This document shows, piece after piece, positions 1-64,000 of a stretch of 64,000 nt of DNA. Numbering within the stretch: the stretch's first letter is position 1; each line of letters opens with the position of its first letter. Source of the DNA: an uncultured Bacilli bacterium (GTDB taxonomy: Bacteria > Bacillota_I > Bacilli_A > RF39 > UBA660); contig CAKOLB010000001.1 of NCBI GenBank assembly GCA_934096125.1, forward strand, positions 75,487-139,486, written 5' to 3'. The position numbers were made by a program, and so were the translations under genes. A model generated the notes under the pieces. That model was not told the DNA's origin, did no database searches, and saw only the letters and a program-made list of their open reading frames with translations.

Positions 1-140
1 AAAAGAAGTTTTTCATCTTCCTCATCATAAGCAATTATTCTCTTATCCCCACTTAAAAATCTAACAATTATTTTTCCATTTTTAACATTAAAAGATGAAA
101 TTACCTTTTTAGCATTTTTACCAATTAGTTCATATTTCAT
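1..140 (-). CDS. hypothetical protein, N-terminal part only (runs off left edge)
   Basis: ATG at 140 is preceded by a GGGAGAG Shine-Dalgarno. The frame stays open to position 1 (MKYELIGKNAKKVISSFNVKNGK...). No family recognised. Confidence 0.4.
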   Translation of the reverse strand, partial: MKYELIGKNAKKVISSFNVKNGKIIVRFLSGDKRIIAYDEEDEKLL

Positions 141-163
141 ATAGTTTCTCTCCCAAAATATAT

Positions 164-829
164 CTATTTAATTAGTTTATCAAAAACATAATAAGCAATC
201 ATTAACCCAGCTGTACTTGGTACAAAAATACTTGAAGCAATTACATTATCCTTACTTAAAGGTTCTTCTTTACTATAAACAACAGGAATATTTAAATCAA
301 GCGCTCTTTTACGCATCTCATATCTAAACTTTTTAGCCAAAGGATCATTAATCGTCTTATTAAGCGTTGTAATAACAACATTTTGAGGATTTAATCTCTT
401 CCCTGTCCCAAGTGCACAAATTATTGGAATATTTTTACCATGAGCATATTTCACAAGAGCTAGCTTCGCTTTAATATCATCGCAGGCATCAATGATAAAG
501 GAAACATTTCCAATTAATTTAACAGTATCTTCATCAATTTTTACAGTATAAGCATCTACTATTATTTTTTCATTTAACTTTTTAGTCTTCTCTACAGCTT
601 CCAAAGCTTTAAAATTACCTATATTATTATTATTTGATAATATTTGCCTATTTAAATTACTTTCCTCAAATACATCATTATCAAATACTTTAAAATGACT
701 AACACCACTTCTAACCAAAGCTTCAAAAACAGTGCCACCAACACCCCCTAAGCCAATAATAGCAACACTTTTATTTTCTAATTTAGCAAATTTTTCTTCT
801 CCAATTAATTTTATCAATCTATCATACAT
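164..829 (-). CDS. tcdA: ThiF/MoeB-family adenylyltransferase-like protein, probable tRNA threonylcarbamoyladenosine dehydratase
   Basis: Track ORF of 221 aa with the N-terminal Rossmann motif IIGLGGVGG and the NLNRQ motif typical of ThiF/TcdA E1-like enzymes. Confidence 0.6.
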   Translation of the reverse strand: MYDRLIKLIGEEKFAKLENKSVAIIGLGGVGGTVFEALVRSGVSHFKVFDNDVFEESNLNRQILSNNNNIGNFKALEAVEKTKKLNEKIIVDAYTVKIDEDTVKLIGNVSFIIDACDDIKAKLALVKYAHGKNIPIICALGTGKRLNPQNVVITTLNKTINDPLAKKFRYEMRKRALDLNIPVVYSKEEPLSKDNVIASSIFVPSTAGLMIAYYVFDKLIK

Positions 830-848
830 AAAATCTCTCCATAATAAA

Positions 849-1023
849 ACCCAGTAGATAGTGGTACTTGATAAAAACCCGCTCTCGCGAGGTGGGCATC
901 ACATAGACTACTTTAGGATCCTTACATACTTAATGAGTAAGTCTTCTACACCATAATCTAATTAGATTCCCGTATTATCTAGTTAGTCGGTTTTATAAAG
1001 GCGACCACTTATCTACTAGGTAC
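849..1023. ncRNA. structured ncRNA candidate (6S-like closed-stem architecture; identity and strand unresolved)
   Basis: A 223-nt intergenic gap is clearly GC-enriched relative to its flanks. CCAGTAGATAGTGGT (851-865) pairs with ACCACTTATCTACTAGG (1005-1020), giving a 15-bp closing stem with two 1-nt bulges around about 140 nt. That interior contains a GC-rich hairpin (CCCGCTCTCGCGAGGTGGG, 878-896) and the palindrome ATCTAATTAGAT. Confidence 0.35.
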
Positions 1024-1052
1024 TTAAATTATATCAAATAAACTACTACTAA

Positions 1053-1895
1053 TCAAGATATTTTCATTCCAATTAATTTTTCTGCCGTTATATCTTCATT
1101 GTAAACAGCATAGCTGCTAGCAGCGTTAGTAACATTAGTAACCCATGCTGGTTTAGCAACCTTTACCCCATTTTCATTAACCGTTGGATTAAAAACACCT
1201 CCAATTAACGCTATTGTATTAAGCCCTTTAGCATAATAGCCATCATTTAAAGTTTTAATAAATTTATATACCCCATACTCTATATTTTTGTATCTTATTA
1301 ATCCTCCACTTGACATACCACCATAAATATTGTTTCTATTTAACATCCCTTGAGCTGTAAATGTCGATTCTACTGAAGCAATTCCTGCAGCAATACTAAA
1401 ATCAACATCAGAATATATATTACAAAAATATTTAATTAATGCAACAATATAGTCTTTCCCATCAGTACATGGCTTATGAGTTGTACCAAATAATCCTTTA
1501 TCATTTGCTTCCAAAGTACTTAGATAATTAACTAAATCTCTATCAAAATTATCAGTATTAAGTATATTCCCACTTGCAAAGTCCTTTTCTAATAAAAACA
1601 TGAGCAAACTTTTATCTATTTCAAATGTATTTGCTAGAAAAGTTATTGAACTATCTTTTTCTACCAAAAACCTTTTAACTGCATCTTCAGTAGTTGCCTG
1701 AGGACTTTCATTTTGCGTCTCAAGTGGCTTTACTGCAGCTACAAACACACCTTCTTCCGCGCCATAATAATCATCATATTTTCGTAAAAAAAGCAAAAGC
1801 GAAACAATAACCATAAGTCCCAATAATACCAATAAGATCCCCTTTTTATTGTTCTGCAAATAATCTATCATATATTTTATTACTCTTCCTTTCAT
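1053..1895 (-). CDS. membrane-anchored peptidoglycan hydrolase-like protein (glucosaminidase/FlgJ-type domain)
   Basis: N-terminal TM helix. The C-terminal segment AAGIASVESTFTAQGMLNRNNIYGGM resembles the glucosaminidase motif (A.A.LESGWG...NNLFG). Confidence 0.5.
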   Translation of the reverse strand: MKGRVIKYMIDYLQNNKKGILLVLLGLMVIVSLLLFLRKYDDYYGAEEGVFVAAVKPLETQNESPQATTEDAVKRFLVEKDSSITFLANTFEIDKSLLMFLLEKDFASGNILNTDNFDRDLVNYLSTLEANDKGLFGTTHKPCTDGKDYIVALIKYFCNIYSDVDFSIAAGIASVESTFTAQGMLNRNNIYGGMSSGGLIRYKNIEYGVYKFIKTLNDGYYAKGLNTIALIGGVFNPTVNENGVKVAKPAWVTNVTNAASSYAVYNEDITAEKLIGMKIS

Positions 1896-2004
1896 TGAAG
1901 TACAAAAAAATTATACCATACATTATATTATTATGTAAATATAATGCACAGTATAATTAATGATGTCTTTCTTTCGAAAAGAAAAAAATCTAAAATATAT
2001 TTAA

Positions 2005-2439
2005 TTATCTTGTATTATTATTTTTAGTTTTCTTAAGCACCAAAGTATTAGTTTCATCTTTAGAAGCTAAATAATTCACACAATTCATCAAAAACACTGT
2101 TAAATTATTATTAAATAATTTTTTCTCAAGACTCATATCTTTTTTATTTAAAAATCTATTATTCATGCTACTTTCAATTCTCTTCAAAAAAGATTTAATT
2201 CCCATATCATTATTATTTCTTGCAACATCTTTATAAAATTGCGAATAGTTATTTAAAAGAAAAGTATATAAGGTATCAATATCCTTTTCAGTAGTACACA
2301 TACTTAAGCTATAATATAAAGCCAAAATAGTTTCTGCCAAATACATAGTTCCATAATTATCAAAATCAAACCCCAACTCTCTAAGCAACTCTTTAACTTC
2401 TGTATAAATAACATCTTCATTTATATTACTCAAAATCAT
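2005..2439 (-). CDS. small Spo0A C-terminal (DNA-binding) domain-like protein
   Basis: 144 aa. The pattern EVKELLRELGFDFDNYGTMYLAETI parallels Spo0A_C (I..II.EIGVPAHIKGYLYLREAI). There is no receiver domain. Confidence 0.4.
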   Translation of the reverse strand: MILSNINEDVIYTEVKELLRELGFDFDNYGTMYLAETILALYYSLSMCTTEKDIDTLYTFLLNNYSQFYKDVARNNNDMGIKSFLKRIESSMNNRFLNKKDMSLEKKLFNNNLTVFLMNCVNYLASKDETNTLVLKKTKNNNTR

Positions 2440-2778
2440 CCCAACTTTCTTTTTTTATTTACAACTCACACAAAAAGCACAGAAAATCTGTACCTAATCA
2501 AGGTTATCATAAATTAATATTTTGTCAAGAGACAAATATTACAAACATAAGATTACTTTTATCCTCTAGTCATTCTTTCTAGCTGTTTCCAACTAACATT
2601 ATCAGAATTGGTGTGATATTGATGACCTAGTTTTATTGAAAGATATCTCTCATAATCATTTGCTGATATTCTGTTATATAGTTTTTTTCCAAATCACACA
2701 ATTATAAAATCAAGACGTTTTTATTTTCTAATACGGATAAAAAAGTATGAACTCAAAACATAGTTTTATTACTATCTT

Positions 2779-2893
2779 TTAAAAATTAGATGTTGACTTT
2801 CTTGTTGTTGGACGTTTTTTTAATTGCATATCATCGTATTGCCAAAATAATTGAGCTATAATTGCATCATAAGAATTCCTTCATAAGACGCTA
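2779..2893 (-). mobile_element. IS30-family transposase C-terminal remnant (decayed)
   Basis: The minus-strand translation ..SYDAIIAQLFWQYDDMQLKKRPTTRKSTSNF* resembles the IS30 C-terminus (..lN.RPRK.L.fkTP.e.F). It is flanked by stop-ridden sequence with no intact ORF. Confidence 0.3.
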
Positions 2894-3014
2894 AATACCT
2901 CTTTCTATAACTAGTTTATCATTTGTTTTCAATTTATCAATTATTTTACAGTATTTTATTACAAAAACTACATTTTTTCTTGTATTTTTTATATTTTTTT
3001 ACAAAATCAAAAAA

Positions 3015-4802
3015 TTAAAGCATCGGTATATCTTCAGTTTGAGACTCCATACCTGGCATCTTCCAACACTCAGAAACATTACAGTTACTACTAAACGGTT
3101 TAGGATTTGGCATTTCCATCTTAACAATCATTGGAATCTTAAAAGCTCCTCCAAAACCAACACAAGTACCAGGTTGTAAAACTTTTTGCTTATCCAATAT
3201 ATCTTGACTAATATTTGGAAGCATTTCTCCAATATATTTAATATCAAGTGGGTGTGTCATCTTAAATATCAAGAAATTATTACATTGTGCAATAACAGTA
3301 TCACTTATTTCCACTGGTCTTTGACTTATAATGTCAAGTATAACTCCATATTTTCTACCTTCCTTAGCAATTCTATCAAATATATTATAACCAATTAAGA
3401 AAGTATCGTTATCTTTTTGAATATATCTATGTGCTTCTTCCAAAAATAAATGAAATGGTATCTTTGCTCTTTCCATACTCGATTTAGCAAAATCAAATAT
3501 CAATCTTGAAAAAATCTTTACAAACACTTTCGCATAAATATCATCAACATCTTCTAAGTTAATATTGATAATTTGTGCTTTTTTACTACCATTAGCAACT
3601 AAAGAAGATATATAATTTTTAATAGGAATATAATCACTTACAAAATACGTTCCCAAATTACTATTTATAATTGAGTTAAGTCTTACTTTCAAAATAACTG
3701 CATCATCATGAAGATTTTGGTTATGTTGAAAGCCTTCGCTTATCAAAGTAAACTCAAGCGCTTTAGCAAAATCTTGTAATGAATAACTAGCTTCTTCTGG
3801 TGCTTTAATACTATCTAGTTTATCATTAATTTTACCTAAAATATAGTTAGTAATCAAAACAGACTCTCCAAAATTTCCATTAGAATCTACTTCAAAACAC
3901 TCACTAAAAGTTCTAGTATAACCAAGCCCTGGAATAACAGAGTCAAAATTAAATTCTGGCGTATTACATACTTCAATAATTGTAAATATTTCATTTTTCT
4001 TACTAGAAATAGTTTCATTACTAAATAGAACTGCAAGTAAAGCCTTAGCAATCAAATGATTTTTATACATATTAGCTTCTTCACTACCTGTTGCAAAAAT
4101 CTTAGCAAGCTTGATTGTATGTTCAATTATTGGAAGCTGTGAATGATTAGAAGCTTGAAGCAACAAAGCCATATCATCAAGTGATAAAAGAGGTACTGGA
4201 ATTTGTAATAATATATCAGTATCAAGTGTTGGATTAGTTGTAATAAACTTATAACAGTAATTACTATTTATTTCATTAATACGCCCAAAAGCATTTTTAT
4301 ACTCTCCAAAAGAATCAAAAATAAACAAATTAGCATTATATTGAACACTATATTTACTATTAAATATATTTTGAACTATTCGTGCTACCCCACATGACTT
4401 ACCAGACCCAGAGTTTCCAAAAATAGCCAAATGATTGGAAAATAAATCATTAATATTAGGACTGATGGTAAAGCCTTTATATATAGCACTTTCTCCCAAA
4501 ATAAAGCTTGATGCATCATATACTCCAACAAGTTCCATTAATTCATCTTTATTAATCATTCTAATTTTTGATGTTAAAAGTGGCTTTCTAAGTACCCCAT
4601 TTACATATCTACCATTTATATATTCTCCTAAAAATCTTATCTTTATTATATCACTATTAAGTTCTTGAACTTCCCCAAGTATTCTTTGATTTTCTTCTTC
4701 AAAGATAACATTCATATTCATAAGGTCACTGCTAGCAGTTTCTTTTTGTAAATTTTCAACATGAGCCTCACTTTCCCCAATATATACTATTTTTCCAAAC
4801 AT
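3015..4802 (-). CDS. HerA/DUF87-type P-loop ATPase (HAS-barrel N-terminus)
   Basis: Walker A IFGNSGSGKSCG, Walker B/sensor region HLFLEEAHRYI, and the C-terminal GRKYGVILDIISQRPVEISDTVIAQCNNFLIFKM typical of DUF87/HerA. ATG at 4802 with GGAG 9 nt upstream is preferred over the track GTG at 4811. Confidence 0.75.
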   Translation of the reverse strand: MFGKIVYIGESEAHVENLQKETASSDLMNMNVIFEEENQRILGEVQELNSDIIKIRFLGEYINGRYVNGVLRKPLLTSKIRMINKDELMELVGVYDASSFILGESAIYKGFTISPNINDLFSNHLAIFGNSGSGKSCGVARIVQNIFNSKYSVQYNANLFIFDSFGEYKNAFGRINEINSNYCYKFITTNPTLDTDILLQIPVPLLSLDDMALLLQASNHSQLPIIEHTIKLAKIFATGSEEANMYKNHLIAKALLAVLFSNETISSKKNEIFTIIEVCNTPEFNFDSVIPGLGYTRTFSECFEVDSNGNFGESVLITNYILGKINDKLDSIKAPEEASYSLQDFAKALEFTLISEGFQHNQNLHDDAVILKVRLNSIINSNLGTYFVSDYIPIKNYISSLVANGSKKAQIININLEDVDDIYAKVFVKIFSRLIFDFAKSSMERAKIPFHLFLEEAHRYIQKDNDTFLIGYNIFDRIAKEGRKYGVILDIISQRPVEISDTVIAQCNNFLIFKMTHPLDIKYIGEMLPNISQDILDKQKVLQPGTCVGFGGAFKIPMIVKMEMPNPKPFSSNCNVSECWKMPGMESQTEDIPML

Positions 4803-4859
4803 TAATCTCACTCCTATTCTTTATTAATTATTATAACAGAAAAAAAAAGGAAGTAAAAG

Positions 4860-5321
4860 TTATTTTACCTCAAAAGTTCGGTCTTTTACCTTTACTTCAC
4901 TCATCATTCCTTTTTGAACAGGTATAAAATACATCAATGCTTTTCTTTCCTTTTTCGCTTTCTTATTAACAACATAGTTTACAGTTATACCATCATCAAA
5001 TATTTCTAAATCAATATTTTTAATTTCTATATCTTTTTCATAATTAATAAAATCTACTATATAATCAGCCTCATTAAAATTATTATTTGTAAGAAGAACA
5101 ACATCATCCACTTTATAATCTTTAAGTAAAGATGAATATTCTGTATAAGATGTTATAAGCATATTTTTAAGCTCTCCATTGCTTCTATTTACCACTATTC
5201 CATTAGCAACAACCCTAGTAGTATCAAAAAAACCGCCTGCAGCCATACCAAGTAACCCACTTACAACTACTACTAATATAACAATAAAACCAATAACTAC
5301 ATTTTTTCTTTTTTCTTGCAT
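4860..5321 (-). CDS. membrane-anchored hypothetical protein
   Basis: 153 aa with a single N-terminal TM helix (VVIGFIVILVVVVSGLLGMAAGG). It lies 40-50 nt upstream of the HerA-like gene on the same strand. Confidence 0.5.
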   Translation of the reverse strand: MQEKRKNVVIGFIVILVVVVSGLLGMAAGGFFDTTRVVANGIVVNRSNGELKNMLITSYTEYSSLLKDYKVDDVVLLTNNNFNEADYIVDFINYEKDIEIKNIDLEIFDDGITVNYVVNKKAKKERKALMYFIPVQKGMMSEVKVKDRTFEVK

Positions 5322-5516
5322 AGATATTCTCCTTTTTATCTCATGCCTTAATTATATCATTTATTTATTTTTATAACAAGCAAATAAACAAAAGCGAAGA
5401 TTGGCGATATCCCAACAAATGTAGCCACAGTCGATATTTTTTCAGCGACTTAATAACCATCGCTAAAACGTTTGATTTAGAAATAGTAATTAAAGACAAA
5501 ACTAAAAAAAAAGTAA

Positions 5517-5804
5517 TTATTTAACTTCGTAAACACTTACTTTCTTTTTATTTTTTCCAGATCTTTCATATTTTACAACTCCTGTGATTTTTGCAAATAA
5601 TGTATGATCTTTTCCCATTCCAACATTTGTTCCTGGATAAATTTTTGTTCCTCTTTGACGATAAATAATTGACCCAGCATTAATAGTTTGTCCATCACTT
5701 GCTTTAGCACCAAGTCTTCGTCCCGCTGAATCACGGCCATTACGAGTAGAACCTTGAGCCTTAACATGAGCAAATAATTGAATGTCAAGCTTCATAAAAT
5801 TCAT
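5517..5804 (-). CDS. rpmA: 50S ribosomal protein L27 with N-terminal propeptide
   Basis: GSTRNGRDS...[10 protein letters not shown] core. The N-terminal extension [13 protein letters not shown] matches the Firmicutes Prp-cleaved propeptide pattern (..L.LQ.FA|). Confidence 0.95.
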
Positions 5805-6103
5805 AGTATTCCCTCCTTGCTAACTTTAATATTTTTTTTATAGGTTTGTGATAATTCTTCCAACATCACAATCATATTTTCCATTACCAAATAAGCATCA
5901 TTATTATCTTTTTTTATCATGATATCCAGTTTATCTTTTTTATATTCATAAATTAAATAATCAGCATCAATTCTCAAAGCAGCATTAATGCTTGTCGTCA
6001 CAATTGAAGAAACACTTGCACAAACAATATCCTGCCCCTTGTCAGCATAATCAGCATGACCAGTAATAACAATATGCTTACCCTTAACAACAACCCTAAT
6101 CAT
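5801..6103 (-). CDS. prp: ribosomal-processing cysteine protease Prp (YsxB/DUF464)
   Basis: 100 aa located between rplU and rpmA. GHADY...[11 protein letters not shown] motif with the catalytic His and Cys. Confidence 0.9.
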
Positions 6104-6399
6104 TAACCAATTGACTTAACAACTAATTTTGTATATGGTTGTCTATGACCTTGAGTTTTTCTAAATTTCTTCTTAGGTCTATACTTAAACACTTTAATTT
6201 TTTTATTCTTTCCATGTTTAACAACTGTACAAACAACTTTGGCTTTAGCAACATAAGGCTTTCCTGCAACACCATTTGCAAATAAAACCTTATCAAACGT
6301 AACATCAGTTCCAGCTTCAGCATCTATTTTTTCAACAAAAATTTCATCTCCAACTTGAACATAATATTGTTTTCCACCAGTTTCAAATATAGCTTTCAT
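6103..6399 (-). CDS. rplU: 50S ribosomal protein L21
   Basis: [14 protein letters not shown]... is the canonical L21 N-terminus. Conserved rplU-prp-rpmA order. Confidence 0.95.
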
Positions 6400-6512
6400 T
6401 TCATACCTCCTTATTTTTTGAAGTCACGCCTTCCAAGGTACTTTTTTTAAAAAAGTTTATAACCTTTCCCGAGCGGTTTTTTAAGAAACTACTTAAAAAC
6501 AACATTATTTTA

Positions 6513-7280
6513 TCAAACAATTCCCTCCTTGTCAAATCTTTCCATCAGCTTCCTTTTCTCACCCTTAACTCTATTTTCTTCTAAAAAATACTGATAAACC
6601 CCAAGCTTTAATATCCCAATATCTCCTTTTTTAGTACTAATCTTTCGAAAACTATAATCATTTAAATATCTCTCTAAATAAAACTTATTTTGAATATATT
6701 TATAATCTTTAACTGCTGCATACGTTTTAAATACAAATAAAATAACCAATAAATAGTTATTAAATGATAACCAGTAATTAGAAAAAATATAAATCACCGA
6801 AAAAAGTATACTTAAAAAAGCATAAATAAAATAAGAAACGCGAAAAGAAAAAAAGTAGTTAAGCACTCCTTTAACAAAATATGAACCATCTAAAGGAATA
6901 ATTGGTAGCAAATTAAACACTAAAATAGTTATATTATATTTATAAAATAGTTCTAAAGTATGGATGGAAAAAGGAAGTAACTTTAAAACGCCAAACAAAG
7001 CAAGCTGCATCAAAATACCACCACTTGCTAAAATAAGGTCTTTATAAATATCTGTATTAATATCTTTTTTTAAATAAGTCATTCCCCCAAAAGGATAAAT
7101 AACAACCTTTAAAACTTGAAAGCGAAAAATTAGAGCCACTAACACATGCCCAAGTTCATGAACTAGCACAATAAAGAAAATAATCAAGGCCACTTTAATA
7201 TATCCACATAAAAAAAGAAGCAAAAGAAAATAAATAGTTAAAACATCAATTTTTATAATCTTCATATTTAATATATTCAT
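6513..7280 (-). CDS. site-2 protease, peptidase M50 (SpoIVFB-like)
   Basis: Polytopic membrane protein with HELGH and NLLPIIPLDG motifs. It sits upstream of rplU, as spoIVFB does in B. subtilis. Confidence 0.8.
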   Translation of the reverse strand: MNILNMKIIKIDVLTIYFLLLLFLCGYIKVALIIFFIVLVHELGHVLVALIFRFQVLKVVIYPFGGMTYLKKDINTDIYKDLILASGGILMQLALFGVLKLLPFSIHTLELFYKYNITILVFNLLPIIPLDGSYFVKGVLNYFFSFRVSYFIYAFLSILFSVIYIFSNYWLSFNNYLLVILFVFKTYAAVKDYKYIQNKFYLERYLNDYSFRKISTKKGDIGILKLGVYQYFLEENRVKGEKRKLMERFDKEGIV

Positions 7281-7785
7281 TATTTTTCTTAATCACAAGA
7301 TAGAGTTTATTATCCTTTGTTTCTCCAATTACTGTATCTTTTTTCACATAATCATAAAGCTGGGCAGAAACATTTGTTAAGTTTCCATACCATATATCTG
7401 CTCCATCAGCCCCTTGAATAATCACCGTCTTTCCATACCCTTCTTTATCACCTGCAAAAACCACAACCCCACTTGCCAAAGAGTTAATAACTTCTGAACC
7501 TTTAAGACTTAAAACTTCTCCTTCTTCATAAGGACTAATCTTAGTATACAAAAGTTTCTCTGATTGAACTACCTTTTGCAAATCCTCCCCCGGAAGAACA
7601 CTTCCAAAAAATTTCTCATAAACTAAACTTATTTTATTAAAAGGAATATTTTTACTAAACACTTCTTCTTTATAAAAAGCCTTATGTTCATCACTTCCAT
7701 TTATAAATATTATACTAAGCAAAAAAAAGATGACTGCTAGCAAAAACTTTGAACCCACTTTTTTTCCCAAAATATTCTCACCCAA
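7246..7785 (-). CDS. LytM/M23 domain protein with degenerate active site (SpoIVFA-like)
   Basis: N-terminal TM helix. The GVVVFAGDKEGYGKTVIIQGADGADIWYGNL block follows the M23 pattern, but the metal-binding His positions are replaced (Q/G and N). Confidence 0.6.
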   Translation of the reverse strand: MGENILGKKVGSKFLLAVIFFLLSIIFINGSDEHKAFYKEEVFSKNIPFNKISLVYEKFFGSVLPGEDLQKVVQSEKLLYTKISPYEEGEVLSLKGSEVINSLASGVVVFAGDKEGYGKTVIIQGADGADIWYGNLTNVSAQLYDYVKKDTVIGETKDNKLYLVIKKNNEYIKYEDYKN

Positions 7786-8176
7786 ATAATTTTATGTTAT
7801 TTAAATATTTTTTATAACTAGCATATATAAAAAGTAAATTAACTAAAAATGTTTTAAACAAAATATTTACACTAAAGACTCCTAAACACAAACTATAAAC
7901 CATATAATAACCTACTACAAAGAAAATATAAAAAAGAAAATAATTAACCATATTATAATAATTTATCTTTAAGTGTTTTTGAAAAAACTTTGCTAAAAGC
8001 AAACAAATAGTTGTATAGAAAAATATATGTAATAAATAAAAGTCAATTAAAATTCCTAAGAAAAAAAGATATAACGATCTTTTCTCATGGATATTTAAAA
8101 GAAAAAAGTAAGTATTAAAACTGGTAAAACTGGCAATCAAAACATCAATTATAAGTTTAATCATCACTATCACCAT
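7778..8176 (-). CDS. mreD: rod shape-determining protein MreD
   Basis: 132-aa multi-TM protein immediately downstream of mreC. Confidence 0.7.
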   Translation of the reverse strand: MVIVMIKLIIDVLIASFTSFNTYFFLLNIHEKRSLYLFFLGILIDFYLLHIFFYTTICLLLAKFFQKHLKINYYNMVNYFLFYIFFVVGYYMVYSLCLGVFSVNILFKTFLVNLLFIYASYKKYLNNIKLFG

Positions 8177-8855
8177 AAATAAATAGAAAATTTAAGTCAT
8201 TTAAATCTTGTCCTAGTTCTACGCTGATAATTTTTTCTATCTGCGAACTATTAAGTTCAATCTTTTTAGCAGTTCCAACCAAGATATTTCCCGGCAAAAG
8301 ACCACTTCCAGAAGTATATATCTTATCACCAACTTGAATATTTACATAATTACTCAAATCACTTACAACCAGCTTGCCACCCTGCATTTTCAAAATACCT
8401 AGTGCATCATTAATTTTAACGGAAATCTGACTTTTAGGACTTGTAATAAGCTCCACTATACTTTCATGAGCATACGTATCTTTAACAACGCCAACCAGCC
8501 CCTCATCAGTTAGGACTGCACTTCCAACTTCTACTTTATCTTTAAACCCTTTATATATCGTTATCTCTTCTTTTAACTTATATAAATTCTGTAGTTTTAC
8601 TTTCGTTAAATTTAAATTTAACTCATCTTTTATTTTTAAACCATTACTCTTTTTTAATTCATCATAATTTCTCTTAAGCATACTTTCATAGTTTAATACT
8701 ATATCTTTATATTTTATATCCATTTTCTTTATAAAAATATTATCTATATTACTCCCAAACATAAATATTAAAATAATACTTAAAATTACTATATAATCCT
8801 TACCTTTTGTCATCATATTTTTAGTATGTTTACATTTTCTTATTATATGTAGCAA
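8157..8855 (-). CDS. mreC: rod shape-determining protein MreC
   Basis: TM helix plus coiled coil plus beta-rich C-terminus (VLTDEGLVGVV...IYTSGSGLLPGNILVG). The true start may be the internal MM near 8816. Confidence 0.8.
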   Translation of the reverse strand: MLHIIRKCKHTKNMMTKGKDYIVILSIILIFMFGSNIDNIFIKKMDIKYKDIVLNYESMLKRNYDELKKSNGLKIKDELNLNLTKVKLQNLYKLKEEITIYKGFKDKVEVGSAVLTDEGLVGVVKDTYAHESIVELITSPKSQISVKINDALGILKMQGGKLVVSDLSNYVNIQVGDKIYTSGSGLLPGNILVGTAKKIELNSSQIEKIISVELGQDLNDLNFLFIYGDSDD

Positions 8856-9279
8856 AAATATTTAAAATACTATTATTAATATTATCTACAATCTCACTTT
8901 TCTGCGTCTTTATTATTACTTTCTCATAATTACTTATTTTCTCTATAAATTCTTTATTTATTCTAACACTTTTTATATAGTAACTAACTTCTCTTTCTTT
9001 ATATATAGCATCAAGTTTTTCTTTAACTTCATTACTATAACATATAGCCACTATTACGCGGTAGTATTCACCATCTTTATAGATATAAGAAGACGGAAAA
9101 GTTTTTGCAAAATTACTTGCATTATCATAACTTTGAAACACTCCCACTTGAAAAACATTTACAACCTCTTCTCTTTTAATCACCGCCCTTACTTCTTTAC
9201 TTATATCTTTATAAAACAAAAAAGCCATAACACTTCCCATAAGAGCAGCTAGCAAAATTACTTTCCCATATTTTTTCAT
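8830..9279 (-). CDS. membrane-anchored SPOR-like domain protein
   Basis: N-terminal TM helix. The C-terminal VFQVGVFQSYDNASNFAKTF...GEYYRVIVA resembles the SPOR repeat pattern. Confidence 0.45.
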   Translation of the reverse strand: MKKYGKVILLAALMGSVMAFLFYKDISKEVRAVIKREEVVNVFQVGVFQSYDNASNFAKTFPSSYIYKDGEYYRVIVAICYSNEVKEKLDAIYKEREVSYYIKSVRINKEFIEKISNYEKVIIKTQKSEIVDNINNSILNIFATYNKKM

Positions 9280-9331
9280 AAAACATCACCCACTGTTACT
9301 ATAACAAATAAACATTAAAAAAAATGTCAAC

Positions 9332-9478
9332 TTAAGACATTTTTTGCCATGAATTTTGTAAAGAACTACTGCTACTATTTTTATCTTTCGACTTATCTTT
9401 ATTCATCATCATACTATAGCCAGCAACAGCCATTCCACAAACTCCAATAACCCCCATCATTTTCATCATCGTCTTCAT
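9332..9478 (-). CDS. small membrane protein (48 aa), absent from the ORF track
   Basis: ATG at 9478 is preceded by AGAGGTG 6 nt upstream. Sequence MKTMMKMMGVIGVCGMAVAGYSMMMNKDKSKDKNSSSSSLQNSWQKMS*: one hydrophobic helix plus a polar tail. It lies just downstream of recD2. Confidence 0.45.
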   Translation of the reverse strand: MKTMMKMMGVIGVCGMAVAGYSMMMNKDKSKDKNSSSSSLQNSWQKMS

Positions 9479-9508
9479 GTATTTCACCTCTTACATTTAG
9501 TATAACCT

Positions 9509-11692
9509 TTAAACCTTTTCATATACTAAAGTAATTTGTTTTTTCAAACTAGTCTTTCTCTCTGATGAATAATTATTATTAACAGCTTCTTTAAAAATCA
9601 AAGGATCCCCTACAATTGTTAAGCTCTTTTTAGCTCTACTTACGCCCGTATACACTAGCTTATTATAAAGCATTCGGTAATAACTACTAGAAATAGGCAT
9701 AATAACATGTTCAAACTCACTTCCTTGGGATTTATGAATCGTAATAGCATAAGCATGCTTAATATTTTTAAGGTCCTTTTTTTCATACACAACAGTATTA
9801 CCTTCAAAATCAATAGTTATTTTATTATTAAATATATTACTAATAAACCCAATATCACCATTAAAAACTCCAGCATCTAAATTATTAACAAGTTGCAAAA
9901 CTTTATCTCCCTCTCTATAAATATAGTCCATATAAGTAATCTCTGCTCTTGTAACTGCTGAAGGATTATATTTTTTTTGCAAAATAACATTTAAATTATC
10001 AATTCCGTTATCGCCTCTATACATTGGAGCTAAAACTTGCATCTTTCTTTCATCAATTCCTTTTTTTATTGAGACATCTATTATCTTATCAATTGCATCT
10101 TTAATCTGCGTATTTTTCGCCTCAAAGAAAGAATAATCATCTCTTTTAACTAAAAAATCTTCACTCAAATCATTATTTTTAATCTCTTGTGCCAAAAAGG
10201 GAATGTAAGAGTTATCACTTTGCCGGTAAATTTTACCAAGAGGAACATAATTAAAATAATCACTTTCAATAAGGTCTTTTAAAACAAGACCCGGCCCTAC
10301 ACTTGGAAGTTGAAAAGTATCTCCCACCAATATAAGTTTGATATTTGGACTAATACCATCTAAAAGAGCACTAAAAAGCTCAATATCAATCATACTCACT
10401 TCATCAACAATAATCATTTTATGTTTAGTTTTATTAAACTCATTATAGAAAAAACCTTTACTATCTTTATACCATTTTAAATATCTATGAATAGTCGATG
10501 CTCCCATATTAGTGGATGTAGAAAGCTTCTTACTTGCTCTTCCTGTTGGAGCTAAAAGTGCTATATTATTCGCAGCATCAATCATCGATAATCTATTTTC
10601 TTCCATATAAAGTTGCACAATTGCATTTACTATTGTCGTCTTACCAGTTCCAGGACCTCCAGATATAATAGTTATATTATTATTAAGTGCAGTCTTAATC
10701 GCTTTTTTTTGGTCTTCATTATATTTTATATTAAGCATTTTTTCTAAAGAATTAATTTTTTCATCAAAATTTCTTATCTTTTTAGCATCATAACTATCTA
10801 TTTTTTTAAGCCTTTTCGCAACATTTATCTCTAACTCATAATATTTTTTTAGATATATTTTCTCACCATCAACATATATATCATTTCTTTCTTTTAAATC
10901 ATCAACAGCCTCTAAAAATGCATCCCCAAGCAGTTCTATATTAAACTCTTTTAAAAGCTTTTCCTTTATTTCTTTTTCAAAGTAGTAAGTATCTCCTAAA
11001 TTATCGCTTAGTATCTGCATACTTTGTAGTAAACAAGCATAAATCCGTGTTTCAGTTAAATCTCCATAATTTTTAATATAAATATTATCTAGCTTATGAA
11101 ATTCAATAACTTCTTTCAAGGCAAAAAAATCTTTTTCAAGTACTTCATCTAACTCATCTTTAAAATGGTTATAAATGCGGGAACACTCATCAATTGAAAA
11201 ACCTAAATCTTGAAGTTTTAATATCGTTTTACTTTCTTTATTAAAATTTTGAAGTGAGTTATATATTTTCTCGCATCTTTTCAAAGTCATTCCTTCAACT
11301 TTTAAAAGTTTACTTTTATCGCCACTAATTATATCTATCGTTTTATCTCCAAAAACATCATAAATCTTTTGCGCCGTCACTGAGCCACATCCATCCACAA
11401 AAGAACTTGATAAAAATTCAATTATCGCATCTTTTGTAGTAGGTTTCATGCCTTCTGACCTTTGCACTGCAAACTGCAAACCGAATCGCTCATTGTTTAT
11501 GTAATCACCGTATAAAATTAAGGAAAGGTCAAGATACACATTCAAAAAAGTACCTGTTACTGTAATAGTTTTATTTACTTTATCTTTATGAGCAGCTATA
11601 TTAGTTTCTTTTACCCGAAATAAAGCAACCAAGTAACCAGTATCATTATTTTGAAATATTATCTTTTTTATTTTACCTTTAATATAATTCAT
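9509..11692 (-). CDS. recD2: ATP-dependent RecD2-like SF1B DNA helicase
   Basis: 727 aa. Walker A ISGGPGTGKTT, DEVSMID, and C-terminal AYAITIHKSQGSEF...VYTGVSRAK motifs. Confidence 0.9.
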   Translation of the reverse strand: MNYIKGKIKKIIFQNNDTGYLVALFRVKETNIAAHKDKVNKTITVTGTFLNVYLDLSLILYGDYINNERFGLQFAVQRSEGMKPTTKDAIIEFLSSSFVDGCGSVTAQKIYDVFGDKTIDIISGDKSKLLKVEGMTLKRCEKIYNSLQNFNKESKTILKLQDLGFSIDECSRIYNHFKDELDEVLEKDFFALKEVIEFHKLDNIYIKNYGDLTETRIYACLLQSMQILSDNLGDTYYFEKEIKEKLLKEFNIELLGDAFLEAVDDLKERNDIYVDGEKIYLKKYYELEINVAKRLKKIDSYDAKKIRNFDEKINSLEKMLNIKYNEDQKKAIKTALNNNITIISGGPGTGKTTIVNAIVQLYMEENRLSMIDAANNIALLAPTGRASKKLSTSTNMGASTIHRYLKWYKDSKGFFYNEFNKTKHKMIIVDEVSMIDIELFSALLDGISPNIKLILVGDTFQLPSVGPGLVLKDLIESDYFNYVPLGKIYRQSDNSYIPFLAQEIKNNDLSEDFLVKRDDYSFFEAKNTQIKDAIDKIIDVSIKKGIDERKMQVLAPMYRGDNGIDNLNVILQKKYNPSAVTRAEITYMDYIYREGDKVLQLVNNLDAGVFNGDIGFISNIFNNKITIDFEGNTVVYEKKDLKNIKHAYAITIHKSQGSEFEHVIMPISSSYYRMLYNKLVYTGVSRAKKSLTIVGDPLIFKEAVNNNYSSERKTSLKKQITLVYEKV

Positions 11693-12927
11693 ATTACCCT
11701 TTCATAAATATTTCCAACCTTTAAATCTTCATCAACACAGACCTTTAAATAGTTGCTAGTATGCCCAACCGATTTACCATTATCATTTTCTTCAATTAGT
11801 ACATCAAGCATCTTCCCCTTAAAGTTATTATAATATTTATCCTCCAGTTCGTGACTTACTTCAATTAACTTTCGAGCCCGCATTTTCTTCACATTCCCTG
11901 GGACTTGCTCGGGCATATTCGCCGCTGCCGTACCTTGTCTTACTGAAAAAGGAAAAACATGAATTTTGGCAAAGTTCATCTTTGTAACACAATTAACAGT
12001 TTCCAAAAATAATTCATCAGTTTCATAAGGATGCCCAACAATCACATCTGTTGTAATTGATATATCCGGGCGTACACTTCTAATTTTCCTTAGCATTTCC
12101 TCAAAGTATTCAAGATTATATTTTCTATTCATTTTCTTAAGTATTTCATCAGACCCAGCTTGCAAAGGAATATGTAAATGATTACAAAATTTTGGCGTAA
12201 CCTCCATCATCTTCAAAAACTTATCATCAAGCTCAGTTATCTCAATACTAGAAAGCCTTATCCGCTCTAAGCCCTCTATTTTTGCAAGCTGCTTAATAAG
12301 GTCAGTCAAAGTATGATTACCACTATTATATCTTCCAGTATGAATTCCAGTTAGTACGATTTCTTTATGACCACTTTTAGCTAAAGCTACGGCCTCTTTA
12401 ATAACTAAATCATAATCTTTAGAACGCACACTTCCCCTAACATATGGAATAATGCAGTAAGAACAAAAATTATCACAACCATCTTCAATTTTAATATAAG
12501 CCCTGACATGATTAAAATCTGAAAGCATCATATTTTCAAACTCTAAATTTCTATCATTATAAAACATTTCCACTTTTTTCTTATTCTCAGTATAATCCTT
12601 AACTAACATATCAATCTTACTTTTCCCATTATTACCAAGTAAAACATCTGCTCCAAGTCCTTTATATACATCTTGTTTATTTTGAGTACTACAACCCACT
12701 AAAACCAAAATAACTCCCGGCTTTTCTCTTTTAATCTTTCTAATTTCTTTCAAGCACTTCCGGTCAGCAACATTTGTAACAGAACAAGTATTAACAATAA
12801 TTATATCAGCCTTTTCATAACTATCACAGTATAAAAAACCAGCAGAAATCATTTTCTCTTTCATTGCTTCTGATTCATACTGATTAACTTTACATCCAAA
12901 CGTTATAATATTAAATAACATAACCAT
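11689..12927 (-). CDS. mtaB: radical-SAM methylthiotransferase MtaB (YqeV-like)
   Basis: An N-terminal UPF0004 domain (GCKVNQYESEAM), the radical SAM motif CDNFCSYCIIP, and a C-terminal TRAM-like tail. Confidence 0.85.
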   Translation of the reverse strand: MVMLFNIITFGCKVNQYESEAMKEKMISAGFLYCDSYEKADIIIVNTCSVTNVADRKCLKEIRKIKREKPGVILVLVGCSTQNKQDVYKGLGADVLLGNNGKSKIDMLVKDYTENKKKVEMFYNDRNLEFENMMLSDFNHVRAYIKIEDGCDNFCSYCIIPYVRGSVRSKDYDLVIKEAVALAKSGHKEIVLTGIHTGRYNSGNHTLTDLIKQLAKIEGLERIRLSSIEITELDDKFLKMMEVTPKFCNHLHIPLQAGSDEILKKMNRKYNLEYFEEMLRKIRSVRPDISITTDVIVGHPYETDELFLETVNCVTKMNFAKIHVFPFSVRQGTAAANMPEQVPGNVKKMRARKLIEVSHELEDKYYNNFKGKMLDVLIEENDNGKSVGHTSNYLKVCVDEDLKVGNIYERVI

Positions 12928-13410
12928 CTACCCCAATTCTTGTTGCAATTGTTTTAAAGCCTGCAAAAAAGCTTCTTCCTTAGCAAAACTAATAACTCTA
13001 ACTTCAATACTAGCCATATTTTCTTGTTTTTTATTAAATAGATTATCCAAATCAACTTGTTTAACCGTTAAATCATCAATATTTTTTTCTTCTACATAAT
13101 TAAGATCATAATTATTACTTTTCTTAACTAGTTCATCATAACTAATAATTGCTTTATTTTCCTGTTCTTTTTCATAATCGGTAAACTGCACAGTTTTATT
13201 TTCCCCATTCATACTATCTTTTAAATCCCTTACTATTCTCATCTCTGCTGTTTCTTCGCAAGTTTTCTTTTTAAACTCTCCATCATTAATTTTAATAAAA
13301 TAAATAAGTGTAATAACTAATATCATTAGTATTAAAACTGCCAAAAAGAAAACGACATCTACAAATCTAAGTGCCAGCAAAAAATTCCCTATATCACTAA
13401 ATATTCTCAT
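12928..13410 (-). CDS. membrane-anchored hypothetical protein
   Basis: 160 aa with an N-terminal TM helix and a charged C-terminal region. Translationally abutted to mtaB. Confidence 0.5.
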   Translation of the reverse strand: MRIFSDIGNFLLALRFVDVVFFLAVLILMILVITLIYFIKINDGEFKKKTCEETAEMRIVRDLKDSMNGENKTVQFTDYEKEQENKAIISYDELVKKSNNYDLNYVEEKNIDDLTVKQVDLDNLFNKKQENMASIEVRVISFAKEEAFLQALKQLQQELG

Positions 13411-13543
13411 ACCTTATCACCACACTTTAATCTTATCATATTTTGTCAAATTTTACACTACCTTACCAAAATTTGACACTTTAGATTGTCAATAAGACAC
13501 TCATTAAATTTAGGCTTATCTTACCACAAAAGAGCTTAGCATG

Positions 13544-13577
13544 CAAGAAAAAAACATTGAGTATGCCTCAACGTTTT
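13544..13577 (-). terminator. intrinsic terminator after the 403-aa surface protein gene (bidirectional shape)
   Basis: AACATTGAG-tatgc-CTCAACGTT stem (9 bp, one mismatch), flanked by an A-run and a T-run directly after the stop at 13578. Confidence 0.6.
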
Positions 13578-14789
13578 TTAATTTTCAGTAATAATGGTAT
13601 AAGGATCTTCTTGCGTTCCACTTCCCATAACTTTAGCATTTCTTATTATATTTAAAACAGGTCTAATATCTTTAACTTGAACCCCAGTATCACTTGCACT
13701 AAGTGCCCCGCTCCCAGTTACACTAAACGGACTATAAACCCCATTATTAAAGCTTGCACTAGTCATCGTAAAATATCCTTTTTGCACATTAGAATTATAA
13801 AGGAAATAACTAGTATTGTCTGTAAATCCAGCTCCTGCATACATTACCTCATCCGCAGTAAGTAGTCCTACTTTCGCATTACTTAGAGTCCCTAAACATG
13901 TATAATTAGGTATCTTATTTGTAACTATTCGATAATAAGCTGTAAAAGTTGTATTATCTTTTTCCAAAACTTTATCATTACAGAATTTATAATAAGCGAT
14001 AAAATCTCCATATTTTTGTAAATTATTTTTATACCAAAGATCAAGTACTGAAGCCTGTGGCGTATCTAAATAATCAGTTGTATCCTCATAATACTTACTT
14101 TGATTATCAATAACTCCATCAAGTATAAGTTTAACTGAGCCATCACCATTAATTTTTACCACACGCCACACTTTATCAGCAAAAGACACATAATTATTTA
14201 AAACATTCCCCCGAAAATAATAAGCAGTTCCTAAATCATCAGTGCTTTTAATTAGTCCTTCATCTAAAGTAGCAATATCTCCAAACTTAGTAACAGCACT
14301 TTCCTTTATTTCATTATTCTTTAACAGTACTTCCATAAAAGTATTTTCTTCATTATTTTTAACACCTACTATTATAGAGCCAGAATATTCTTTTTTATTA
14401 TCAGTTTTAAACTTTATCGTATAATTCTGTGTTTCATTTCCATTTATAGATACTTGATTAGAAATTATATCAGACTTAAGCTGATTAGTAATTTCCAAAT
14501 TATCCGATGACTTAAGTTCATAACTTACATCTTTTGCATAAACATCCGTCAACTGAATATAATAAAACTTTTGAGAATTATCATTATTAGTAACCGAAAA
14601 CTCAACTTCACCATTTCCATTTAATTTAAAATCTTTTCCGCTTAAATAATTTATCGTGATGTCACCATCCACAACAATATCAGCATTCACTGGTTCTTCA
14701 TCATAAAACAGGTAACCAATGCCAATTCCAAACAAACCTATAATTAACAAAAGTATTACCCCAAGTGCCGATTTAAATCTCATTCTCAT
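13578..14789 (-). CDS. signal-anchored secreted/surface protein, paralog family member 1
   Basis: N-terminal TM/signal (LLLIIGLFGIGIGYLFYDEEP). The C-terminal module (WRVVKINGDGSVKLI ... GLLTADEV ... YFTMTS ... IRPVLNI ... GSGTQEDPYTI) is shared in pattern with ORFs 14889-16415 and 26876-28426. Confidence 0.65.
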   Translation of the reverse strand: MRMRFKSALGVILLLIIGLFGIGIGYLFYDEEPVNADIVVDGDITINYLSGKDFKLNGNGEVEFSVTNNDNSQKFYYIQLTDVYAKDVSYELKSSDNLEITNQLKSDIISNQVSINGNETQNYTIKFKTDNKKEYSGSIIVGVKNNEENTFMEVLLKNNEIKESAVTKFGDIATLDEGLIKSTDDLGTAYYFRGNVLNNYVSFADKVWRVVKINGDGSVKLILDGVIDNQSKYYEDTTDYLDTPQASVLDLWYKNNLQKYGDFIAYYKFCNDKVLEKDNTTFTAYYRIVTNKIPNYTCLGTLSNAKVGLLTADEVMYAGAGFTDNTSYFLYNSNVQKGYFTMTSASFNNGVYSPFSVTGSGALSASDTGVQVKDIRPVLNIIRNAKVMGSGTQEDPYTIITEN

Positions 14790-14823
14790 AGATGTAACCC
14801 TTCCCTTTACTTTTCTTAATTCA

Positions 14824-14852
14824 AGTATACTTTAGTATATTTTTCTTGTCAA
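14824..14852 (-). promoter_or_regulatory. sigma-A-like promoter for the 403-aa gene
   Basis: Minus strand TTGACA-17 nt-TATACT. Confidence 0.5.
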
Positions 14853-14888
14853 TAAATAGTTAAGAGTTTTGCCCTTATTTTCTCAAAA

Positions 14889-16415
14889 TTATACAACAAT
14901 TCTAATGGGATTTGAATGAGTTCCTGCACCTGATTCGTAAGTTACAGAATTAACTAAATTAAATACAGGCCGGACCACATACGCCTTAGACGCACGGCTG
15001 CTGTCCACAAACCCAGACGCATACACAACGAACACAGGAAACGCATAGTCCGAATACCGGGAAATAGTCCATTCATAACTACCGCCATTATATAGCCAGT
15101 TTTCTTTAATTCCTTTTCGGATGTCTTCTCCATTATACTTCCAACCAGGCAATGACCAATATTTTGGACTTGCTGCAAAACCATAGTCACTTGCATACAT
15201 GAGTCCTATTTTTGCACTATAAGTAGTACTAGCATTCGTCGTCATTTCTTTTGAGTACATGTTCTTTATTCCTGCAGTCGAAGCCATTGACCTATCAGCT
15301 CCTCCGACTTGCCATGTTGTTGTGGCAATTTTACCAGCCCAAGTTGTTCCTATTTTATTTATGAAATTTTTATTTAAGTTAGTTTTATTAAGTAAACTTG
15401 TACTCCAGTCATTTGAACCATCTCCTTGATTTATTGTTGTGTTTGCTTTGTAATTCCAGCTATATTCCGTACTTGAACTATAATCTCCATCAGCGCCAAG
15501 TAAAGTACTGCTTGCAACTGTGGCTTTAATAAGTTTCACTTGTCCACTTTTTACATAGATTATTCGGTATAGATTATCTGCTGGACATGGACTTGCAGTT
15601 GAACCAAAGCATACATAATTGTCGGGATTTGCTCCTGAATATCTGTAAGAGTCATCTTCTGCTCCTAGTATAAGTGATGCATCATGGTGATAAATACTTG
15701 CTGCTTGACCATATTTTGTACTTAGCGTTGTAAGACATGTTGCAAGGTTACTTCCATTTGTGCATCCGCTTGTTGCTAACGTATATTGTGAATTTTTGCT
15801 TATTTGGAGTACACCAGTAAAGCTCTTACCAGCATTACTGGTTTGGTCTCTATCTAAGTTAACTAAAGTAACTTGCACTTTCCAATTATCTGTTTTATTT
15901 GGAGATGCTGATATTTCATAATAATCAGCTATTTTTATTGGGCCAGTATAAGTTGTGATATCAAAGCCACTTCCACCACCAGAAGTTACATAATTCATCC
16001 CATCAAGCTCTGTTACAACCGTCCCTGTTGGGTCTGTGATGGTTAGAAGTAATTCTGCAGAATTATCAGATGTTGTGTATATGAATGGATTATTAGTAAT
16101 ATTAAAGTAAAGATAGTAATGTTCTGTTGCTTTATTTGTCGCATTATTAGCTGTTAGCAAGGCTGTGGCTGTAGTACTACCTGTCACATTACCCTTGCCA
16201 ATTGCAAATGATGTTTGATCGGCTGTTAATGCAATAGATGAACCCACACTAAAAGATAAGTTATCAGTTGTAGATGTTTGCACCCTAACGCTACTGTTTG
16301 TAGAAGCCTCGCCTTGAGCCACAAAGTATGCATATGTTGCTCCACCAATTAACAGCAATAAAGTCCCCATTACGAGTAAAACTCCAAAGTTTCGTTCTTT
16401 CTCCATTTTAGCCAT
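14889..16415 (-). CDS. secreted/surface protein, paralog family member 2, with TasA/SipW-type signal-peptide-like N-terminus
   Basis: The N-terminus LLLLIGGATYAYFVAQ resembles the SipW-cognate signal motif (GGT.AYF). The C-terminal roughly 270 aa align closely with ORF 26876-28426 (YRYSG...NYVCFGST.SPCP.DNLYRII...AKIGLMYASDYGFAA...EWTISRYS...AYVVRP). Strong RBS AAGGAG. Confidence 0.7.
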   Translation of the reverse strand: MAKMEKERNFGVLLVMGTLLLLIGGATYAYFVAQGEASTNSSVRVQTSTTDNLSFSVGSSIALTADQTSFAIGKGNVTGSTTATALLTANNATNKATEHYYLYFNITNNPFIYTTSDNSAELLLTITDPTGTVVTELDGMNYVTSGGGSGFDITTYTGPIKIADYYEISASPNKTDNWKVQVTLVNLDRDQTSNAGKSFTGVLQISKNSQYTLATSGCTNGSNLATCLTTLSTKYGQAASIYHHDASLILGAEDDSYRYSGANPDNYVCFGSTASPCPADNLYRIIYVKSGQVKLIKATVASSTLLGADGDYSSSTEYSWNYKANTTINQGDGSNDWSTSLLNKTNLNKNFINKIGTTWAGKIATTTWQVGGADRSMASTAGIKNMYSKEMTTNASTTYSAKIGLMYASDYGFAASPKYWSLPGWKYNGEDIRKGIKENWLYNGGSYEWTISRYSDYAFPVFVVYASGFVDSSRASKAYVVRPVFNLVNSVTYESGAGTHSNPIRIVV

Positions 16416-16471
16416 AATATCCCATCTCCTTAACTTGTTTTAGGTTATACAATACAATTATAACGTGTTTT

Positions 16472-16491
16472 AAGTTATAACACAATAACTT
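16472..16491. promoter_or_regulatory. palindromic operator candidate in the divergent XRE/surface-protein intergenic region
   Basis: AAGTTAT-N6-ATAACTT is a perfect inverted repeat. It is embedded in three direct TTTTARGTTRT repeats (16438, 16468, 16493). Confidence 0.4.
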
Positions 16492-16526
16492 ATTTTAAGT
16501 TGTGATATCTTTAAACAGGTGAAATC

Positions 16527-16781
16527 ATGAACAGACTAAAAGAATTACGAGAAGACAAAGACTTATTTCAAAAAGACCTAGCAAAGATACTTAAAATGAG
16601 CCAAACTGGATACTCTCAATATGAAACTGAAACTAATGATATTCCCACAGAAATTTTAAAAAAACTAGCCGATTTTTATAATACTTCTATCGACTATTTA
16701 TTATATAGAACTGATGAACGCAGACCATATGCTAAATCGCTTATAGAAAAAGACAAAAAGGATAAAATATCTAAACGATAA
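16527..16781 (+). CDS. XRE-family helix-turn-helix transcriptional regulator
   Basis: 84 aa. The sequence LKELREDKDLFQKDLAKILKMSQTGYSQYETETNDIPTEILKKLADFYNTSIDYLL is a classic HTH_3/Cro-C1 pattern. It is divergent from the 508-aa surface protein gene. Confidence 0.85.
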   Translation: MNRLKELREDKDLFQKDLAKILKMSQTGYSQYETETNDIPTEILKKLADFYNTSIDYLLYRTDERRPYAKSLIEKDKKDKISKR

Positions 16782-16791
16782 ATTATCCTTT

Positions 16792-17913
16792 TTATAAGTA
16801 TTTTTTAAAGTTTTTAAACTCAGAACTATCTTCCAAATTTGTTTTCCGTAAATCTTCTAATAAAGCTTTTTGTTTTCGATCAAGTTTTGTTGGGGTAATA
16901 ATATTAATTACTGCATACATATTGCCTCGTCCAAAACTATTCGGTGTTTTAATACCTTTACCTTTAATTTTAAGTTTCGTATAATTTTGAGTTCCCGCCT
17001 TTATATCAAGTATAATATTTCCTTGTAAAGTTGGAATTTCTTTTTTTATTCCCAAAGCTGCATCTACAATTGTAATTGGCACTTCCAAGTAAATATCCGC
17101 TCCATCTCTTTCAAACAAAGGATGTTCTTTTATTTTAAACTCGATAAATACATCACCATTGGCACCACCATGCATACCAGCATTTCCTTTACCACTTAAA
17201 CGAAGTTGAAAGCCCTCATCAACCCCTTCCGGAATGGTCACAGTTAAAGTCTTAACTTTTTCAACTATTCCTCTGCCATGACAAACATCACATTCTCGTG
17301 CGTAAGTATTGCCACTTCCTTTACAATCTGGACAAATTTTACTAGTTTGCATATAGCCAAAGATAGTTTGTTGTTCTTGAAGCACTTTCCCAGAACCGCC
17401 ACAAGTTTTACATCTTTGCTTATCAAAACCACCTTCACCATGACAACTTGTACAAGCAGCAGTTAAATTAAGTTTAATATCTTTTTCAGTTCCAAAAGCA
17501 GCTTCTTCAAATGTTAAATTTAAAACAACTCTAATATCCTTTCCTTTTGCTCTACTTGATGTGCTTCTTGAACTTCGGCCAAAACCACCAAAGCCACTAA
17601 AGCCTCCACCAAACAAATCACTCAAGATATCATCTAAATTAATATCACCCATATCAAAGCCACCAAAACCACTACCAGCTGTGCCTCCATTTTGGAAGGC
17701 TGCACTACCAAATTGGTCATATTGTCTTCTCTTATTGGCATCAGACAAAACAGCATAAGCTTCACCAATTTCTTTAAACTTTTCTTCCGCTCCAGGTTCT
17801 TTATTTAAATCAGGATGATATTGTTTAGCAAGTTTTCTAAATGCTCTTTTTATCTCTTCATCAGTAGCCGTTTTTGAAACTCCTAAAATATCATAATAAT
17901 CTTTTTTATTCAT
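16792..17913 (-). CDS. dnaJ: molecular chaperone DnaJ
   Basis: J domain (DYYDILGV...HPD), G/F-rich linker, and four CxxCxGxG zinc motifs. Confidence 0.97.
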
Positions 17914-17917
17914 ACAA

Positions 17918-19189
17918 TCATCTCTTTCCTGTTACAACTATATTATCTATAAGTAAATCTGGCGCTAAAACGCTTAGACTTACCGGCCTAATACTACTTC
18001 CAACTTCCACTACATTATTAAATAGTTCTAAAAAGTTAGTTGTAAGTATTACCATATTTAACCCTTTAATCATTTTTCCATCCTTAACAAACATTCCTTC
18101 AGCTTGCAAAGAAATATTTCCACTTAGTAAATTTATTCCTGAGTGAAGTCCATATAACTCATCAATCACAATACCATTATCTAGATCCTTCAAAAGTTCA
18201 TCAAACGTCTTTTTCCCCGGCATAATATACAAATTGTTAATCGAACCAGCATTACCAGTCGGTTCTTCATCAAGCTTCAAAGCATATTCTAAATTATTTA
18301 GTTTCTTTATAAACTTCCCGTTTTCCACAATAACTTGATTTTTTTTCAAAGTCCCTTCATTATCAAAAGCAACACTTCTTATACCTTTTTTAGGCTCTTC
18401 CACAATACTTATTTTATCACTAAATACTTTTTCTCCAATTTTATTTGTCAAAATAGACTCTTGCAAAAATATATTTTTACTCATAAACGAAGGCAAAAAG
18501 GCAGTCAAAATACTAGCAACAGCATTACCAGTTAAAATAATTTTATACTTATCAGTTTTAACAGACTCACTATCAAGCTTCAAAAGCCCTACATCAATTT
18601 TTTCTAAAATATAGTTTATAAAACTTTCCATATCATAGCATTTAGTATAGTAGGAAATATATATAACTCTTTTAGTATCATCTTTAGCTAAAGTCACCGT
18701 CGCATAATATTCGTTATAATATGTACTTTCTTTAAGGGCACAAGACTCATTATCAATTTGTTTTTCTTCTTTATAATTTGTATATCCGACTTCTATATTC
18801 TCTATCTCTTTATATTTATCTTTTATTTTATCTAAAGCAAGAACATCTTTTCTCACGTTAGAAAAATCTATTACTTCTGCTTCTTCTGTAAAACATTCAT
18901 TACCTTGGCAAAAACGATTCTCATTATCATTATCAGTTAATGAAAATATTTTAAGTAAGTTAGCAATTATCCTTTCCGGCTCATTTAAACTCTCAAGAGC
19001 AATTTTTATACACTTACCATCTTTAATAGCTTTAATAATATATGAAGAAATATCATCAGTTTGAAAAAGTTTTAGTTTTCCATTCAAGGCATTTATGCTT
19101 GTCCTTTTACACCTTTCCATCGTTATTTCTACCAAAATATCTTTCTCTTTTGCACTAGCAATAAGTTTATTCTTCATTTTTACCTCCAA
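17918..19189 (-). CDS. pmbA: PmbA/TldE-like metalloprotease subunit (peptidase U62)
   Basis: 423 aa with a TldD/PmbA-fold C-terminus ([14 protein letters not shown]...[19 protein letters not shown]). Overlaps tldD. Confidence 0.75.
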
Positions 19190-20540
19190 CTAGAATAGCT
19201 TTTACTTTAATTGTAGGCATTCCCACATTAACCGGCACATAACCACTAACAGAACCACACATACCAGGGCCAAGCTCCAAGTTATCAGACACCATTTCCA
19301 CTTCTTTTAATATTTCTTTGGTATTACCAATTAAACTTGCCGACTTCACACATTCAGCTATCATGCCATCTCTAATCATATAAGCAATATCACAAGCAAA
19401 GTTAAAATCACCAGTCTCAGGAGAAACGCATCCTCCTCCCATTTTCGCAGCATATAGTCCATGCTTAATACTTTTTATCATATTTTGGATAGTATCATGA
19501 CCAGCAGCTAAGTAGGTATTATTCATTCTTGATGTTGGAGGATAAAGGTAACTTTCTCTTCGACCCGAACCAGTTACCTCCATCTTTAAAGTCCGATTAT
19601 TTATTTCATCAATCAAATAATTTTTCAAAACTCCATTTTCAATTAAGATATTCTTCTTTGTTTCTTTTCCTTCATCATCAATTAATGTTGTTCCCCATTC
19701 CTGAGAAATTCTTCCATCATCTATAATAGTTACAACGTGACTTGCAATCTCCTCGCCAAGCTTTCCACTTAAAACCGAAATATTATCAGCAACAGAAGTA
19801 GCTTCCATCGCATGGCCACAAGCTTCATGAAATATAACCCCACCAAAACCATTACCAATTACAACGGGCATAACACCGCCAATAGCATCTTTTGCATATA
19901 ACTTATCCAGTCCATTTTTGATTAGCAAATCAACTTCTTTTTCTAAATCAACATCATCTAAAAAATCATAAGATTTTGCCTTTCCATAGCTATAAGTAAT
20001 ATTAGCACTTTTATTTTCATCTTTAAAACTAGCTGTAATATAAAGTCTAGACCTAACTCTTTGTTCTTGGACATATTTTCCCGTATGATTTGCAATGGTT
20101 ACATCTTGCCGAGTTCCAGCAACTTTAACTTCTACCTGATTTACTCTTTTATCTTTACTTCTAACTAAATCATTAACTTTTTTTAAATACTCTTTTATTT
20201 TTTTATCATCATACTTTGTATCTAATTTTTTACCATACTTCCTTAAAGCAGCAAGTTTAATATGTTCGAATTTTTTATCTTCAGAAATATTTTTCTTAAG
20301 TTCATCTATAGCATTATTTATTTTTTCATCATTAACATCATTTATGGCGCTATAAAACACATCTTTATCTAAAGCTATTCTAAGTCCCATTCCATTTATA
20401 TTATTAATAGTATAATTATCTAGTCTATTATCAACATAAGTAAAATTCTCATGTATAGTATTTTCAATAAACACTTCCCCAAAATCAGCCCCTGTACTAA
20501 CTAGCTTATTTAATATTTGTTCAATCTTATCTTTATTCAT
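19167..20540 (-). CDS. tldD: TldD-like metalloprotease (peptidase U62)
   Basis: 457 aa containing the HEACGH metal-binding motif and the GGCVSPETGDFNF C-terminal pattern. Confidence 0.85.
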   Translation of the reverse strand: MNKDKIEQILNKLVSTGADFGEVFIENTIHENFTYVDNRLDNYTINNINGMGLRIALDKDVFYSAINDVNDEKINNAIDELKKNISEDKKFEHIKLAALRKYGKKLDTKYDDKKIKEYLKKVNDLVRSKDKRVNQVEVKVAGTRQDVTIANHTGKYVQEQRVRSRLYITASFKDENKSANITYSYGKAKSYDFLDDVDLEKEVDLLIKNGLDKLYAKDAIGGVMPVVIGNGFGGVIFHEACGHAMEATSVADNISVLSGKLGEEIASHVVTIIDDGRISQEWGTTLIDDEGKETKKNILIENGVLKNYLIDEINNRTLKMEVTGSGRRESYLYPPTSRMNNTYLAAGHDTIQNMIKSIKHGLYAAKMGGGCVSPETGDFNFACDIAYMIRDGMIAECVKSASLIGNTKEILKEVEMVSDNLELGPGMCGSVSGYVPVNVGMPTIKVKAILVGGKNEE

Positions 20541-20612
20541 AAATTCTCTCCAATTTATGGAAAAAGGGGAAAGTTTTAATTTCTCCCTTATATCCTTCCA
20601 CCATCTATTATA

Positions 20613-22427
20613 CTATTTTTCTTCATAAGTTGCATCTTCAACTTTTTCATGGTCATCATTTTGATCGTTATTTTGATCACTTTGGTTTTCTTTAGCAGCC
20701 GCTTCATATACTTTAGCAGCTAAATCCATCGCAACTTTTTCAAGTTCTTCAGTCTTAGTTTTAATTTCTTCAATATCAGTTCCTTCTAAAGCTTTTTTAA
20801 GTCCATTTAACTTATCTTCAGCTTTAGTTTTATCTTCAGCACTTATTTTATCTCCTAAATCACTAATTGCTTTTTCAGTTTGGAAAACAATACTATCTGC
20901 TTTATTTCTAATTTCTGCTTCTTCTTTTTTCTTTTCATCAGCTTCTTTATTAGCTTCAGCATCTTTCATCATCTTATCAATTTCTTCATCACTTAAGTTA
21001 GTAGATGATGTAATTGTAATAGATTGTTCTTTATTAGTTCCCAAATCTTTAGCACTAACATTAACTATACCATTAGCATCGATATCAAATTTAACTTCAA
21101 TTTGTGGAACTCCTCTTCTTGCTGGTGGCAAATCAGTAAGTTGGAAATTACCAAGCGTCTTATTATCACTAGCCATTGGTCTTTCACCTTGTAAAACATG
21201 AATATCTACAGCTGGTTGATTGTCAACAGCAGTTGAGAATACTTGTGACTTACTAGTTGGAATAGTTGTATTTCTTGGAATTAAAACAGTCATAACATTA
21301 CCTAAAGTTTCAATACCAAGTGAAAGAGGTGTAACATCTAGAAGAACAATATCATCAACTTCTCCAGTTAAAACTCCACCTTGAATAGCTGCACCCATCG
21401 CTACAACTTCATCAGGGTTAACTCCCTTACTAGGTTCTTGTCCAAGTTCCTTTTTAACAAGTTCTTGAATATATGGAATACGAGTTGACCCACCAACTAA
21501 AATAACTTTATTAATATCTTTATTTGTTAAATTAGCATCTTTTAAAGCTTTTTTAACAGGTTCTAGTGTTGAATCAAATAAGTCACGACATAAGTCTTCA
21601 AACTTAGCTCTTGTAATTGAGATTTCCATATGAACTGGTCCATTATCATTTTGAGCAATGAACGGTAAGCTAATTTGTGCATTTGTAGCACTAGATAAAT
21701 CTTTCTTAGCTTTTTCGGCAGCATCTTCAATTCTTTGCATTGCCATAGCATCGCCACTTAAATCGATACCATTTTCTTTCTTAAATTCAGATACTAAATA
21801 ATCAGTTAATCTCTTATCAAAGTCATCTCCACCTAGACGATTATTACCACTAGTAGACTTAACTTCAAATACACCATCACCTAGTTCAAGAATTGAAACA
21901 TCGAATGTTCCACCACCAAGGTCATAAACTAAAATTGTTTGAAGTTTATCTTGTTTATCTAGTCCATAAGCAAGAGCTGCAGCTGTTGGTTCATTGATAA
22001 TTCTTTCAACATCTAAACCAGCAATCTTACCAGCATTTTTTGTAGCTTGTCTTTCTGCATCATTGAAATAAGCTGGAACTGTAATAACAGCCTTAGTTAC
22101 TTTTTCGCCCAAATAACTTTCAGCATCTTTTTTTAACTTACCAAGAATCTTAGCACTAATTTCTTCAGCTGTCCATTTCTTTCCACCAGCTTCAACTTTT
22201 TCGCTAGTTCCCATTTTTCTCTTAATAGATGAAATAGTATTCTTAACATTGGTAACTGCTTGTCTTTTAGCAACATCACCAATTAATACATCATCACCTT
22301 TAAACGCTACTACTGATGGAGTAGTTCTACTTCCTTCACTATTAGCAATAACCTTTGGTTCTCCCCCTTCTAGTACAGCAACACATGAATTTGTTGTACC
22401 TAAATCAATACCTATTATTTTACTCAT
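20613..22427 (-). CDS. dnaK: molecular chaperone DnaK (Hsp70)
   Basis: The [18 protein letters not shown] and [11 protein letters not shown] signatures across 604 aa. Confidence 0.99.
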
Positions 22428-22452
22428 AATTAATCATTCCTTTCCTAAAATT

Positions 22453-22995
22453 TTATTCATTAACTTTGACCATAGCTACCCTTATAACTTTATCTTTATA
22501 AGTATAGCCCTTTTGTAATACTTCTATTACAACACCTGCTGGCAAATTTTCATCTTTGCTTGTAAGCACTGCTTCCATTTTTGTTGGGTCAAATTCAACT
22601 CCTTGACAATCAATTTCTTTAACCTCTAAGTCATTTAAAGTTCCAAGCAAACTAGTATATATCATTTTAAATCCACTTAGAAACTGAGAAAGCTCATCAG
22701 TTAAATCACGGTCATCAAGCAAGATAGCTCTTTCAAAATTATCAAGCACAGAAAGCAGTTTCACTATTAAAGTCTCTCCATCATACTTGCAAAGTTTGGA
22801 AATTTCTTCATCACTTCTTCTTTTAATATTTTGAATTTCCGCTGTGAGTCTAAGTACTTTATCTTGTAATTTAGCATTTTCTTCTTCTAAGCCTTGACAC
22901 TTACAACTTTCTTTTTTATTTACTTCTTTTTTCTTTTTCAAAGTCTTTTCTTTTGACTTTTCTTTTTCTTCTATTTTTTCTTTATTTTCCATCAT
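22453..22995 (-). CDS. grpE: nucleotide exchange factor GrpE
   Basis: 180 aa with a coiled-coil N-terminus, a C-terminal GrpE pattern (..VLQKGY....VIR.A.V.V), and a position between hrcA and dnaK. Confidence 0.95.
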   Translation of the reverse strand: MMENKEKIEEKEKSKEKTLKKKKEVNKKESCKCQGLEEENAKLQDKVLRLTAEIQNIKRRSDEEISKLCKYDGETLIVKLLSVLDNFERAILLDDRDLTDELSQFLSGFKMIYTSLLGTLNDLEVKEIDCQGVEFDPTKMEAVLTSKDENLPAGVVIEVLQKGYTYKDKVIRVAMVKVNE

Positions 22996-24007
22996 GTTCC
23001 TTTCTATTATCTATTTTCTCGTCGATATACTCTAGTAAACCAACAATCCTTTGATAATCCATTCTTTTAGGACCTATTACTGCAATTGTTCCTTCCTCAC
23101 CATTAATATGATATTTCTTTCTAATAATGGTAACGTTAGAATCAAACTCCGTTTCCTCTCCGATATAAACCTTAATTTCTCCTTCATCACCACCATCTTT
23201 TTTCTCTGATACTCTTGCAATAAATTCTTTATCTTCTAGTTTACTTGCAAGCCTTTTGAGTTCACTAATATCATTATACTCTGGCTGATTAAATATATTT
23301 GTTTTACCACTAACATGAATATTACTATTGTTAATAATAAAATCATTAAAAGCGTCATAGAACATATTATATACAGCCTCATACTGATGAATTTGATTTT
23401 TTATAATTGGTTTAACCTCAAGCTCAAGTCTACTTCCAACACTAGCAATCGGCGTGCCTACAAGCATTTTATTAATAATCTCACTAGCCTTAATCACTTC
23501 ATTTACATTAATATTATTCTCTAAAGTAAACATCTTATTTTCAACATTTCCTTTATCGGTACATACCACTGCCACGACTTGATTATTTCCAAGGTCAATT
23601 ATATTTACCTTTAACAAATTATTATCAACACTAGCTTTTCCCAGAACAACGCTTGTATAACTGGTAATATCGCTTATTATCTCCATACATTTACTAATAA
23701 CATCGCTAAGTTCTAACTCATTATTAGCAAATATTCTTTGAAGTTTAAGCATATCCCCACCGGTAAGTCTCTCCGGTTCCATCAAATTCTTAACATAATA
23801 ACGGTAACCTGCCTCACTCGGCATTCTTCCTGAAGATATATGGTTTTTTTCAAGCAATCCCAAATCTTCCAAATCAGCCATTTCATTTCTAATCGTCGCA
23901 CTTGATAACCCAAATTTATCGCACAATGCTTTCGACCCCACTGGCCTAACCGTCTTAATATATGTCTCGACAATTTCTTTTAAGAGATTATTTTTACGTT
24001 CATCCAT
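22982..24007 (-). CDS. hrcA: heat-inducible transcription repressor HrcA
   Basis: The N-terminal winged-helix RKNNLLKEIVETYIKTVRPVGSK, plus position at the head of the dnaK operon behind a CIRCE element. Confidence 0.95.
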   Translation of the reverse strand: MDERKNNLLKEIVETYIKTVRPVGSKALCDKFGLSSATIRNEMADLEDLGLLEKNHISSGRMPSEAGYRYYVKNLMEPERLTGGDMLKLQRIFANNELELSDVISKCMEIISDITSYTSVVLGKASVDNNLLKVNIIDLGNNQVVAVVCTDKGNVENKMFTLENNINVNEVIKASEIINKMLVGTPIASVGSRLELEVKPIIKNQIHQYEAVYNMFYDAFNDFIINNSNIHVSGKTNIFNQPEYNDISELKRLASKLEDKEFIARVSEKKDGGDEGEIKVYIGEETEFDSNVTIIRKKYHINGEEGTIAVIGPKRMDYQRIVGLLEYIDEKIDNRKEHDGK

Positions 24008-24020
24008 AATTTCACCTCTT

Positions 24021-24047
24021 CTAGCACTATCACTTCTCTAGTGCTAA
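24021..24047 (-). promoter_or_regulatory. CIRCE operator (HrcA binding site)
   Basis: Minus strand TTAGCACTA-N9-ATAGTGCTAG, versus the consensus TTAGCACTC-N9-GAGTGCTAA. It lies between the promoter and the hrcA RBS. Confidence 0.85.
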
Positions 24048-24051
24048 TTAC

Positions 24052-24080
24052 ATTATAATAGTATGATTAGCACTTGTCAA
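24052..24080 (-). promoter_or_regulatory. consensus sigma-A promoter of the hrcA-grpE-dnaK operon
   Basis: Minus strand TTGACA-17 nt-TATAAT, a perfect consensus, immediately upstream of CIRCE. Confidence 0.8.
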
Positions 24081-24090
24081 TATATTACTG

Positions 24091-25314
24091 CTAATTTTCA
24101 AAAGTATTTTTAATTGCTTTCAAAATAGCAATCTTTCCATAGTCATATGTAAGTCCTCCTTGCAAATAAGCAATATAAGGGGGCCTAATTGGTCCATCAC
24201 AAGATATCTCAATTGATGAGCCTTGCGTAAAAGAGCCAGAGGCCATAATTATTTTTTCATCATATCCCGGCATATCTGAGGCAATAGCTAAAACACTTGC
24301 ATCAACAGCACTTCCCATTTGAATTCCTTGAACAAACTTGATAAGTAAATTCTCATCGTTAAAAATAATTTTCTGAACAATATCAGACCTTTCATCATTC
24401 CACCTTGGACTTACCACAGTACCTTTCTTTTCCAAAAGATATGAGGCAAGCACAGCCGTTTTTAAACTACTTGCAACCACGCTTGGAGCCATGTATAAAC
24501 CTTGATAGAAAGATTTATTTACACCTAAACTTGGACCAACTTCTTTTCCCTCACCTGCCATATTAAGTCTTTCACTGGCAAGATGGACTAAATCTTTACG
24601 CCCCACAATATAAGCTCCATGAGTTGCCACACCTCCCCCTAAATTCTTAATTAAAGAACCAACACAAATATCAGCACCAACTTCAGTAGGTTCCCGGCTC
24701 GAAACAAATTCACAGTAACAATTATCAACCATTACTATAATATCTTTATCTAATATTTTAATAAATTTAATTACTTTCTCTAACGCTTTAATACTTATCG
24801 CTTTTCTATTACTATATCCAACCGACCTTTGAATTTCAACAACTTTTACTTTTTCTTCTAAAATTACTCTTTTTATTTTTTCAAAATCAAACTCATCATT
24901 TATTAAATCAACCTGTTTATATTTAACATTAAAAGCTTTTAAACTACTACTATTTTCCTTTATCCCAATTACACTTTCTAAAGTATCATAGGGTTTACCT
25001 GTAATTGATAAAAGAATATCACCTGGTCTTAAAAGTCCAAACAAACAAGTGCTAAGAGCATGAGTCCCTGAAATAAACTGTCCCCTAACAAGAGCATCTT
25101 CAGTTTTAAAAATCGTACTATAAATTTTTTCTAATGTATCTCTTCCTGCATCACCATAACCATAACCAGTTGTTCCATTAAAATGACTCTCCGAAAGCCC
25201 ATGTTTCCAAAAAGCATTAATTACTTTTAAACTATTTAAAAAACATATATCATCAATTCTTTTATATATACTATCTAAGTTTTTTTCAATTTTTTTAATT
25301 TCCTCTAAATTCAC
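24091..25314 (-). CDS. PLP-dependent YnbB / aluminium-resistance family protein (Cys/Met metabolism lyase-like)
   Basis: The GTTGYGYGDAGRDTLEKIY...ALVRGQFISGTHA pattern is characteristic of the YnbB family. Confidence 0.7.
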   Translation of the reverse strand: MNLEEIKKIEKNLDSIYKRIDDICFLNSLKVINAFWKHGLSESHFNGTTGYGYGDAGRDTLEKIYSTIFKTEDALVRGQFISGTHALSTCLFGLLRPGDILLSITGKPYDTLESVIGIKENSSSLKAFNVKYKQVDLINDEFDFEKIKRVILEEKVKVVEIQRSVGYSNRKAISIKALEKVIKFIKILDKDIIVMVDNCYCEFVSSREPTEVGADICVGSLIKNLGGGVATHGAYIVGRKDLVHLASERLNMAGEGKEVGPSLGVNKSFYQGLYMAPSVVASSLKTAVLASYLLEKKGTVVSPRWNDERSDIVQKIIFNDENLLIKFVQGIQMGSAVDASVLAIASDMPGYDEKIIMASGSFTQGSSIEISCDGPIRPPYIAYLQGGLTYDYGKIAILKAIKNTFEN

Positions 25315-26024
25315 TTTAGCCCTCCATCTACTTTTATTATGCTATCATTTATATAACTTGCATCCCTGCTACTTAAAAAAAATATTACACTTGCAATCTC
25401 ATCAGGACTCGCAAATCTTCCAAGCAAACACTTATCCATTTCTTCTTTTTTAAAATTAGGTAGCAGCTCTTTATTTTTAGTCGTTTCAATCCATCCAGGT
25501 GCAACTGCATTTACTCTCACCCTCGGGGCATAAATTTTTGCAAAATCATGAGTTAAGCTAATCACCCCTGCCTTACTTGCATTATAATCCATTCCCTCTA
25601 CATAACCTGCATCAATTCCACAGTTACTTGAAACATTTATAACACTTCCTTGTTTTATGAGACTCCCAATATATTTAGTCACCAAAAACGTTCCCACTAA
25701 ATTAACATCAAGAACCCACCTAAAATTATCTATAGTCTTTTCTTCTATAGTACCATCACAAGAAATTCCCGCATTATTAACAAGACAAGTAACATCTATA
25801 TTTTCTTTTTTTATTTTCTCTTGAAGTTTTTTCACATCTTCTTCATTTGTTATATCACATGCCAAAGCAAAAACATTTATACCAAACTCACTTGCCAAAG
25901 TTTTTCCATACTCACAAATATCATTTTTATAGTAGAGTAAAACCAAATTATAATGACTACTTGCAAATTTCCGGGCAATCTTTCTTCCTAAATCTCCCGA
26001 TGCTCCTGTAATTACTACATACAT
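25311..26024 (-). CDS. SDR-family oxidoreductase (FabG-like)
   Basis: TGASGDLG Rossmann motif, NNAG, and a YNASK catalytic motif. Start placed at ATG 26024 (GGTGGA RBS), rather than the track start at 26096. Confidence 0.8.
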   Translation of the reverse strand: MYVVITGASGDLGRKIARKFASSHYNLVLLYYKNDICEYGKTLASEFGINVFALACDITNEEDVKKLQEKIKKENIDVTCLVNNAGISCDGTIEEKTIDNFRWVLDVNLVGTFLVTKYIGSLIKQGSVINVSSNCGIDAGYVEGMDYNASKAGVISLTHDFAKIYAPRVRVNAVAPGWIETTKNKELLPNFKKEEMDKCLLGRFASPDEIASVIFFLSSRDASYINDSIIKVDGGLK

Positions 26025-26233
26025 AAATCTTCCACCATCCATTTTTATACTACCATAGTTTATCCCAAAGAAAAAGAGCATAACATTCCTGTACAAATAT
26101 TTACCTAATATTTTAAAATTATTAGCACTTACTTTCTTATATTATATAACAAGACATAATAAAAACCTATAAAGAAGATCTTCCTTTTTTGAAAGCCAAC
26201 TTTATAAGTTACATTTTATTCTATCCCACTAGT

Positions 26234-26839
26234 TTAATTTATAATTATACCATTTTCATCAAATTTATAATGTGGCATTTGAAAACTATCTTCTTCCTTT
26301 TCTTGATTGTTTGAAGCTGGCATTTCCTCTGGCACATCCAAAGCTTCAACTTGATAAATATTTTCAGTCTCAGTAGGCATTTCACTAGTAGTATTAAAGC
26401 TAAACACTTGATTTTCACTCTTAGGAGCCTCTGGCATAAAAGGATTTTCTGGCGCATTATTCGGAGCAAAAACATCAAGAGAATCAAACTTCACTTCATT
26501 ATTTCCAAGTTCATCATTTACTTCTTCAATATTTTCTTCTTTAACATCAGCAATATCTTCTTCTAAAAAGTCTCCTCCATCAATTTGCTTTAAGTCTCTA
26601 TTTAAACTTTCAAAAGCCTCATCTTCAAAGCCATTAAACACCACTTCTTCTATATCAAAACGATTAAAGCATACTTCTCCATTTTTCTTCAAAAATCCAT
26701 ATGGATATTCTACCCCAGAGTAGTCATACACATCCAAACTATCAGAGTAATCAACAGAATAATATCCTGTTACCATAATTTTCTTATCGCCTGTTTTAAG
26801 GGTAACGATACTCCCTATAGATAAATATTTTTCATTCAT
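26234..26839 (-). CDS. DUF4176-like domain protein with acidic C-terminal extension
   Basis: The N-terminus LSIGSIVTLKTGDKKIMVTGYY...YDYSGVEYPYGF matches the DUF4176 pattern (LPIGSVV.LK.G.KKLMI.GR...YDY.G..YPEG). It lies 36 nt downstream of the 516-aa surface protein gene. Confidence 0.55.
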   Translation of the reverse strand: MNEKYLSIGSIVTLKTGDKKIMVTGYYSVDYSDSLDVYDYSGVEYPYGFLKKNGEVCFNRFDIEEVVFNGFEDEAFESLNRDLKQIDGGDFLEEDIADVKEENIEEVNDELGNNEVKFDSLDVFAPNNAPENPFMPEAPKSENQVFSFNTTSEMPTETENIYQVEALDVPEEMPASNNQEKEEDSFQMPHYKFDENGIIIN

Positions 26840-26875
26840 TTTTAATCAATCCCTTTCTTATTACTTATTATATAT

Positions 26876-28426
26876 TTACTCTATTATTATTGGCGCTTCT
26901 AAAGTACCAAGACCTTGCACAAATTTAACTGTTGAGTTGAGGTAAAATGCCGGCCGGACCACATACGCAAACGACGCATCGCCGTCGCCCACACGCCCAG
27001 ATGCATCCACAATGGACACAATAGCATCATGGTACGAATACCGGGAAATAGTCCATTCGTTATATCCCATATACATCCAATTTAATGATCTTATCGTTGA
27101 TCCATTTACACTTTCATCATAATTCATAAGTTTTGTTGTCCATGCACTCGGATCTGCTGCAAATCCATAATCTGATGCATACATTAACCCTATTTTTGCT
27201 GTATATTCTGTGGCATTATCTGTTGTATTTGTTGCTACCGGATTTACGATTTCATTTTGATATGTTGTTGCTGGTACTACCTCAGATATCTTTGTATTTC
27301 CCCCAACTTTCCATGTTGTAGTTGCTATTTTTTCTGCCCATTCTGTTCCTATATTTGTTATGAAATTTGTATTTAAATTTGTTTTATTTAACAAACTTGT
27401 ACTCCATGTATTGGTAACAGATTTTGTAGCTATATAATTCCAATAATAGGTATTTACTGTTGTCAAATTTCCTTTATAAGATGATGAATCTGGTGTTTCA
27501 GAACCATCATAATCACCATCTGTTCCAAGTAATGCACTTGTTGCATAATCATATTTGATTAATTTTACTTTATCTCCGAATACTCCAATTATTCTATATA
27601 GATTATCTGTTGGACATGGACTTATAGTTGACCCAAAACATACATAATTATTCACATCACTACTACGACCAGAATACCTATATGAATTATCCCCTGCTCC
27701 ATTGGTTAGTGAACTATCATGAATATATAGATTTGACGTAGCATCATTACTTGCCATATTTTTTATACAATTCGCTAGTACATCACCATTTTTACAAACT
27801 GAATCCATTTGCTGAACTGTCCTTGCATTTGCTTTAACAGCAACAGCTCCTTCAAAAGTTTTACCCATTGTAGTATTATCAGCATCTTCATTAACATATA
27901 AATACAAGTCGAGCGTCACAGTCCCTTTATTTGGAACAGTAACTTGATAAATATCATTTCTCGCTCCAACAGAGCCTCCCATTCCAGCACTAACTTCACT
28001 AGTCTCAGCCGAAGTCAAATCATAATCAAACGCATAACGAGAATCCGGTAAAGCACTTTTATAAAGCACTTCTTTAGCCCCATGAGGAGCAATAATATAA
28101 GATATATTAGCATCTACTATCGTATTGGTCGATTTAGAAAAAAGCATAATATCAGCAGTTACAGGAGTATCGCAATAACTAGTAATAGAAAAAGTATAAG
28201 GAGTTTGCTTTAAAGCTGAATTAGCACTCATAGAATAAGAGTTAGTTAAATTAATCGATGACTCGCTTGTAAGTTTTATTTTAGCGCAACTTGTCAAGCT
28301 TACCTTAGTAATTGAAGAACTTTGTTCTATAGGTTTCATAAATGCCTTTGTAAAACTAAAAGACAAAATACCCACTATAACAACTGCTAAAATTCCCAAA
28401 AATATCAGCTTCCGTTTCTTATTCAT
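26876..28426 (-). CDS. signal-anchored secreted/surface protein, paralog family member 3
   Basis: N-terminal TM/signal. The C-terminal half is collinear with ORF 14889-16415 (YRYSG..NYVCFGSTISPCPTDNLYRII...WSTSLLNKTNLN.NFI..IGT.WA.KIATTTW.VGG...AKIGLMYASDYGFAA...EWTISRYS...AYVVRPAF.L). Confidence 0.7.
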   Translation of the reverse strand: MNKKRKLIFLGILAVVIVGILSFSFTKAFMKPIEQSSSITKVSLTSCAKIKLTSESSINLTNSYSMSANSALKQTPYTFSITSYCDTPVTADIMLFSKSTNTIVDANISYIIAPHGAKEVLYKSALPDSRYAFDYDLTSAETSEVSAGMGGSVGARNDIYQVTVPNKGTVTLDLYLYVNEDADNTTMGKTFEGAVAVKANARTVQQMDSVCKNGDVLANCIKNMASNDATSNLYIHDSSLTNGAGDNSYRYSGRSSDVNNYVCFGSTISPCPTDNLYRIIGVFGDKVKLIKYDYATSALLGTDGDYDGSETPDSSSYKGNLTTVNTYYWNYIATKSVTNTWSTSLLNKTNLNTNFITNIGTEWAEKIATTTWKVGGNTKISEVVPATTYQNEIVNPVATNTTDNATEYTAKIGLMYASDYGFAADPSAWTTKLMNYDESVNGSTIRSLNWMYMGYNEWTISRYSYHDAIVSIVDASGRVGDGDASFAYVVRPAFYLNSTVKFVQGLGTLEAPIIIE

Positions 28427-28518
28427 AACAAATGCTCCTTTTATGTTACTTAAATTATATAAAAAAAAAGACTTAAGTTCAAGTCCAATTAAAACTTTTT
28501 CTCTCTTAAGTCTCTAAA

Positions 28519-29865
28519 TTATAAAAACATACACATGTAAAGAGGCATACTAATAACGTTTTCCGTAATTTGATTAGAATTTTTAGCAGACAATTTTATT
28601 CCTTTTGCTACATTATAATTTGACATAACGGATTTTAAAGACTTCGATTTTGTATTGTCAGCTGATTTCACTTCCACAGCAGTAGCAACATCTTCAAAAC
28701 GAATAAAAAAGTCTATTTCCAGCGTTGAATTTTTCTCAAAATAATACAATTTTTTCCCCAACTTATGAAATATATCAGCGATAACATTTTCATATATGGC
28801 CCCCTTATATATAGCTAAATTACCATTCATTATATCGGTATTAGTTCCATCATCAAGCATCGCAACAAGCAAACCAGTATCCCGCATATAAACCTTAAAA
28901 CAATCATCAATTTTATTTCCCTCAAAAGGAAACTCTGGATTTGTTAAATTGTAGCAAAAGTTTATAATTCCTGCATCATACAACCATTGCAAAGCTCCAT
29001 AATATTTTTTCTTATTACTATTTTTCTCTACTACTTTATATTTAAATTTTTTATTCTCTTTAGCAAGTTGAAACGGAATACTATCAAAACAAGCTCTGAT
29101 TTTAACTTTATCAGTTTCATCAGCATATTTAATTATATCATCTTTATAATCACTAATAATTCTTCTTTGAACATTTTGTGCTAAGTTATAATTCTGAGTT
29201 TCTAAAAATTCATTGATAACATCAGGCATTCCTCCTAAAACAATATAGGACTTAAAAAGTTCAAGCATTCTTTTATGTACACTATCAGATACAGCTTTAT
29301 TACTTAAAAAATCTTCCTTCAAATACTTTATAGCATCACAACTACAACCATTTGCCCAACAAAACTCTTCGAAATCTAATGAGTCCATATATACTCTATC
29401 AACATAGCCAACAGGAAAAGAAGTAACTCTTTTGTATGCCATTCCAAGCATTGAACCAGAAGCTATACAATCAAAATTATTATCTTGAGCCAAAAACTTT
29501 AAAGCTGTAATAGCATTTGGACAATCTTGAATTTCATCTAAAAAAATCAATGTTTTATTAGGTACAATTTCAAAATTAGGTATTACCAAAGACATTTTTC
29601 GCAAGATAGTACCAGCATCAATGTCACCAGAAAAAATATCTTGATACTCTTTATTACTAATAAAATTCAATTCATAAAATCTTTCATAATTTTTATCTCC
29701 AAATTCTCTAATTATATAAGTTTTACCTACCTGTCTTGCCCCAATAACCATTAAACAATTATTACGATGGTTATCTTTCCAGCTTATTAGTTTATCATAT
29801 ATTTTTCTTTTTAGCACAATATCACTCCTACACATATAATAGCAATAAATACAAGTATTGTCCAC
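28519..29865 (-). CDS. AAA ATPase with DUF4143 C-terminal domain (AAA_14 family)
   Basis: Walker A GARQVGKT, Walker B IFLDEIQ, and a C-terminal DUF4143-like segment. Paralog of the frameshifted gene at 49737-51031. The true start is probably internal, near the VLKRKIYDKL segment. Confidence 0.75.
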   Translation of the reverse strand: MDNTCIYCYYMCRSDIVLKRKIYDKLISWKDNHRNNCLMVIGARQVGKTYIIREFGDKNYERFYELNFISNKEYQDIFSGDIDAGTILRKMSLVIPNFEIVPNKTLIFLDEIQDCPNAITALKFLAQDNNFDCIASGSMLGMAYKRVTSFPVGYVDRVYMDSLDFEEFCWANGCSCDAIKYLKEDFLSNKAVSDSVHKRMLELFKSYIVLGGMPDVINEFLETQNYNLAQNVQRRIISDYKDDIIKYADETDKVKIRACFDSIPFQLAKENKKFKYKVVEKNSNKKKYYGALQWLYDAGIINFCYNLTNPEFPFEGNKIDDCFKVYMRDTGLLVAMLDDGTNTDIMNGNLAIYKGAIYENVIADIFHKLGKKLYYFEKNSTLEIDFFIRFEDVATAVEVKSADNTKSKSLKSVMSNYNVAKGIKLSAKNSNQITENVISMPLYMCMFL

Positions 29866-29906
29866 ATAAAAATCATATTTTGGGGAGACATAATTATATA
29901 TTAAGT

Positions 29907-29956
29907 CATATTTTTCAAAGGAATATCAGACTTTAAATGCATATTTTTCAAAGGAA
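29907..29956. repeat. two exact 17-nt direct repeats (CATATTTTTCAAAGGAA), 33-nt period, upstream of the AAA/DUF4143 gene
   Basis: Read directly: copies at 29907-29923 and 29940-29956. Confidence 0.7.
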
Positions 29957-30100
29957 AGTGCTAAATTTTATAATTAAATTTATAAGATTATCAAAAATTT
30001 TTTTATTTTATTATGTTACAATGTAATTTTTTAGACTTTTTGTAAGTTTATTACGCCATGGCGTAATTTTTTATAGATTTATCCAAAATATTACGATAAA

Positions 30101-30136
30101 CATCAAAAAAGAATTTTAGCCTTCACCAAAATTCTT
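30101..30136 (-). terminator. intrinsic terminator of polC
   Basis: Minus strand AAGAATTTT-10 nt loop-AAAATTCTT followed by TTTTGAT, 12 nt after the polC stop. Confidence 0.65.
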
Positions 30137-30147
30137 GTACTAATTAT

Positions 30148-33100
30148 CTAAAACAAACTTAGTTGAGCTGACTCTGGCATTCCTTTAAATATCCCAAGTT
30201 CTCTTAAAGCATTGACCGTGGTTTGATTAACCTTTCCTCTAGATGCAAAATCTTCGACACAGTAAAAAGGTTTCTTTTCTCTTTCTTCAATTATTTTATT
30301 AGCAACGTTTTCCCCAAGTCCATCCAAAGCCATAAATGGCATATATAAGCATTTATTTTCTTCATCAATATAAAATGTTTTTGCTAAAGACTTTTCAATA
30401 TCAATATTTTTAAAAGAAAATCCCCGGGCAAGCATTTCAAGTGCCACTGCCAAAGTATCACCAACAGCACTTTCTTTAGCTGTTGCCGTAAATCCTTTTT
30501 CCTTTATTTCAATAAGTCTTCTTTTAATTGTATCGTATCCTCCAAGCATCGCCTTAACATCAAAGTCACTTCTTCTTATACTAAAAAAGGCAGAATAATA
30601 ATAAAGAGGATAATATACTTTAAACCAAGCAACCCGATAAGCCATCATAACATAAGCACATGCATGAGCCTTTGGGAACATATATTCAATCTTTCGGCAA
30701 CACTCGATAAACCACTCTGGCACACTATAATCTCGCATCGTTGCCGCATGTTCAAGCCACTTCTCAGGTTCCTTTTTAGCTTTTCCTTTTCGCACAAATT
30801 CACTTATTTTAAAAGCTCCAGAGGGCTCTAAACCATAATTTATCAAACTAACCATGATATCATCACGACATCCAACAACTTCATCAAAAGATGCAATATC
30901 ATTAAGAATTAACTCCCGCACATTCCCTTGCCAAACATTAGTACCATGAGAAAGACCAGCAATCTTTACTAAGTCTGCAAAATGCGTAGGCTTAATTTCC
31001 AAAAGCATATTTATAGCAAAATTTGTCCCAAACTCTGGCACCCCCAAAGTTCCTGTCTTACAAAGAATTTGCTCTTCAGTTACCCCTAAAGCTTTTGGAG
31101 AAGTAAACAAACTTATTATATTGTGATCATCAAATGGAATTTGCTCTTTAATATTAATACCTGTTGTATCCCCAAGATATCTAAGCATAGTCGGATCATC
31201 GTGACCTAGTATATCTAGTTTTAAAACATTATCATGAATTGCATGGAAATCAAAATGAGTTGTATACCACGTACTATCTGGTTCATCCGCCGGATACTGA
31301 TAAGGAGTAAAATCAAAAACATCCATATACTGAGGAATTACAATTATTCCCCCAGGATGTTGTCCAGTTGTTCTTTTAACTCCTGTACATCCTAAAGCAA
31401 TTCGTTCTATCTCTACATTATTTAGTATTAAGTTGTTATCTTCACAATATCCCCTAACATAGCCAAAAGCTGTTTTTTCCGCAACCGTTGATATAGTACC
31501 AGCACGATATGCATGGTCTTCACCAAACAGTACTTTAACATGATTATGAGCATCCGCTTGATTATCTCCCGAGAAGTTCAAATCGATATCCGGCACCTTT
31601 TCCGCCTTAAAGCCTAGAAATGTTGCAAACGGCATATCTTGTCCTTCTTTTTTCAAAGCCTCACCACATTCACATGTCCTATCTGGCATATCATAACCGC
31701 TTGGATAAAGGCTAGCAAGGGACTCACCTTCTTCATTTTCAAAATACGACCTTTTACACTTCGGACAAACATAGTGAGGTGGAAGACCATTAACTTCTGT
31801 TATTCCCATCAGCGTTGCAACTAGGGAAGAACCAACTGACCCCCGAGACCCAACAAAGTATCCATCTTCATTAGACTTTTTAACAAGTTTTTCCGCAATT
31901 AGATATATTACATCATACCCACCCCCAATAATACCAGCAAGTTCTGCCTCTATTCTCTCTTCAATATTTTTGGGAAGCTGATCACCATATATCTCATGAG
32001 CCTTATTATAAACCATTTCTTTGGTAATCTGTGCAGAATTCTCAAGCAAAGGTGTATAAAGTTTATCATGAATAATTTGGAGGTTATCTATTTTATCCGC
32101 AATTAAATTTGTATTAGTAACAACTATTTCATAGGCAAGCTTCTCTCCTAAAAAGCTAAAGGCATCAAGCATTTCATCAGTTGTCAAAAAATACATATTG
32201 GGAATAACTGTTCCTTTACGATTCAAAGGATGAAGTCTACCATTAGTCTTTTGATGAATAATAACTTTTCGGTATATTAAATCATCTGGCCTTAAGTTAT
32301 GAACATCACTAGTTGCAACTACAAGTTTCCCCATATTCTTCGCTGTTTTCACAAGCCTAGAAACATAACCATTATACTCAGCAGCATCATGAAACTTTTT
32401 ATCAGGCCCAATAAGATGAGTTACTGCATTCACTGGTTGCACTTCGATATAATCATAAAACTTCATCATTTCTATTAAATCTTCATCGCTCATTCCATAG
32501 CCTTTTTCAAAGACTTCACCATTTGTGCAACCACTACCAATAAGCAGTCCTTTTCGAAGTTTAAGCAAATCCGTCCTAGGTATCTTTGGCTCTTTTCCTT
32601 TATATAAATACTTGGTATTAGCCATACTTATAATTTTAAATAAATTTTTTAATCCTTCTTTATTTTCGGCAAGCACTGTTAAGTGAAAAGGTCTAGCAAA
32701 TTTTATTGCTTTTTCTTTATCTGCTAAACTATCCAAATCAAGGGTAGTCTTAAAATTTTGTCTTTTTAACTCATCAAACATCCGGTACAAACACATCGCT
32801 GTCCCTTCTGAGTCATAATCTGCCCGGTGATGTTTATCTTCATCCCACTCAACATTTAAATTTTTAACCAAAGTCGAAAGTTTATGATTTCGCCAGTCGG
32901 GATACATATTTCGTGCTAGCCCCATTGTATCAATAACAGTACTATCAAAACTTCCTAAATCATATTTTTTACAAGCTGATTGAATAAAGGAAATATCAAA
33001 AGCTGCATTATGAGCAACAAGAGGCAAATCTTTGATAAACTCTAAAAATCTTTTCGTTACATTTTCTTCCGTATCTTTCCCCACCAGCATCTCATCAGTA

Positions 33101-34458
33101 ATACATGTTAAATCTGTAATAACTTTAGGAAGAGGTCTATCACAAGCAATAAGCTCATCGAATCTATCAATGATAGTGCCATTTTTAACTTTAACAGCCC
33201 CAATTTCTATCATTTGGTCTATTCCACTATTAAGCCCAGTAGTTTCGGTATCAAACACAACGTATTCTTGGTCCATCAAAGAGTATTCTTTATTATTAAA
33301 CACAATATTAGCTTCAACATCCACAACATTAAGCTCTGCCCCATAAAGAGGTTTAAACTTATCTTGTTCTTCTTTTCCTTTATTAGCTTTTACCGCCGCA
33401 TTATAAATATCTGGATAAGCTTGTAAAACATTATGGTCCGTAACAGCAACTGCCTTATGCCCAAGACTCATAGCAAACTTCACTAAATCTTTAGTTCCAA
33501 CAACTCCATCCATCATACTCATCATCGTATGGGCATGAAGTTCTACTCTTTTCTTCTCTGCCGTATCTTTTACCTTTTCATCTTTACTAGGTATTTCTTC
33601 AATTGAGCGAGCCGTAATAACCATTTGCTTTAAATAAGGGTCCATCTCCATTGAGCCATGCACTCTATACCATTTATTTACACCAAGTCTTTTATTTATT
33701 CTAGTAAATTCTTCTTCATTAAACTTTACAAACTTCATAAGATAACTATCAGTTTTATCACTAACCTTTAAGTTCATAATGAAAATAGGCCCTTTTTTTC
33801 CTTGCCTTTCCACCACTTCTTTAGCAAATATATATACTTCTACAATAATATTTTTCATCTCTCCCAAAATATTATTAAGTTTTGTTACTGCTCCATCTTT
33901 ATGAGTTCCCATAATAACAGGGCTTATCTCTTCTTTTACCGCTCCCTTTTCCTTCGACGAAGCTATCTCCTCTTGCAATATCTTTCTCTTTGCATCACTT
34001 ATATTTATACTTATATTTCTTTTTCCAAGCCCATACTTTTCAAGTTCATCTTTTAACTTTTCACTTTCTTTTTCCAAATCGCTTTGCTCAAAATCATTTA
34101 ACACTTCAAAATATATTGTATCATCTACAACTTCAATATTACTTTTTTTAAGTCCAATCAAACTAGGTCTTTTAATAATTATCTCATCTAAAAAATAATC
34201 TAAATAACTTTTTATATCTTCTTCATTTATCTCTTTATAACTCATCTTTATTTGGCATTTTTTATCCCCATTTATACCTCCTAAAGCACATGACAAAAGA
34301 GCATTAACATTCATTGGTGGTAATACTTTATCATTATTTATATACACAACAAAAACATTATCGCTGCGTCTTAAGACTACTCTTTCAACTTTTGCATCCA
34401 CAAAAGCCTCATCACTAAAGGAAATACTTTGAAAAAATCTTTCTAACTCATTATTCAT
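30148..34458 (-). CDS. polC: DNA polymerase III PolC-type (with proofreading exonuclease)
   Basis: 1436 aa. DEDDh exonuclease block (VVFDTETTGL...HNAAFDISF), PHP domain and polymerase core. Confidence 0.98.
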   Translation of the reverse strand: MNNELERFFQSISFSDEAFVDAKVERVVLRRSDNVFVVYINNDKVLPPMNVNALLSCALGGINGDKKCQIKMSYKEINEEDIKSYLDYFLDEIIIKRPSLIGLKKSNIEVVDDTIYFEVLNDFEQSDLEKESEKLKDELEKYGLGKRNISINISDAKRKILQEEIASSKEKGAVKEEISPVIMGTHKDGAVTKLNNILGEMKNIIVEVYIFAKEVVERQGKKGPIFIMNLKVSDKTDSYLMKFVKFNEEEFTRINKRLGVNKWYRVHGSMEMDPYLKQMVITARSIEEIPSKDEKVKDTAEKKRVELHAHTMMSMMDGVVGTKDLVKFAMSLGHKAVAVTDHNVLQAYPDIYNAAVKANKGKEEQDKFKPLYGAELNVVDVEANIVFNNKEYSLMDQEYVVFDTETTGLNSGIDQMIEIGAVKVKNGTIIDRFDELIACDRPLPKVITDLTCITDEMLVGKDTEENVTKRFLEFIKDLPLVAHNAAFDISFIQSACKKYDLGSFDSTVIDTMGLARNMYPDWRNHKLSTLVKNLNVEWDEDKHHRADYDSEGTAMCLYRMFDELKRQNFKTTLDLDSLADKEKAIKFARPFHLTVLAENKEGLKNLFKIISMANTKYLYKGKEPKIPRTDLLKLRKGLLIGSGCTNGEVFEKGYGMSDEDLIEMMKFYDYIEVQPVNAVTHLIGPDKKFHDAAEYNGYVSRLVKTAKNMGKLVVATSDVHNLRPDDLIYRKVIIHQKTNGRLHPLNRKGTVIPNMYFLTTDEMLDAFSFLGEKLAYEIVVTNTNLIADKIDNLQIIHDKLYTPLLENSAQITKEMVYNKAHEIYGDQLPKNIEERIEAELAGIIGGGYDVIYLIAEKLVKKSNEDGYFVGSRGSVGSSLVATLMGITEVNGLPPHYVCPKCKRSYFENEEGESLASLYPSGYDMPDRTCECGEALKKEGQDMPFATFLGFKAEKVPDIDLNFSGDNQADAHNHVKVLFGEDHAYRAGTISTVAEKTAFGYVRGYCEDNNLILNNVEIERIALGCTGVKRTTGQHPGGIIVIPQYMDVFDFTPYQYPADEPDSTWYTTHFDFHAIHDNVLKLDILGHDDPTMLRYLGDTTGINIKEQIPFDDHNIISLFTSPKALGVTEEQILCKTGTLGVPEFGTNFAINMLLEIKPTHFADLVKIAGLSHGTNVWQGNVRELILNDIASFDEVVGCRDDIMVSLINYGLEPSGAFKISEFVRKGKAKKEPEKWLEHAATMRDYSVPEWFIECCRKIEYMFPKAHACAYVMMAYRVAWFKVYYPLYYYSAFFSIRRSDFDVKAMLGGYDTIKRRLIEIKEKGFTATAKESAVGDTLAVALEMLARGFSFKNIDIEKSLAKTFYIDEENKCLYMPFMALDGLGENVANKIIEEREKKPFYCVEDFASRGKVNQTTVNALRELGIFKGMPESAQLSLF

Positions 34459-34464
34459 ACTATA

Positions 34465-37293
34465 CTAACCCACCTTCTTTAACATTTTAACAATTATACT
34501 ATATTTGTCAAATCTTTTAGTTACACTAGCATTAACCATTACTAAACTATTAACCTCTAGTCCTTGATACTTTTGATATTCACTTGGAAATAGCACTAAT
34601 GTTTCTTTTCCCGTCTCATCACTTGCTAAAATAAAAGCCATCTTCTCATTTTTCTTTGTCTTAATTACATTTATTTTTTCTATTAATACAACTAACTTTA
34701 TATTTTTAAAAGAATAATTTTGATAATTTGCAAGTTTCACAACACCATTTTTATAATTACTCGCCGGATGATTACTGAGAAAAACACCAAAACTGCTTTT
34801 TTCTCCTTGGTAAATTTCTGATGCCTCATACTCTGGATATTCTTTAATTAAAGGTTTACCAACTAGTTTAGAATTTCCCGCTATTTGGCCATAATTTAGA
34901 CTTGCTAGAGCATTTTCATCAAGTGTCCTGCGGTTTACCCCCAAAGAATCCAAAGCTCCTGCTTTAATTAATACTTGCAAAATCTTTTCGTCCACAAAAT
35001 CTCTATTTATAGCACAAAACTCAAATACATCATTATATATCTCATTTCTTCTTTGAATAATTTTATCAGCTATTTCCCTAGTAATACCTTTAATTAAGTA
35101 TAAAGGAAGCACTAAAAACTTATCATTTAAATAATAATCATTATGCGATTTATTAATATCGGGTTTAATTATCACTTTCCCCCTAGCTTTAAAATAGTTA
35201 ATATATCCATCTATTTTCTCATCACTTACCTTATCACTAAGCATAGTTATCAAAAATTCTCCCGGATAATATGTTTTTAGATATGCCATTTGATAAGAGA
35301 TAAGGGCATAAGAAACTGAATGCGATTTATTAAAACCAAAACTTGCAAATTTTTCAATCTGTAAATAGATATTCAAAGCATTATCATAGCCATTTGCCTT
35401 TGCTCTTTTCACAAACTCATCTTGCTTCTCTTTAATATACTTTTCATTTTTTTTCGATATAGCTCTCCTGATTAAATCGGCCTCAGCATAAGTATAACCC
35501 GCACACTTTCGTAAAATAGTCATAATCTGCTCTTGATAAATAATCACCCCAAAGGTAGGTTCTAAAATACTTTTAAGTCTTTCATCCGGATAAGAAACTA
35601 CCTTACTTTTTTTTCTTTTTATATATTCTATCGCTTGGTCTTTTGGTCCAGGCCTACCAAGAGCAACTGCACTTACAAGTGTCTCAAAATCATCTGGAAA
35701 AATATCCTGAATAAGCCTTTTCATCATCGGCGTTTCAAACTGAAATATCCCATCTGTATTTCCCTTTTTAAATATTTCATAAACTTTCTTATCTTCCAAA
35801 TCAATATTATTTAAGGAAGTAATATGAGCCATATCCATTATTCTAGCAATCGTGCTTAAGTTTTTCAAAGCTAAAAAGTCCATTTTTAAAAGGCCTAAAT
35901 CCTCCAAGTAATTCATGGTAAGTCCCGTAATTAAAGTATCATTTTCATAATGAACTGGAATAATATCATCTAAAGGCTTTGAGGATATTACCACTCCTGC
36001 AGCATGAATTGAAGTATTTTTCTTAAGGCCCTCTAAATGCCTTGCAATAACATAAATTCTCCGCACAGCAGCATCACTTTGCAAAATATTTTTAACTCCA
36101 TCTATTTTTAGATTTTCAAGTAAACTCAAATTAGGACTAACTTCTTTTAAAAGTCTTAAAAAATTATCATTTTCAAAATTTAAAGCTTTTGCAACCTCTC
36201 TTAGCACCAGTCTACTTTTAAGGGTATTAAAGGTAAGCCCTAAAGCTACTTTATCATCTCCATATCTTTGGCGTACATAAGCAATAACTTTTTCTCTTTT
36301 TAAGGCATCAAAATCGATATCAATATCTGGCATAGTAACCCGCTCTGGATTTAAAAATCTCTCAAACAGTAAACCATACTTCAAGGGGTCAATATCAGTT
36401 ATCCCAAGGCAATAACTAACTAAAGAACCTGCCGCCGAACCTCTTCCAGGACCTACTAATATGTTATTCTTCTTAGCAAACAAAACATAATCATACACAA
36501 TTAAAAAGTAATCTACAAACCCCATCTTTAAAATAACATCAAGTTCATAGTTAAGACGTCTTTTATATTCATCACTTACCCTTTTGTCAAGCCTTTTAAA
36601 AAGCCCTGAAACAGCCAAAGACTTCAAAAAATGATAAGAATCTTTATTTTCATCATACCTAGGAATAAAAAGTTTATTTTTTGGCATCACTACATTTAAC
36701 AAATTAACTACCTCTATAATTTTTTCATCATCAATTATTTTTTCATCATCAAGCGAAGCCTCTAACACTTCTCCATCTTTTCTAATCATATCCAAATACT
36801 TCAAATATTCAAAATCATTATTCAAATAATTCATTTCATTAATATATACAATATTTGGTGTTATCTTTTCTTCGGCTTCTTTTTCTTCCTTCGTCTTATA
36901 ACTTAAATAAACATTACCACTTTTAAATACCTGGTAAAACTTTAAACTCTTGAAAGGAAGAACTACTAAAACATCAGAAAGCTGTATCAAATCTTCCAAA
37001 GCAAGACTTTTCCTTTCTTTTTTCGTATGCACTTTTAAAAGCTTTTTGTACCCATCATAATTCATCGCATATAAATAAATAGATAAATTATCAAACTTTA
37101 CCTCAAGACCTATCAAAGGCTTGATACCACATTTTTGGGAGACGTTATAAAACTCAATAACTCCATATAAGTTCTCATCACAAATACCACAAGCAGAAAC
37201 TTGCATCTTTTGCAAATACTTAAGTAAATCAGGTATCTTAATTAAACTTTTCAGCATCGTATAATCAGTCGTAACTTTCAAAGGTATATGCAT
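34465..37293 (-). CDS. dnaE: DNA polymerase III alpha subunit DnaE
   Basis: 942 aa. N-terminal PHP domain and polymerase core (GPGRGSAAGSLVSYCLGITDIDP, PDIDIDF, FNKSHS). Begins 7 nt upstream of polC. Confidence 0.95.
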   Translation of the reverse strand: MHIPLKVTTDYTMLKSLIKIPDLLKYLQKMQVSACGICDENLYGVIEFYNVSQKCGIKPLIGLEVKFDNLSIYLYAMNYDGYKKLLKVHTKKERKSLALEDLIQLSDVLVVLPFKSLKFYQVFKSGNVYLSYKTKEEKEAEEKITPNIVYINEMNYLNNDFEYLKYLDMIRKDGEVLEASLDDEKIIDDEKIIEVVNLLNVVMPKNKLFIPRYDENKDSYHFLKSLAVSGLFKRLDKRVSDEYKRRLNYELDVILKMGFVDYFLIVYDYVLFAKKNNILVGPGRGSAAGSLVSYCLGITDIDPLKYGLLFERFLNPERVTMPDIDIDFDALKREKVIAYVRQRYGDDKVALGLTFNTLKSRLVLREVAKALNFENDNFLRLLKEVSPNLSLLENLKIDGVKNILQSDAAVRRIYVIARHLEGLKKNTSIHAAGVVISSKPLDDIIPVHYENDTLITGLTMNYLEDLGLLKMDFLALKNLSTIARIMDMAHITSLNNIDLEDKKVYEIFKKGNTDGIFQFETPMMKRLIQDIFPDDFETLVSAVALGRPGPKDQAIEYIKRKKSKVVSYPDERLKSILEPTFGVIIYQEQIMTILRKCAGYTYAEADLIRRAISKKNEKYIKEKQDEFVKRAKANGYDNALNIYLQIEKFASFGFNKSHSVSYALISYQMAYLKTYYPGEFLITMLSDKVSDEKIDGYINYFKARGKVIIKPDINKSHNDYYLNDKFLVLPLYLIKGITREIADKIIQRRNEIYNDVFEFCAINRDFVDEKILQVLIKAGALDSLGVNRRTLDENALASLNYGQIAGNSKLVGKPLIKEYPEYEASEIYQGEKSSFGVFLSNHPASNYKNGVVKLANYQNYSFKNIKLVVLIEKINVIKTKKNEKMAFILASDETGKETLVLFPSEYQKYQGLEVNSLVMVNASVTKRFDKYSIIVKMLKKVG

Positions 37294-37387
37294 ACTTATC
37301 TCCTCTAATTTAGTATAACATATATTTTTACTTTCAGTGGTAATTTTCCGAAACTTTGGGTATAATAAGGTTGGTGATTAATTAATC

Positions 37388-38029
37388 ATGAAAAACAAAT
37401 GGCAAAAACTTTTTTACCACATTATATGGCTCTTTCTTTTAGGAGCATTCGCCGGCTTTATTTTTGAAAGTCTTTGGCACTTAATTAAAAATGGTGTTCT
37501 TATAAATAAACAAGGACTATGGTATGGCCCCTTTAAACCAATTTATGGAACCGGTCTTATAATCATTACGGCCTTACTTTATAGAATAAAAGACAAAAAT
37601 CCAATCTGGCTCTTTATCGCTGGTATAATTATCGGCTCGGCTTTTGAATTTATCGCCTCTATCTTTCAAGAAAAAGTATTTAGCACATATACATGGTCCT
37701 ATAAATCTTTTAATTACAACCTTGATGGCCGCATCTATCTTCCCTACTGCATAGTCTGGGGAGCTATATCATATTTATGGATGCACTACGGTTTTAATTA
37801 CTACCTAAAAATATTTAACAAATACTATAACAAGGAATTTAGAGTATTAAGTCTGATTATCTTTATCCTTATGAGTTATAACATCTCTTTAACTTGGATA
37901 ATAACAGATAGATATGCCGACCGGAAAAGAGATATCGCCGCCACAACTACTTTAGAAAAATACATTGATAAAAAATATTCCAGTGATCAAATAGAAAAGA
38001 AATTCCCTAAACTTCGGGTAAAGTACTAG
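37388..38029 (+). CDS. polytopic membrane protein, putative ABC-transporter type IV (PF06541-like)
   Basis: 213 aa with about 5-6 TM helices. The FLLGAFAGFIFESLWH start pattern is typical of this family. Confidence 0.5.
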   Translation: MKNKWQKLFYHIIWLFLLGAFAGFIFESLWHLIKNGVLINKQGLWYGPFKPIYGTGLIIITALLYRIKDKNPIWLFIAGIIIGSAFEFIASIFQEKVFSTYTWSYKSFNYNLDGRIYLPYCIVWGAISYLWMHYGFNYYLKIFNKYYNKEFRVLSLIIFILMSYNISLTWIITDRYADRKRDIAATTTLEKYIDKKYSSDQIEKKFPKLRVKY

Positions 38030-38083
38030 ACAAAAAACAAATAAATTGTTAAAATTAACTAGTAACGAAAAGGAGTGATAAAA

Positions 38084-38260
38084 ATGGCTACAAAAGTAAC
38101 TTTGAAAAAACCACTATCTGGTAATAAAAGATCACATTCTATGCGAGCTACTAAAACAAAGCAAAAACCAAATTTACAAACATTAACTATTAACGGTGAA
38201 AAAGTTAGAATTAGTACAAGAGAAGCTAGAACTATTAATAAGAAAAATAAAGCTGCATAA
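38084..38260 (+). CDS. rpmB: 50S ribosomal protein L28
   Basis: MATKVTLKKPLSGNKRSHSMRATKTKQKPNLQ... matches the L28 pattern. ATG at 38084 follows a GGAG RBS, whereas the track start at 38075 lacks one. Confidence 0.9.
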   Translation: MATKVTLKKPLSGNKRSHSMRATKTKQKPNLQTLTINGEKVRISTREARTINKKNKAA

Positions 38261-38415
38261 GTTAAAGGCAGTTTTATTTTTTTGTTTTAATACTCTTCTG
38301 CAAAGTGGCTCTACTCTTTTGGTACATGAACATCACTTAAGTTCTCATAAATATTATACAACTTAATATTATACTTTTTAGCATCCTCGCAAGTTAAATC
38401 TTTAAAAGCAGGACT

Positions 38416-38445
38416 ATGTTAATTTGAAGTGCAACACTTCAAATT
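38416..38445. repeat. inverted-repeat motif (AATTTGAAGTG-CAA-CACTTCAAATT), copy 1 of a dispersed element end
   Basis: 11-bp perfect arms. The motif plus its left flank ATGTTAATTT recur at 58807-58838. Both copies sit next to pseudogene debris. Confidence 0.6.
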
Positions 38446-38468
38446 TAAACTAACAAATTAATAATTTT

Positions 38469-38620
38469 TTGACAATAATAATAATTCATACTACTATTAG
38501 CATGTAAGCAAGAAAACTTACATAAAATAAAAAAAGAGGAACACTTAATCTTGCAAGTGAATGTCACCTCTAGTTTAAAGACTTGACACTCTATAGATGC
38601 TGAAGAGTGTCCATTTTTTT
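38469..38620 (+). ncRNA. candidate antisense sRNA (type I antitoxin-like) with own promoter and terminator
   Basis: Promoter TTGACA-17-TACTAT (38469-38497). Internal hairpins ATGTAAG..CTTACAT and GAGG..CACTT/AAGTG..CCTC. Intrinsic terminator GACACTCT-11 nt-AGAGTGTC plus T7 (38585-38620). No RBS or ORF. The transcript is antisense to the 3' end of the 42-aa ORF. Confidence 0.4.
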
Positions 38621-38703
38621 ATTGCTAACCCCCGTAAGGTAGAAAGTAACAAAATGATAGCAATGAGCTTTAGAACTTTTATAATAAAAGTCTTAGTTTT
38701 CAT
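38575..38703 (-). CDS. small hydrophobic peptide (42 aa), type I toxin-like, absent from the ORF track
   Basis: AGGAGGTG sits 8 nt before ATG 38703. Sequence MKTKTFIIKVLKLIAIILLLSTLRGLAIKKWTLFSIYRVSSL*. An upstream CCUCC can pair with the SD. A minus-strand terminator hairpin plus U7 lies at 38529-38570. Confidence 0.45.
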   Translation of the reverse strand: MKTKTFIIKVLKLIAIILLLSTLRGLAIKKWTLFSIYRVSSL

Positions 38704-38768
38704 CTTTATCCACCTCCTTTCCTTCTCAAGATTGGAGGACGAGGCTCACATCAAATATTCCTGTCAAA

Positions 38769-38797
38769 ATTATATAATAAGGAAATTTATAAAACAA
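38769..38797 (-). promoter_or_regulatory. promoter for the small hydrophobic peptide mRNA
   Basis: Minus strand TTGTTT-17 nt-TATAAT, giving a 5' UTR of about 60 nt. Confidence 0.4.
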
Positions 38798-39112
38798 GCG
38801 AACAAATAAAAGGTTTTATTAAAATTGTTATAATTTAGACTAGGCAACACTAAAGACAAGTAGAAACTGATATAATCTATCTGTTTTTTATATTAATATT
38901 GTTTTACCTTTAAGTAAAAAGGCAATAGTTTGGCATAAACTTATGTTATTTTCGTATATATTAGCACCTTCAACACTTCTAAATTTACCAGCCTTTTGTT
39001 TTATCTTAAATCATCTTCAGCACAATTATTCGAAAACGTAATAAAAATTTTTTTTATAAATAAAAGATGATTTTCACAATATTTTATTAATCTATTAATT
39101 AAATTTTTTATA

Positions 39113-39141
39113 TTGCATTATTTTTCATTATAATCTATAAT
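39113..39141 (+). promoter_or_regulatory. sigma-A-like promoter of ORF 39173-39565
   Basis: TTGCAT-17 nt-TATAAT. Confidence 0.5.
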
Positions 39142-39172
39142 ACTTATCTGCAAAGAAAGGAGGAATGCAAAT

Positions 39173-39565
39173 ATGAGTGAAAAGAAAAAAGAAATTGAAA
39201 ATTTAAATTGTTATTTAATTACAGCAGCTATGCTTTACATAAAAGAAAACTCTATAGATGATTATCACGATATAGAAGCAATTAATTTATTTAAAGAAAA
39301 ATTTTTAAGCAAAGAAGAACTTACCGACTATGAAGAAATAGTACCTGCAATAACTAGTGAGATAAATAAATCTCAAGACTATAAAATGATATACGATGAT
39401 ATATACCAAACCATAGTTAAACCATTTGTTTCAAAGATAGATAATAGCGAATATAAAAAAGCTTATTTTATCTTTAACAGTAGTTTTCATTCACTAAAAA
39501 ATGCTTATCTTTTGCCTTATATTCAAAGCAGCTTCATTGAAGCATTTAAAAGAGCCAGAGGCTAA
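39173..39565 (+). CDS. hypothetical acidic helical protein (130 aa)
   Basis: AGGAGG RBS 8 nt upstream of the ATG, with its own promoter and terminator. No family recognised. Convergent with the ToxN-like gene. Confidence 0.55.
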   Translation: MSEKKKEIENLNCYLITAAMLYIKENSIDDYHDIEAINLFKEKFLSKEELTDYEEIVPAITSEINKSQDYKMIYDDIYQTIVKPFVSKIDNSEYKKAYFIFNSSFHSLKNAYLLPYIQSSFIEAFKRARG

Positions 39566-39568
39566 AAT

Positions 39569-39597
39569 AAAATCAGGAAATCATTCTGATTTTTTTA
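39569..39597. terminator. bidirectional intrinsic terminator
   Basis: AAAATCAG-9 nt-CTGATTTT followed by TTTATT, directly after the stop at 39565. Confidence 0.6.
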
Positions 39598-39599
39598 TT

Positions 39600-39624
39600 A
39601 AAAAAACTCCACCCTTAGTGAAGT
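39600..39624 (-). terminator. intrinsic terminator following the orphan antitoxin-like repeat
   Basis: Minus strand ACUUCAC-UAAGG-GUGGAGU (7 bp including one G.U) followed by U6. Confidence 0.55.
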
Positions 39625-39631
39625 CTTACCA

Positions 39632-39683
39632 TTTTCGACCAGGATTATTTATACTTCGCACCACCCGGAAGCAACTAACATTT
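39632..39683 (-). repeat. orphan diverged third copy of the 49-nt antitoxin-like repeat
   Basis: TTTTCGACCAGGATTATTTATACTTCGCACCACCCGGAAGCAACTAACATTT aligns at roughly 80% identity with 40290-40341 in the same orientation. The internal 5-bp stem is retained (CCGGG/CCUGG with G.U). Confidence 0.7.
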
Positions 39684-39754
39684 ACATCATCTTTTAAGAT
39701 AATGAATAAGGTATATCATAATAATTAAAATCAAACAACCAGAATTTAATTACT

Positions 39755-40225
39755 TTACTTCCTAAATTCATGTAATAATCTTTCTTTAATAACATCAACA
39801 TCAACAAAAAATAAATCAACCCCTCTATTTTTAAGGCCAATCATATTTCTAAACAAAAAATTAATTTCCATTATCAGATCACTTTGTACATATACAGGAA
39901 CTCCATTAATGGTATGAACATGATCAATATATTTTTCTAAAATTGGAAAAGCATTCTGAAGTAGTATAGCCGAATCTTTACCAGCTACTTTTCTAATAAG
40001 AATTGTATTACAAAAACCATATCGTTTAATTTTATTATTAATTATTTTTTTATATTTTTCAACTTTCGAACTGATTGGAATAAACCACAAGAATTCCTTA
40101 TCTTTGAGAGTAAAATATGTTGGTCTCTTTCGGCCTTTCTCATGGTTACACATTAACTTTTCATCGTTCATAATGGAAAAAAATTCATCCTTAATATGAT
40201 ATAAACATCCAACTTTAATTTTCAT
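39755..40225 (-). CDS. type III toxin-antitoxin system toxin candidate (ToxN/AbiQ/CptN-like endoribonuclease)
   Basis: 156 aa. GGGAGG-N7-ATG at 40225 (the track TTG at 40240 is less likely). It is preceded by tandem RNA repeats and a terminator, the type III TA grammar. The RKRPTYFTL..FLWFIPISSKVEKYKK segment is reminiscent of the AbiQ/ToxN RPY...APLSSPK region. Confidence 0.6.
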   Translation of the reverse strand: MKIKVGCLYHIKDEFFSIMNDEKLMCNHEKGRKRPTYFTLKDKEFLWFIPISSKVEKYKKIINNKIKRYGFCNTILIRKVAGKDSAILLQNAFPILEKYIDHVHTINGVPVYVQSDLIMEINFLFRNMIGLKNRGVDLFFVDVDVIKERLLHEFRK

Positions 40226-40256
40226 TATAGTTCCTCCCAAAACATAATATCATAAA

Positions 40257-40282
40257 GAAAAAAACTTTACAATCTGTAAAGT
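40257..40282 (-). terminator. intrinsic terminator between the antitoxin repeats and the toxin gene
   Basis: Minus strand ACTTTACA-GAT-TGTAAAGT followed by TTTTTTC. Confidence 0.7.
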
Positions 40283-40291
40283 CTATTTATT

Positions 40292-40389
40292 TTCGACTGG
40301 GATCATTTATTAGTCGCACCACCCAGAAGCGAAAAACATTGTCGCCTAGAATCATTTATTAGTCGCACCATCTAGAAGCGAAAAACATT
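40292..40389 (-). ncRNA. tandem 49-nt repeat array (2.0 copies), candidate type III antitoxin RNA
   Basis: Copies at 40292-40340 and 40341-40389. The 39-nt cores ATCATTTATTAGTCGCACCA[C/T]C[C/T]AGAAGCGAAAAACATT are identical except at 2 positions. Those positions covary with 2 positions in the linker (CTGGG/CCCAG versus CTAGA/TCTAG). Confidence 0.7.
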
Positions 40390-40415
40390 TCCACTGTTTC
40401 TCCAACAGTAACATT

Positions 40416-40444
40416 AATATATCACAAGTTTACAGAAAACGCAA
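40416..40444 (-). promoter_or_regulatory. promoter driving the repeat array and toxin
   Basis: Minus strand TTGCGT-17 nt-TATATT with a TG extension (gTGaTATATT). Confidence 0.55.
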
Positions 40445-40483
40445 CTAGCAATATACATCTATAGTATATTCTAAATTGTTAAA

Positions 40484-43102
40484 TTAATTCTTGTTTTTAA
40501 TTGCCGATTTAGCGGCAGCCAAAATTGCCACAGGAACTCTAAACGGAGAGCAAGAAACATAATCTAAACCAATCTTATCACAAAATTCGATACTCTTAGG
40601 ATCTCCACCATGTTCACCACAAATTCCTAAACTAATATTCGGCTTAACCATTCTTCCTTTATTTACTCCCATTTGAATTAAAGCCCCTACTCCAGCTTCA
40701 TCAATGCTTGCAAAAGGATCAGATTTAAATATATTCTTTTCATAATAATCCTTTAAGAATTTTCCAGCATCATCTCTACTAAAACCATAAGTAAGCTGTG
40801 TTAAATCATTACTTCCAAAACTAAAGAAGTCTGCTTCATTTGCAAGTTTATCAGCCAGAAGTGCTGCTCTTGGAAGTTCAATCATAGTACCAATTTTATA
40901 TTTGATATCTACTCCAGCTTTCTCTATTATTGAGCTTGCCGTCTTAACAACTATACCTTTTACATATTTAAGCTCTTCTTCATCTCCTACTAAAGGTATC
41001 ATTATCTCAGGCTCTACTAAAACGCCTTTTTGATAAACATTAACGGCCGCTTCTATCAAAGCTCTTGTTTGCATTTCTGCAATTTCCGGATAAGTAATAG
41101 CAAGACGGCAACCTCTATGTCCCATCATAGGATTAAATTCTTTTAATGAAGAAATTATTTCTTCAAGCTCTTCCACTGTTTTTCCAAGACTACTTGCAAG
41201 TTCTGCCACTTCTTCTTTGGTCTTCGGTAAAAACTCATGAAGTGGTGGGTCTAAATAACGAACAACAACTTTATTTGGACTCATCACTGTAAATAGTCCT
41301 TCAAAATCTTCTCTTTGATATGGCAAAATTTCTTCTAAAGCTTTTTCTCTTTCTTCTTTAGTACTTGCACATATCATCTTCCGAAAACTAAATATTCTTT
41401 TTTTATCAAAGAACATATGTTCACTTCGGCATAATCCAATTCCTTCTGCTCCAAAATTTTTTGCCATATTAGCATCTTTAACTGTATCAGCGTTAGCTAG
41501 CACTCCTAGTCTTTTAATTTCCTTTGCCCAAGACATAAACTTTTCAAAGTCTCCACTAATAGAGGCATCAACTAGTTCTATTTTCTTCGCATAGACATTT
41601 CCTGTAGAACCATCAACAGATATATAATCACCTTCATGCAACACTTTTCCATTTTCATTTTTCAAACATCTATTTACTTCATCAACAACTATATTAGCTC
41701 CACTAACGCAAGGAATTCCCATACCTCTTGCAACCACTGCGGCATGACTAGTCATTCCTCCCCGAACTGTTAAAACTCCTTCACTTGAGTGCATACCTTC
41801 GATATCTTCAGGAGAAGTTTCAGTTCTAACTAATATAGAAGGAATATTTTCTCTTTTATTTTCAATCAGTTTTTTGGCATCAAAACATATCACTCCAACC
41901 CCAGCTCCTGGAGAAGCCGCCAGACCACTTGCAAATACTTCTTCATTTTGGAGTTGCATTATATTAAACGTCGGATGAAGAAGGGCATCTAAACTATTTT
42001 CATCCACTCTAAATAAAGCTTCTTCTTTAGTAATAATCCCCTCTTCGACTAAAGATACAGCTATCTTAATTGCTGCCGCAGGCGTTCTCTTACCATTTCT
42101 TGTTTGCAGTATATAAAGCTTTCCATCTTCAATTGTAAACTCCATATCTTGCATATCTTTATAATGTTTTTCAAGCTTCTCAGCAATCATTGCAAACTCT
42201 TCATAAATTTCAGCATTAACTTCTTTTAACTTTTCAATACTCTCAGGTGTTCGAACTCCTGCAACAACATCTTCCCCTTGGGCATTCATCAAATATTCGC
42301 CAAAAAGTTTCTCTTCACCTGTCGCCGGATTTCTTGTGAAAGCTACTCCAGTTCCAGAATTTTCATTTAAGTTACCATAAACCATTTGTTGCACATTAAC
42401 CGCTGTTCCCCAATCATTTGGAATATTATTAATCTTACGATAATATATTGCTCTTTCATTATTCCAACTTTTAAAGACCGCTTTGATCGCTTCAAATAAT
42501 TGCACGTATGGCTCCGATGGAAAATCTTTTCCCTCAAACTCCGTAAACTTTTGTTTAAACATTTCCACAATTTTCTTCATGTCTACTTCATCAAGCTCAT
42601 TATCAAGTTTAACATTTTTTTCAGCTTTTATATCATCAATTATTTTTTCGAACTCACAACGATTATATCCCATTACAACATCTGCATACATTTCAATAAG
42701 TCTTCGATATGAGTCATACATAAATCTTTTATTACCAATTTTTTCGCCATAAACCTCAACTATTTTTTCATTAAGGCCTAGATTAAGAATACTATCCATC
42801 ATCCCCGGCATACTTATTCTCGCCCCACTTCGAACACTTAAAAGAAGGGGATTATTTATATCTCCAAACTTTTTGCCAGTCTTACTTTCAATTATCTCAA
42901 CGGCATTTCTAATTTCTTTTTCAATATTTTCCGAAAGCATCTCTTGATTATTATAATAAAAAGTGCAAGCATCTGTGGAAACGGTAAAACCACTAGGCAC
43001 CGGAAGACCAATTCTCATCATTTCCGCTAAGTTAGCACCTTTACCTCCAAGAATTTCTCTCATATCCTTATTACCTTCATCAAACAAATAAACGTATTTC
43101 AC
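40484..43102 (-). CDS. ppdK: pyruvate, phosphate dikinase
   Basis: 872 aa. ATP-grasp N-terminus, phosphohistidine swivel motif GGMTSHAAVVARG, and a PEP-utilising C-terminal TIM barrel (GSNDLTQ). Confidence 0.97.
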   Translation of the reverse strand: MKYVYLFDEGNKDMREILGGKGANLAEMMRIGLPVPSGFTVSTDACTFYYNNQEMLSENIEKEIRNAVEIIESKTGKKFGDINNPLLLSVRSGARISMPGMMDSILNLGLNEKIVEVYGEKIGNKRFMYDSYRRLIEMYADVVMGYNRCEFEKIIDDIKAEKNVKLDNELDEVDMKKIVEMFKQKFTEFEGKDFPSEPYVQLFEAIKAVFKSWNNERAIYYRKINNIPNDWGTAVNVQQMVYGNLNENSGTGVAFTRNPATGEEKLFGEYLMNAQGEDVVAGVRTPESIEKLKEVNAEIYEEFAMIAEKLEKHYKDMQDMEFTIEDGKLYILQTRNGKRTPAAAIKIAVSLVEEGIITKEEALFRVDENSLDALLHPTFNIMQLQNEEVFASGLAASPGAGVGVICFDAKKLIENKRENIPSILVRTETSPEDIEGMHSSEGVLTVRGGMTSHAAVVARGMGIPCVSGANIVVDEVNRCLKNENGKVLHEGDYISVDGSTGNVYAKKIELVDASISGDFEKFMSWAKEIKRLGVLANADTVKDANMAKNFGAEGIGLCRSEHMFFDKKRIFSFRKMICASTKEEREKALEEILPYQREDFEGLFTVMSPNKVVVRYLDPPLHEFLPKTKEEVAELASSLGKTVEELEEIISSLKEFNPMMGHRGCRLAITYPEIAEMQTRALIEAAVNVYQKGVLVEPEIMIPLVGDEEELKYVKGIVVKTASSIIEKAGVDIKYKIGTMIELPRAALLADKLANEADFFSFGSNDLTQLTYGFSRDDAGKFLKDYYEKNIFKSDPFASIDEAGVGALIQMGVNKGRMVKPNISLGICGEHGGDPKSIEFCDKIGLDYVSCSPFRVPVAILAAAKSAIKNKN

Positions 43103-43185
43103 TTTTCATCCCCGACTTTCTATAATTTAATTTTATCATGCCCTATAATTAATTTCAATATTCAAAAAATAATAAATAAAGTCAC

Positions 43186-43248
43186 TTAAATTGTAATTCT
43201 AATCGGAGTAACTTTAGTACCAGTTCCACTGGCATAAGTTACGTTAGC
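43186..43248 (-). pseudogene. 3'-terminal remnant of a surface-protein family paralog
   Basis: The minus-strand translation ANVTYASGTGTKVTPIRITI* matches the family C-terminus (VTYESGAGTHSNPIRIVV*). No upstream coding sequence remains. Confidence 0.6.
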
Positions 43249-43262
43249 AAGGAGGTTAAAAA

Positions 43263-43431
43263 ATGGCCTAGTGGCAAAACTTTAAGTGACTATGAAAGAG
43301 AAAAAACAGACATTAACTTTGCAAACATTGAAAAAATTGTAAATGCCTGTAACTACGAAATTCTTTTCGTTAGTAAGAAAAACAATAAACGAGTATTAAC
43401 CAGCCAAAAAATTGACAGAGAAGAAATATAA
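43263..43431 (+). pseudogene. truncated/frameshifted XRE-family regulator remnant
   Basis: AAGGAGG RBS plus ATG GCC TAG. In the +1 frame, PSGKTLSDYEREKTDINFANIEKIVNACNYEILF corresponds to the second half of an HTH_3 domain. Same divergent arrangement as 14889-16781. Confidence 0.55.
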
Positions 43432-43464
43432 AAACTGAGTAACCCTAAAAAATTACTCAGTTTT
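43431..43464. terminator. bidirectional intrinsic terminator
   Basis: AAAACTGAGTAA-10 nt-TTACTCAGTTTT, a 12-bp stem overlapping the stop codon of ORF 43453-45654. Confidence 0.6.
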
Positions 43465-45654
43465 CTTATCCTTAATTATTTTAAGGATTAAACTAAATAC
43501 TAAAGGAAGACTTGCAGCATATGGCAAAACATACCTAAAGTAAGTATTCGCAGGACCCACAAAACACATAAATATCATGGAAAACGCCGGCATTAACAAT
43601 ATTATATATTCCTTCTTTCGATAAAGAAATAGCAAAATAGCTAAAAATAAATAAGCAAAAGTATAAAATGCACAGTTAACAACTAAATTTACGCCTGGAA
43701 TAAATGGATAAACATTTGCATATCCCTTTAATGCTAGCCTCCCAGCTTCCATTCCATTAAAATGATAATCATAACCAGCCTCTAAAAGCTTCATATTTAA
43801 ATTACTATAAATATACCACTTATAAGCCCCCATATAAAAGTAACCATAATTATTACTAATTGTTGCATTTAAATAACTACTTGGGTGTTTCCAAAACATT
43901 TTTCCCCATACCCTAAAGTAATTTTGCAAATCTTTTCGCTCCGCATATCTATTATACTCATTTTTTACTTTATCCGATAACTCTGGCTCATACCTAGAAG
44001 CAAGAGTATCATATCCAAGCACTTTATCAAGCACATCTTTCTCCTTTTTAGTTACATCACTTCCATGCTCTTTTACATATCTAGCACTTTGTTGAAAGAC
44101 AAATGATAACCCTTCCCGCACAGAAGTATTTGGCACCTCCAAAAGCTTTAAGCTATAGTTAAAACAAACTGTAAAAAGAATTATCCCAGCCAAATAAATA
44201 GCACTTACTAAATTTTTCTTAAAAAGAAATACAAATGGCAAACTAAATAAAATAACCACTATACCATTATTTCTAAATAATACCAGTAATGCCATGACTA
44301 TAAAAAATATTACATAATCTCTTCTTTTAACCTCACCCCTAATATATTTATATAAATAAATAATATAAAGAATAGTAAAACCATAAAACAAACTATCTTT
44401 AACAAACGTTAAATTATAAAAACTGTAAAATGGCACCACTGCATAGATGAGTAAAAGAACCAATAAATACTTCCCAGAAAAACCTTGCCTATGAAGAAAA
44501 TAAAGAGAATAGGCTAAAATGCTAATAAGAACTATCTCTTGCAAAAGCAAAAAACCAAACATTCCAAAGTTTACACTACCTAAAGCAGCGCCAAGTTTAA
44601 AGAAACCTCCTAAAAGAAGTGTATGTAAAATTGGATTAAAATTGGTTAAAGTAATATTTGAATTCATAACCACAATACTATCTAAATACCTTGTATGTAG
44701 TCCCAGTACTTCCTTTATTTGATTAGCATTATCATAATTAATAACCCCTGGATAATAAAAAATCATATACATAGCATTAACAAGCAAAAGTACCAAAAAA
44801 CTATAACCAAACACATGTTTATCAAACTTTATTGTCTCTACCCCTTTTAAATCAAATTTTTCTATCAGCTCATATAAAGCATTTAAAACATTTGATGCTA
44901 GAAAATAATATCCAAGTATTTTTATGACACTTACAACAATACCTGCATCACTACTATATAGATAGCTAAATGAATAATCTACCGAGAAGCTAAGCCCAAT
45001 CAAAGTACACAAGCTTATAATGCCAGCCAAAATATTAAAGCCCTTATTACTCTTTCCCAAAGACTTTTTTAAAAGAAAGTAAACAAGTAAAGCACATATA
45101 AGGATATACAGCACTTCATACCAAGCATAATGTAAATCAAGTTTACCATCACTCACCCTTAAAACTAAAGCCAACATAATATAAATATAGGTAATAACCT
45201 TTGATGACTTATTATCATCTTTTTCTTTATTAAAGATAAAAAGCTTTTGAATAAAAAAGTTAAGCACAAATATAGTCCCATCAATAAATAATTTTATAAC
45301 ACTTGCATTAAAACCGAGCTTTTCATAAATTATGCTCACCAGACTTGCTGATACTGTAATATTTACCAGTACCAAAGTAAAATATTTTAAAACCGAAGAT
45401 TTTTTCTTTTCCTCTTGATACTTAAAAACATATTTTTTATTAAAAATATAATTATATATGCTAGATAAAGCCCGAGCAAGATAAGATGCCAGTAAAACAG
45501 CCCCAGCTAATCTCGATTTAAAAATGGAAAACAAAACTGTAAAGATAAGTAAATCAAGCAAAAAGGAAGAACCAGCCCCAAATAAATATGTAACTACTTC
45601 TTTTGATTTATTTTTCATAACTTTTCTCCAAAATAATTGTTGTTGGTCCATCAT
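43453..45654 (-). CDS. large polytopic membrane protein with N-terminal GtrA-like domain (putative glycan/teichoic-acid-related transferase)
   Basis: The N-terminal roughly 130 aa fit the GtrA pattern (four TM helices, YLFGAGSSFLLDLLIF), followed by more than 12 further TM helices. The real start is probably MKNKSKE at 45618. Confidence 0.55.
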   Translation of the reverse strand: MMDQQQLFWRKVMKNKSKEVVTYLFGAGSSFLLDLLIFTVLFSIFKSRLAGAVLLASYLARALSSIYNYIFNKKYVFKYQEEKKKSSVLKYFTLVLVNITVSASLVSIIYEKLGFNASVIKLFIDGTIFVLNFFIQKLFIFNKEKDDNKSSKVITYIYIMLALVLRVSDGKLDLHYAWYEVLYILICALLVYFLLKKSLGKSNKGFNILAGIISLCTLIGLSFSVDYSFSYLYSSDAGIVVSVIKILGYYFLASNVLNALYELIEKFDLKGVETIKFDKHVFGYSFLVLLLVNAMYMIFYYPGVINYDNANQIKEVLGLHTRYLDSIVVMNSNITLTNFNPILHTLLLGGFFKLGAALGSVNFGMFGFLLLQEIVLISILAYSLYFLHRQGFSGKYLLVLLLIYAVVPFYSFYNLTFVKDSLFYGFTILYIIYLYKYIRGEVKRRDYVIFFIVMALLVLFRNNGIVVILFSLPFVFLFKKNLVSAIYLAGIILFTVCFNYSLKLLEVPNTSVREGLSFVFQQSARYVKEHGSDVTKKEKDVLDKVLGYDTLASRYEPELSDKVKNEYNRYAERKDLQNYFRVWGKMFWKHPSSYLNATISNNYGYFYMGAYKWYIYSNLNMKLLEAGYDYHFNGMEAGRLALKGYANVYPFIPGVNLVVNCAFYTFAYLFLAILLFLYRKKEYIILLMPAFSMIFMCFVGPANTYFRYVLPYAASLPLVFSLILKIIKDKKTE

Positions 45655-46054
45655 TTACAATATTTACCACCATATCACAGCCAAACTTTCCAGGCTTAGT
45701 AACTGCATACTTTCCTAAAAGCTCATTAAATCTATTATAAAGTTTTATCGCATCACTTCCATTTAAAGCCTTAAGATAAGATGGTCTATTGCCTTTAGAT
45801 GTATCACCATAAAGTGTAAACTGTGAAATAGATAAAATCTCTCCACCCACATCAAGCACTGATTTATTCATCACTTTATTATCATCCTCAAAAATTCGCA
45901 AATCCACAACTTTCCTTGCCATTTTCTCCAAGATTTCCTCATTATCACCATAAGTAAATCCCACCAAAAGCACAAGACCAAAAGAAATAGAGTTAAATTC
46001 TTTCCCATCCACTAAAACACTAGATTTTTTCGCTTTTTGTACTATAACTTTCAT
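45608..46054 (-). CDS. dtd: D-aminoacyl-tRNA deacylase
   Basis: MKVIVQKAKKSSV...SQFTLYGDT.KGNRPS...GKFG..M.V...NDGP.T motifs, plus the conserved relA-dtd order. Confidence 0.93.
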   Translation of the reverse strand: MKVIVQKAKKSSVLVDGKEFNSISFGLVLLVGFTYGDNEEILEKMARKVVDLRIFEDDNKVMNKSVLDVGGEILSISQFTLYGDTSKGNRPSYLKALNGSDAIKLYNRFNELLGKYAVTKPGKFGCDMVVNIVNDGPTTIILEKSYEK

Positions 46055-48191
46055 ATCTCTCCTTTACATCATCCAAAACATCTATAACATTTGGCATCTT
46101 CTTTATTGTCTTAATAATCAAATCTTTCATATCTTTATCATTAATCCGAATACTTAATTCATAAATAATATCTCCATCAATTTCTCTGGTATTACAAGAC
46201 TTAACCAAACTTCCCTTTTTACTTACCTCAGTTACAATATTAACCAACATATTATCATTATTTCTAACAATTACATAAATTTCTACATAATAATAATTAC
46301 TAATATTTTCATTCCACTGAACATCCACTTTTCTATTACTTTCCATATCACTTATATTAGGACAAGAAACCTTGTGAACACTTATCCCTTGATTTTTGGT
46401 AATATACCCAACAATTTTCTCACCCTTAATAGGATTACAACACTTAGCAATACTAACTACTATATTATCATTACCCTCAACTAAAATATCACTTTTATAC
46501 TCAGTTTGTGGAACAACCTTTTTTCTTTCAAACAAGGCATCAACCGCATTATGTTTATTAACAGTTGTAAGACTTATGATATAGCTAGCAGTATATCTAA
46601 GAGAACCAATACCCAAATATATATCATCCATATCTTTAAGCTTTAAGTCTTTTAAAATCTTACTTATAGCACTAGTGGTAAACACTTCTCCAAAAACTTG
46701 TTTTTTCTTTCTAAGTTCTTGTTCTAGCATATTCTTTCCTTTTTGGATATACTCTTCTCTATCTCTTTTACTAAAGAAAGATTTTATTTTATTTTTTGCT
46801 TGTGGTGTTTTAACAAATGTTAACCAGTCTTTATTTGGCGTACTACTAGCATTTGTTTTTATGTTGACCACATCATCATTTTTAAGCTCATAAGAAAGTG
46901 GCACAATACTATCATTAACTATAGCCCCAACTGTAGTATCTCCAACCCGTGAGTGAATACGATAAGCAAAATCAATCGGAGTTGCCCCAAGTGGAAGTTC
47001 TACAACATCCCCTTTCGGAGTATATGTATAGATTAAATCACCAAAAAGATTATCATTAACATTCTTTTCAAAATCAGCATCAGTATCATTATTACTACTT
47101 TCAATAACATTTCTAAACATCTCTAGTTTAGCTTCCATCATATTTTGAATTTTCTTAGTCCCTTTTTCTTTATAAGACCAGTGACTAGCAATTCCTTTTT
47201 CCGCAATTTCATCCATTTCATATGTTCTTACCTGTACTTCAAACACATGTCCTTGCATTCCAAAGACTGTTGTATGAAGACTTTGATACATATTTTCTTT
47301 TGGACTTGCTATATAATCTTTAAACCTATTTGGCACGGGGCGAAACCTTGAATGAATAAGCCCAATAACTTGATAACACTCACTTTCTTCTGTTACGAAC
47401 ACTCTTAAAGCAAGTATATCATATATCTTATTCCATTCTTTTCCATTATTAAGCTTATTATATATACTATAAACGCTTTTAACTCTTCCCTTAATTTCAA
47501 ACTTAAGTCCAGCATCTGTTAAAAGCTCAATAATACTTTCTTTCATATCTTCTAAATATTTATTAAGCTTTTGTGTTGTATCTTCCAGATGCACTAAAAT
47601 ATCGTTGTAAACATCAGGCTTTAGATAATAAAGACATAAATTTTCTAGTTCACTTTTTATCGAATTTATCCCAAGACGGTGTGCAATTGGCACAAGAACA
47701 TCTAGTGTTTCTCTTGCCTTCTCTTTTTGTTTGCTTGGATTAATCGCCCAGTTAGTTCGCATATTATGAAGACGGTCGGCAAGTTTAATATATAAAACTC
47801 TTACATCTTCAGCAAGCCCTACCAAAATCTTCCGCATATAAAGAATTGAAGACTCATTATTATCAGGAAGTTCTAATTTATTAATTTTGGAAACACTTAA
47901 AACAATCTTAGCTACTTCTTCGCCAAAATCTCTTTCTAAATCTTCATAAGTTTTCTCTCCATTATTGATAACCTCATGTAATAAAGCAGCAATAATTGTT
48001 GTATCATCCACATTTAAATCCATAAGTATCTTGGTTACTTCCAAAGGATGCGTAATAAAATCATCTTGAGTAAGTCTTTTTTTACCCTTATGTTCTTCAT
48101 AAGCATACTCATAAGCCCTTTTTATTACATCAAAACTATCTCTTTTTTTAAGCCGTTTTTCTAAGGCTTCAAAACTAATATTTTCCATCAA
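46020..48191 (-). CDS. relA: bifunctional (p)ppGpp synthetase/hydrolase RelA/SpoT (Rel)
   Basis: 723 aa. HD hydrolase domain (HPLEV...HD), synthetase domain (YKSLHT-like YQSLHTTV), and TGS and ACT C-terminal domains. Confidence 0.95.
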   Translation of the reverse strand: MMENISFEALEKRLKKRDSFDVIKRAYEYAYEEHKGKKRLTQDDFITHPLEVTKILMDLNVDDTTIIAALLHEVINNGEKTYEDLERDFGEEVAKIVLSVSKINKLELPDNNESSILYMRKILVGLAEDVRVLYIKLADRLHNMRTNWAINPSKQKEKARETLDVLVPIAHRLGINSIKSELENLCLYYLKPDVYNDILVHLEDTTQKLNKYLEDMKESIIELLTDAGLKFEIKGRVKSVYSIYNKLNNGKEWNKIYDILALRVFVTEESECYQVIGLIHSRFRPVPNRFKDYIASPKENMYQSLHTTVFGMQGHVFEVQVRTYEMDEIAEKGIASHWSYKEKGTKKIQNMMEAKLEMFRNVIESSNNDTDADFEKNVNDNLFGDLIYTYTPKGDVVELPLGATPIDFAYRIHSRVGDTTVGAIVNDSIVPLSYELKNDDVVNIKTNASSTPNKDWLTFVKTPQAKNKIKSFFSKRDREEYIQKGKNMLEQELRKKKQVFGEVFTTSAISKILKDLKLKDMDDIYLGIGSLRYTASYIISLTTVNKHNAVDALFERKKVVPQTEYKSDILVEGNDNIVVSIAKCCNPIKGEKIVGYITKNQGISVHKVSCPNISDMESNRKVDVQWNENISNYYYVEIYVIVRNNDNMLVNIVTEVSKKGSLVKSCNTREIDGDIIYELSIRINDKDMKDLIIKTIKKMPNVIDVLDDVKERYESYSTKSEKI

Positions 48192-48257
48192 ATAATAAAA
48201 CCTCCAACATATAATTATTATATAACAATTTTTACTTTAGTTAAAGGAGAACTTATC

Positions 48258-49559
48258 TTGAAAGAAAAAAACATCTTCATCAAATCAACCCTTGTTTTAA
48301 TGCTTAGTGGTCTTATTACTAAACTGTTAGGTTTCATAATTAGAATTATCTATACTCGCATCATCGGTGAATATGGCATAAGCCTTTTTACTATAGCCAC
48401 TCCAACTTATTCCCTGCTTTTAACAATTGCAACCCTTGCCATTCCTATATCTATATCGAAACTGGTAAGTAGTACCAAAGGGCGCAGCATTCAAATTCTT
48501 ACCACTGCTGCGGCCATAATTTTAACTATCAACGCTATTTTAATTACCATTATTATTTTTACTCATGACTTTATTGCCTGTAATCTTTTACATGAACCAC
48601 TTTCTGGCCCAATTCTTATTGCTTTTGTTCTAACTCTTCCCTTTGTATCTATCTCTAGTGTTTTAAAAGGATATTTCGCCGGCAAACAAAATATGGTCCC
48701 CCATGCCACTAGTAACATTTTAGAGCAAATAGTACGTCTTATAATAATTGTTATCGTTTTACCGGTTCTCATGAAAAAAAGTATTATGCTCGCTGTTATC
48801 GGTCTTATTTTACTTACTATCATCTCCGAAATCAGTAGCATAATAGTCTTTATTTTCTTTCTTCCTTCCAAAATAAATCTTCACACTAACATGAAACCTA
48901 CTTTAAAAATTACAAAAGACATTTTAGATATTTCAGTCCCATCCAGTTTCAGCAGAATTATTGGGAACATCGGTTACTTTTTAGAACCAATAATTTTAAC
49001 AAACATCTTACTTAAAACAGGATTTACAAATAGTTTCATCTTGAAAGAATATGGCGCCTACAATGCTTACAGTCTTACTCTTCTTACCATGCCAAGTTTT
49101 TTTATCATGGCTATCAGCACTTCACTTCTGCCAGAGATAAGTAAATTTTGCGAACAAAAAAACATTAAAATGGTAAAAAGAAGAATATGGCAAGCACTTA
49201 TCTACTCACTTATAATCGGCCTTTTAGCATCATTTATCATTTTCACTTTCCGTGATACTTTACTCTTTACCATGTATAACACTACAAGCGGTTCTAATTA
49301 CATCAAAGTTCTCGCCCCATTCTTTGTTCTATTCTATCTTGAGGGAGTACTCACATCTTCCCTGCAAGCTTTAGGAAGTGCCAAAAGCGCTATGACCATA
49401 ACTCTTTTTGGCGTAATAATCAAACTTCTTGTCATGATAATTCTCGCCTTTTTTAGATCTGGCATATATGCATTAGTCTACGCCGAAATAATCAACATCA
49501 TCTTCGTTGTAACCATAAGCTTTAATACCCTAAAGAAAAAGATATCATCTTTCAAATGA
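48258..49559 (+). CDS. MOP-superfamily flippase (SpoVB/MurJ/Wzx-like polysaccharide biosynthesis protein)
   Basis: 433 aa with about 12 TM helices. TTG start with an AAAGGAG RBS. The sequence pattern is that of a polysaccharide biosynthesis/SpoVB family protein. Confidence 0.6.
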   Translation: MKEKNIFIKSTLVLMLSGLITKLLGFIIRIIYTRIIGEYGISLFTIATPTYSLLLTIATLAIPISISKLVSSTKGRSIQILTTAAAIILTINAILITIIIFTHDFIACNLLHEPLSGPILIAFVLTLPFVSISSVLKGYFAGKQNMVPHATSNILEQIVRLIIIVIVLPVLMKKSIMLAVIGLILLTIISEISSIIVFIFFLPSKINLHTNMKPTLKITKDILDISVPSSFSRIIGNIGYFLEPIILTNILLKTGFTNSFILKEYGAYNAYSLTLLTMPSFFIMAISTSLLPEISKFCEQKNIKMVKRRIWQALIYSLIIGLLASFIIFTFRDTLLFTMYNTTSGSNYIKVLAPFFVLFYLEGVLTSSLQALGSAKSAMTITLFGVIIKLLVMIILAFFRSGIYALVYAEIINIIFVVTISFNTLKKKISSFK

Positions 49560-49568
49560 TATCCACTA

Positions 49569-49705
49569 TTAAACCGTAATATGAACGAGATTTGACTTTA
49601 GTTCCTGTGCCAGATGCATATGCATCGCTTGAATTTTTAGAAATAGTCCATTCATAATTACCATCATTATATAACTAATTTTCTTTCTAATATCGTTATT
49701 ACTTT
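49569..49705 (-). pseudogene. decayed remnant of a surface-protein family paralog
   Basis: The minus strand reads NDIRK / EN*LYNDGNYEWTISKNSSDAYASGTGTK / SNLVHITV*, versus intact EDIRKGIKENWLYNGGSYEWTISRYS...SNPIRIVV*. It carries TAG at the Trp position, at least two frameshifts and an internal deletion. Confidence 0.6.
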
Positions 49706-49736
49706 CACACATATACATTTTGTTTATCATAAAAAG

Positions 49737-51031
49737 TTAATTTTTTATACAAAAAACTGCATATAACGGTACAGATTTAATATTATTTTCTAACCCAAAA
49801 TTTTTTGAAGATATTCTAATACTTAACTTAGGATTATATTTTCTTACATATTCATTTAAACTTTTACTATTTGTTCTTCTGCCGCTTTTTACTTCTACTG
49901 GAATAACATCACCCTCTATTTTTATTAAAAAATTTATCTCATACTTATCAAAGGTATAATAATATAGTTCTTTAGACTTAGGATAAAGTTCACACGCTAC
50001 ATAATTTTCTGTTAAAATACCTTTAAACATTTCATTTTTATCAAGCAGTATTTCTCTATAATCTAAAGAAGAAAGTGACCTCAAAGCCCAACATCACTTA
50101 AATAAAGCTTAAACTTATCAAGACTTGCAAAAGCTTTCAATGGTGACTCATTTCTCTCAGCTAAATCACATTTTAACACCATATTACTTGCTAAAAGCCA
50201 CTCTAAACTATTTTCATATCTTATTCTTCTAGCATCCTTATCTACTATACTATACTTAAATGTATTATTAACTCTCGCTAGTTCTCTAGGTATAGAATTA
50301 TATATTTGAATATTTTTTATCCCCTCACTGCTTTCGGTATATTTATTCATATCTGCCAAATATGACGTTATTATTTGCTCTTGCAAATTAAAATTGACAT
50401 GAGCTATATTACATCCATTTTCTATAAAGTTTTTAATTAATGCCGGCATTCCCCCTAAAACTAAATAATTTTTATATAAATTTATTGCTTTTTCATGTAT
50501 TGGTTCCATTAATGCTTCATTTGTTTCATAATGAGCTTTAATTTCTTCAATTAATTTGTTTTCTTTAAGAGCTAGTAAATATTCTTCAAAATCCATTGGA
50601 TAAAGATATTTAATAGTTACTTTGCCAACTGGAAAAGATGATTTAAACCTATTAATTTTTACCCCTAAAAGCGAACCAGCACACACTATCTTGTAAGGTC
50701 TCTTGCTTTCACAAAAATATTTCAATGAAGAAATTGCTCTCTCACTAACTTGTACCTCATCAAAAAATATAATAGTATTAACTGGATCGATTATTATATT
50801 TTTAATAATCTCTATTTTTTCTATTATTTTCTCTGGATCTATTGTTTTTTCAAATACTTTTTGAATTTCCTCTTCTTTATCTAAACTTATATAAACATAA
50901 TTATCAAAATTTTCTTTACAAAAGTTATCTAAAATATAAGTTTTCCCAGTTTGCCTAGCTCCAATTAACATAAGTGGCATCCCAAAATCACTTTTCCAAA
51001 GTTTTAAATCTTCTTCTATTTTCCTGTACAT
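49737..51031 (-). pseudogene. AAA ATPase/DUF4143 gene split by a 1-nt deletion
   Basis: Track ORFs 50081-51031 (Walker A GARQTGKT, FFDEVQ) and 49737-50084 (DUF4143 tail) are collinear with intact paralog 28519-29865. The junction GAT GTT GGG CTT TGA would read D V G L L R S with one extra T in the T-run. Confidence 0.7.
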
Positions 51032-51052
51032 ATATCACCTATATAATAACAC

Positions 51053-51107
51053 AAAACGTACAAAATGCACGAAAAAAAGAGTAAATTTCGTGCATTTTGT
51101 ACGTTTT
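51053..51107. terminator. 22-bp perfect hairpin (tig terminator/insulator)
   Basis: AAAACGTACAAAATGCACGAAA-11 nt-TTTCGTGCATTTTGTACGTTTT with T-runs on both strands. It lies between tig and the AAA pseudogene. Confidence 0.7.
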
Positions 51108-51146
51108 TTTATTCAACTAAAAAAAAAAGATACCAATCTCTGATAT

Positions 51147-52391
51147 CTAATTATTTTCTTTTAAAAACTCTAAAGCCTTATGCATCTTCATATCATATTC
51201 TAAAACATTAATATCTCCTAAAGCTTTAATTAATTCTTCTTTTTCCATTCCATACATTGCAGCCATTTCAGAAGCTCTATTATCAATTTCTTCTTTAGTA
51301 AAGGTAAACTTTTCATTTTCTGCTATACCTTCAAGTAAATAACGATATAACACTCTCTTTTCAGCTTCTGGCTTCATTTGTTCATGTAATTGTTCTTCTG
51401 TAGTACCAGTCATCTTAAAGAAGTCTTCCAAGTTCATTCCTTGCATACGTAAAGACTCTGCATATTGGTTCATCATTCTATGAATTTCATCATCAATTAT
51501 TTCTGGATTAATTTCTACTTTAATATTTTTAGAAGCTTCTTCCATTACAGCATCTAAGAACTTATCTTCTGCTGCATGTTCTTTTTCATGTTTTATGTTT
51601 TCTTCTACTTTACTTCTAAATTCTTCTTCACTCTTAACATCATCATAACCTAAGTCTTTATAAAATTCTTCATTTAATTCTGGTAAAACCTTAGTCTTAA
51701 TTTCATTTACTGTAACTTTAAATACAACATCTTTTCCTTTGTATTCTTCAACATAATTTTCTGGAAATTTTAAATTTAAATCTTTAGTTTCTCCAGTTTT
51801 CATGCCAATTAAGCCTTCTTCAAAGCCAGGAATAAATGAGTTACTTCCAATTTCAAGTGAATAATTTTCCCCTTTGCCACCTTCAAATTCTTCATTATCA
51901 ATAAAACCAGTAAAATCTATAACAGCAGTATCACCATTTGCAACAGCCCCATTTTCTTTTACTATTACATCAGCAGTATGACTTCTTAAATGTTCAATTT
52001 CATGTTCTATTTCTTCTTTAGTTACTTTTACTTCTTCTTTTTTAACCTTTAAATTTTTATATTCTCCAAGTTTCACCTCTGGCTTCGTTACAATTTTAAA
52101 CTTAAAGATAACATTTGTATCACTAACACCAATAACATCTACAACAGGTTCACAAACAGGAACAAGTTTTTCTTTATCTAGTGCTTCTTTATAAGCAATA
52201 CCAACACATGCATCTACAGCATCCATATATAGAGACTCAATTCCAAAAGTCTTAATATACATATCTTTTGGAGCTTTACCTTTTCTAAAGCCATCTATCT
52301 TAGTATCTTTATTTTTTTTCTTAAATACTGTATCAAGTGCTGATACCCATTCCTTTTCTAATTTAATTTCTACTTCATGTACATTCTTCAT
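51147..52391 (-). CDS. tig: trigger factor
   Basis: 414 aa. N-terminal ribosome-binding GFRKGKAP motif and a central FKBP PPIase domain. Confidence 0.95.
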   Translation of the reverse strand: MKNVHEVEIKLEKEWVSALDTVFKKKNKDTKIDGFRKGKAPKDMYIKTFGIESLYMDAVDACVGIAYKEALDKEKLVPVCEPVVDVIGVSDTNVIFKFKIVTKPEVKLGEYKNLKVKKEEVKVTKEEIEHEIEHLRSHTADVIVKENGAVANGDTAVIDFTGFIDNEEFEGGKGENYSLEIGSNSFIPGFEEGLIGMKTGETKDLNLKFPENYVEEYKGKDVVFKVTVNEIKTKVLPELNEEFYKDLGYDDVKSEEEFRSKVEENIKHEKEHAAEDKFLDAVMEEASKNIKVEINPEIIDDEIHRMMNQYAESLRMQGMNLEDFFKMTGTTEEQLHEQMKPEAEKRVLYRYLLEGIAENEKFTFTKEEIDNRASEMAAMYGMEKEELIKALGDINVLEYDMKMHKALEFLKENN

Positions 52392-52469
52392 TTCTTCTCT
52401 CCTTAAATCTCCTTTATTATAATATATTAATCTATCTTTGGCAAATAAAAAAGCTAAAAATATGCAACT

Positions 52470-52937
52470 TTAAGCTATATTTTCAACTTTTATAAAATAT
52501 CCCCCATTAGGACTTGCTACTTCCACTTTATCACCAATCTTATGTCTAAGAAGAGCAATACCAAGAGGTGACTCATTAGAAATCTTATTTTCAAATGGAT
52601 CAGCTTCCATTGAACCAACTATTTTATATTCTTCCTTTTCTCCATCATCATAACTTATTGTAACAGTTGAACCTAAACTTACTTCATCCATATTTTTATT
52701 ATCAATAATCTCAGCATGTTCAAGTTTATATTCGAGTTCTTGAATCTTAGCCTCAATTATAGCTTGTTCATTTCTTGCAGCATCATAATCAGCATTTTCA
52801 GATAAATCCCCTAAAGCTCTAGCTTCCTTTAAAGCCTTGATAACTTCTGGACGACGCACATTCTTAAGCTCATTAAGCTCAGTTTCTGCTTCCAAAAAAC
52901 CTTCTGCTGTTAATATAAATTTATTTTCTTTTGTCAT
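52470..52937 (-). CDS. greA: transcription elongation factor GreA
   Basis: 155 aa with a coiled-coil N-terminus, GDLSENADYDAA, and the C-terminal SPLG.AL pattern. Confidence 0.95.
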   Translation of the reverse strand: MTKENKFILTAEGFLEAETELNELKNVRRPEVIKALKEARALGDLSENADYDAARNEQAIIEAKIQELEYKLEHAEIIDNKNMDEVSLGSTVTISYDDGEKEEYKIVGSMEADPFENKISNESPLGIALLRHKIGDKVEVASPNGGYFIKVENIA

Positions 52938-52979
52938 TTAAATTCTCCTTCTAAAATTTATTTACAGTTCATAATCTTA

Positions 52980-54167
52980 CTATAAAAATTTTTCTTTGTC
53001 AATCACTTTTTTTCGCATAATTGTATATTTATTTAACTTTTCATCCAGTGGTAAATTTACAACCATCTTTGGATGTCTTGCTGCAGCTATTTTCTCATTA
53101 AGTTCATTATATATTGTATTTATCACATATTCTTTTGTTTCCATATTCGGCCCAAAAAACTCTACTTTATCACCAACTTCAAAGTAATTACGCACCTCAA
53201 GAATAACCGTCTTTTTTTCTTCAATATATCCTAGCACAAGTCCTAAAAAGTCTTGATTAGATATTTCCACTCTTCCATTATAGTATTGTTCTTCTTCTCC
53301 TGGCATTTTATCGAAAAACTGCGGAGTAGACTCTCTATTAGCACATCTATTAAGTACTGCTAGGTAGTAGTTTTCCTCACGTTTAGTAAGAGTATGATTA
53401 TAAGCCATATCAATCATTTTCCGGTAAGCCCATAAAACTGTTGCAACATAATATATTGAGCGCATTCTTCCCTCAATTTTAAAAGAATCAATTCCCATAT
53501 TTATCTCTTCTTCAATAAAGGGAATCATATTTAAATCTTTCGGAGTAATGTTTAAAACTGGAGCACTTCCCATATCAAAGTTCCACCGACACACTTGCGC
53601 GCATCCTCCTCTATTGGAGTCCCTTAAGGTCATGTAATTAGAAAGCACACATTTACCACTAAAGGATGTACACATTGCCCCATGAATAAAGGTTTCAACT
53701 TCTAATCCTGTCTCTTTTATTTTCTTTAAGTCTTCTCTAGTGGCTTCTCTTGCTGGCACAACTCTTGTAACTCCAAGCCTTTGCCAAAACTTTGCAGTCC
53801 TGCTATTTAAAGTACTAGCTTGTGTTGATAAACAGATAGATAAATCAAGCCCAAGCTCTTTTACTTTCATAATAACACTTATATCACTTGCAATAATGCC
53901 ATCAATCTTTATTCTAGCAAGGTATTTTAAATAGTCATCTAACCCAGTAAAATCTTCATCATGAAAAACAATATTAACAGTTACATAAATCTTTTTATTA
54001 AGGCTGTGAGCATACGTTGCCGCCTCTTCTAACTCTTCTAAGCTAAAATTTTTGGCATTAGCCCGCAAGCTAAAATTTCTTCCTCCGCAGTATACAGCAT
54101 CGGCCCCATACAAAAAAGCAAACTTAATTTTTTCTAAATCTCCCGCCGGAGCTAATAACTCAGTCAT
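52980..54167 (-). CDS. peptidase U32 family protein (YrrO/TrhP2-like, tRNA ho5U pathway)
   Basis: ELLAPAGDLEKIKFAFLYGADAVYCGG is a classic U32 N-terminus. Synteny matches B. subtilis yrrM-yrrN-yrrO. Confidence 0.8.
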   Translation of the reverse strand: MTELLAPAGDLEKIKFAFLYGADAVYCGGRNFSLRANAKNFSLEELEEAATYAHSLNKKIYVTVNIVFHDEDFTGLDDYLKYLARIKIDGIIASDISVIMKVKELGLDLSICLSTQASTLNSRTAKFWQRLGVTRVVPAREATREDLKKIKETGLEVETFIHGAMCTSFSGKCVLSNYMTLRDSNRGGCAQVCRWNFDMGSAPVLNITPKDLNMIPFIEEEINMGIDSFKIEGRMRSIYYVATVLWAYRKMIDMAYNHTLTKREENYYLAVLNRCANRESTPQFFDKMPGEEEQYYNGRVEISNQDFLGLVLGYIEEKKTVILEVRNYFEVGDKVEFFGPNMETKEYVINTIYNELNEKIAAARHPKMVVNLPLDEKLNKYTIMRKKVIDKEKFL

Positions 54168-54924
54168 CTATATCCCCCACTTTATATATTGTCTTTTGGT
54201 CTAAAAATAGTTTTTGCGTATCTATTCCTTGCACATTTCCATCCAAAACCACTGATAAAATTTCTTCGTCACTTAAAAAACAAGCATCATACCAAGCATA
54301 TAAAATATTTGGAAGAATTAAAAAGGATAAAGCTTCATAATAAGGATAAGCATAAAACTTTGTTCCATATTCATTTTGCACTGCCATAAACTTTTTATTC
54401 TCTATTTCAGTCATTATTTTATCTTTCTTTTCTAAATTATAATGTTTCTGATAATTAAAAAGAAGTCTTCTTCGCGAATACATAAGTGTTTTAAGGCCAA
54501 AAACTAGCACACACACCTTCTTTTTAACATTTTTTACAATATATTCTATCTCTTCACGTGTTAAATCACTTGATACCACAACACTATCCACATAATCTAA
54601 ATAATAGTTTACTGAAAGAGATGAATTACTTAAGTGGTCAAGCAAAAGTATTTTCGTAATATTCATATCTTTAACAACATCTAAAACTCCTAAGTCATCA
54701 AAAACAATTCCCTTTACATTACTTTTCTTTAAAATTCTCTTCAAGTTATCCAGCTCTTCATCATTAAGTAATCTATTAACTAAAACAAAATCATCAATTT
54801 CATCTATTTCAAACTCGAGCTTATAACCAGTACAATATGATTTAAGAGGATATAACAAAGTTATTCCTCTTTTCTTTAAAGTCTCTATAATGCTTATATT
54901 AGTCACAGTATAAAGCTTATTCAT
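54160..54924 (-). CDS. peptidase U32-like protein (YrrN/TrhP1-like)
   Basis: 254 aa. Called from its position between the O-methyltransferase and the U32 gene, and from a weak U32 TIM-barrel-like pattern. Confidence 0.5.
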   Translation of the reverse strand: MNKLYTVTNISIIETLKKRGITLLYPLKSYCTGYKLEFEIDEIDDFVLVNRLLNDEELDNLKRILKKSNVKGIVFDDLGVLDVVKDMNITKILLLDHLSNSSLSVNYYLDYVDSVVVSSDLTREEIEYIVKNVKKKVCVLVFGLKTLMYSRRRLLFNYQKHYNLEKKDKIMTEIENKKFMAVQNEYGTKFYAYPYYEALSFLILPNILYAWYDACFLSDEEILSVVLDGNVQGIDTQKLFLDQKTIYKVGDIDD

Positions 54925-55519
54925 CTTTTAACCTACTTACAGAAAGTCCATCTCCAACATCATAAAACTTCGTTTCAAACTCTGTATTATTCTTTAGAAA
55001 TTCTATATAACCTTCTATCTTTTCAACTAAACTTTTTAAATTACCTTTATCAAGCTTACTAGACTCTCCAACATAGCCATGAAACTTTATATTATCGGTT
55101 ATAATTGTTCCCCCTGGCTTTAAAAAGTGTTTATATTTTTCAAAAAACTTAGTATATTGTCCTTTCGCAGCATCAATAAAAATCATATCATATTGTAAAT
55201 CTTCTGATAAGTTAAGATCTAAAGCATCTTGATACACAACATTTATCTTATCTTGCATACCACATTTCTTCACATTTTTAAGACACTCCATATATCTAAC
55301 TTCATCTCGCTCAATCGTTGTCACATGACAATCAGCCGTACTTGAAGCCATTAAAATAGCTGAGTATCCAATCGCACTTCCAATTTCCAAAATATCTTTA
55401 ATATTATTAGCTTTAATAAACTTCATAATAAATGCAATAGATGGTTTCTCAATAATTGGAACATTATTCTCTCCCGCATATTTTTCCATTTCCATTATTT
55501 GTTCTTTCAAAATTATCAC
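54917..55519 (-). CDS. trmR: SAM-dependent O-methyltransferase (YrrM/TrmR-like tRNA 5-hydroxyuridine methyltransferase)
   Basis: The LEIGSAIGYS SAM motif and IFIDAAK are typical of the class I COMT-like O-MTase family. yrr-block synteny. Confidence 0.7.
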   Translation of the reverse strand: MIILKEQIMEMEKYAGENNVPIIEKPSIAFIMKFIKANNIKDILEIGSAIGYSAILMASSTADCHVTTIERDEVRYMECLKNVKKCGMQDKINVVYQDALDLNLSEDLQYDMIFIDAAKGQYTKFFEKYKHFLKPGGTIITDNIKFHGYVGESSKLDKGNLKSLVEKIEGYIEFLKNNTEFETKFYDVGDGLSVSRLKDE

Positions 55520-55521
55520 CT

Positions 55522-56598
55522 TTACCCATATATATTTTTAAAACTTTCAAATTCCTCGGCACTATTTGTAAAATATACCTTTCCAGTTTTAATATCTGCA
55601 AAAAAGTATATATAATCAGTATCCGCTGGATTTAATGCTGCTTTAATACTTTCTAAGGAAGGATTACAAATTGGACCAATTGGAAGTCCTAAAAATGATG
55701 TAACTCTTGTATTATATGGATTATTATTATTTAAATCAGCATAAGTTATCACATCAGTCATATCTTTTTGAACTCCATAATAACTTGTAACATCCATCCC
55801 TAAACTCATATTTCGAGCCAGCCTTGTATATATTACTTGACTTACCATTGTTCTGTCAAGATAAACAACTGCTTCTTTTTCAATTATACTTGCAATTGTT
55901 AATATCTCATGAAAGCTTTTGCCACTATTCTGAACATCTTGCATAAGTTGTGAATACTTGCTTTCCGTCTCATCTAATACGTTAGTAATTATACTTTGAA
56001 TGCCAGCATCTTTATAAAACTCATAAGTATCAGGATACATATACCCCTCCAAAGGATAATATATTCCTGACTTTAAAATATCATCACTTAAAAAACTATA
56101 TTTTTCTATTAACTCTTGCAAGAAAGTTTTATCATTTATCACAGCCTTAATATCATCTTCACTATACCCCATATTAGTACTTACAAGATTTATAAATTGC
56201 TTTATCGTTATTCCTTCTTTAAAAGTTATTTGCACTGTATCTTTGCGTTTCTTTATTGCATCTCCACTTACTAGCTTTTCTACAATTTCTTTTACGTTCA
56301 TATCCCGAGATACTTCATAACTTGCCGCTTGAACATTATTATTTTTCAATAAACTTAAGTAAATAAGTGTTGCAGTCTTACTTCTAATTAAACCAGCACT
56401 CTTTAAATTATCTACTATCTCAAGTTTACTCATGCCCGGAGATACTGTAAAAGTAACGAGATTTTTCTCTTTCTGTGGAGCCGTAAGCATGAAAAAATAA
56501 GTACCTATACTAAGCATAATAAGTAAAATAAATAACCCTAAAATAAGCCAAACTTTCTTCAACTTTCCTTTTCTTCTTTTCCTAGCCACTTTTATCAA
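55522..56598 (-). CDS. mltG: endolytic murein transglycosylase MltG (YceG-like)
   Basis: N-terminal TM helix, YceG domain (ASIIEKEA, NPYNTR...GLPIGPICNP). Confidence 0.9.
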   Translation of the reverse strand: MIKVARKRRKGKLKKVWLILGLFILLIMLSIGTYFFMLTAPQKEKNLVTFTVSPGMSKLEIVDNLKSAGLIRSKTATLIYLSLLKNNNVQAASYEVSRDMNVKEIVEKLVSGDAIKKRKDTVQITFKEGITIKQFINLVSTNMGYSEDDIKAVINDKTFLQELIEKYSFLSDDILKSGIYYPLEGYMYPDTYEFYKDAGIQSIITNVLDETESKYSQLMQDVQNSGKSFHEILTIASIIEKEAVVYLDRTMVSQVIYTRLARNMSLGMDVTSYYGVQKDMTDVITYADLNNNNPYNTRVTSFLGLPIGPICNPSLESIKAALNPADTDYIYFFADIKTGKVYFTNSAEEFESFKNIYG

Positions 56599-56864
56599 CT
56601 ACTTTCCTTTTTATTCATCAAATTTTGAACATGAATTAAAATACTATCCATAAACTCCAGCATATTATCTTCATCCACTGCTTTTAACACTTGTTGCCCA
56701 TTTTCAAAATTATAAGCTGATACATAACAAACTGTATCTCCATTTTTATTCTTCTCATTAAGTGTATAAATAATATATTCCCCATCTTCTGCCAAAACCT
56801 TTAAAAGCGGATGATAAACAACCTTTTTCCCCTCATCATCAATTACCATTATTTTATTCTTCAT
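56595..56864 (-). CDS. DUF1292 family protein (YrzB-like)
   Basis: 89 aa with the pattern I.V.DDEG....Y..L......G.EY......... It sits between ruvX and mltG, as yrzB does in B. subtilis. Confidence 0.75.
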   Translation of the reverse strand: MKNKIMVIDDEGKKVVYHPLLKVLAEDGEYIIYTLNEKNKNGDTVCYVSAYNFENGQQVLKAVDEDNMLEFMDSILIHVQNLMNKKESS

Positions 56865-57277
56865 TATTTCACTCTTTTTAAATAACCTTCCAAAATTATC
56901 ACTGCCGATGCAGCATCAATATTTCCTCGTCTATTTATTTTTTTCATTCCATTATTTTTCATAATATTTAAAGCTTCCACAGTTGTAAGTCTTTCATCCT
57001 CAAGTACTACTTCTAAGCCTAAAGCATCAAGTTTTTTCTTAAATTCTAGTGACCTTTGTGCCGCAAAACCTAAAGACCCATCCATATTCTTGGGAAGACC
57101 TAGAACTAAAGTAGTTATCTCATATTCATTAATTACGTTTTTTAATTTCTCTAAAGCTTCATTATAGTCTTCTCTTGCAAACTTTATAGTTCCAACCGGA
57201 AAAGCTATTGTATTACTAGGGTCGGTTGCTGCCACACCTAAAGATGTAACTCCTAAATCAAGTCCCAAATATCTCAT
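56864..57277 (-). CDS. ruvX: Holliday junction resolvase-like / pre-16S rRNA nuclease RuvX (YqgF)
   Basis: MRYLGLDLGVTSLGVA...GLPKNMDGS...DERLTT motifs. Confidence 0.9.
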   Translation of the reverse strand: MRYLGLDLGVTSLGVAATDPSNTIAFPVGTIKFAREDYNEALEKLKNVINEYEITTLVLGLPKNMDGSLGFAAQRSLEFKKKLDALGLEVVLEDERLTTVEALNIMKNNGMKKINRRGNIDAASAVIILEGYLKRVK

Positions 57278-57519
57278 AGGCTCTTTAAATAAAAGTTCAC
57301 AAATGCCATCAGAACTTCTCCTCTATCAAACTTGCATATCTTAGCTCTGGCATCCAAAAAAGATGTAATATAACCCGCATCTCCTGTCATCAGATATCCA
57401 ACTATTTGGCTCATCGGATTATACCCTTTATATTTTAAAGCTTGCACAACTTCTTCAATAGTTACTAAAATAAGCTCTTGCCGAAGTTCTCTTACATCAT
57501 AGATACTTGTTTTATCCAT
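57274..57519 (-). CDS. ireB: IreB family regulatory phosphoprotein (DUF965/YrzL)
   Basis: The ...ALKYKGYNPMSQIVGYLMTGDAGYITS pattern. Start at ATG 57519 with an AGGTGG RBS. Confidence 0.8.
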   Translation of the reverse strand: MDKTSIYDVRELRQELILVTIEEVVQALKYKGYNPMSQIVGYLMTGDAGYITSFLDARAKICKFDRGEVLMAFVNFYLKSL

Positions 57520-57843
57520 AATACATAACCACCTACCATCTAAAAAGCTCATTTTCATTTTAACAAATATTATTCTTAATTACAAGGCAAAAAAAAGAAC
57601 AAAGTTAAGCTTTGTCCAGAGGTCTTACGGTACTAATCAGCAGTATTTATAATCAAATTCTGTTTATATTAAAAGAAAACTTTTAATACTTAATATTGTA
57701 GGAACTATAAGACTATAATTTATATTATAGAAAGGTTTGTAAAAGAGTTAATGATCAATAAACAAAAAACTTCTTTTCCCTGCCTCCTTTACCAATATAA
57801 TAAAGGTATGTGAAAAAATTGTGTTGTTTATGTGAAAAAAATA

Positions 57844-58323
57844 CTATTTTGTCGCTTTTTGTTGTTTTTTTCTTTTTCTAACAACCACATCTTCCCGCAA
57901 AAACTCCTGATAATTAGTACAATAAAGAATACTATACTCTGGTATTATCCCTCCTTTTTTTGGAGCCACTAAATTAGACATAATCCCACTTGTATAAGAT
58001 ATAGACCTTATTTCTGCATACCCAGTTCCAATCTTTAAATTATAACCTTCTTCTTTTAATTTTTTATACCAATGCATTTTTTTAAGATGAGAAATTTTAT
58101 ATTCCTTATCAAGTAAACAAACAACTGCTCCTATAGAGCCATAAATTAAATCATTTTCTAAATCAATAGATAACCCCCAACTCTTTAAGTTCTTTATATT
58201 GCTTTTTATTTCCTCTTCTGTTGGCTTTCGTACTTCAAAATTCCCCTTTAAACTCCCTGTTGTTACTAAATAATTAATTGGTGACTTAAAATAATAACCA
58301 TACATATTTTGCTCTAACATCAT
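57844..58323 (-). CDS. hypothetical protein (159 aa)
   Basis: The GGGGGAG RBS precedes ATGATG at 58323. No family recognised. Located in the degraded mobile region. Confidence 0.45.
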   Translation of the reverse strand: MMLEQNMYGYYFKSPINYLVTTGSLKGNFEVRKPTEEEIKSNIKNLKSWGLSIDLENDLIYGSIGAVVCLLDKEYKISHLKKMHWYKKLKEEGYNLKIGTGYAEIRSISYTSGIMSNLVAPKKGGIIPEYSILYCTNYQEFLREDVVVRKRKKQQKATK

Positions 58324-58806
58324 AAATATCTCCCCCATTCTTGTTATTATAAATATCTTATATTATTTTTAATAGTTAATCCCGGTTGTTTCTTTACAAG
58401 AACCCTTTTATATGCACACTCACTCGAATTAAACTTAAGTGAATTACCATCTTTAAAGCTTTCTTCATTTAAGCCATACACTTATAATAAATCAAAAACT
58501 TTTTTTATAGTCGTAACTCTTTTTTCTTCTATCAAAATGCTTTGTATTCTTTTTTAAATTATTTTCAATTTTCTTTTGCAAAGTTTTATCCGCTCTAATT
58601 TGATACAAGTTAAGAACTCCAATACCTTCATATACATTTGGCCAAAATTCTAAAACCTTTGTGCTAAGTCTTTTATCAACGCTCGCATAAATTTTTTATT
58701 TAAAACACCTACACACCCATCCAATTCTTTTTAAAATTTTCTTGTCTCATCATAATTTATACCCTCCCAAGTAAATCCATTATACTATATCTTTTTCTTT
58801 ATGTAT

Positions 58807-58838
58807 ATGTTAATTTAAATTTGAAGTGTCACACTTCA
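58807..58838. repeat. inverted-repeat motif, copy 2 (ATGTTAATTTAAATTTGAAGTG-TCA-CACTTCA)
   Basis: Shares ATGTTAATTT...AATTTGAAGTGnnACACTTCA with 38416-38445. It is followed on the minus strand by a stop-ridden gene remnant (58380-58752). Confidence 0.55.
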
Positions 58839-58904
58839 CCAATTGAAAAAGACACATGAATAACCTATAATATCTGACAGTTAAACAAGAAATACTGGAG
58901 TTTT

Positions 58905-59077
58905 ATGTCTGATAAAAATAATACTACAAACACAGTAAAAACCAATATCATCATTTAAACAAAGATGACAGAGTAAAAATTGAGTCTTTAATTAATCAAA
59001 AAAATAAAGACGGTAAAAGATTGTTTAACAACACTTGTGTTCATAAATCTACTATATCAAGAGAACTAAAAAAGTAA
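58905..59077 (+). mobile_element. IS30-family transposase N-terminal remnant (frameshifted, truncated)
   Basis: The frame from about 58943 reads HLNKDDRVKIESLINQKNKDGKRLFNNTCVHKSTISRELKK*, the IS30 HTH pattern (HLt.eeR..Ie.l......sTIsREikR). The ATG at 58905 is in another frame. Confidence 0.5.
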
Positions 59078-59193
59078 GGTAAAAAATATATCTTTACTTA
59101 TCAAAAGTTTTCTCGGCATAAAACATCATATAAACAGTATAGGCTTATTCATAAAAAGTTGCACTTGACTTTTTAATTAATAAAATTTCACTT

Positions 59194-60084
59194 CTATTTA
59201 CTTCCAATTAAATATTTATTATCTTCATTTACTTGTTGTTGTAATACTTCTAATTCCTTAACATTCTTATTATTTCTTAAAGCTTCCATTTGATTTCTTG
59301 CTGATTCATTTAATTGAATAAGTCTATTAGATTGTTTTATATTCATTCTAATCAATTCTGCATTTATGTTTTCTAAATTATTTAAAATAATTAGATGAAA
59401 TAAATCTATATAATCCCTCATACTTCCATTTTTAGCGGGCTTTGGATTATCTTCTCTCCATTCTTTAGCAATCATACCAAACAATGCAACATTTAATACA
59501 TCAGCTTCATTTGCATATACAAACTTAATTTGTTGTTCTGTTAAAGTAGGAACTATATATTTTTTAATTGCATCAGTATGAACATCATAATTTAATTTAG
59601 ATAATAATCTATTTGCATGCCATTCCATTTTTTCTTGATATGTTTCATTTCTTTTTAATCTTTCAAATTCTTTAATTAAATATAATTTAAATTCAGGACT
59701 AATCCAACTGGCAAACTCGAAAGCAATATCACTTCTTGCAAAAGTTCCACCACCATATTTACCAGATTTAGAAATAATACCAATAGCATTTGTTTCCCTA
59801 ATCCATTTTTAAGGGGACATAGTAAATGCATGTCTTCCTGCTTCATTTTTAAACTGGTCGAATTCGACCACTTTAAAATTTTCATTATTTAATTCTTCCC
59901 ATACACCTAGAAAAGAAATTGTTTCTTTATTTCTTAATCAATTTTTAACAACATCTGCTGGTGCTTCATCATTTTGAGTTTTTGCTAAATAAGTTAATGA
60001 TATATATTCGTATCCCTCAACTCTAACTACATTAATTTTCCTACCTTTAACATCCATCTCTGATTGAATTATATTATTTTTCAT
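59194..60084 (-). pseudogene. KilA-N domain protein gene with two in-frame stops
   Basis: A single frame reads MKNNIIQSEMDVKGRKINVVRVEGYEYISLTYLAK...VVKN(TGA)LRNKETISFLGVWEELNNENF...FTMSP(TAA)KWIRETNAIGIISKSGKYGGGTFARSDIAFEFASWISPEFKLYLIKEFERLK...MEWHAN.... The stops are at 59938-59940 and 59809-59811. Confidence 0.7.
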
Positions 60085-60403
60085 AAGTTTTTACTTTATG
60101 AATTAGTTAACAGCATATGACCAATCAACTCATATTTTCATCTAATATAAATTTTACCATAAAATTATTGTTCTAAATCATATTTTTTACTATTATAACT
60201 ATTAAATGTATTTTGTATATATTCAAAGAAACGAATTTATCTTGTAAGAACTTTATGAATTTATTCCATAATTCTCTTAAATAATCTAATACTTTTTATA
60301 ATTTAAATACTTTATCTTCTAACATATCAATAATATCTACTGCAAACTCTAATTTCTTTTTTACAATATTTCATTTTACCTACCATTTCTTTATCAGCAA
60401 CAA

Positions 60404-60436
60404 AAAATACCAACTTCTTTCAGAAATTGGTATTTT
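60404..60436 (-). terminator. intrinsic terminator downstream of the tRNA pair
   Basis: AAAATACCAA-13 nt-TTGGTATTTT with a trailing T-run on the minus strand. Confidence 0.55.
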
Positions 60437-60480
60437 CTATATTAAGTCCAAAACTATAAAAGTCTGGCCAGATTTCTCTT

Positions 60481-60565
60481 TGGTGCAGGTGAAGAGACTT
60501 GAACTCCCACGGATTAATCCACTAGATCCTAAGTCTAGCGCGTCTGCCAATTCCGCCACACCTGC
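60481..60565 (-). tRNA. tRNA-Leu (anticodon UAG), CCA encoded
   Basis: Cloverleaf read by hand: acceptor GCAGGTG/CACCTGC, anticodon loop CUUAGGA, long variable arm, TTCAAGT T-loop, and 3' ACCA. Confidence 0.9.
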
Positions 60566-60571
60566 GACTTA

Positions 60572-60648
60572 TGGTGGACCTCGCAAGACTCGAACTTGCG
60601 ACAACTCGGTTATGAGCCGAGGGCTCTAACCAACTGAGCTAGAGGTCC
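60572..60648 (-). tRNA. tRNA with CAU anticodon (Ile2-lysidine type favoured over elongator Met), CCA encoded
   Basis: GGACCTCTAGCTCAGTTGGTTAGAGC...GGCTCATAACCGAG...GTTCGAGTC...GGTCCACCA. The GGACC acceptor and CTCATAAC loop resemble Firmicutes tRNA-Ile(CAU). Confidence 0.85.
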
Positions 60649-60750
60649 AACGACAAACTAATAATATCACAAATAAATGTGATAGACAAGTACTTTTCAC
60701 GAAAAAAATATAAAAACTTGAGCAACCCCCATTAACTCAAGTCCTTATAA

Positions 60751-61170
60751 TTATTTATCTTGCAACATATTAAGTAAATCAATCTTAAACATATCTTTAG
60801 AAGCATTTTCTTTAGATATCATAATTCCTTTATATGTTGTAAGCTCAGATCTATGTCCCTCTAACAAAATATCAGAAGGAGTAATTGTTTCCAGTACCAC
60901 AACCTCATCTTTCTTATGTACTGTATAAATTAGTTTAACATCTCCATGAATTTGAGCAAACATCTTATCGCTCGGTAACTTAAGTTCATACTTTTCAGTA
61001 CCATTTTTTTTATTGACAGAAATTACTTCTCCAACAAACTTTCCACTTCGAAGCGCTGGATAGTAATCAAACATAAGCTTTTTAAAAGCTAAAGTATTAT
61101 ACTTCTTAAGTGCCCTTTCTAACTTCTTAAATTCGTTCTCACAAACGTATTCTAGTACATATCCTTTCAT
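60751..61170 (-). CDS. hypothetical protein (139 aa) with RelE/ParE-like sequence pattern
   Basis: The AGGGGG RBS precedes ATG 61170 (the track start at 61257 is unlikely). The ...EFKKLERALKK...GKFVGEV...YELKLP...VKLIYTVHKKDEVVVLETI pattern is reminiscent of RelE/ParE toxins. No adjacent antitoxin ORF was seen. Confidence 0.4.
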   Translation of the reverse strand: MKGYVLEYVCENEFKKLERALKKYNTLAFKKLMFDYYPALRSGKFVGEVISVNKKNGTEKYELKLPSDKMFAQIHGDVKLIYTVHKKDEVVVLETITPSDILLEGHRSELTTYKGIMISKENASKDMFKIDLLNMLQDK

Positions 61171-61304
61171 TTTTCCATACCCCCTAATTACTCGAACATC
61201 TAAATTATACCACTTTCTGTAAACTTTGTCAACTTTCCGCAAATTTATCATGTTCATAGTATTGCCACAATGGGTTTAAAGTATACCATAAAACCTTAGA
61301 ACTG

Positions 61305-62474
61305 TCAAATTTCTGATTTGAAAAATTTAATTACAAACGCACTTCCTTTATCTTTGTTATTTAAAGCAACAATACTTCCATTATCTTTATTAATTATTTC
61401 TTTAGCAAGAGAAAGGCCAATTCCAAAATTATTATTTTTATAATTACTTTTATAAAATCTATCAAAAATGTGTTTTATATCTTTATCTTTAATACCTGGC
61501 CCCTCATCGCTAATCTCTATTTTAACTGAGTAACCAATATCAATAAAAGAAATACTTATAACACCATTTTCTGGGCTATATTCGATAGCATTTTTAATTA
61601 TATTGGAAAGAGCTTCCTTTTCCCATTTATAATCGGCATAGATAAAGGCATCATTGCTTCCCGTAAAATTCACTTTAACATTTTTAGCCTTTGCAAGCGT
61701 ATCAACAGCTTTTACAGCATCTGAAATTAGTCTTACCAAATATACTTTTTCTTTTTTAAATTTAACCACACTTGCATCAAATGAAGAAAGTTTAAGCAAA
61801 GCCATAATTAAGAAATTAATGTTTTCAGTTTGCATTCGCATATCTTCCAAAAATTCATATCGCATACTTTTTGGCACATCTTCCTCGAGCAAAGTATCAA
61901 GCATAATCATAATTGATGTCAAAGGTGTCTTTAACTGATGCGAAATATTAGCAAGATTATCTTTAATAATACTTTTTTCTTTTAATAAATTAGCAGCATT
62001 TTCCCTTAATGTTATCGTTGTTTTATATATTTCATTTTTAAGTTTTGAAACTCTTCCCTCTTCATTACATGTAAGCTCTAAATCATATATTCCCCGGTTA
62101 ATCTTTTCTAAATAACTAATAAGTTCATCTATTTTTTCTTTCTCTTTTTTCCTATAATTTCTATAAACTATAAAACCTCCCAGAAAAAGCCCGCCAAAAA
62201 GTAAAGAGTCCAAAGTTAAAGTTTGAATATAAGTTTTATTCAAAGCTTTTATATAACTAATATCACTTTTAACAAACCCATATCTTTGTAAAGTACTTCC
62301 ACCAGCATCACCATCATTTAGTATTTTCACAAGACTTTCTTCATCAATATCACTACTACTTGCTACCCTTAAAACAAAATCATTCATAACAGATGCATAC
62401 TTAACATAATTTTGATAAGAGACTAAAGTTCCAAAAAGAAGCAAAAGTATAAACGATGCACACACCTTTTTCAT
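61305..62474 (-). CDS. sensor histidine kinase
   Basis: Two TM helices, HisKA (ISHQLKTPLTSI) and HATPase_c (N box NAIEYS, G boxes DEGPGI, GIGLSLAKE). Confidence 0.9.
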   Translation of the reverse strand: MKKVCASFILLLLFGTLVSYQNYVKYASVMNDFVLRVASSSDIDEESLVKILNDGDAGGSTLQRYGFVKSDISYIKALNKTYIQTLTLDSLLFGGLFLGGFIVYRNYRKKEKEKIDELISYLEKINRGIYDLELTCNEEGRVSKLKNEIYKTTITLRENAANLLKEKSIIKDNLANISHQLKTPLTSIMIMLDTLLEEDVPKSMRYEFLEDMRMQTENINFLIMALLKLSSFDASVVKFKKEKVYLVRLISDAVKAVDTLAKAKNVKVNFTGSNDAFIYADYKWEKEALSNIIKNAIEYSPENGVISISFIDIGYSVKIEISDEGPGIKDKDIKHIFDRFYKSNYKNNNFGIGLSLAKEIINKDNGSIVALNNKDKGSAFVIKFFKSEI

Positions 62475-63112
62475 ATATCCACCCTATACCCTATTCCTTT
62501 AATAGTTTTAATAAAACTTTCATTCTGAAGTTTTTCTCTAATTCTCTTAATATATACAGTTAACGTATTATCATTTACAAACTTCCCTGACATATCCCAT
62601 ATTTTATTTATTATTACTTCCCTTGTCATAATTTTATTTTTATTTTCAAGCAGCATAAATAAAATCTTCATCTCAAGACTAGTTAGACTGACTTCTTTTG
62701 AAAAAGAAAATACTCTTGCACTCTCTAAATCAATCACTAAATTTTCATACTCTATTTTTTTTATCATTTTCGTTCTTTTTATAATACTATTAATTCTTGA
62801 TAACAACTCTTTAGACCTAAATGGCTTTATTATATAGTCAAATGCTCCCATATCTATAGCTTTTACAACATCATCTTCTAAAGCTACAGCACTTAAAACA
62901 AGCATTGGGATAAACTTATACTCTTTTAAAAAATCAAGGCCACTTCCATCAGGAAGCATTACATCAAGTATAACTAAAACATAATTATTATTTATTTTTT
63001 CTCTAGCTTCTTGAATAGTCTTAGCAATATCCACCTCATAATCATGTTGCATAAGTAAATATCTAGTTGCCTTACTTATCATTTCATCATCTTCAACCAA
63101 AAGTATCTTCAT
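62471..63112 (-). CDS. OmpR-family response regulator
   Basis: Receiver domain (MKILLVEDDE...LDVMLPDG) plus a winged-helix C-terminus (GIGYRV). ATG at 63112 with a GAGGTGG RBS. Confidence 0.9.
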   Translation of the reverse strand: MKILLVEDDEMISKATRYLLMQHDYEVDIAKTIQEAREKINNNYVLVILDVMLPDGSGLDFLKEYKFIPMLVLSAVALEDDVVKAIDMGAFDYIIKPFRSKELLSRINSIIKRTKMIKKIEYENLVIDLESARVFSFSKEVSLTSLEMKILFMLLENKNKIMTREVIINKIWDMSGKFVNDNTLTVYIKRIREKLQNESFIKTIKGIGYRVDI

Positions 63113-63153
63113 ACGCCACCTCACAATAATTATGCCAAAGGTTTGATCAAATA

Positions 63154-64000
63154 TCAAACATTTTCATTTCTAATTACATCTATAATATTTTCATTCTTTG
63201 TCTTTCGAAGCGCAAAATATAAAATCAAATTAACTAAAATAAATACTACGACAACTGCAATTAACACAGCTACAAGAGGGAAATGATACCCAAAGTCACT
63301 ACCATTTGCAAATGCTTTATAAATAGCAAATGAACCTAATAAACCTAAAGGAATACCAATAATTAATGCTTTCGTAGAATACATAATTGACTCTAAGTTA
63401 ATCATTTTATTAAATTCATTTTTAGTCATACCAATAGACTTAAGCATAGCAAACTCTCTTCTTCTTAAATTCATATTAGTACTTATTGTATTAATAATAT
63501 TAGTAACACCAATTAAACTGATAACAATAATAAAACCATACAAGAATATTGATACTAAAATAATTAAACTTCTTTGTGCTTTAGCCTCTGTTTCAATATT
63601 AAACAAATTATAATTTGTAATATTTTTATCAAGTAGATATTCTTTAATTAAACTTTCTAGTTTTTCACAATCAGTAGATTTAATATATAAACTTCTTGAA
63701 TCAGTAGCATTTACATTATAATTAGATATAATATAATCATAAAATTCATCACTTACTATAAATGTTGGCGCTGCACTATATATATTTTGAAATCCCATTG
63801 GTAAGGTATCAATTCTTTTTAAAATTTTAATACTTAATTCTTTATTATTAATAGAACCTGTTACTGTTTTAAATTTATTTAAATCCAATAAATTTACTTC
63901 TTTATAATTTTTACTATTCTCTTCATAAAACATACCTTTATCAATTAATAATCCTTTATAACTATAATCACTTTCATTTAAATTATTTTCATTAAGTATT
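63154..64000 (-). CDS. FtsX-family ABC transporter permease, C-terminal part (CDS continues beyond the right edge)
   Basis: C-terminal FtsX domain (REFAMLKSIGMTKNEF..., four TM helices). The frame is open from 63933 to 64000, so the track Met is internal. Adjacent to a TCS, as in BceAB-RS-type modules. Confidence 0.8.
   Translation of the reverse strand, partial: ILNENNLNESDYSYKGLLIDKGMFYEENSKNYKEVNLLDLNKFKTVTGSINNKELSIKILKRIDTLPMGFQNIYSAAPTFIVSDEFYDYIISNYNVNATDSRSLYIKSTDCEKLESLIKEYLLDKNITNYNLFNIETEAKAQRSLIILVSIFLYGFIIVISLIGVTNIINTISTNMNLRRREFAMLKSIGMTKNEFNKMINLESIMYSTKALIIGIPLGLLGSFAIYKAFANGSDFGYHFPLVAVLIAVVVVFILVNLILYFALRKTKNENIIDVIRNENV

What the first reader, a model, noticed from the sequence alone, without database searches (positions are those of the whole stretch)
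38469..38797. Unannotated type I TA-like pair: 42-aa hydrophobic peptide with sequestered SD, and a convergent antisense sRNA
The minus strand carries a promoter (TTGTTT-17-TATAAT) and a 5' UTR of about 60 nt in which CCUCC (38738-38734) can pair with the very strong SD AGGAGGUG. Next comes a 42-aa ORF (MKTKTFIIKVLKLIAIILLLSTLRGLAIKKWTLFSIYRVSSL) with one hydrophobic helix and basic residues. A terminator hairpin plus U7 (38570-38529) follows. The plus strand carries a convergent unit with no ORF: promoter TTGACA-17-TACTAT and terminator GACACTCT..AGAGTGTC-T7. This unit would be fully complementary to the 3' end of the peptide mRNA, with about 46 nt of coding overlap plus the 3' UTR. The layout matches 3'-overlapping type I TA modules of Firmicutes (txpA/ratA, bsrG/SR4 style). 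The peptide is below the ORF-track size cutoff. The track instead lists a spurious 70-aa plus-strand ORF here.
Basis: partly seen in the sequence, partly recalled or inferred. Interest (0 to 1): 0.65.

Follow-up and report, generated by a model that had tools for sequence, protein, structure and literature searches.

The report
Mutated type I toxin-antitoxin cassette
This 330-bp stretch is a small membrane-peptide gene faced by a convergent antisense RNA gene. It is one mutated copy of an undescribed but abundant type I toxin-antitoxin-like cassette family of uncultured small-genome gut Bacilli.

Summary
The type I toxin-antitoxin reading holds up well in comparative analysis.

- **Spread.** The cassette recurs in more than 120 contigs of uncultured gut Bacilli/"Tenericutes" MAGs. 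It is found in 54 of 101 genera of the window's family, with up to 14 copies per ~1.2-Mb genome. None was found in other families of the class.
- **Typical peptide.** Related copies encode 24-33-aa hydrophobic peptides. The window's subfamily reads MKTKTFIVKVLKLIAIILLLSTLLVLAIKK.
- **Covariation across 46 diverse copies.** It supports a ~20-25-bp helix joining the 5' end of the peptide mRNA to its 3' UTR (GU:AC = 98:11, so sense-strand RNA). It also supports a hairpin at the ORF end that folds on the opposite strand (44:12), which is the antisense terminator.
- **Toxin-antitoxin linkage.** Near-full toxin halves almost always carry the antisense module (109 of 114). The five exceptions are four disrupted ORFs and one diverged module below the threshold. 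Antisense modules without a toxin half are common (48 of 156).
- **Known families.** No Pfam, NCBIfam or Rfam family matches.
- **The window's copy.** It is the only copy in its genome and looks attenuated. Three point mutations (L24R, V25G, stop31W) break the hydrophobic helix and produce the 42-aa length.
- **Not shown.** Transcription and toxicity are untested.

The parts
38769..38797 (-). Promoter of the peptide (toxin) mRNA: TTGTTT, 17 nt, TATAAT. The likely start is G38761/G38760.
   Evidence: Read from the sequence. The -10 box and the transcript start (A)GG(G)AAYAT align across homologues.
38741..38761 (-). 5' arm of the long-range 5'-3' helix (GGAAUAUUUGAUGUGAGCCUC). It pairs with 38570-38537. 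In this copy the helix is weakened by two adjacent mismatches.
   Evidence: The window MFE pairs 15 of the first 30 nt with the 3' region, against 23 in sibling L076.
38711..38738 (-). SD-sequestering hairpin: anti-SD CCUCC (38738-38734), inner stem and loop, SD AGGAGGUG (38718-38711).
   Evidence: The SD has a predicted pairing probability of 0.99 in the window and a mean of 0.82 over 46 copies. The same hairpin type is found in L045, L076, L088, L098, L139 and L153.
38575..38703 (-). Peptide ORF, 42 aa here. The canonical 30-aa toxin would end at codon 31 (38613-38611, TGG in place of TAG). Substitutions: 38633 T>G (L24R), 38630 T>G (V25G), 38612 A>G (stop31W), given on the minus strand.
38585..38620 (+). 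Intrinsic terminator of the antisense RNA: stem 38585-38592 with 38604-38611, then U7 at 38614-38620. The U-run is the complement of the Lys-Lys codons.
   Evidence: Folding gives -12.1 kcal/mol, z = -4.1. Helix 5 has 9 of 10 pairs with compensatory changes. AC:GU = 44:12 in the sense reading, so it folds on the antisense strand.
38529..38570 (-). Toxin mRNA terminator hairpin plus U7. It is also the 3' arm of the long-range helix and the core target of the antisense RNA.
38469..38497 (+). Promoter of the antisense RNA: TTGACA, 17 nt, TACTAT. The family consensus is TTGTCA/TTGACA, 17 nt, TGnTATTAT. The window has lost the TG extension.
38499..38625 (+). Antisense (antitoxin) RNA of about 117-120 nt (about 38502-38620): 5' hairpin 38502-38523, A-rich linker, middle hairpin (the complement of the toxin terminator), then its own terminator.
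   Evidence: The covariance model R1 matches exactly here (69.7 bits, E 5.5e-8) and nowhere else in the genome. The 5' hairpin folds at -5.6 kcal/mol, z = -7.6. The alignment is A2.

Best explanation
The locus is one copy of a type I toxin-antitoxin-like cassette.

**Components.** The minus strand gives a ~235-nt mRNA for a small membrane peptide, canonically 30 aa with a basic N-terminus, one hydrophobic helix and a KK tail. The plus strand gives a ~120-nt cis-antisense RNA. It starts about 30 nt beyond the toxin's terminator, reads back through that terminator and stops at its own terminator at the end of the ORF. It is therefore perfectly complementary to the last ~90 nt of the toxin mRNA.

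**Shown by covariation.** The extreme 5' end of the toxin mRNA pairs with its 3' UTR or terminator region, closing the molecule. The hairpin at the ORF end folds on the antisense strand.

**Predicted.** The SD lies in a local hairpin.

**Inferred mechanism.**
1. The closed mRNA is stable and poorly translated.
2. The antisense RNA contacts it through complementary hairpin loops and zips into a long duplex over the 3' UTR.
3. This displaces the 5' arm. The duplex is cut by RNase III and the freed 5' end is attacked by RNase J, so no peptide is made while the cassette is present.

**The window's copy.** The toxin is probably attenuated or dead. L24R and V25G interrupt the hydrophobic helix, and the stop codon is lost (42 aa). 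The 5'-3' helix and the antisense -10 box are also degraded. I read the copy as a decaying relic.
For: **Family and spread.**
- Homologous cassettes occur in 26 of 61 related genomes, several of them multi-copy.
- The motif is in more than 120 contigs of uncultured gut Bacilli/Tenericutes MAGs.
- The antisense model R1 hits 54 of 101 genera of the family, with up to 14 copies per genome. In a class-wide sample it hit only genomes of this family.

**Peptides.**
- At least six subfamilies of 24-33-aa hydrophobic peptides follow strong SDs.
- Second codon positions vary least (7-10 variable sites, against 16-23 at positions 1 and 3).

**RNA structure.**
- In 46 of 46 mRNAs the MFE pairs the 5' 30 nt with the 3' region. 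In the control this happened in 21% of cases.
- RNAalifold retains only this helix, and 17 of its 19 pairs are compensatory.
- 89% of cells are paired, against 28-46% when the partner columns are slid. There are 237 double-change cells against 26-64. None of 500 shuffles reached the observed values.
- Strand test: the long-range helix has GU 98 against AC 11, and the ORF-end hairpin has AC 44 against GU 12.
- The antisense promoter is conserved with an extended -10 box.

**TA signature.**
- 109 of 114 toxin halves have the antisense module. Of the 5 exceptions, 4 are disrupted ORFs and 1 has a diverged module below the threshold.
- 48 of 156 antisense modules lack a toxin half.

**Nucleases and the window copy.**
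- RNase III and two RNase J genes are present in the genome.
- The window copy differs from sibling L076 in the ORF by three point changes. No other subfamily member seen has R/G at positions 24/25. It has the lowest R1 score among the matches listed.
Against: - There is no expression data.
- Toxicity and neutralisation are untested.
- On the window alone the signals are weak. The toxin terminator has z = -1.3 and the 5' UTR fold z = -0.3. The strict terminator scan found nothing.
- The loci used for the orphan-toxin count were largely fetched through an antisense-side motif, which biases that count.
- Whether the 42-aa mutant is inactive is an inference from the sequence alone.
- How the 5'-3' helix and terminator formation coexist during transcription is unknown.
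Confidence: 0.78

Rival explanations
1. The cassette encodes a harmless small membrane protein, for example a regulator or a subunit-like peptide. Its level is tuned by a cis-antisense RNA, with no toxin-antitoxin relationship.
For: Nothing here measures toxicity. Many small hydrophobic proteins of Gram-positive bacteria are not toxins. The peptide matches no toxin family.
Against: - There are up to 14 diverged copies per ~1.2-Mb reduced genome, some in tandem arrays.
- The copies sit at no fixed genomic position.
- Translation is silenced in layers: closure of the 5' and 3' ends plus an SD hairpin.
- No near-full toxin half with an intact ORF lacked the antisense module, while orphan antisense modules are common.
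- ORF-inactivating lesions recur.

These are hallmarks of selfish or toxic modules rather than of a housekeeping peptide.
Confidence: 0.13
2. The repeat is a miniature mobile element (MITE-like). Its terminal inverted repeats give the apparent 5'-3' complementarity, and the ORF and promoters are incidental.
For: The element is multi-copy, about 330 bp long and intergenic. It is enriched near tRNA genes (37% of copies lie within 500 nt, against 10% of random positions). Its ends are complementary and co-vary.
Against: - Mismatches in the end helix are strongly strand-asymmetric (GU 98 against AC 11). This is expected for RNA pairing and not for DNA inverted repeats.
- The complementary arms lie inside the predicted transcript, not at the edges of the conserved block. 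The conserved block extends through both promoters.
- The ORF keeps its frame, start codon and SD, and shows a coding-type substitution pattern.
- A second hairpin shows the opposite strand bias.
- There were no hits in the phage, plasmid or viral-contig collections.
Confidence: 0.04
3. The window copy is still a fully functional toxin-antitoxin pair. The 42-aa variant with R24/G25 would then be an active, diverged toxin rather than a decaying one.
For: The promoter, SD, start codon, both terminators and the antisense -35 box are intact. R1 still matches at E 5.5e-8. C-terminally extended variants recur in the family.
Against: - The uninterrupted hydrophobic stretch after K12 falls from 16 residues (LIAIILLLSTLLVLAI) to 11 (LIAIILLLSTL).
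- No other subfamily member seen has a charged residue at position 24. One has Q there.
- Mutagenesis of the unrelated toxin Fst showed that the hydrophobicity of the transmembrane segment is essential (PMC7472228).
- The long-range helix pairs 15 nt against 23 in the sibling.
- The antisense -10 box has lost its TG extension.
Confidence: 0.3

Closest known systems
bsrG/SR4 of Bacillus subtilis (Jahn & Brantl 2013, PMC3834814), and by my own knowledge txpA/RatA, bsrE/SR5 and yonT/SR6 (yonT/SR6: PMC5848175)
   Same: - The toxin and antitoxin genes are convergent.
- A ~100-180-nt antisense RNA overlaps the 3' end of the mRNA of a small hydrophobic peptide.
- The SD lies in a double-stranded region of the toxin mRNA.
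- Each RNA has its own terminator, and the complementary hairpin loops are suited to a first contact. In SR4/bsrG the first contact is between the terminator loop and loop 3.
- The expected outcome is mRNA decay, with an indirect effect on the 5' UTR fold.
   Different: - There is no sequence similarity of the peptide or the RNA.
- The cassette is not on a prophage in the window, and no phage hits were found.
- The toxin mRNA is closed by a covarying 5'-3' helix whose 3' arm is the antitoxin's target. To my knowledge this has not been described for the Bacillus systems.
- The peptide is shorter (30 aa, against 38 for BsrG and 59 for TxpA, from memory).
par (fst/RNA II) of Enterococcus faecalis pAD1 and the Fst/Ldr family (PMC7472228)
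   Same: - The promoters are convergent.
- The toxin mRNA is ~230 nt and the peptide ~30 aa.
- An intramolecular helix sequesters the extreme 5' end, and a stem-loop sequesters the SD.
- Copies occur on chromosomes of low-GC Gram-positive bacteria.
   Different: - The peptide lacks the Fst signature: no conserved Trp between the transmembrane segment and a charged tail, and no PXXXG motif.
- The antisense RNA does not share a bidirectional terminator. It reads through the toxin terminator and has its own.
- No second complementarity region was found at the translation start.
- The partner of the 5' end is the 3' UTR, not a nearby upstream-helix segment.
hok/sok (E. coli) and aapA/IsoA (Helicobacter pylori; PMC6733600)
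   Same: [quoted passage not shown] The SD is masked by CU-rich anti-SD elements. The chromosomal families are multi-copy.
   Different: - In those systems the antisense RNA overlaps the 5' part or the translation start, and a 3' trimming step activates the mRNA.
- Here the antisense RNA overlaps the 3' end, including the 3' arm of the interaction.
- The SD is masked by a local hairpin rather than by the 3' end.
- There is no sequence similarity, and the phylum is different.

Membership tests
Type I toxin-antitoxin systems (general kind) | Small (<60 aa) hydrophobic, membrane-type peptide gene with its own promoter and a strong RBS | tested here: met
   The family norm is 30 aa and the window's copy is 42 aa. 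There is one hydrophobic segment and the SD is GGAGG. The substitution pattern is coding-type.
Type I toxin-antitoxin systems (general kind) | Cis- or trans-encoded antisense RNA with its own promoter and terminator, complementary to the toxin mRNA | tested here: met
   The antisense promoter is conserved. The covarying terminator hairpin has a strand bias pointing to the antisense strand. The covariance model has three hairpins. The evidence is comparative only, with no transcript data.
Type I toxin-antitoxin systems (general kind) | The peptide is toxic when overexpressed and the RNA neutralises it | not testable with these tools
   Only indirect evidence is available. No near-full toxin half with an intact ORF lacks the antisense module: of the 5 halves out of 114 without one, 4 are disrupted and 1 has a weak module. 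Orphan antisense modules are common.
bsrG/SR4, txpA/RatA group (3'-overlapping type I TA of Bacillus) | Convergent arrangement in which the antisense RNA overlaps the 3' end of the toxin mRNA | tested here: met
   The predicted overlap is about 88 nt (38533-38620).
bsrG/SR4, txpA/RatA group (3'-overlapping type I TA of Bacillus) | Sequence homology of the toxin or the antitoxin RNA to the described members | tested here: not met
   No Pfam or NCBIfam family matched 11 peptides at E<=1-10. No Rfam family matched the window locus or 7 related loci.
Fst/Ldr (par) family | [quoted passage not shown] | tested here: not met
   Canonical peptides such as MKTKTFIVKVLKLIAIILLLSTLLVLAIKK have no Trp, no Pro/Gly motif and only a KK tail. 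There is no Pfam Fst hit.
Fst/Ldr (par) family | Shared bidirectional terminator, plus direct repeats giving a second complementarity region at the translation start | tested here: not met
   The antisense RNA has a separate terminator at the ORF end. Duplex prediction between the antisense 5' domain and the toxin 5' region is no better than for shuffled sequences (mean z = -0.26).
hok/sok and aapA/IsoA type | 5'-3' long-distance interaction in the full-length toxin mRNA | tested here: met
hok/sok and aapA/IsoA type | Antisense RNA overlapping the 5' region or translation start; activation by 3' processing | tested here: not met
   The antisense unit lies at the 3' end. Processing cannot be tested here.

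The most novel reading that the evidence does not exclude
The antitoxin and the 5' end of the toxin mRNA compete for the same 3' segment, so the cassette works as a three-state RNA switch. In the closed state the 5'-3' helix keeps the mRNA stable, silent and partly shielded from the antitoxin. Antitoxin invasion through the loop of the ORF-end hairpin displaces the 5' arm and hands the mRNA to RNase III and RNase J. Loss of the antitoxin, plus an opening event, permits translation. In some subfamilies a LexA-type box (GAAC-N4-GTTY) over the toxin promoter would add SOS control. This would be a regulatory logic not described for 3'-overlapping type I systems. It would also make the family the main addiction or stress module of a large uncultured gut lineage.
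Probability: 0.3. Interest if true: 0.65.

Novelty: new member of a known kind. Interest (0 to 1): 0.48.

Why it matters

This cassette family matches no Pfam, NCBIfam or Rfam family in the copies searched, and a full-text search for type I TA together with RF39 found no paper. It is nevertheless among the most repeated non-coding or small-gene elements in the ~1-Mb genomes of a large family of uncultured gut Bacilli found in humans, mice, rabbits, chickens and ruminants.

The many diverged copies give an unusually clean covariation record of a toxin mRNA closed by 5'-3' pairing and of its antisense partner. That makes the regulatory design testable without a cultured host. It also supplies markers (model R1 and the peptide subfamilies) for annotating these MAGs.

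The window's own copy matters less. It shows how such a module decays: point mutations in the transmembrane helix, loss of the stop codon and erosion of the RNA helices.

Tried and rejected
- **Known families.** Rfam at a permissive threshold was searched on the window locus and on seven related loci. It gave only a sub-threshold ohsC-like hit on the rpmB terminator (26.6 bits against a cut-off of 50) and tRNAs. Pfam and NCBIfam searches on 11 peptides gave nothing meaningful.
- **Paralogues in the own genome.** There are none by DNA, peptide or covariance model.
- **Mobile-element collections.** The exact motif gave no hits in IMG/VR viral contigs, and blastn gave none in the plasmid or phage collections.
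- **Synteny.** The window's neighbours (rpmB, the 213-aa membrane protein, orf130, the ToxN-like ORF, ppdK, dnaE) do not flank other copies. One copy lies near an rpmB gene in a different arrangement.
- **A par-like or SprA1AS-like second pairing site.** I tested pairing between the very conserved antisense 5' domain and the toxin RBS. It is not supported overall (mean z = -0.26). Only the MKKKDLL subfamily reaches z of -2 to -3.6.
- **MITE reading.** Rejected on the GU/AC strand asymmetry and the coding pattern.
- **Plus-strand 70-aa ORF.** Rejected as a gene. Its ATG sits in the loop of the antisense terminator and has no SD. Its counterparts in other copies vary from 30 to 58 aa.
- **Order-level scan.** The scan with R1 failed twice for technical reasons, so the family-level and class-level samples were used instead.
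- **Literature.** No paper links type I TA systems with RF39 or Mollicutes, and the T1TAdb paper does not mention these taxa.

Full report
**1. What is in the window**

The region lies in a 2.2-kb accessory gap between rpmB (38075-38260, +) and ppdK (40484-43102, -). The genome is ~1.0 Mb with ~29% G+C.

On the minus strand:
- TTGTTT (38797-38792), 17 nt, TATAAT (38774-38769).
- A ~58-nt leader that starts at about G38761.
- CCUCC (38738-38734) facing the SD AGGAGGUG (38718-38711).
- ATG at 38703 and a 42-codon ORF ending at 38575.
- An imperfect hairpin (38570-38536) followed by U7.

On the plus strand:
- TTGACA (38469-38474), 17 nt, TACTAT (38492-38497).
- A small 5' hairpin (38502-38523; -5.6 kcal/mol, z = -7.6).
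- The complement of the toxin terminator.
- A clean terminator (38585-38611 plus U7; -12.1 kcal/mol, z = -4.1).

Taken alone, several signals are weak:
- The strict terminator scan found nothing.
- Promoter-like matches number 18 against 12 expected.
- The toxin terminator alone has z = -1.3, and the leader alone z = -0.3.

The case therefore rests on comparison with other copies.

**2. The locus belongs to a large family**

The window copy is unique in its own genome by DNA, by peptide and by covariance model. The evidence for a wider family is as follows.
- 26 of 61 related genomes have matches, mostly in the same genus, and several have 4-8 copies.
- A 28-nt motif spans the toxin U-run and the antisense 5' hairpin. 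It occurs in more than 120 contigs of uncultured "Bacilli/Tenericutes/Mollicutes" gut MAGs from rabbit, mouse, chicken (Candidatus Ventrenecus), goat and human.
- The motif occurs in no viral contig, and blastn found no match in the plasmid or phage collections.
- I built a covariance model of the antisense RNA (R1; 124 positions, 3 hairpins). It finds the cassette in 54 of 101 genera of the window's family, with up to 14 copies per ~1.2-Mb genome.
- In a class-wide sample of 101 genomes, R1 hit only the three genomes of this family.
- Copies are often tandem. L111 has three copies 475 bp apart.
- 37% of copies lie within 500 nt of a tRNA gene, against 10% of random positions in the same loci.
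- Positions are not syntenic with the window.

**3. The peptide**

Among 113 unique copies, 75 have an SD-preceded ORF of 18-60 aa. Almost all of these are 24-33 aa and fall into at least six subfamilies. Examples are:
- MKTKTFIIKVLKLIAIILFLLIIMIVVIKK
- MKTKTFIVKVLKLIAIILLLSTLLVLAIKK
- MNKKDFLILSLIILIFLLVLLLFIVLI
- MKKKDLLISFLILIIILLIVSLMILCIKK
- MRKSEKTLMNIIILLIIVILVILIKIVPTV

Within subfamilies the second codon position varies least: 7-10 variable sites, against 16-23 at positions 1 and 3. This is the pattern expected for a translated hydrophobic segment.

The protein database holds 13 unnamed homologues of the window's subfamily. No Pfam or NCBIfam family matches.

**4. RNA structure shown by covariation**

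I used 46 non-redundant predicted mRNAs, each running from the start site to the U-run.
- In 46 of 46, the MFE structure pairs the first 30 nt with the last 75 nt (mean 24.7 nt paired). When the 5' 30 nt are shuffled, the mean is 5.2, and 21% of shuffles reach 10 or more.
- On the MAFFT alignment A1, RNAalifold keeps only this long-range helix. It has 19 pairs, 17 of them with compensatory double changes. For example, column pair 31/258 is UA in 24 sequences and CG in 17.

I then scored this helix together with the ORF-end hairpin.

| Measure | Observed | Partner columns slid |
|---|---|---|
| Cells paired | 89% | 28-46% |
| Double-change cells | 237 | 26-64 |
| Covariation score | 0.527 | 0.09-0.135 |

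None of 500 shuffles reached the observed values.

A strand test settles which strand folds.
- In the long-range helix, G-U pairs read on the sense strand outnumber A-C by 98 to 11. This helix therefore forms in the toxin mRNA.
- In the ORF-end hairpin the bias is reversed: A-C 44, G-U 12. That hairpin therefore forms in an RNA made from the opposite strand. The complement of the Lys-Lys codons follows it there as a U-run.

This is the best available evidence that the antisense transcript exists.

The antisense promoter is also conserved. Its form is TTGTCA/TTGACA, 17 nt, TGnTATTAT, and 40 of 113 copies read exactly TGTTATTAT.

The SD is predicted to be paired with mean probability 0.82, against 0.65 for the whole mRNA. 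In the window the value is 0.99. The anti-SD partner differs between subfamilies.

**5. Toxin-antitoxin signature**

I searched the fetched loci separately with profiles of the toxin half and of the antisense half.
- 109 of 114 near-full toxin halves have an antisense module downstream.
- Of the five exceptions, one has a diverged module just below the threshold. The other four have disrupted ORFs: a 3' replacement in L073, L024 and L010, and a frameshift plus truncated module in L015.
- Conversely, 48 of 156 antisense modules lack a toxin half.

A caveat applies. Many of these loci were fetched through an antisense-side motif, so the second number is inflated. The first result is less affected.

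The genome encodes RNase III and two RNase J paralogues.

**6. The window's copy is a mutated member**

The closest full copy is L076. Against it, the ORF differs by three point changes on the minus strand:
- 38633 T>G (CTG to CGG, L24R).
- 38630 T>G (GTG to GGG, V25G).
- 38612 A>G (TAG to TGG, stop31W).

The 42-aa length and the 46-nt coding overlap both follow from the lost stop codon.

Other signs of decay:
- The uncharged hydrophobic run after K12 shrinks from 16 residues to 11.
- No other member of the subfamily seen here has R/G at these positions.
- The 5' arm of the long-range helix carries two adjacent mismatches (GUGUCG to GCCUCG). It pairs 15 nt, against 23 in the sibling.
- The antisense -10 box has lost its TG extension.
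- The R1 score of 69.7 bits is the lowest among the matches listed.
- The nearest relative in the same genus, L009 in G015 (80% identity), is a 5'-truncated remnant beside a tRNA gene.

I read the window copy as a decaying relic. This is an inference.

**7. Mechanism**

Shown here:
- The architecture.
- Closure of the toxin mRNA by its 5' and 3' ends.
- An antisense-strand terminator.
- Linkage of the two halves.

Predicted by folding:
- Masking of the SD by a local hairpin.

Inferred, by analogy with bsrG/SR4 (PMC3834814) and with hok and aapA (PMC6733600):
1. The closed mRNA is stable and silent.
2. The antisense RNA starts pairing at complementary hairpin loops.
3. It forms a ~90-bp duplex and displaces the 5' arm.
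4. RNase III and RNase J then degrade the mRNA.

**8. Comparison with known systems**

In layout the cassette is closest to the 3'-overlapping Bacillus systems. In mRNA folding it resembles par (5' end and SD both sequestered; PMC7472228) and hok/aapA (long-distance interaction).

It is a member of none of them.
- It has no sequence similarity to any of them.
- It lacks the Fst signature.
- It has no shared bidirectional terminator.
- It has no second pairing site at the RBS.
- Its antisense RNA lies at the 3' end rather than the 5' end.

It is therefore a new family of a known kind.

Earlier notes of this scan on other genomes (e1-3771356, e1-1370304) reached the same reading. They are not independent evidence.

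**9. Verdict**

The finding is a new member of a known kind and of moderate interest. The family is the interesting part. The window's copy is a degraded example.

Noticed in passing
related loci, e.g. L046:~3000, L118, L163, L148, L160 (toxin promoters); own genome C2:~57520 (upstream of lexA): 18 of 76 toxin promoters carry a LexA/Cheo-box-like GAAC-N4-GTTY that overlaps the -35 box or abuts the extended -10 box. The background rate is 0.004 per 70 nt. lexA is present in the window's genome and in nearly all of its genus. Its own promoter has AAACATTTGTTTG. Some subfamilies may therefore be SOS-controlled. The window's promoter has GTTC-GCTT-GTTT at that place, which is not a match.
   Followed up: partly
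window 38614-38620 and homologues P0001-P0005: The A7 run that encodes Lys-Lys just before the stop codon is also the U-run of the antisense terminator. Several database homologues have C-terminal extensions of 4-40 aa that begin at this run, through a frameshift or a lost stop. The homopolymer may be a mutational hot spot that alters the toxin tail.
   Followed up: partly
window 38502-38530 and all related copies: The first ~30 nt of the antisense RNA (AUGUCAAGGAAACUUGCAUAAAAUAAAAA) are almost invariant across peptide subfamilies whose other parts have diverged. This stretch lies beyond the toxin's U-run. It does not detectably pair with the toxin RBS. The reason for its conservation is unexplained.
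   Followed up: partly
window 38421-38445: A perfect 11-bp hairpin with a 3-nt loop (AATTTGAAGTG CAA CACTTCAAATT) lies 23 nt upstream of the antisense -35 box, with no clear U-run. Many related copies have a different hairpin (ACTCGAAAAGTTCGAGT) at the equivalent place, next to a tRNA gene.
   Followed up: no
window 38244-38397, minus strand: A promoter-like site (TTAACT, 18 nt, TATAAT, 38397-38368) faces the rpmB terminator. Rfam gives a sub-threshold ohsC-like match at 38244-38314 (26.6 bits against a cut-off of 50, E 0.59). This may be a further short antisense or sRNA unit, or chance.
   Followed up: no
window 39755-40240, minus strand: A 161-aa ORF has a weak, sub-threshold ToxN_toxin match (PF13958, E 0.015, 15.9 bits against a cut-off of 25). 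Earlier first-reader notes describe 49-nt repeats upstream of it, which would be type III TA-like. The gap between rpmB and ppdK may hold two TA-like modules.
   Followed up: partly
related loci L044-L163: Cassettes are enriched next to tRNA genes: 48 of 130 lie within 500 nt, against 10% of random positions. They often form tandem arrays of 2-3 copies 360-590 bp apart. The window copy has no tRNA gene within 8 kb.
   Followed up: partly
L061:7564-7613, minus strand: A match above threshold to the Rfam family ssNA-helicase RNA (RF03070, 48 bits against a cut-off of 41.5) lies in a related MAG contig. It is unrelated to the cassette.
   Followed up: no
L076 (CAVDCT010000003.1) and L048 (CAZJKO010000006.1): Two contigs that carry typical cassettes are labelled Roseburia sp. 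and uncultured Muribaculaceae in their records. Given the family-restricted distribution, these are more likely binning or labelling errors than transfers.
   Followed up: no

Follow-up and report, generated by a model that had tools for sequence, protein, structure and literature searches.

A CptIN-family type III toxin-antitoxin locus on the chromosome of an uncultured Bacilli bacterium, with an extra toxin-less antitoxin RNA unit just 3' of the toxin gene

The minus strand of the window (the whole analyzed stretch of DNA, 64,000 nt in length) contains, in 5' to 3' order, a promoter, a leader hairpin, two tandem RNA repeat units, an intrinsic terminator and the gene cptN (39755–40225; ATG at 40225, stop codon ending at 39755), which encodes a predicted 156-aa endoribonuclease toxin of the CptN family. 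[quoted passage not shown] A base-by-base check located all of the elements of the original prediction at their positions, and each of them was found to be conserved in relatives. Sequence and fold, the covariation of the RNA and conservation across about 80 related loci all bear out the reading of this promoter, tandem RNA array, terminator and endoribonuclease toxin gene as a type III system.

The predicted cptI promoter (40416–40444) consists of the -35 box TTGCGT (40444–40439), a 17-nt spacer and the -10 box TATATT (40421–40416) with a TG extension at 40424–40423. It is in register with the family consensus TTGACA-17-TATATT, obtained from 66 distinct upstream sequences, and its -35 box is weaker than that of the family. 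A consensus promoter scanner gave no call at this site because the -35 box matches the consensus at only three of six positions. A leader hairpin (ACUGUUGG...ACAGUGG, 40391–40411; MFE -7.1 kcal/mol, z -3.1) was found between the -10 box and the first unit. Of the 66 distinct relatives, 62 likewise have a hairpin (4 bp or more) here; the arms differ in sequence, and z averages -3.1. The units are followed by an intrinsic terminator located between cptI and cptN (40258–40282; 8-bp stem, GAU loop, U7, folding z -2.3), in which the hairpin ACTTTACA-GAT-TGTAAAGT extends from 40282 to 40264 and the T7 tract runs to 40258. Essentially all relatives have a hairpin with a U-tract after the last unit, and the gap to the ATG is mostly 72–75 nt. 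This terminator was rejected by the scanner because its stem contains only two G-C pairs. Since the -35 box is weak and the stems are AT-rich, the scanner missed the real promoter and both terminators of the locus, and these elements were therefore assessed by conservation and folding.

An extended -10-like motif, TG-a-TATTAT (40244–40252), lies between the terminator and the ribosome-binding site, and the scanner calls it as TTGTAA-17-TATTAT with TG. The pattern TGnTAnnnT is present in 55 of 69 distinct segments preceding the ATG (background 17%) and ends exactly 19 nt 5' of the ATG in 41 of the 69. This motif may be a separate toxin promoter. No description of an internal toxin promoter was found in our incomplete coverage of the literature, which is weak evidence of absence. 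The ribosome-binding site GGGAGG (40233–40238) is located 7 nt 5' of the ATG, and a GGAG-type site is kept in the relatives.

In order to classify the 156-aa protein, profile searches and a structure comparison, both of which had been proposed with the original prediction, were used. The NCBIfam CptIN equivalog model NF047359.1 matched over its full length (profile positions 1–150 of 150; 159.5 bits, cutoff 90; E = 5e-47), and a phmmer search against 4RMO_A, the CptN toxin of E. rectale (CptN-Er), gave a match over residues 8–145 (E = 2e-20); the two proteins are 38% identical. Modeling with AlphaFold on 30 sequences that were 65–72% identical led to a pLDDT of 39; when the E. rectale clade was added, the pLDDT rose to 88.4 and the pTM was 0.82. 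The top PDB match of this model was the CptN structure 4RMO_A (TM 0.82/0.83, rmsd 2.4 Å, E = 2e-11), and the next matches had TM values of about 0.5 or less. The ORF had initially been labeled ToxN/AbiQ-like. This label was abandoned: the Pfam family ToxN_toxin (PF13958) scored 16 bits and so fell short of its cutoff of 25 (E = 0.014), the AbiQ model of PADLOC gave E = 0.011, and the structures 4GLK (TM 0.51/0.48) and 4ATO (TM 0.45/0.42) matched the model no better than MazF did. The resemblance to ToxN/AbiQ, as judged from sequence and model, is at the superfamily level only. A CptIN-like system had been named as one option, and it is this option that the searches bear out. No TenpN-type match was found in the Pfam, NCBIfam and PADLOC scans, whose libraries possibly contain no TenpN model; the question is moot because the CptN assignment is strong. 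The initial remark that ORF-based annotation is blind to such a locus is fair for the RNA, but the toxin itself would be named by the NCBI pipeline.

The two units upstream of cptN, R1 (40341–40389) and R2 (40292–40340), are 49 nt long in the frame chosen initially, lie head to tail and are 88% identical. All pairs are intact in R1 (S1 UCGC/GCGA, S2 CUAGA/UCUAG), and the S2 pairs of R2 (CUGGG/CCCAG) are compensatory relative to those of R1. The core GGTGCGA occurs three times in the 64 kb window, every time within a copy of the unit, and the family profile likewise detected exactly three copies in the whole window (E = 1.6e-19, 4e-18 and 4e-15). Repeat comparison and the profile search detected the array, but Tandem Repeats Finder missed it, as expected of an array with no more than two copies.

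Analysis of 92 distinct units showed that an H-type pseudoknot is paired in 96.3% of the alignment cells and that seven of its ten pairs are changed on both sides, i.e., in a compensatory manner (122 cells). When the 3' partners were shifted in a slide control, pairing fell to 23–60%. A nested MFE hairpin was considered as well and was rejected in favor of the pseudoknot: the four outer pairs that it adds are without compensatory change, and one added pair is unpaired in 65 of the 92 units. The units have the long A-rich L2 with AUAAAU and the single-stranded ends that characterize the CptIN antitoxin fold. R2 aligns with the E. rectale antitoxin CptI-Er, and the alignment showed that A29-U30-A31-A32-A33-U34 and the terminal G44-A45 of CptI-Er are invariant in the units of the window. 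Experiments have shown A29 and U30 to be essential in CptI-Er. For this comparison, an E. rectale-type locus was obtained by a protein search and contig look-up; it contains two 45-nt units, and the G44-A45 frame reproduces all residue numbers of PMC4627078. The exact cut site in the window is placed by alignment to G44-A45, at the conserved junction YGA^(A/C)AAUG (the caret marks the predicted cut). Processing sites are thereby predicted at the junction GA, near 40390 and after A40342, and a processed unit in the CptI-Er cleavage frame would comprise 40341–40293 (CAAUG...GUCGA). At the first junction of the window, the sequence is GGA^AAUG instead of YGA^MAAUG.

With its two structured units placed directly 5' of a terminator and an ORF, the arrangement is reminiscent of tandem riboswitches, and the covariation backs a conserved fold, so that the units could also be viewed as a tandem cis-regulatory RNA of the riboswitch or attenuator type that governs the ORF via the terminator. 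We consider this reading scarcely credible. The units are homologous to CptI-Er, which structure and genetics have established as a processed antitoxin, and the ORF is a CptN toxin. The unit neither overlaps nor competes with the terminator stem, and some units have their own promoter and terminator with no gene downstream. In addition, a search of Rfam with E values of up to 10 allowed gave nothing that overlaps the units, the only matches being chance-level ones outside the units. One such candidate, an SpF36 match at 39565–39609, was rejected as the terminator of a convergent 130-aa ORF.

A unit was found upstream of the toxin gene in all 78 related loci with upstream sequence, in exactly two copies in 74 of them, with a period of 48–51 nt in the clade. 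The CptIN clade of the window toxin comprises more than 2,000 proteins from uncultured gut genomes of the Bacilli/'Tenericutes' type. The loci of this clade are often found at a fixed chromosomal position adjoining ppdK, and this synteny is maintained across genomes whose PPDK proteins are only 59–74% identical. The GC content of the locus is similar to that of its flanks. Recent mobile insertion is unlikely because of this similarity and the conserved ppdK synteny. A phage origin was rejected, as no tblastn match was found in 50,697 phage records. Plasmid relatives are distant (28–43% identity, 14 records).

A comparison of the toxin with CptN-Er revealed that neither clade deviates at the catalytic Ser-Ser and that several other active-site residues differ. 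The window clade has Lys in place of Arg53 of the CptN-Er triad (Ser-Ser/Thr-Arg) and a conserved His in place of Tyr104, the residue that specifies adenine. Asp81 falls in a one-residue gap of the alignment; Ser85 is variable, being Ser in the window toxin and Ala in most relatives. The cleavage specificity may differ because of these departures, and catalysis by the window CptN is assumed by analogy. The changes at Arg53, Tyr104 and Asp81, together with the weakened -35 box, might indicate a decaying or domesticated remnant in which the nuclease activity of the toxin is gone and the repeats are non-functional. Such decay is very unlikely in our estimation. The Lys and His are conserved throughout the large clade, and Lys is chemically conservative at an equivalent basic position. 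The toxin ORFs are intact and under purifying selection, with a median dN/dS of 0.14 and a maximum of 0.35 (1,998 pairs; 75 intact ORFs). Furthermore, compensatory substitutions maintain both RNA stems, and the architecture is retained in the 74 of 78 loci mentioned above.

Taken as a whole, the locus is best explained as a chromosomal CptIN type III toxin-antitoxin system in a low-GC uncultured gut host of the Bacilli type, to which we assign a probability of roughly 0.88. The locus is an ordinary newcomer to the CptIN family, save for an extra toxin-less RNA copy just 3' of the toxin gene.

This third, diverged unit, R3 (39634–39682, minus strand; E = 4e-15, 80% identical to R2), lies 76 nt 3' of the cptN stop codon, and no toxin gene follows it. 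R3 and the elements that accompany it, namely a promoter-like site, a leader hairpin and a terminator, were missed in the original prediction. The promoter-like site (39710–39738; TTGTTT, 17 nt, TG-a-TATACC) is weak, its -10 box lacking the final T. The leader hairpin CAUUAUCU-UAAA-AGAUGAUG (39685–39704) has an MFE of -6.4 kcal/mol and a z of -3.95, and the spacing from the promoter-like site through the leader hairpin to the unit equals that of the main cassette. After R3, a terminator GACUUCAC...GGUGGAGU with U7 was found (39600–39627; folding z -3.8), and it probably also ends the cptN mRNA. No terminator-like hairpin with a U-run is present between the cptN stop codon and R3.

The 83-nt block formed by R3 and its terminator is 75% identical to R2 with its terminator. 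Complete tandem cptIN cassettes were found in four relatives, and toxin-less cassettes with one or two units in five; the ORF of one of these five is truncated. In about 6% of the related loci there is a solitary cptI cassette, in which a single unit stands with a promoter, a leader hairpin and a terminator. R3 is most likely, to judge by these comparisons, a relic of a second tandem cptIN cassette whose toxin gene was lost. The incompletely covered literature yielded no report of type III repeats that lie on a chromosome without a toxin gene, which is only weak evidence of absence.

A different reading takes R3 as a working part of the system, i.e., as an antitoxin unit embedded in the 3'UTR of each cptN mRNA. 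Every cptN mRNA would carry R3, because there is no terminator between the cptN stop codon and R3 and the R3 terminator is the only one 3' of cptN on this strand. CptN would cut at the R3 junctions, which would free an extra unit and remove the 3' terminator hairpin of the mRNA, so that toxin mRNA and antitoxin unit would be coupled one to one and toxin synthesis would be subject to negative feedback. We regard this reading as possible, though rather unlikely. All ten pseudoknot pairs persist in R3 (two of them as G-U), as does the AUAAAU loop, and R3 is bordered on either side by a GA^AAAUG junction; its S2 differs from that of R2 by a compensatory pair and a wobble, and a single CptI-Er unit is fully antitoxic. 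R3 deviates, however, at near-invariant positions of the family, with the 5' tail UUAG for UUUU and the loop AGU for CUA, and CptI RNAs are highly specific for the cognate toxin. Because of these deviations and this specificity, R3 may not bind the resident CptN. The unit was found in 10 of 10 same-species contigs, but these are about 99% identical, hence its conservation is uninformative on selection. A unit at +76 is present in this species only; the other toxin-less units are 190–2400 nt away or upstream and look like cassette remnants.

Among known systems, the locus is most similar to the CptIN system of Eubacterium rectale (PDB 4RMO; Rao et al. 2015, PMC4627078; family described by Blower et al. 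2012, PMC3401426), whose toxin is homologous (38% identity) and has the same fold (TM 0.82), the invariant Ser-Ser and many core residues in common with the window toxin. Both loci are chromosomal and consist of a promoter, two tandem units, a terminator, a ribosome-binding site and the toxin gene. The RNAs have in common an H-type pseudoknot in which L1 is short and the long, A-rich L2 contains AUAAAU(G), a single-stranded 3' tail of 4–5 nt that ends in GA, and a (G)UUGA/UCGA junction. The stem sequences are unrelated, L1 is 2 nt in the window unit versus 1 nt in CptI-Er, and the segment from S2-5' to S1-3' is 4 nt (UGGU) versus 3 nt. The window unit has a longer 5' tail and is 49 nt in length (48–51 nt in the clade), whereas CptI-Er has 45 nt. 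Published cptIN repeats measure 40–48 nt in 1.9–3.4 copies (33 loci; PMC3401426). The unit is only 1 nt past this range and aligns with CptI-Er, which argues against the new subfamily that had been suggested on account of its length. The leader hairpin before the first unit and the extended -10-like motif occur in the window clade and are absent from the E. rectale-type locus, and the extra downstream toxin-less unit also distinguishes the window from the E. rectale system.

The ToxIN systems of P. atrosepticum and B. thuringiensis and AbiQ/antiQ of L. lactis have the same type III logic, in which an endoribonuclease processes the repeat RNA that inhibits it, and the same gene order and MazF/Kid-like core fold. 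Their toxins belong to a different family with weak profile similarity to the window CptN over residues 10–105, and the ToxI units are 34–36 nt long and form triplex pseudoknots in 3:3 triangular complexes, unlike the 49-nt units of the window. The Pectobacterium phage PhiTE carries pseudo-ToxI, i.e., toxin-less ToxI-like repeats. R3 and the five toxin-less cassettes of the relatives are similar to pseudo-ToxI in that an antitoxin-type unit lacks an adjacent toxin gene. However, pseudo-ToxI is phage-borne and serves to escape the host toxin, while R3 is chromosomal, lies directly 3' of a toxin gene of the family and looks like a cassette remnant.

By analogy with the CptIN family, RNA processing, inhibition and toxicity at this locus would proceed as follows. 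A sigma-A-type promoter would give a short transcript with the leader hairpin, the two 49-nt CptI units and the intrinsic terminator, and the cptN mRNA would arise from terminator read-through, possibly with a contribution of the weak extended -10 promoter just 3' of the terminator. CptN, a putative MazF/Kid-fold endoribonuclease to judge from the homologous CptIN crystal structure of E. rectale, would cleave the repeat precursor at the YGA^(A/C)AAUG junctions into unit-length RNAs that end in a 2',3'-cyclic phosphate. Each unit would form an H-type pseudoknot with S1 UCGC/GCGA, S2 CYRGR/YCYRG and the A-rich AUAAAU loop, and its single-stranded ends would fill the active sites of toxin monomers in a closed inactive protein-RNA ring. 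The stoichiometry would follow by analogy that of the family, whose complex is a closed heterotetramer, but a 2:2 ring geometry cannot be assumed because the UGGU spacer is 4 nt (3 nt in CptI-Er) and the unit is 4 nt longer. Should the locus no longer be transcribed, the RNA would disappear faster than the protein, and the freed CptN would cut cellular or invading RNA, leading to growth arrest. The physiological role would likewise be that of the CptIN family. The abortive infection function that had been attached to the locus is not established for CptIN: ToxIN-Pa and AbiQ have been shown to defend against phages, no such demonstration for any CptIN system was found in the literature, and the two cptIN loci assayed in E. 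coli gave no phage resistance (PMC3401426, PMC4627078). The role of CptIN in phage defence or locus stabilization becomes no more tractable through this locus by itself.

In principle the locus contains nothing new: a CptIN system has been solved by crystallography, NCBI curates a model of the family, and the toxin would receive its name automatically. The gain is a large coherent CptIN clade that is now documented, together with a covariation-backed CptI structure for it. The RNAs of this clade and of E. rectale have the essential AUAAAU loop in common despite unrelated stems and toxins that are 38% identical. These data are of use in work on RNA-protein co-evolution, and the CptI covariance model that is missing from Rfam could be built with them. 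The active-site changes, the leader hairpin, the possible toxin promoter and the toxin-less units are details of the regulation and decay of type III systems. Solitary cptI cassettes could serve as stand-alone 'anti-addiction' antitoxin genes, and R3, if functional, would provide stoichiometric coupling and autoregulation of a sort undescribed for type III systems.

The promoter, two repeats, terminator and ribosome-binding site with its ORF, which the original prediction had placed on the minus strand, were all found there at the same positions. The cptI promoter, as read in the sequence, consists of a -35 element TTGCGT (40444-40439), a 17-nt spacer and a -10 element TATATT (40421-40416) preceded by TG. 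It is followed by two head-to-tail 49-nt CptI units, R1 (40389-40341) and R2 (40340-40292; 88% identical to R1), and by a terminator hairpin ACTTTACA-GAT-TGTAAAGT with seven T (40282-40258; folding z -2.3). The ribosome-binding site GGGAGG, also read in the sequence, is located 7 nt before the ATG (40225) of the 156-codon cptN ORF, which ends at 39755. The Tandem Repeats Finder tool did not report the R1-R2 array in the window because it has only two copies, and a consensus promoter/terminator scanner called neither the cptI promoter nor the cptI terminator there, since the -35 is weak and the stems are AT-rich. Therefore, these elements were assessed by conservation. The window promoter is in register with the family consensus TTGACA-17-TATATT; its -35 is weaker, but the TG extension is present. 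In relatives, a terminator hairpin and U-tract follow the last unit, and the gap to the toxin ATG is mostly 72-75 nt. The core GGTGCGA occurs three times in the 64 kb window, each time inside a unit copy, and a family profile search found exactly three copies. The third (R3), located 3' of cptN, had been overlooked.

In order to classify the toxin, which had been described as ToxN/AbiQ-like, profile HMM and structure comparisons were used. Matches to Pfam PF13958 (ToxN; 16 bits, cutoff 25) and PADLOC AbiQ (E=0.011) were marginal, whereas the NCBIfam curated CptIN equivalog model matched the ORF end to end (159.5 bits, cutoff 90). CptN of Eubacterium rectale (PDB 4RMO) matched residues 8-145 of the product with 38% identity (E=2e-20). 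AlphaFold modeling with an alignment that included E. rectale-clade sequences led to a model with pLDDT 88.4 and pTM 0.82; a shallow alignment without them gave pLDDT 39. The best PDB match of the model was 4RMO (TM 0.82/0.83, rmsd 2.4 A), while AbiQ (4GLK; TM 0.51/0.48) and ToxN-Bt (4ATO; TM 0.45/0.42) scored no better than MazF-type toxins. These characteristics (weak ToxN/AbiQ scores, strong CptN sequence and fold matches) indicate that the cptN product is a CptN-family member, related to ToxN/AbiQ at the superfamily level only.

One-genome-per-species collections yielded 80 related loci, of which nearly all belong to MAGs of uncultured gut 'Bacilli', 'Tenericutes' or 'Mycoplasma'; their toxins are 61-71% identical to that of the window. 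A CptI unit was found 5' of the toxin in all 78 loci with upstream sequence, and 74 of the 78 contained exactly two, with a period of 48-51 nt. In an alignment of 92 distinct units, the AUAAAU loop was invariant and the junction YGA|(A/C)AAUG was conserved. An H-type pseudoknot with stems S1, (Y)UCGC/GCGA(R), and S2, CYRGR/YCYRG, was tested on these units: 96.3% of cells were paired, and both-side changes occurred at seven of the ten pairs (122 cells). When the 3' partners were slid by 1-3 columns as a control, pairing fell to 23-60%. S2 covaries even inside the window (R1 CUAGA/UCUAG, R2 CUGGG/CCCAG, R3 CCGGG/CCUGG). A nested fold from MFE folding was rejected; its four extra pairs showed no compensatory change and one was unpaired in 65 of the 92 units.

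For comparison with CptI-Er, the RNA antitoxin of E. rectale, an E. rectale-type locus (L091) was located, whose toxin is 97% identical to the crystallised protein and which has two exact 45-nt units. In the frame ending G44-A45, the unit is AAGUUUACCACUGACCGAUAUGUGGUAUAUAAAUGGUCGGGUUGA, and this frame matches every residue number of PMC4627078, namely G13 (loop L1), G22-24, A27-G35 (loop L2), the kink U30 and the scissile A45. In the alignment with the window units there is no variation at A29-U30-A31-A32-A33-U34 or at the terminal GA; mutation of A29 or U30 abolished the antitoxicity of CptI-Er (PMC4627078). This invariance identifies the window units as CptI homologues. The architecture is common to both, but the stem sequences are unrelated and the window units are 4 nt longer. 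With 49 nt they exceed the published range for the cptIN units of 33 loci (40-48 nt; PMC3401426) by 1 nt. Directly 5' of cptIN, the E. rectale-type loci L091 and L092 carry a gene that encodes an RNA_ligase domain (PF09414; L091 99-1028, L092 144-1073), and L093 had other genes at this place. The proximity of an RNA ligase to an RNase whose products end in a 2',3'-cyclic phosphate could be a hint of coupling to RNA repair.

The CptN-Er active site was defined as a Ser-Ser pair, the triad Arg, Asp81, Ser85 and Tyr104 (PMC4627078). The Ser-Ser pair is invariant. Across the whole window clade, the triad Arg is replaced by Lys, and Tyr104 corresponds to a conserved His; Asp81 lies opposite a one-residue gap in the alignment with the window toxin, and Ser85 is Ser in the window toxin and Ala in most relatives. 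Toxin decay was rejected as the meaning of these differences because the ORF is intact in 75 relatives and pairwise dN/dS has a median of 0.14 (maximum 0.35).

Two further elements were found around the units. Between the -10 and the first unit, a leader hairpin (40391-40411, minus strand) occupies a position that also holds a hairpin, with varying and covarying arms, in 62 of 66 distinct relatives; possible roles are to stabilise the 5' end or to present the first site of cleavage. In addition, the scanner called a TG-extended -10-like motif between the terminator and the ribosome-binding site (40252-40244, minus strand). TGnTAnnnT was present there in 55 of 69 distinct sequences (background 17%) and ended exactly 19 nt before the toxin ATG in 41 of the 69. 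The motif may act as a toxin promoter of its own, with a near-leaderless mRNA, or serve in regulation or cleavage. Unlike the window clade, L091 has neither the hairpin nor the motif.

R3 belongs to a mini-cassette on the minus strand, which includes a promoter-like site (TTGTTT, 17 nt, TG-a-TATACC; 39738-39710), a leader hairpin, likewise 5' of the unit (39704-39685; z -3.95), the single unit (39682-39634; 80% identical to R2) and a terminator (39627-39600; z -3.8). All ten pseudoknot pairs can still form in R3, two of them as G-U, and the AUAAAU loop and the junctions on either side are retained; it deviates at a few tail and loop positions that are otherwise near-invariant. Two complete cptIN cassettes occur in tandem in four loci (L010, L034, L054 and L026), and toxin-less cassettes (promoter, leader hairpin, one or two units, terminator) in five, with units at L003 5852-5952, L005 2742-2841, L047 1073-1121, L049 1097-1147 and L057 1801-1844. 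In L005, a ribosome-binding site and a truncated ORF remain; loci with full repeats but truncated toxins were already noted by Blower et al. 2012 (PMC3401426). These tandem and toxin-less cassettes allow us to read R3 as the likely remnant of a second cptIN cassette that lost its toxin gene. No terminator-like element was found between the cptN stop and R3, so R3 is probably part of the cptN 3'UTR. In such a location R3 could have a functional role in the locus, which we regard as unlikely. Back to back with the terminator of the putative remnant lies the terminator (39569-39596, plus strand) of a convergent 130-aa ORF (39173-39565, plus strand). This ORF had no match in Pfam, NCBIfam or PADLOC and, among the loci compared, was present in same-species contigs only.

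The gene immediately 5' of cptIN is ppdK (pyruvate phosphate dikinase; 40484-43102, minus strand). The same adjacency was found in about 30 of the 80 related loci, all distant, with PPDK 59-74% identical; thus, the chromosomal position of cptIN is conserved in the lineage, an unusual trait for a module supposed to be mobile. The GC content is like that of the flanks, the search of phage records with the toxin gave no match, and the relatives carried by plasmids are distant. This is a long-standing chromosomal locus. CptN relatives with 28-43% identity, annotated as hypothetical proteins only, are located on Clostridium perfringens, Megamonas, Oscillibacter and Fusobacterium plasmids (e.g., NZ_CP075965.1, 9095-9577); the 2012 survey found cptIN on chromosomes exclusively (PMC3401426).

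The type III toxin-antitoxin interpretation, with CptIN in place of ToxN/AbiQ, stands on what is described here: the elements in the sequence, the family of the protein, the homology and fold of the RNA, and the signs of conservation and selection. For the mode of action we commit to the CptIN paradigm; how the RNA is processed and the toxin inhibited, the stoichiometry of the complex, its toxicity and its physiological role are taken from this family by analogy. Transcription would begin at the conserved cptI promoter and terminate partially after unit 2, and CptN would be made from read-through transcripts or possibly from those begun at the internal -10-like motif. CptN would cut the precursor at the junction GA (predicted sites after A40342, after A40293 and near 40390), and unit-length pseudoknots would form a closed, inactive complex with it; failing RNA supply would free active toxin. 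The label 'abortive infection' goes beyond present knowledge: two cptIN loci tested in E. coli gave no phage protection, and CptIN-Er stabilised a plasmid (PMC3401426, PMC4627078). The locus belongs to an already known family and the NCBI pipeline would name its toxin. Its value lies in a CptI structure backed by covariation for a large clade of uncultured gut bacteria, in active-site variants of CptN and in toxin-less units that recur.
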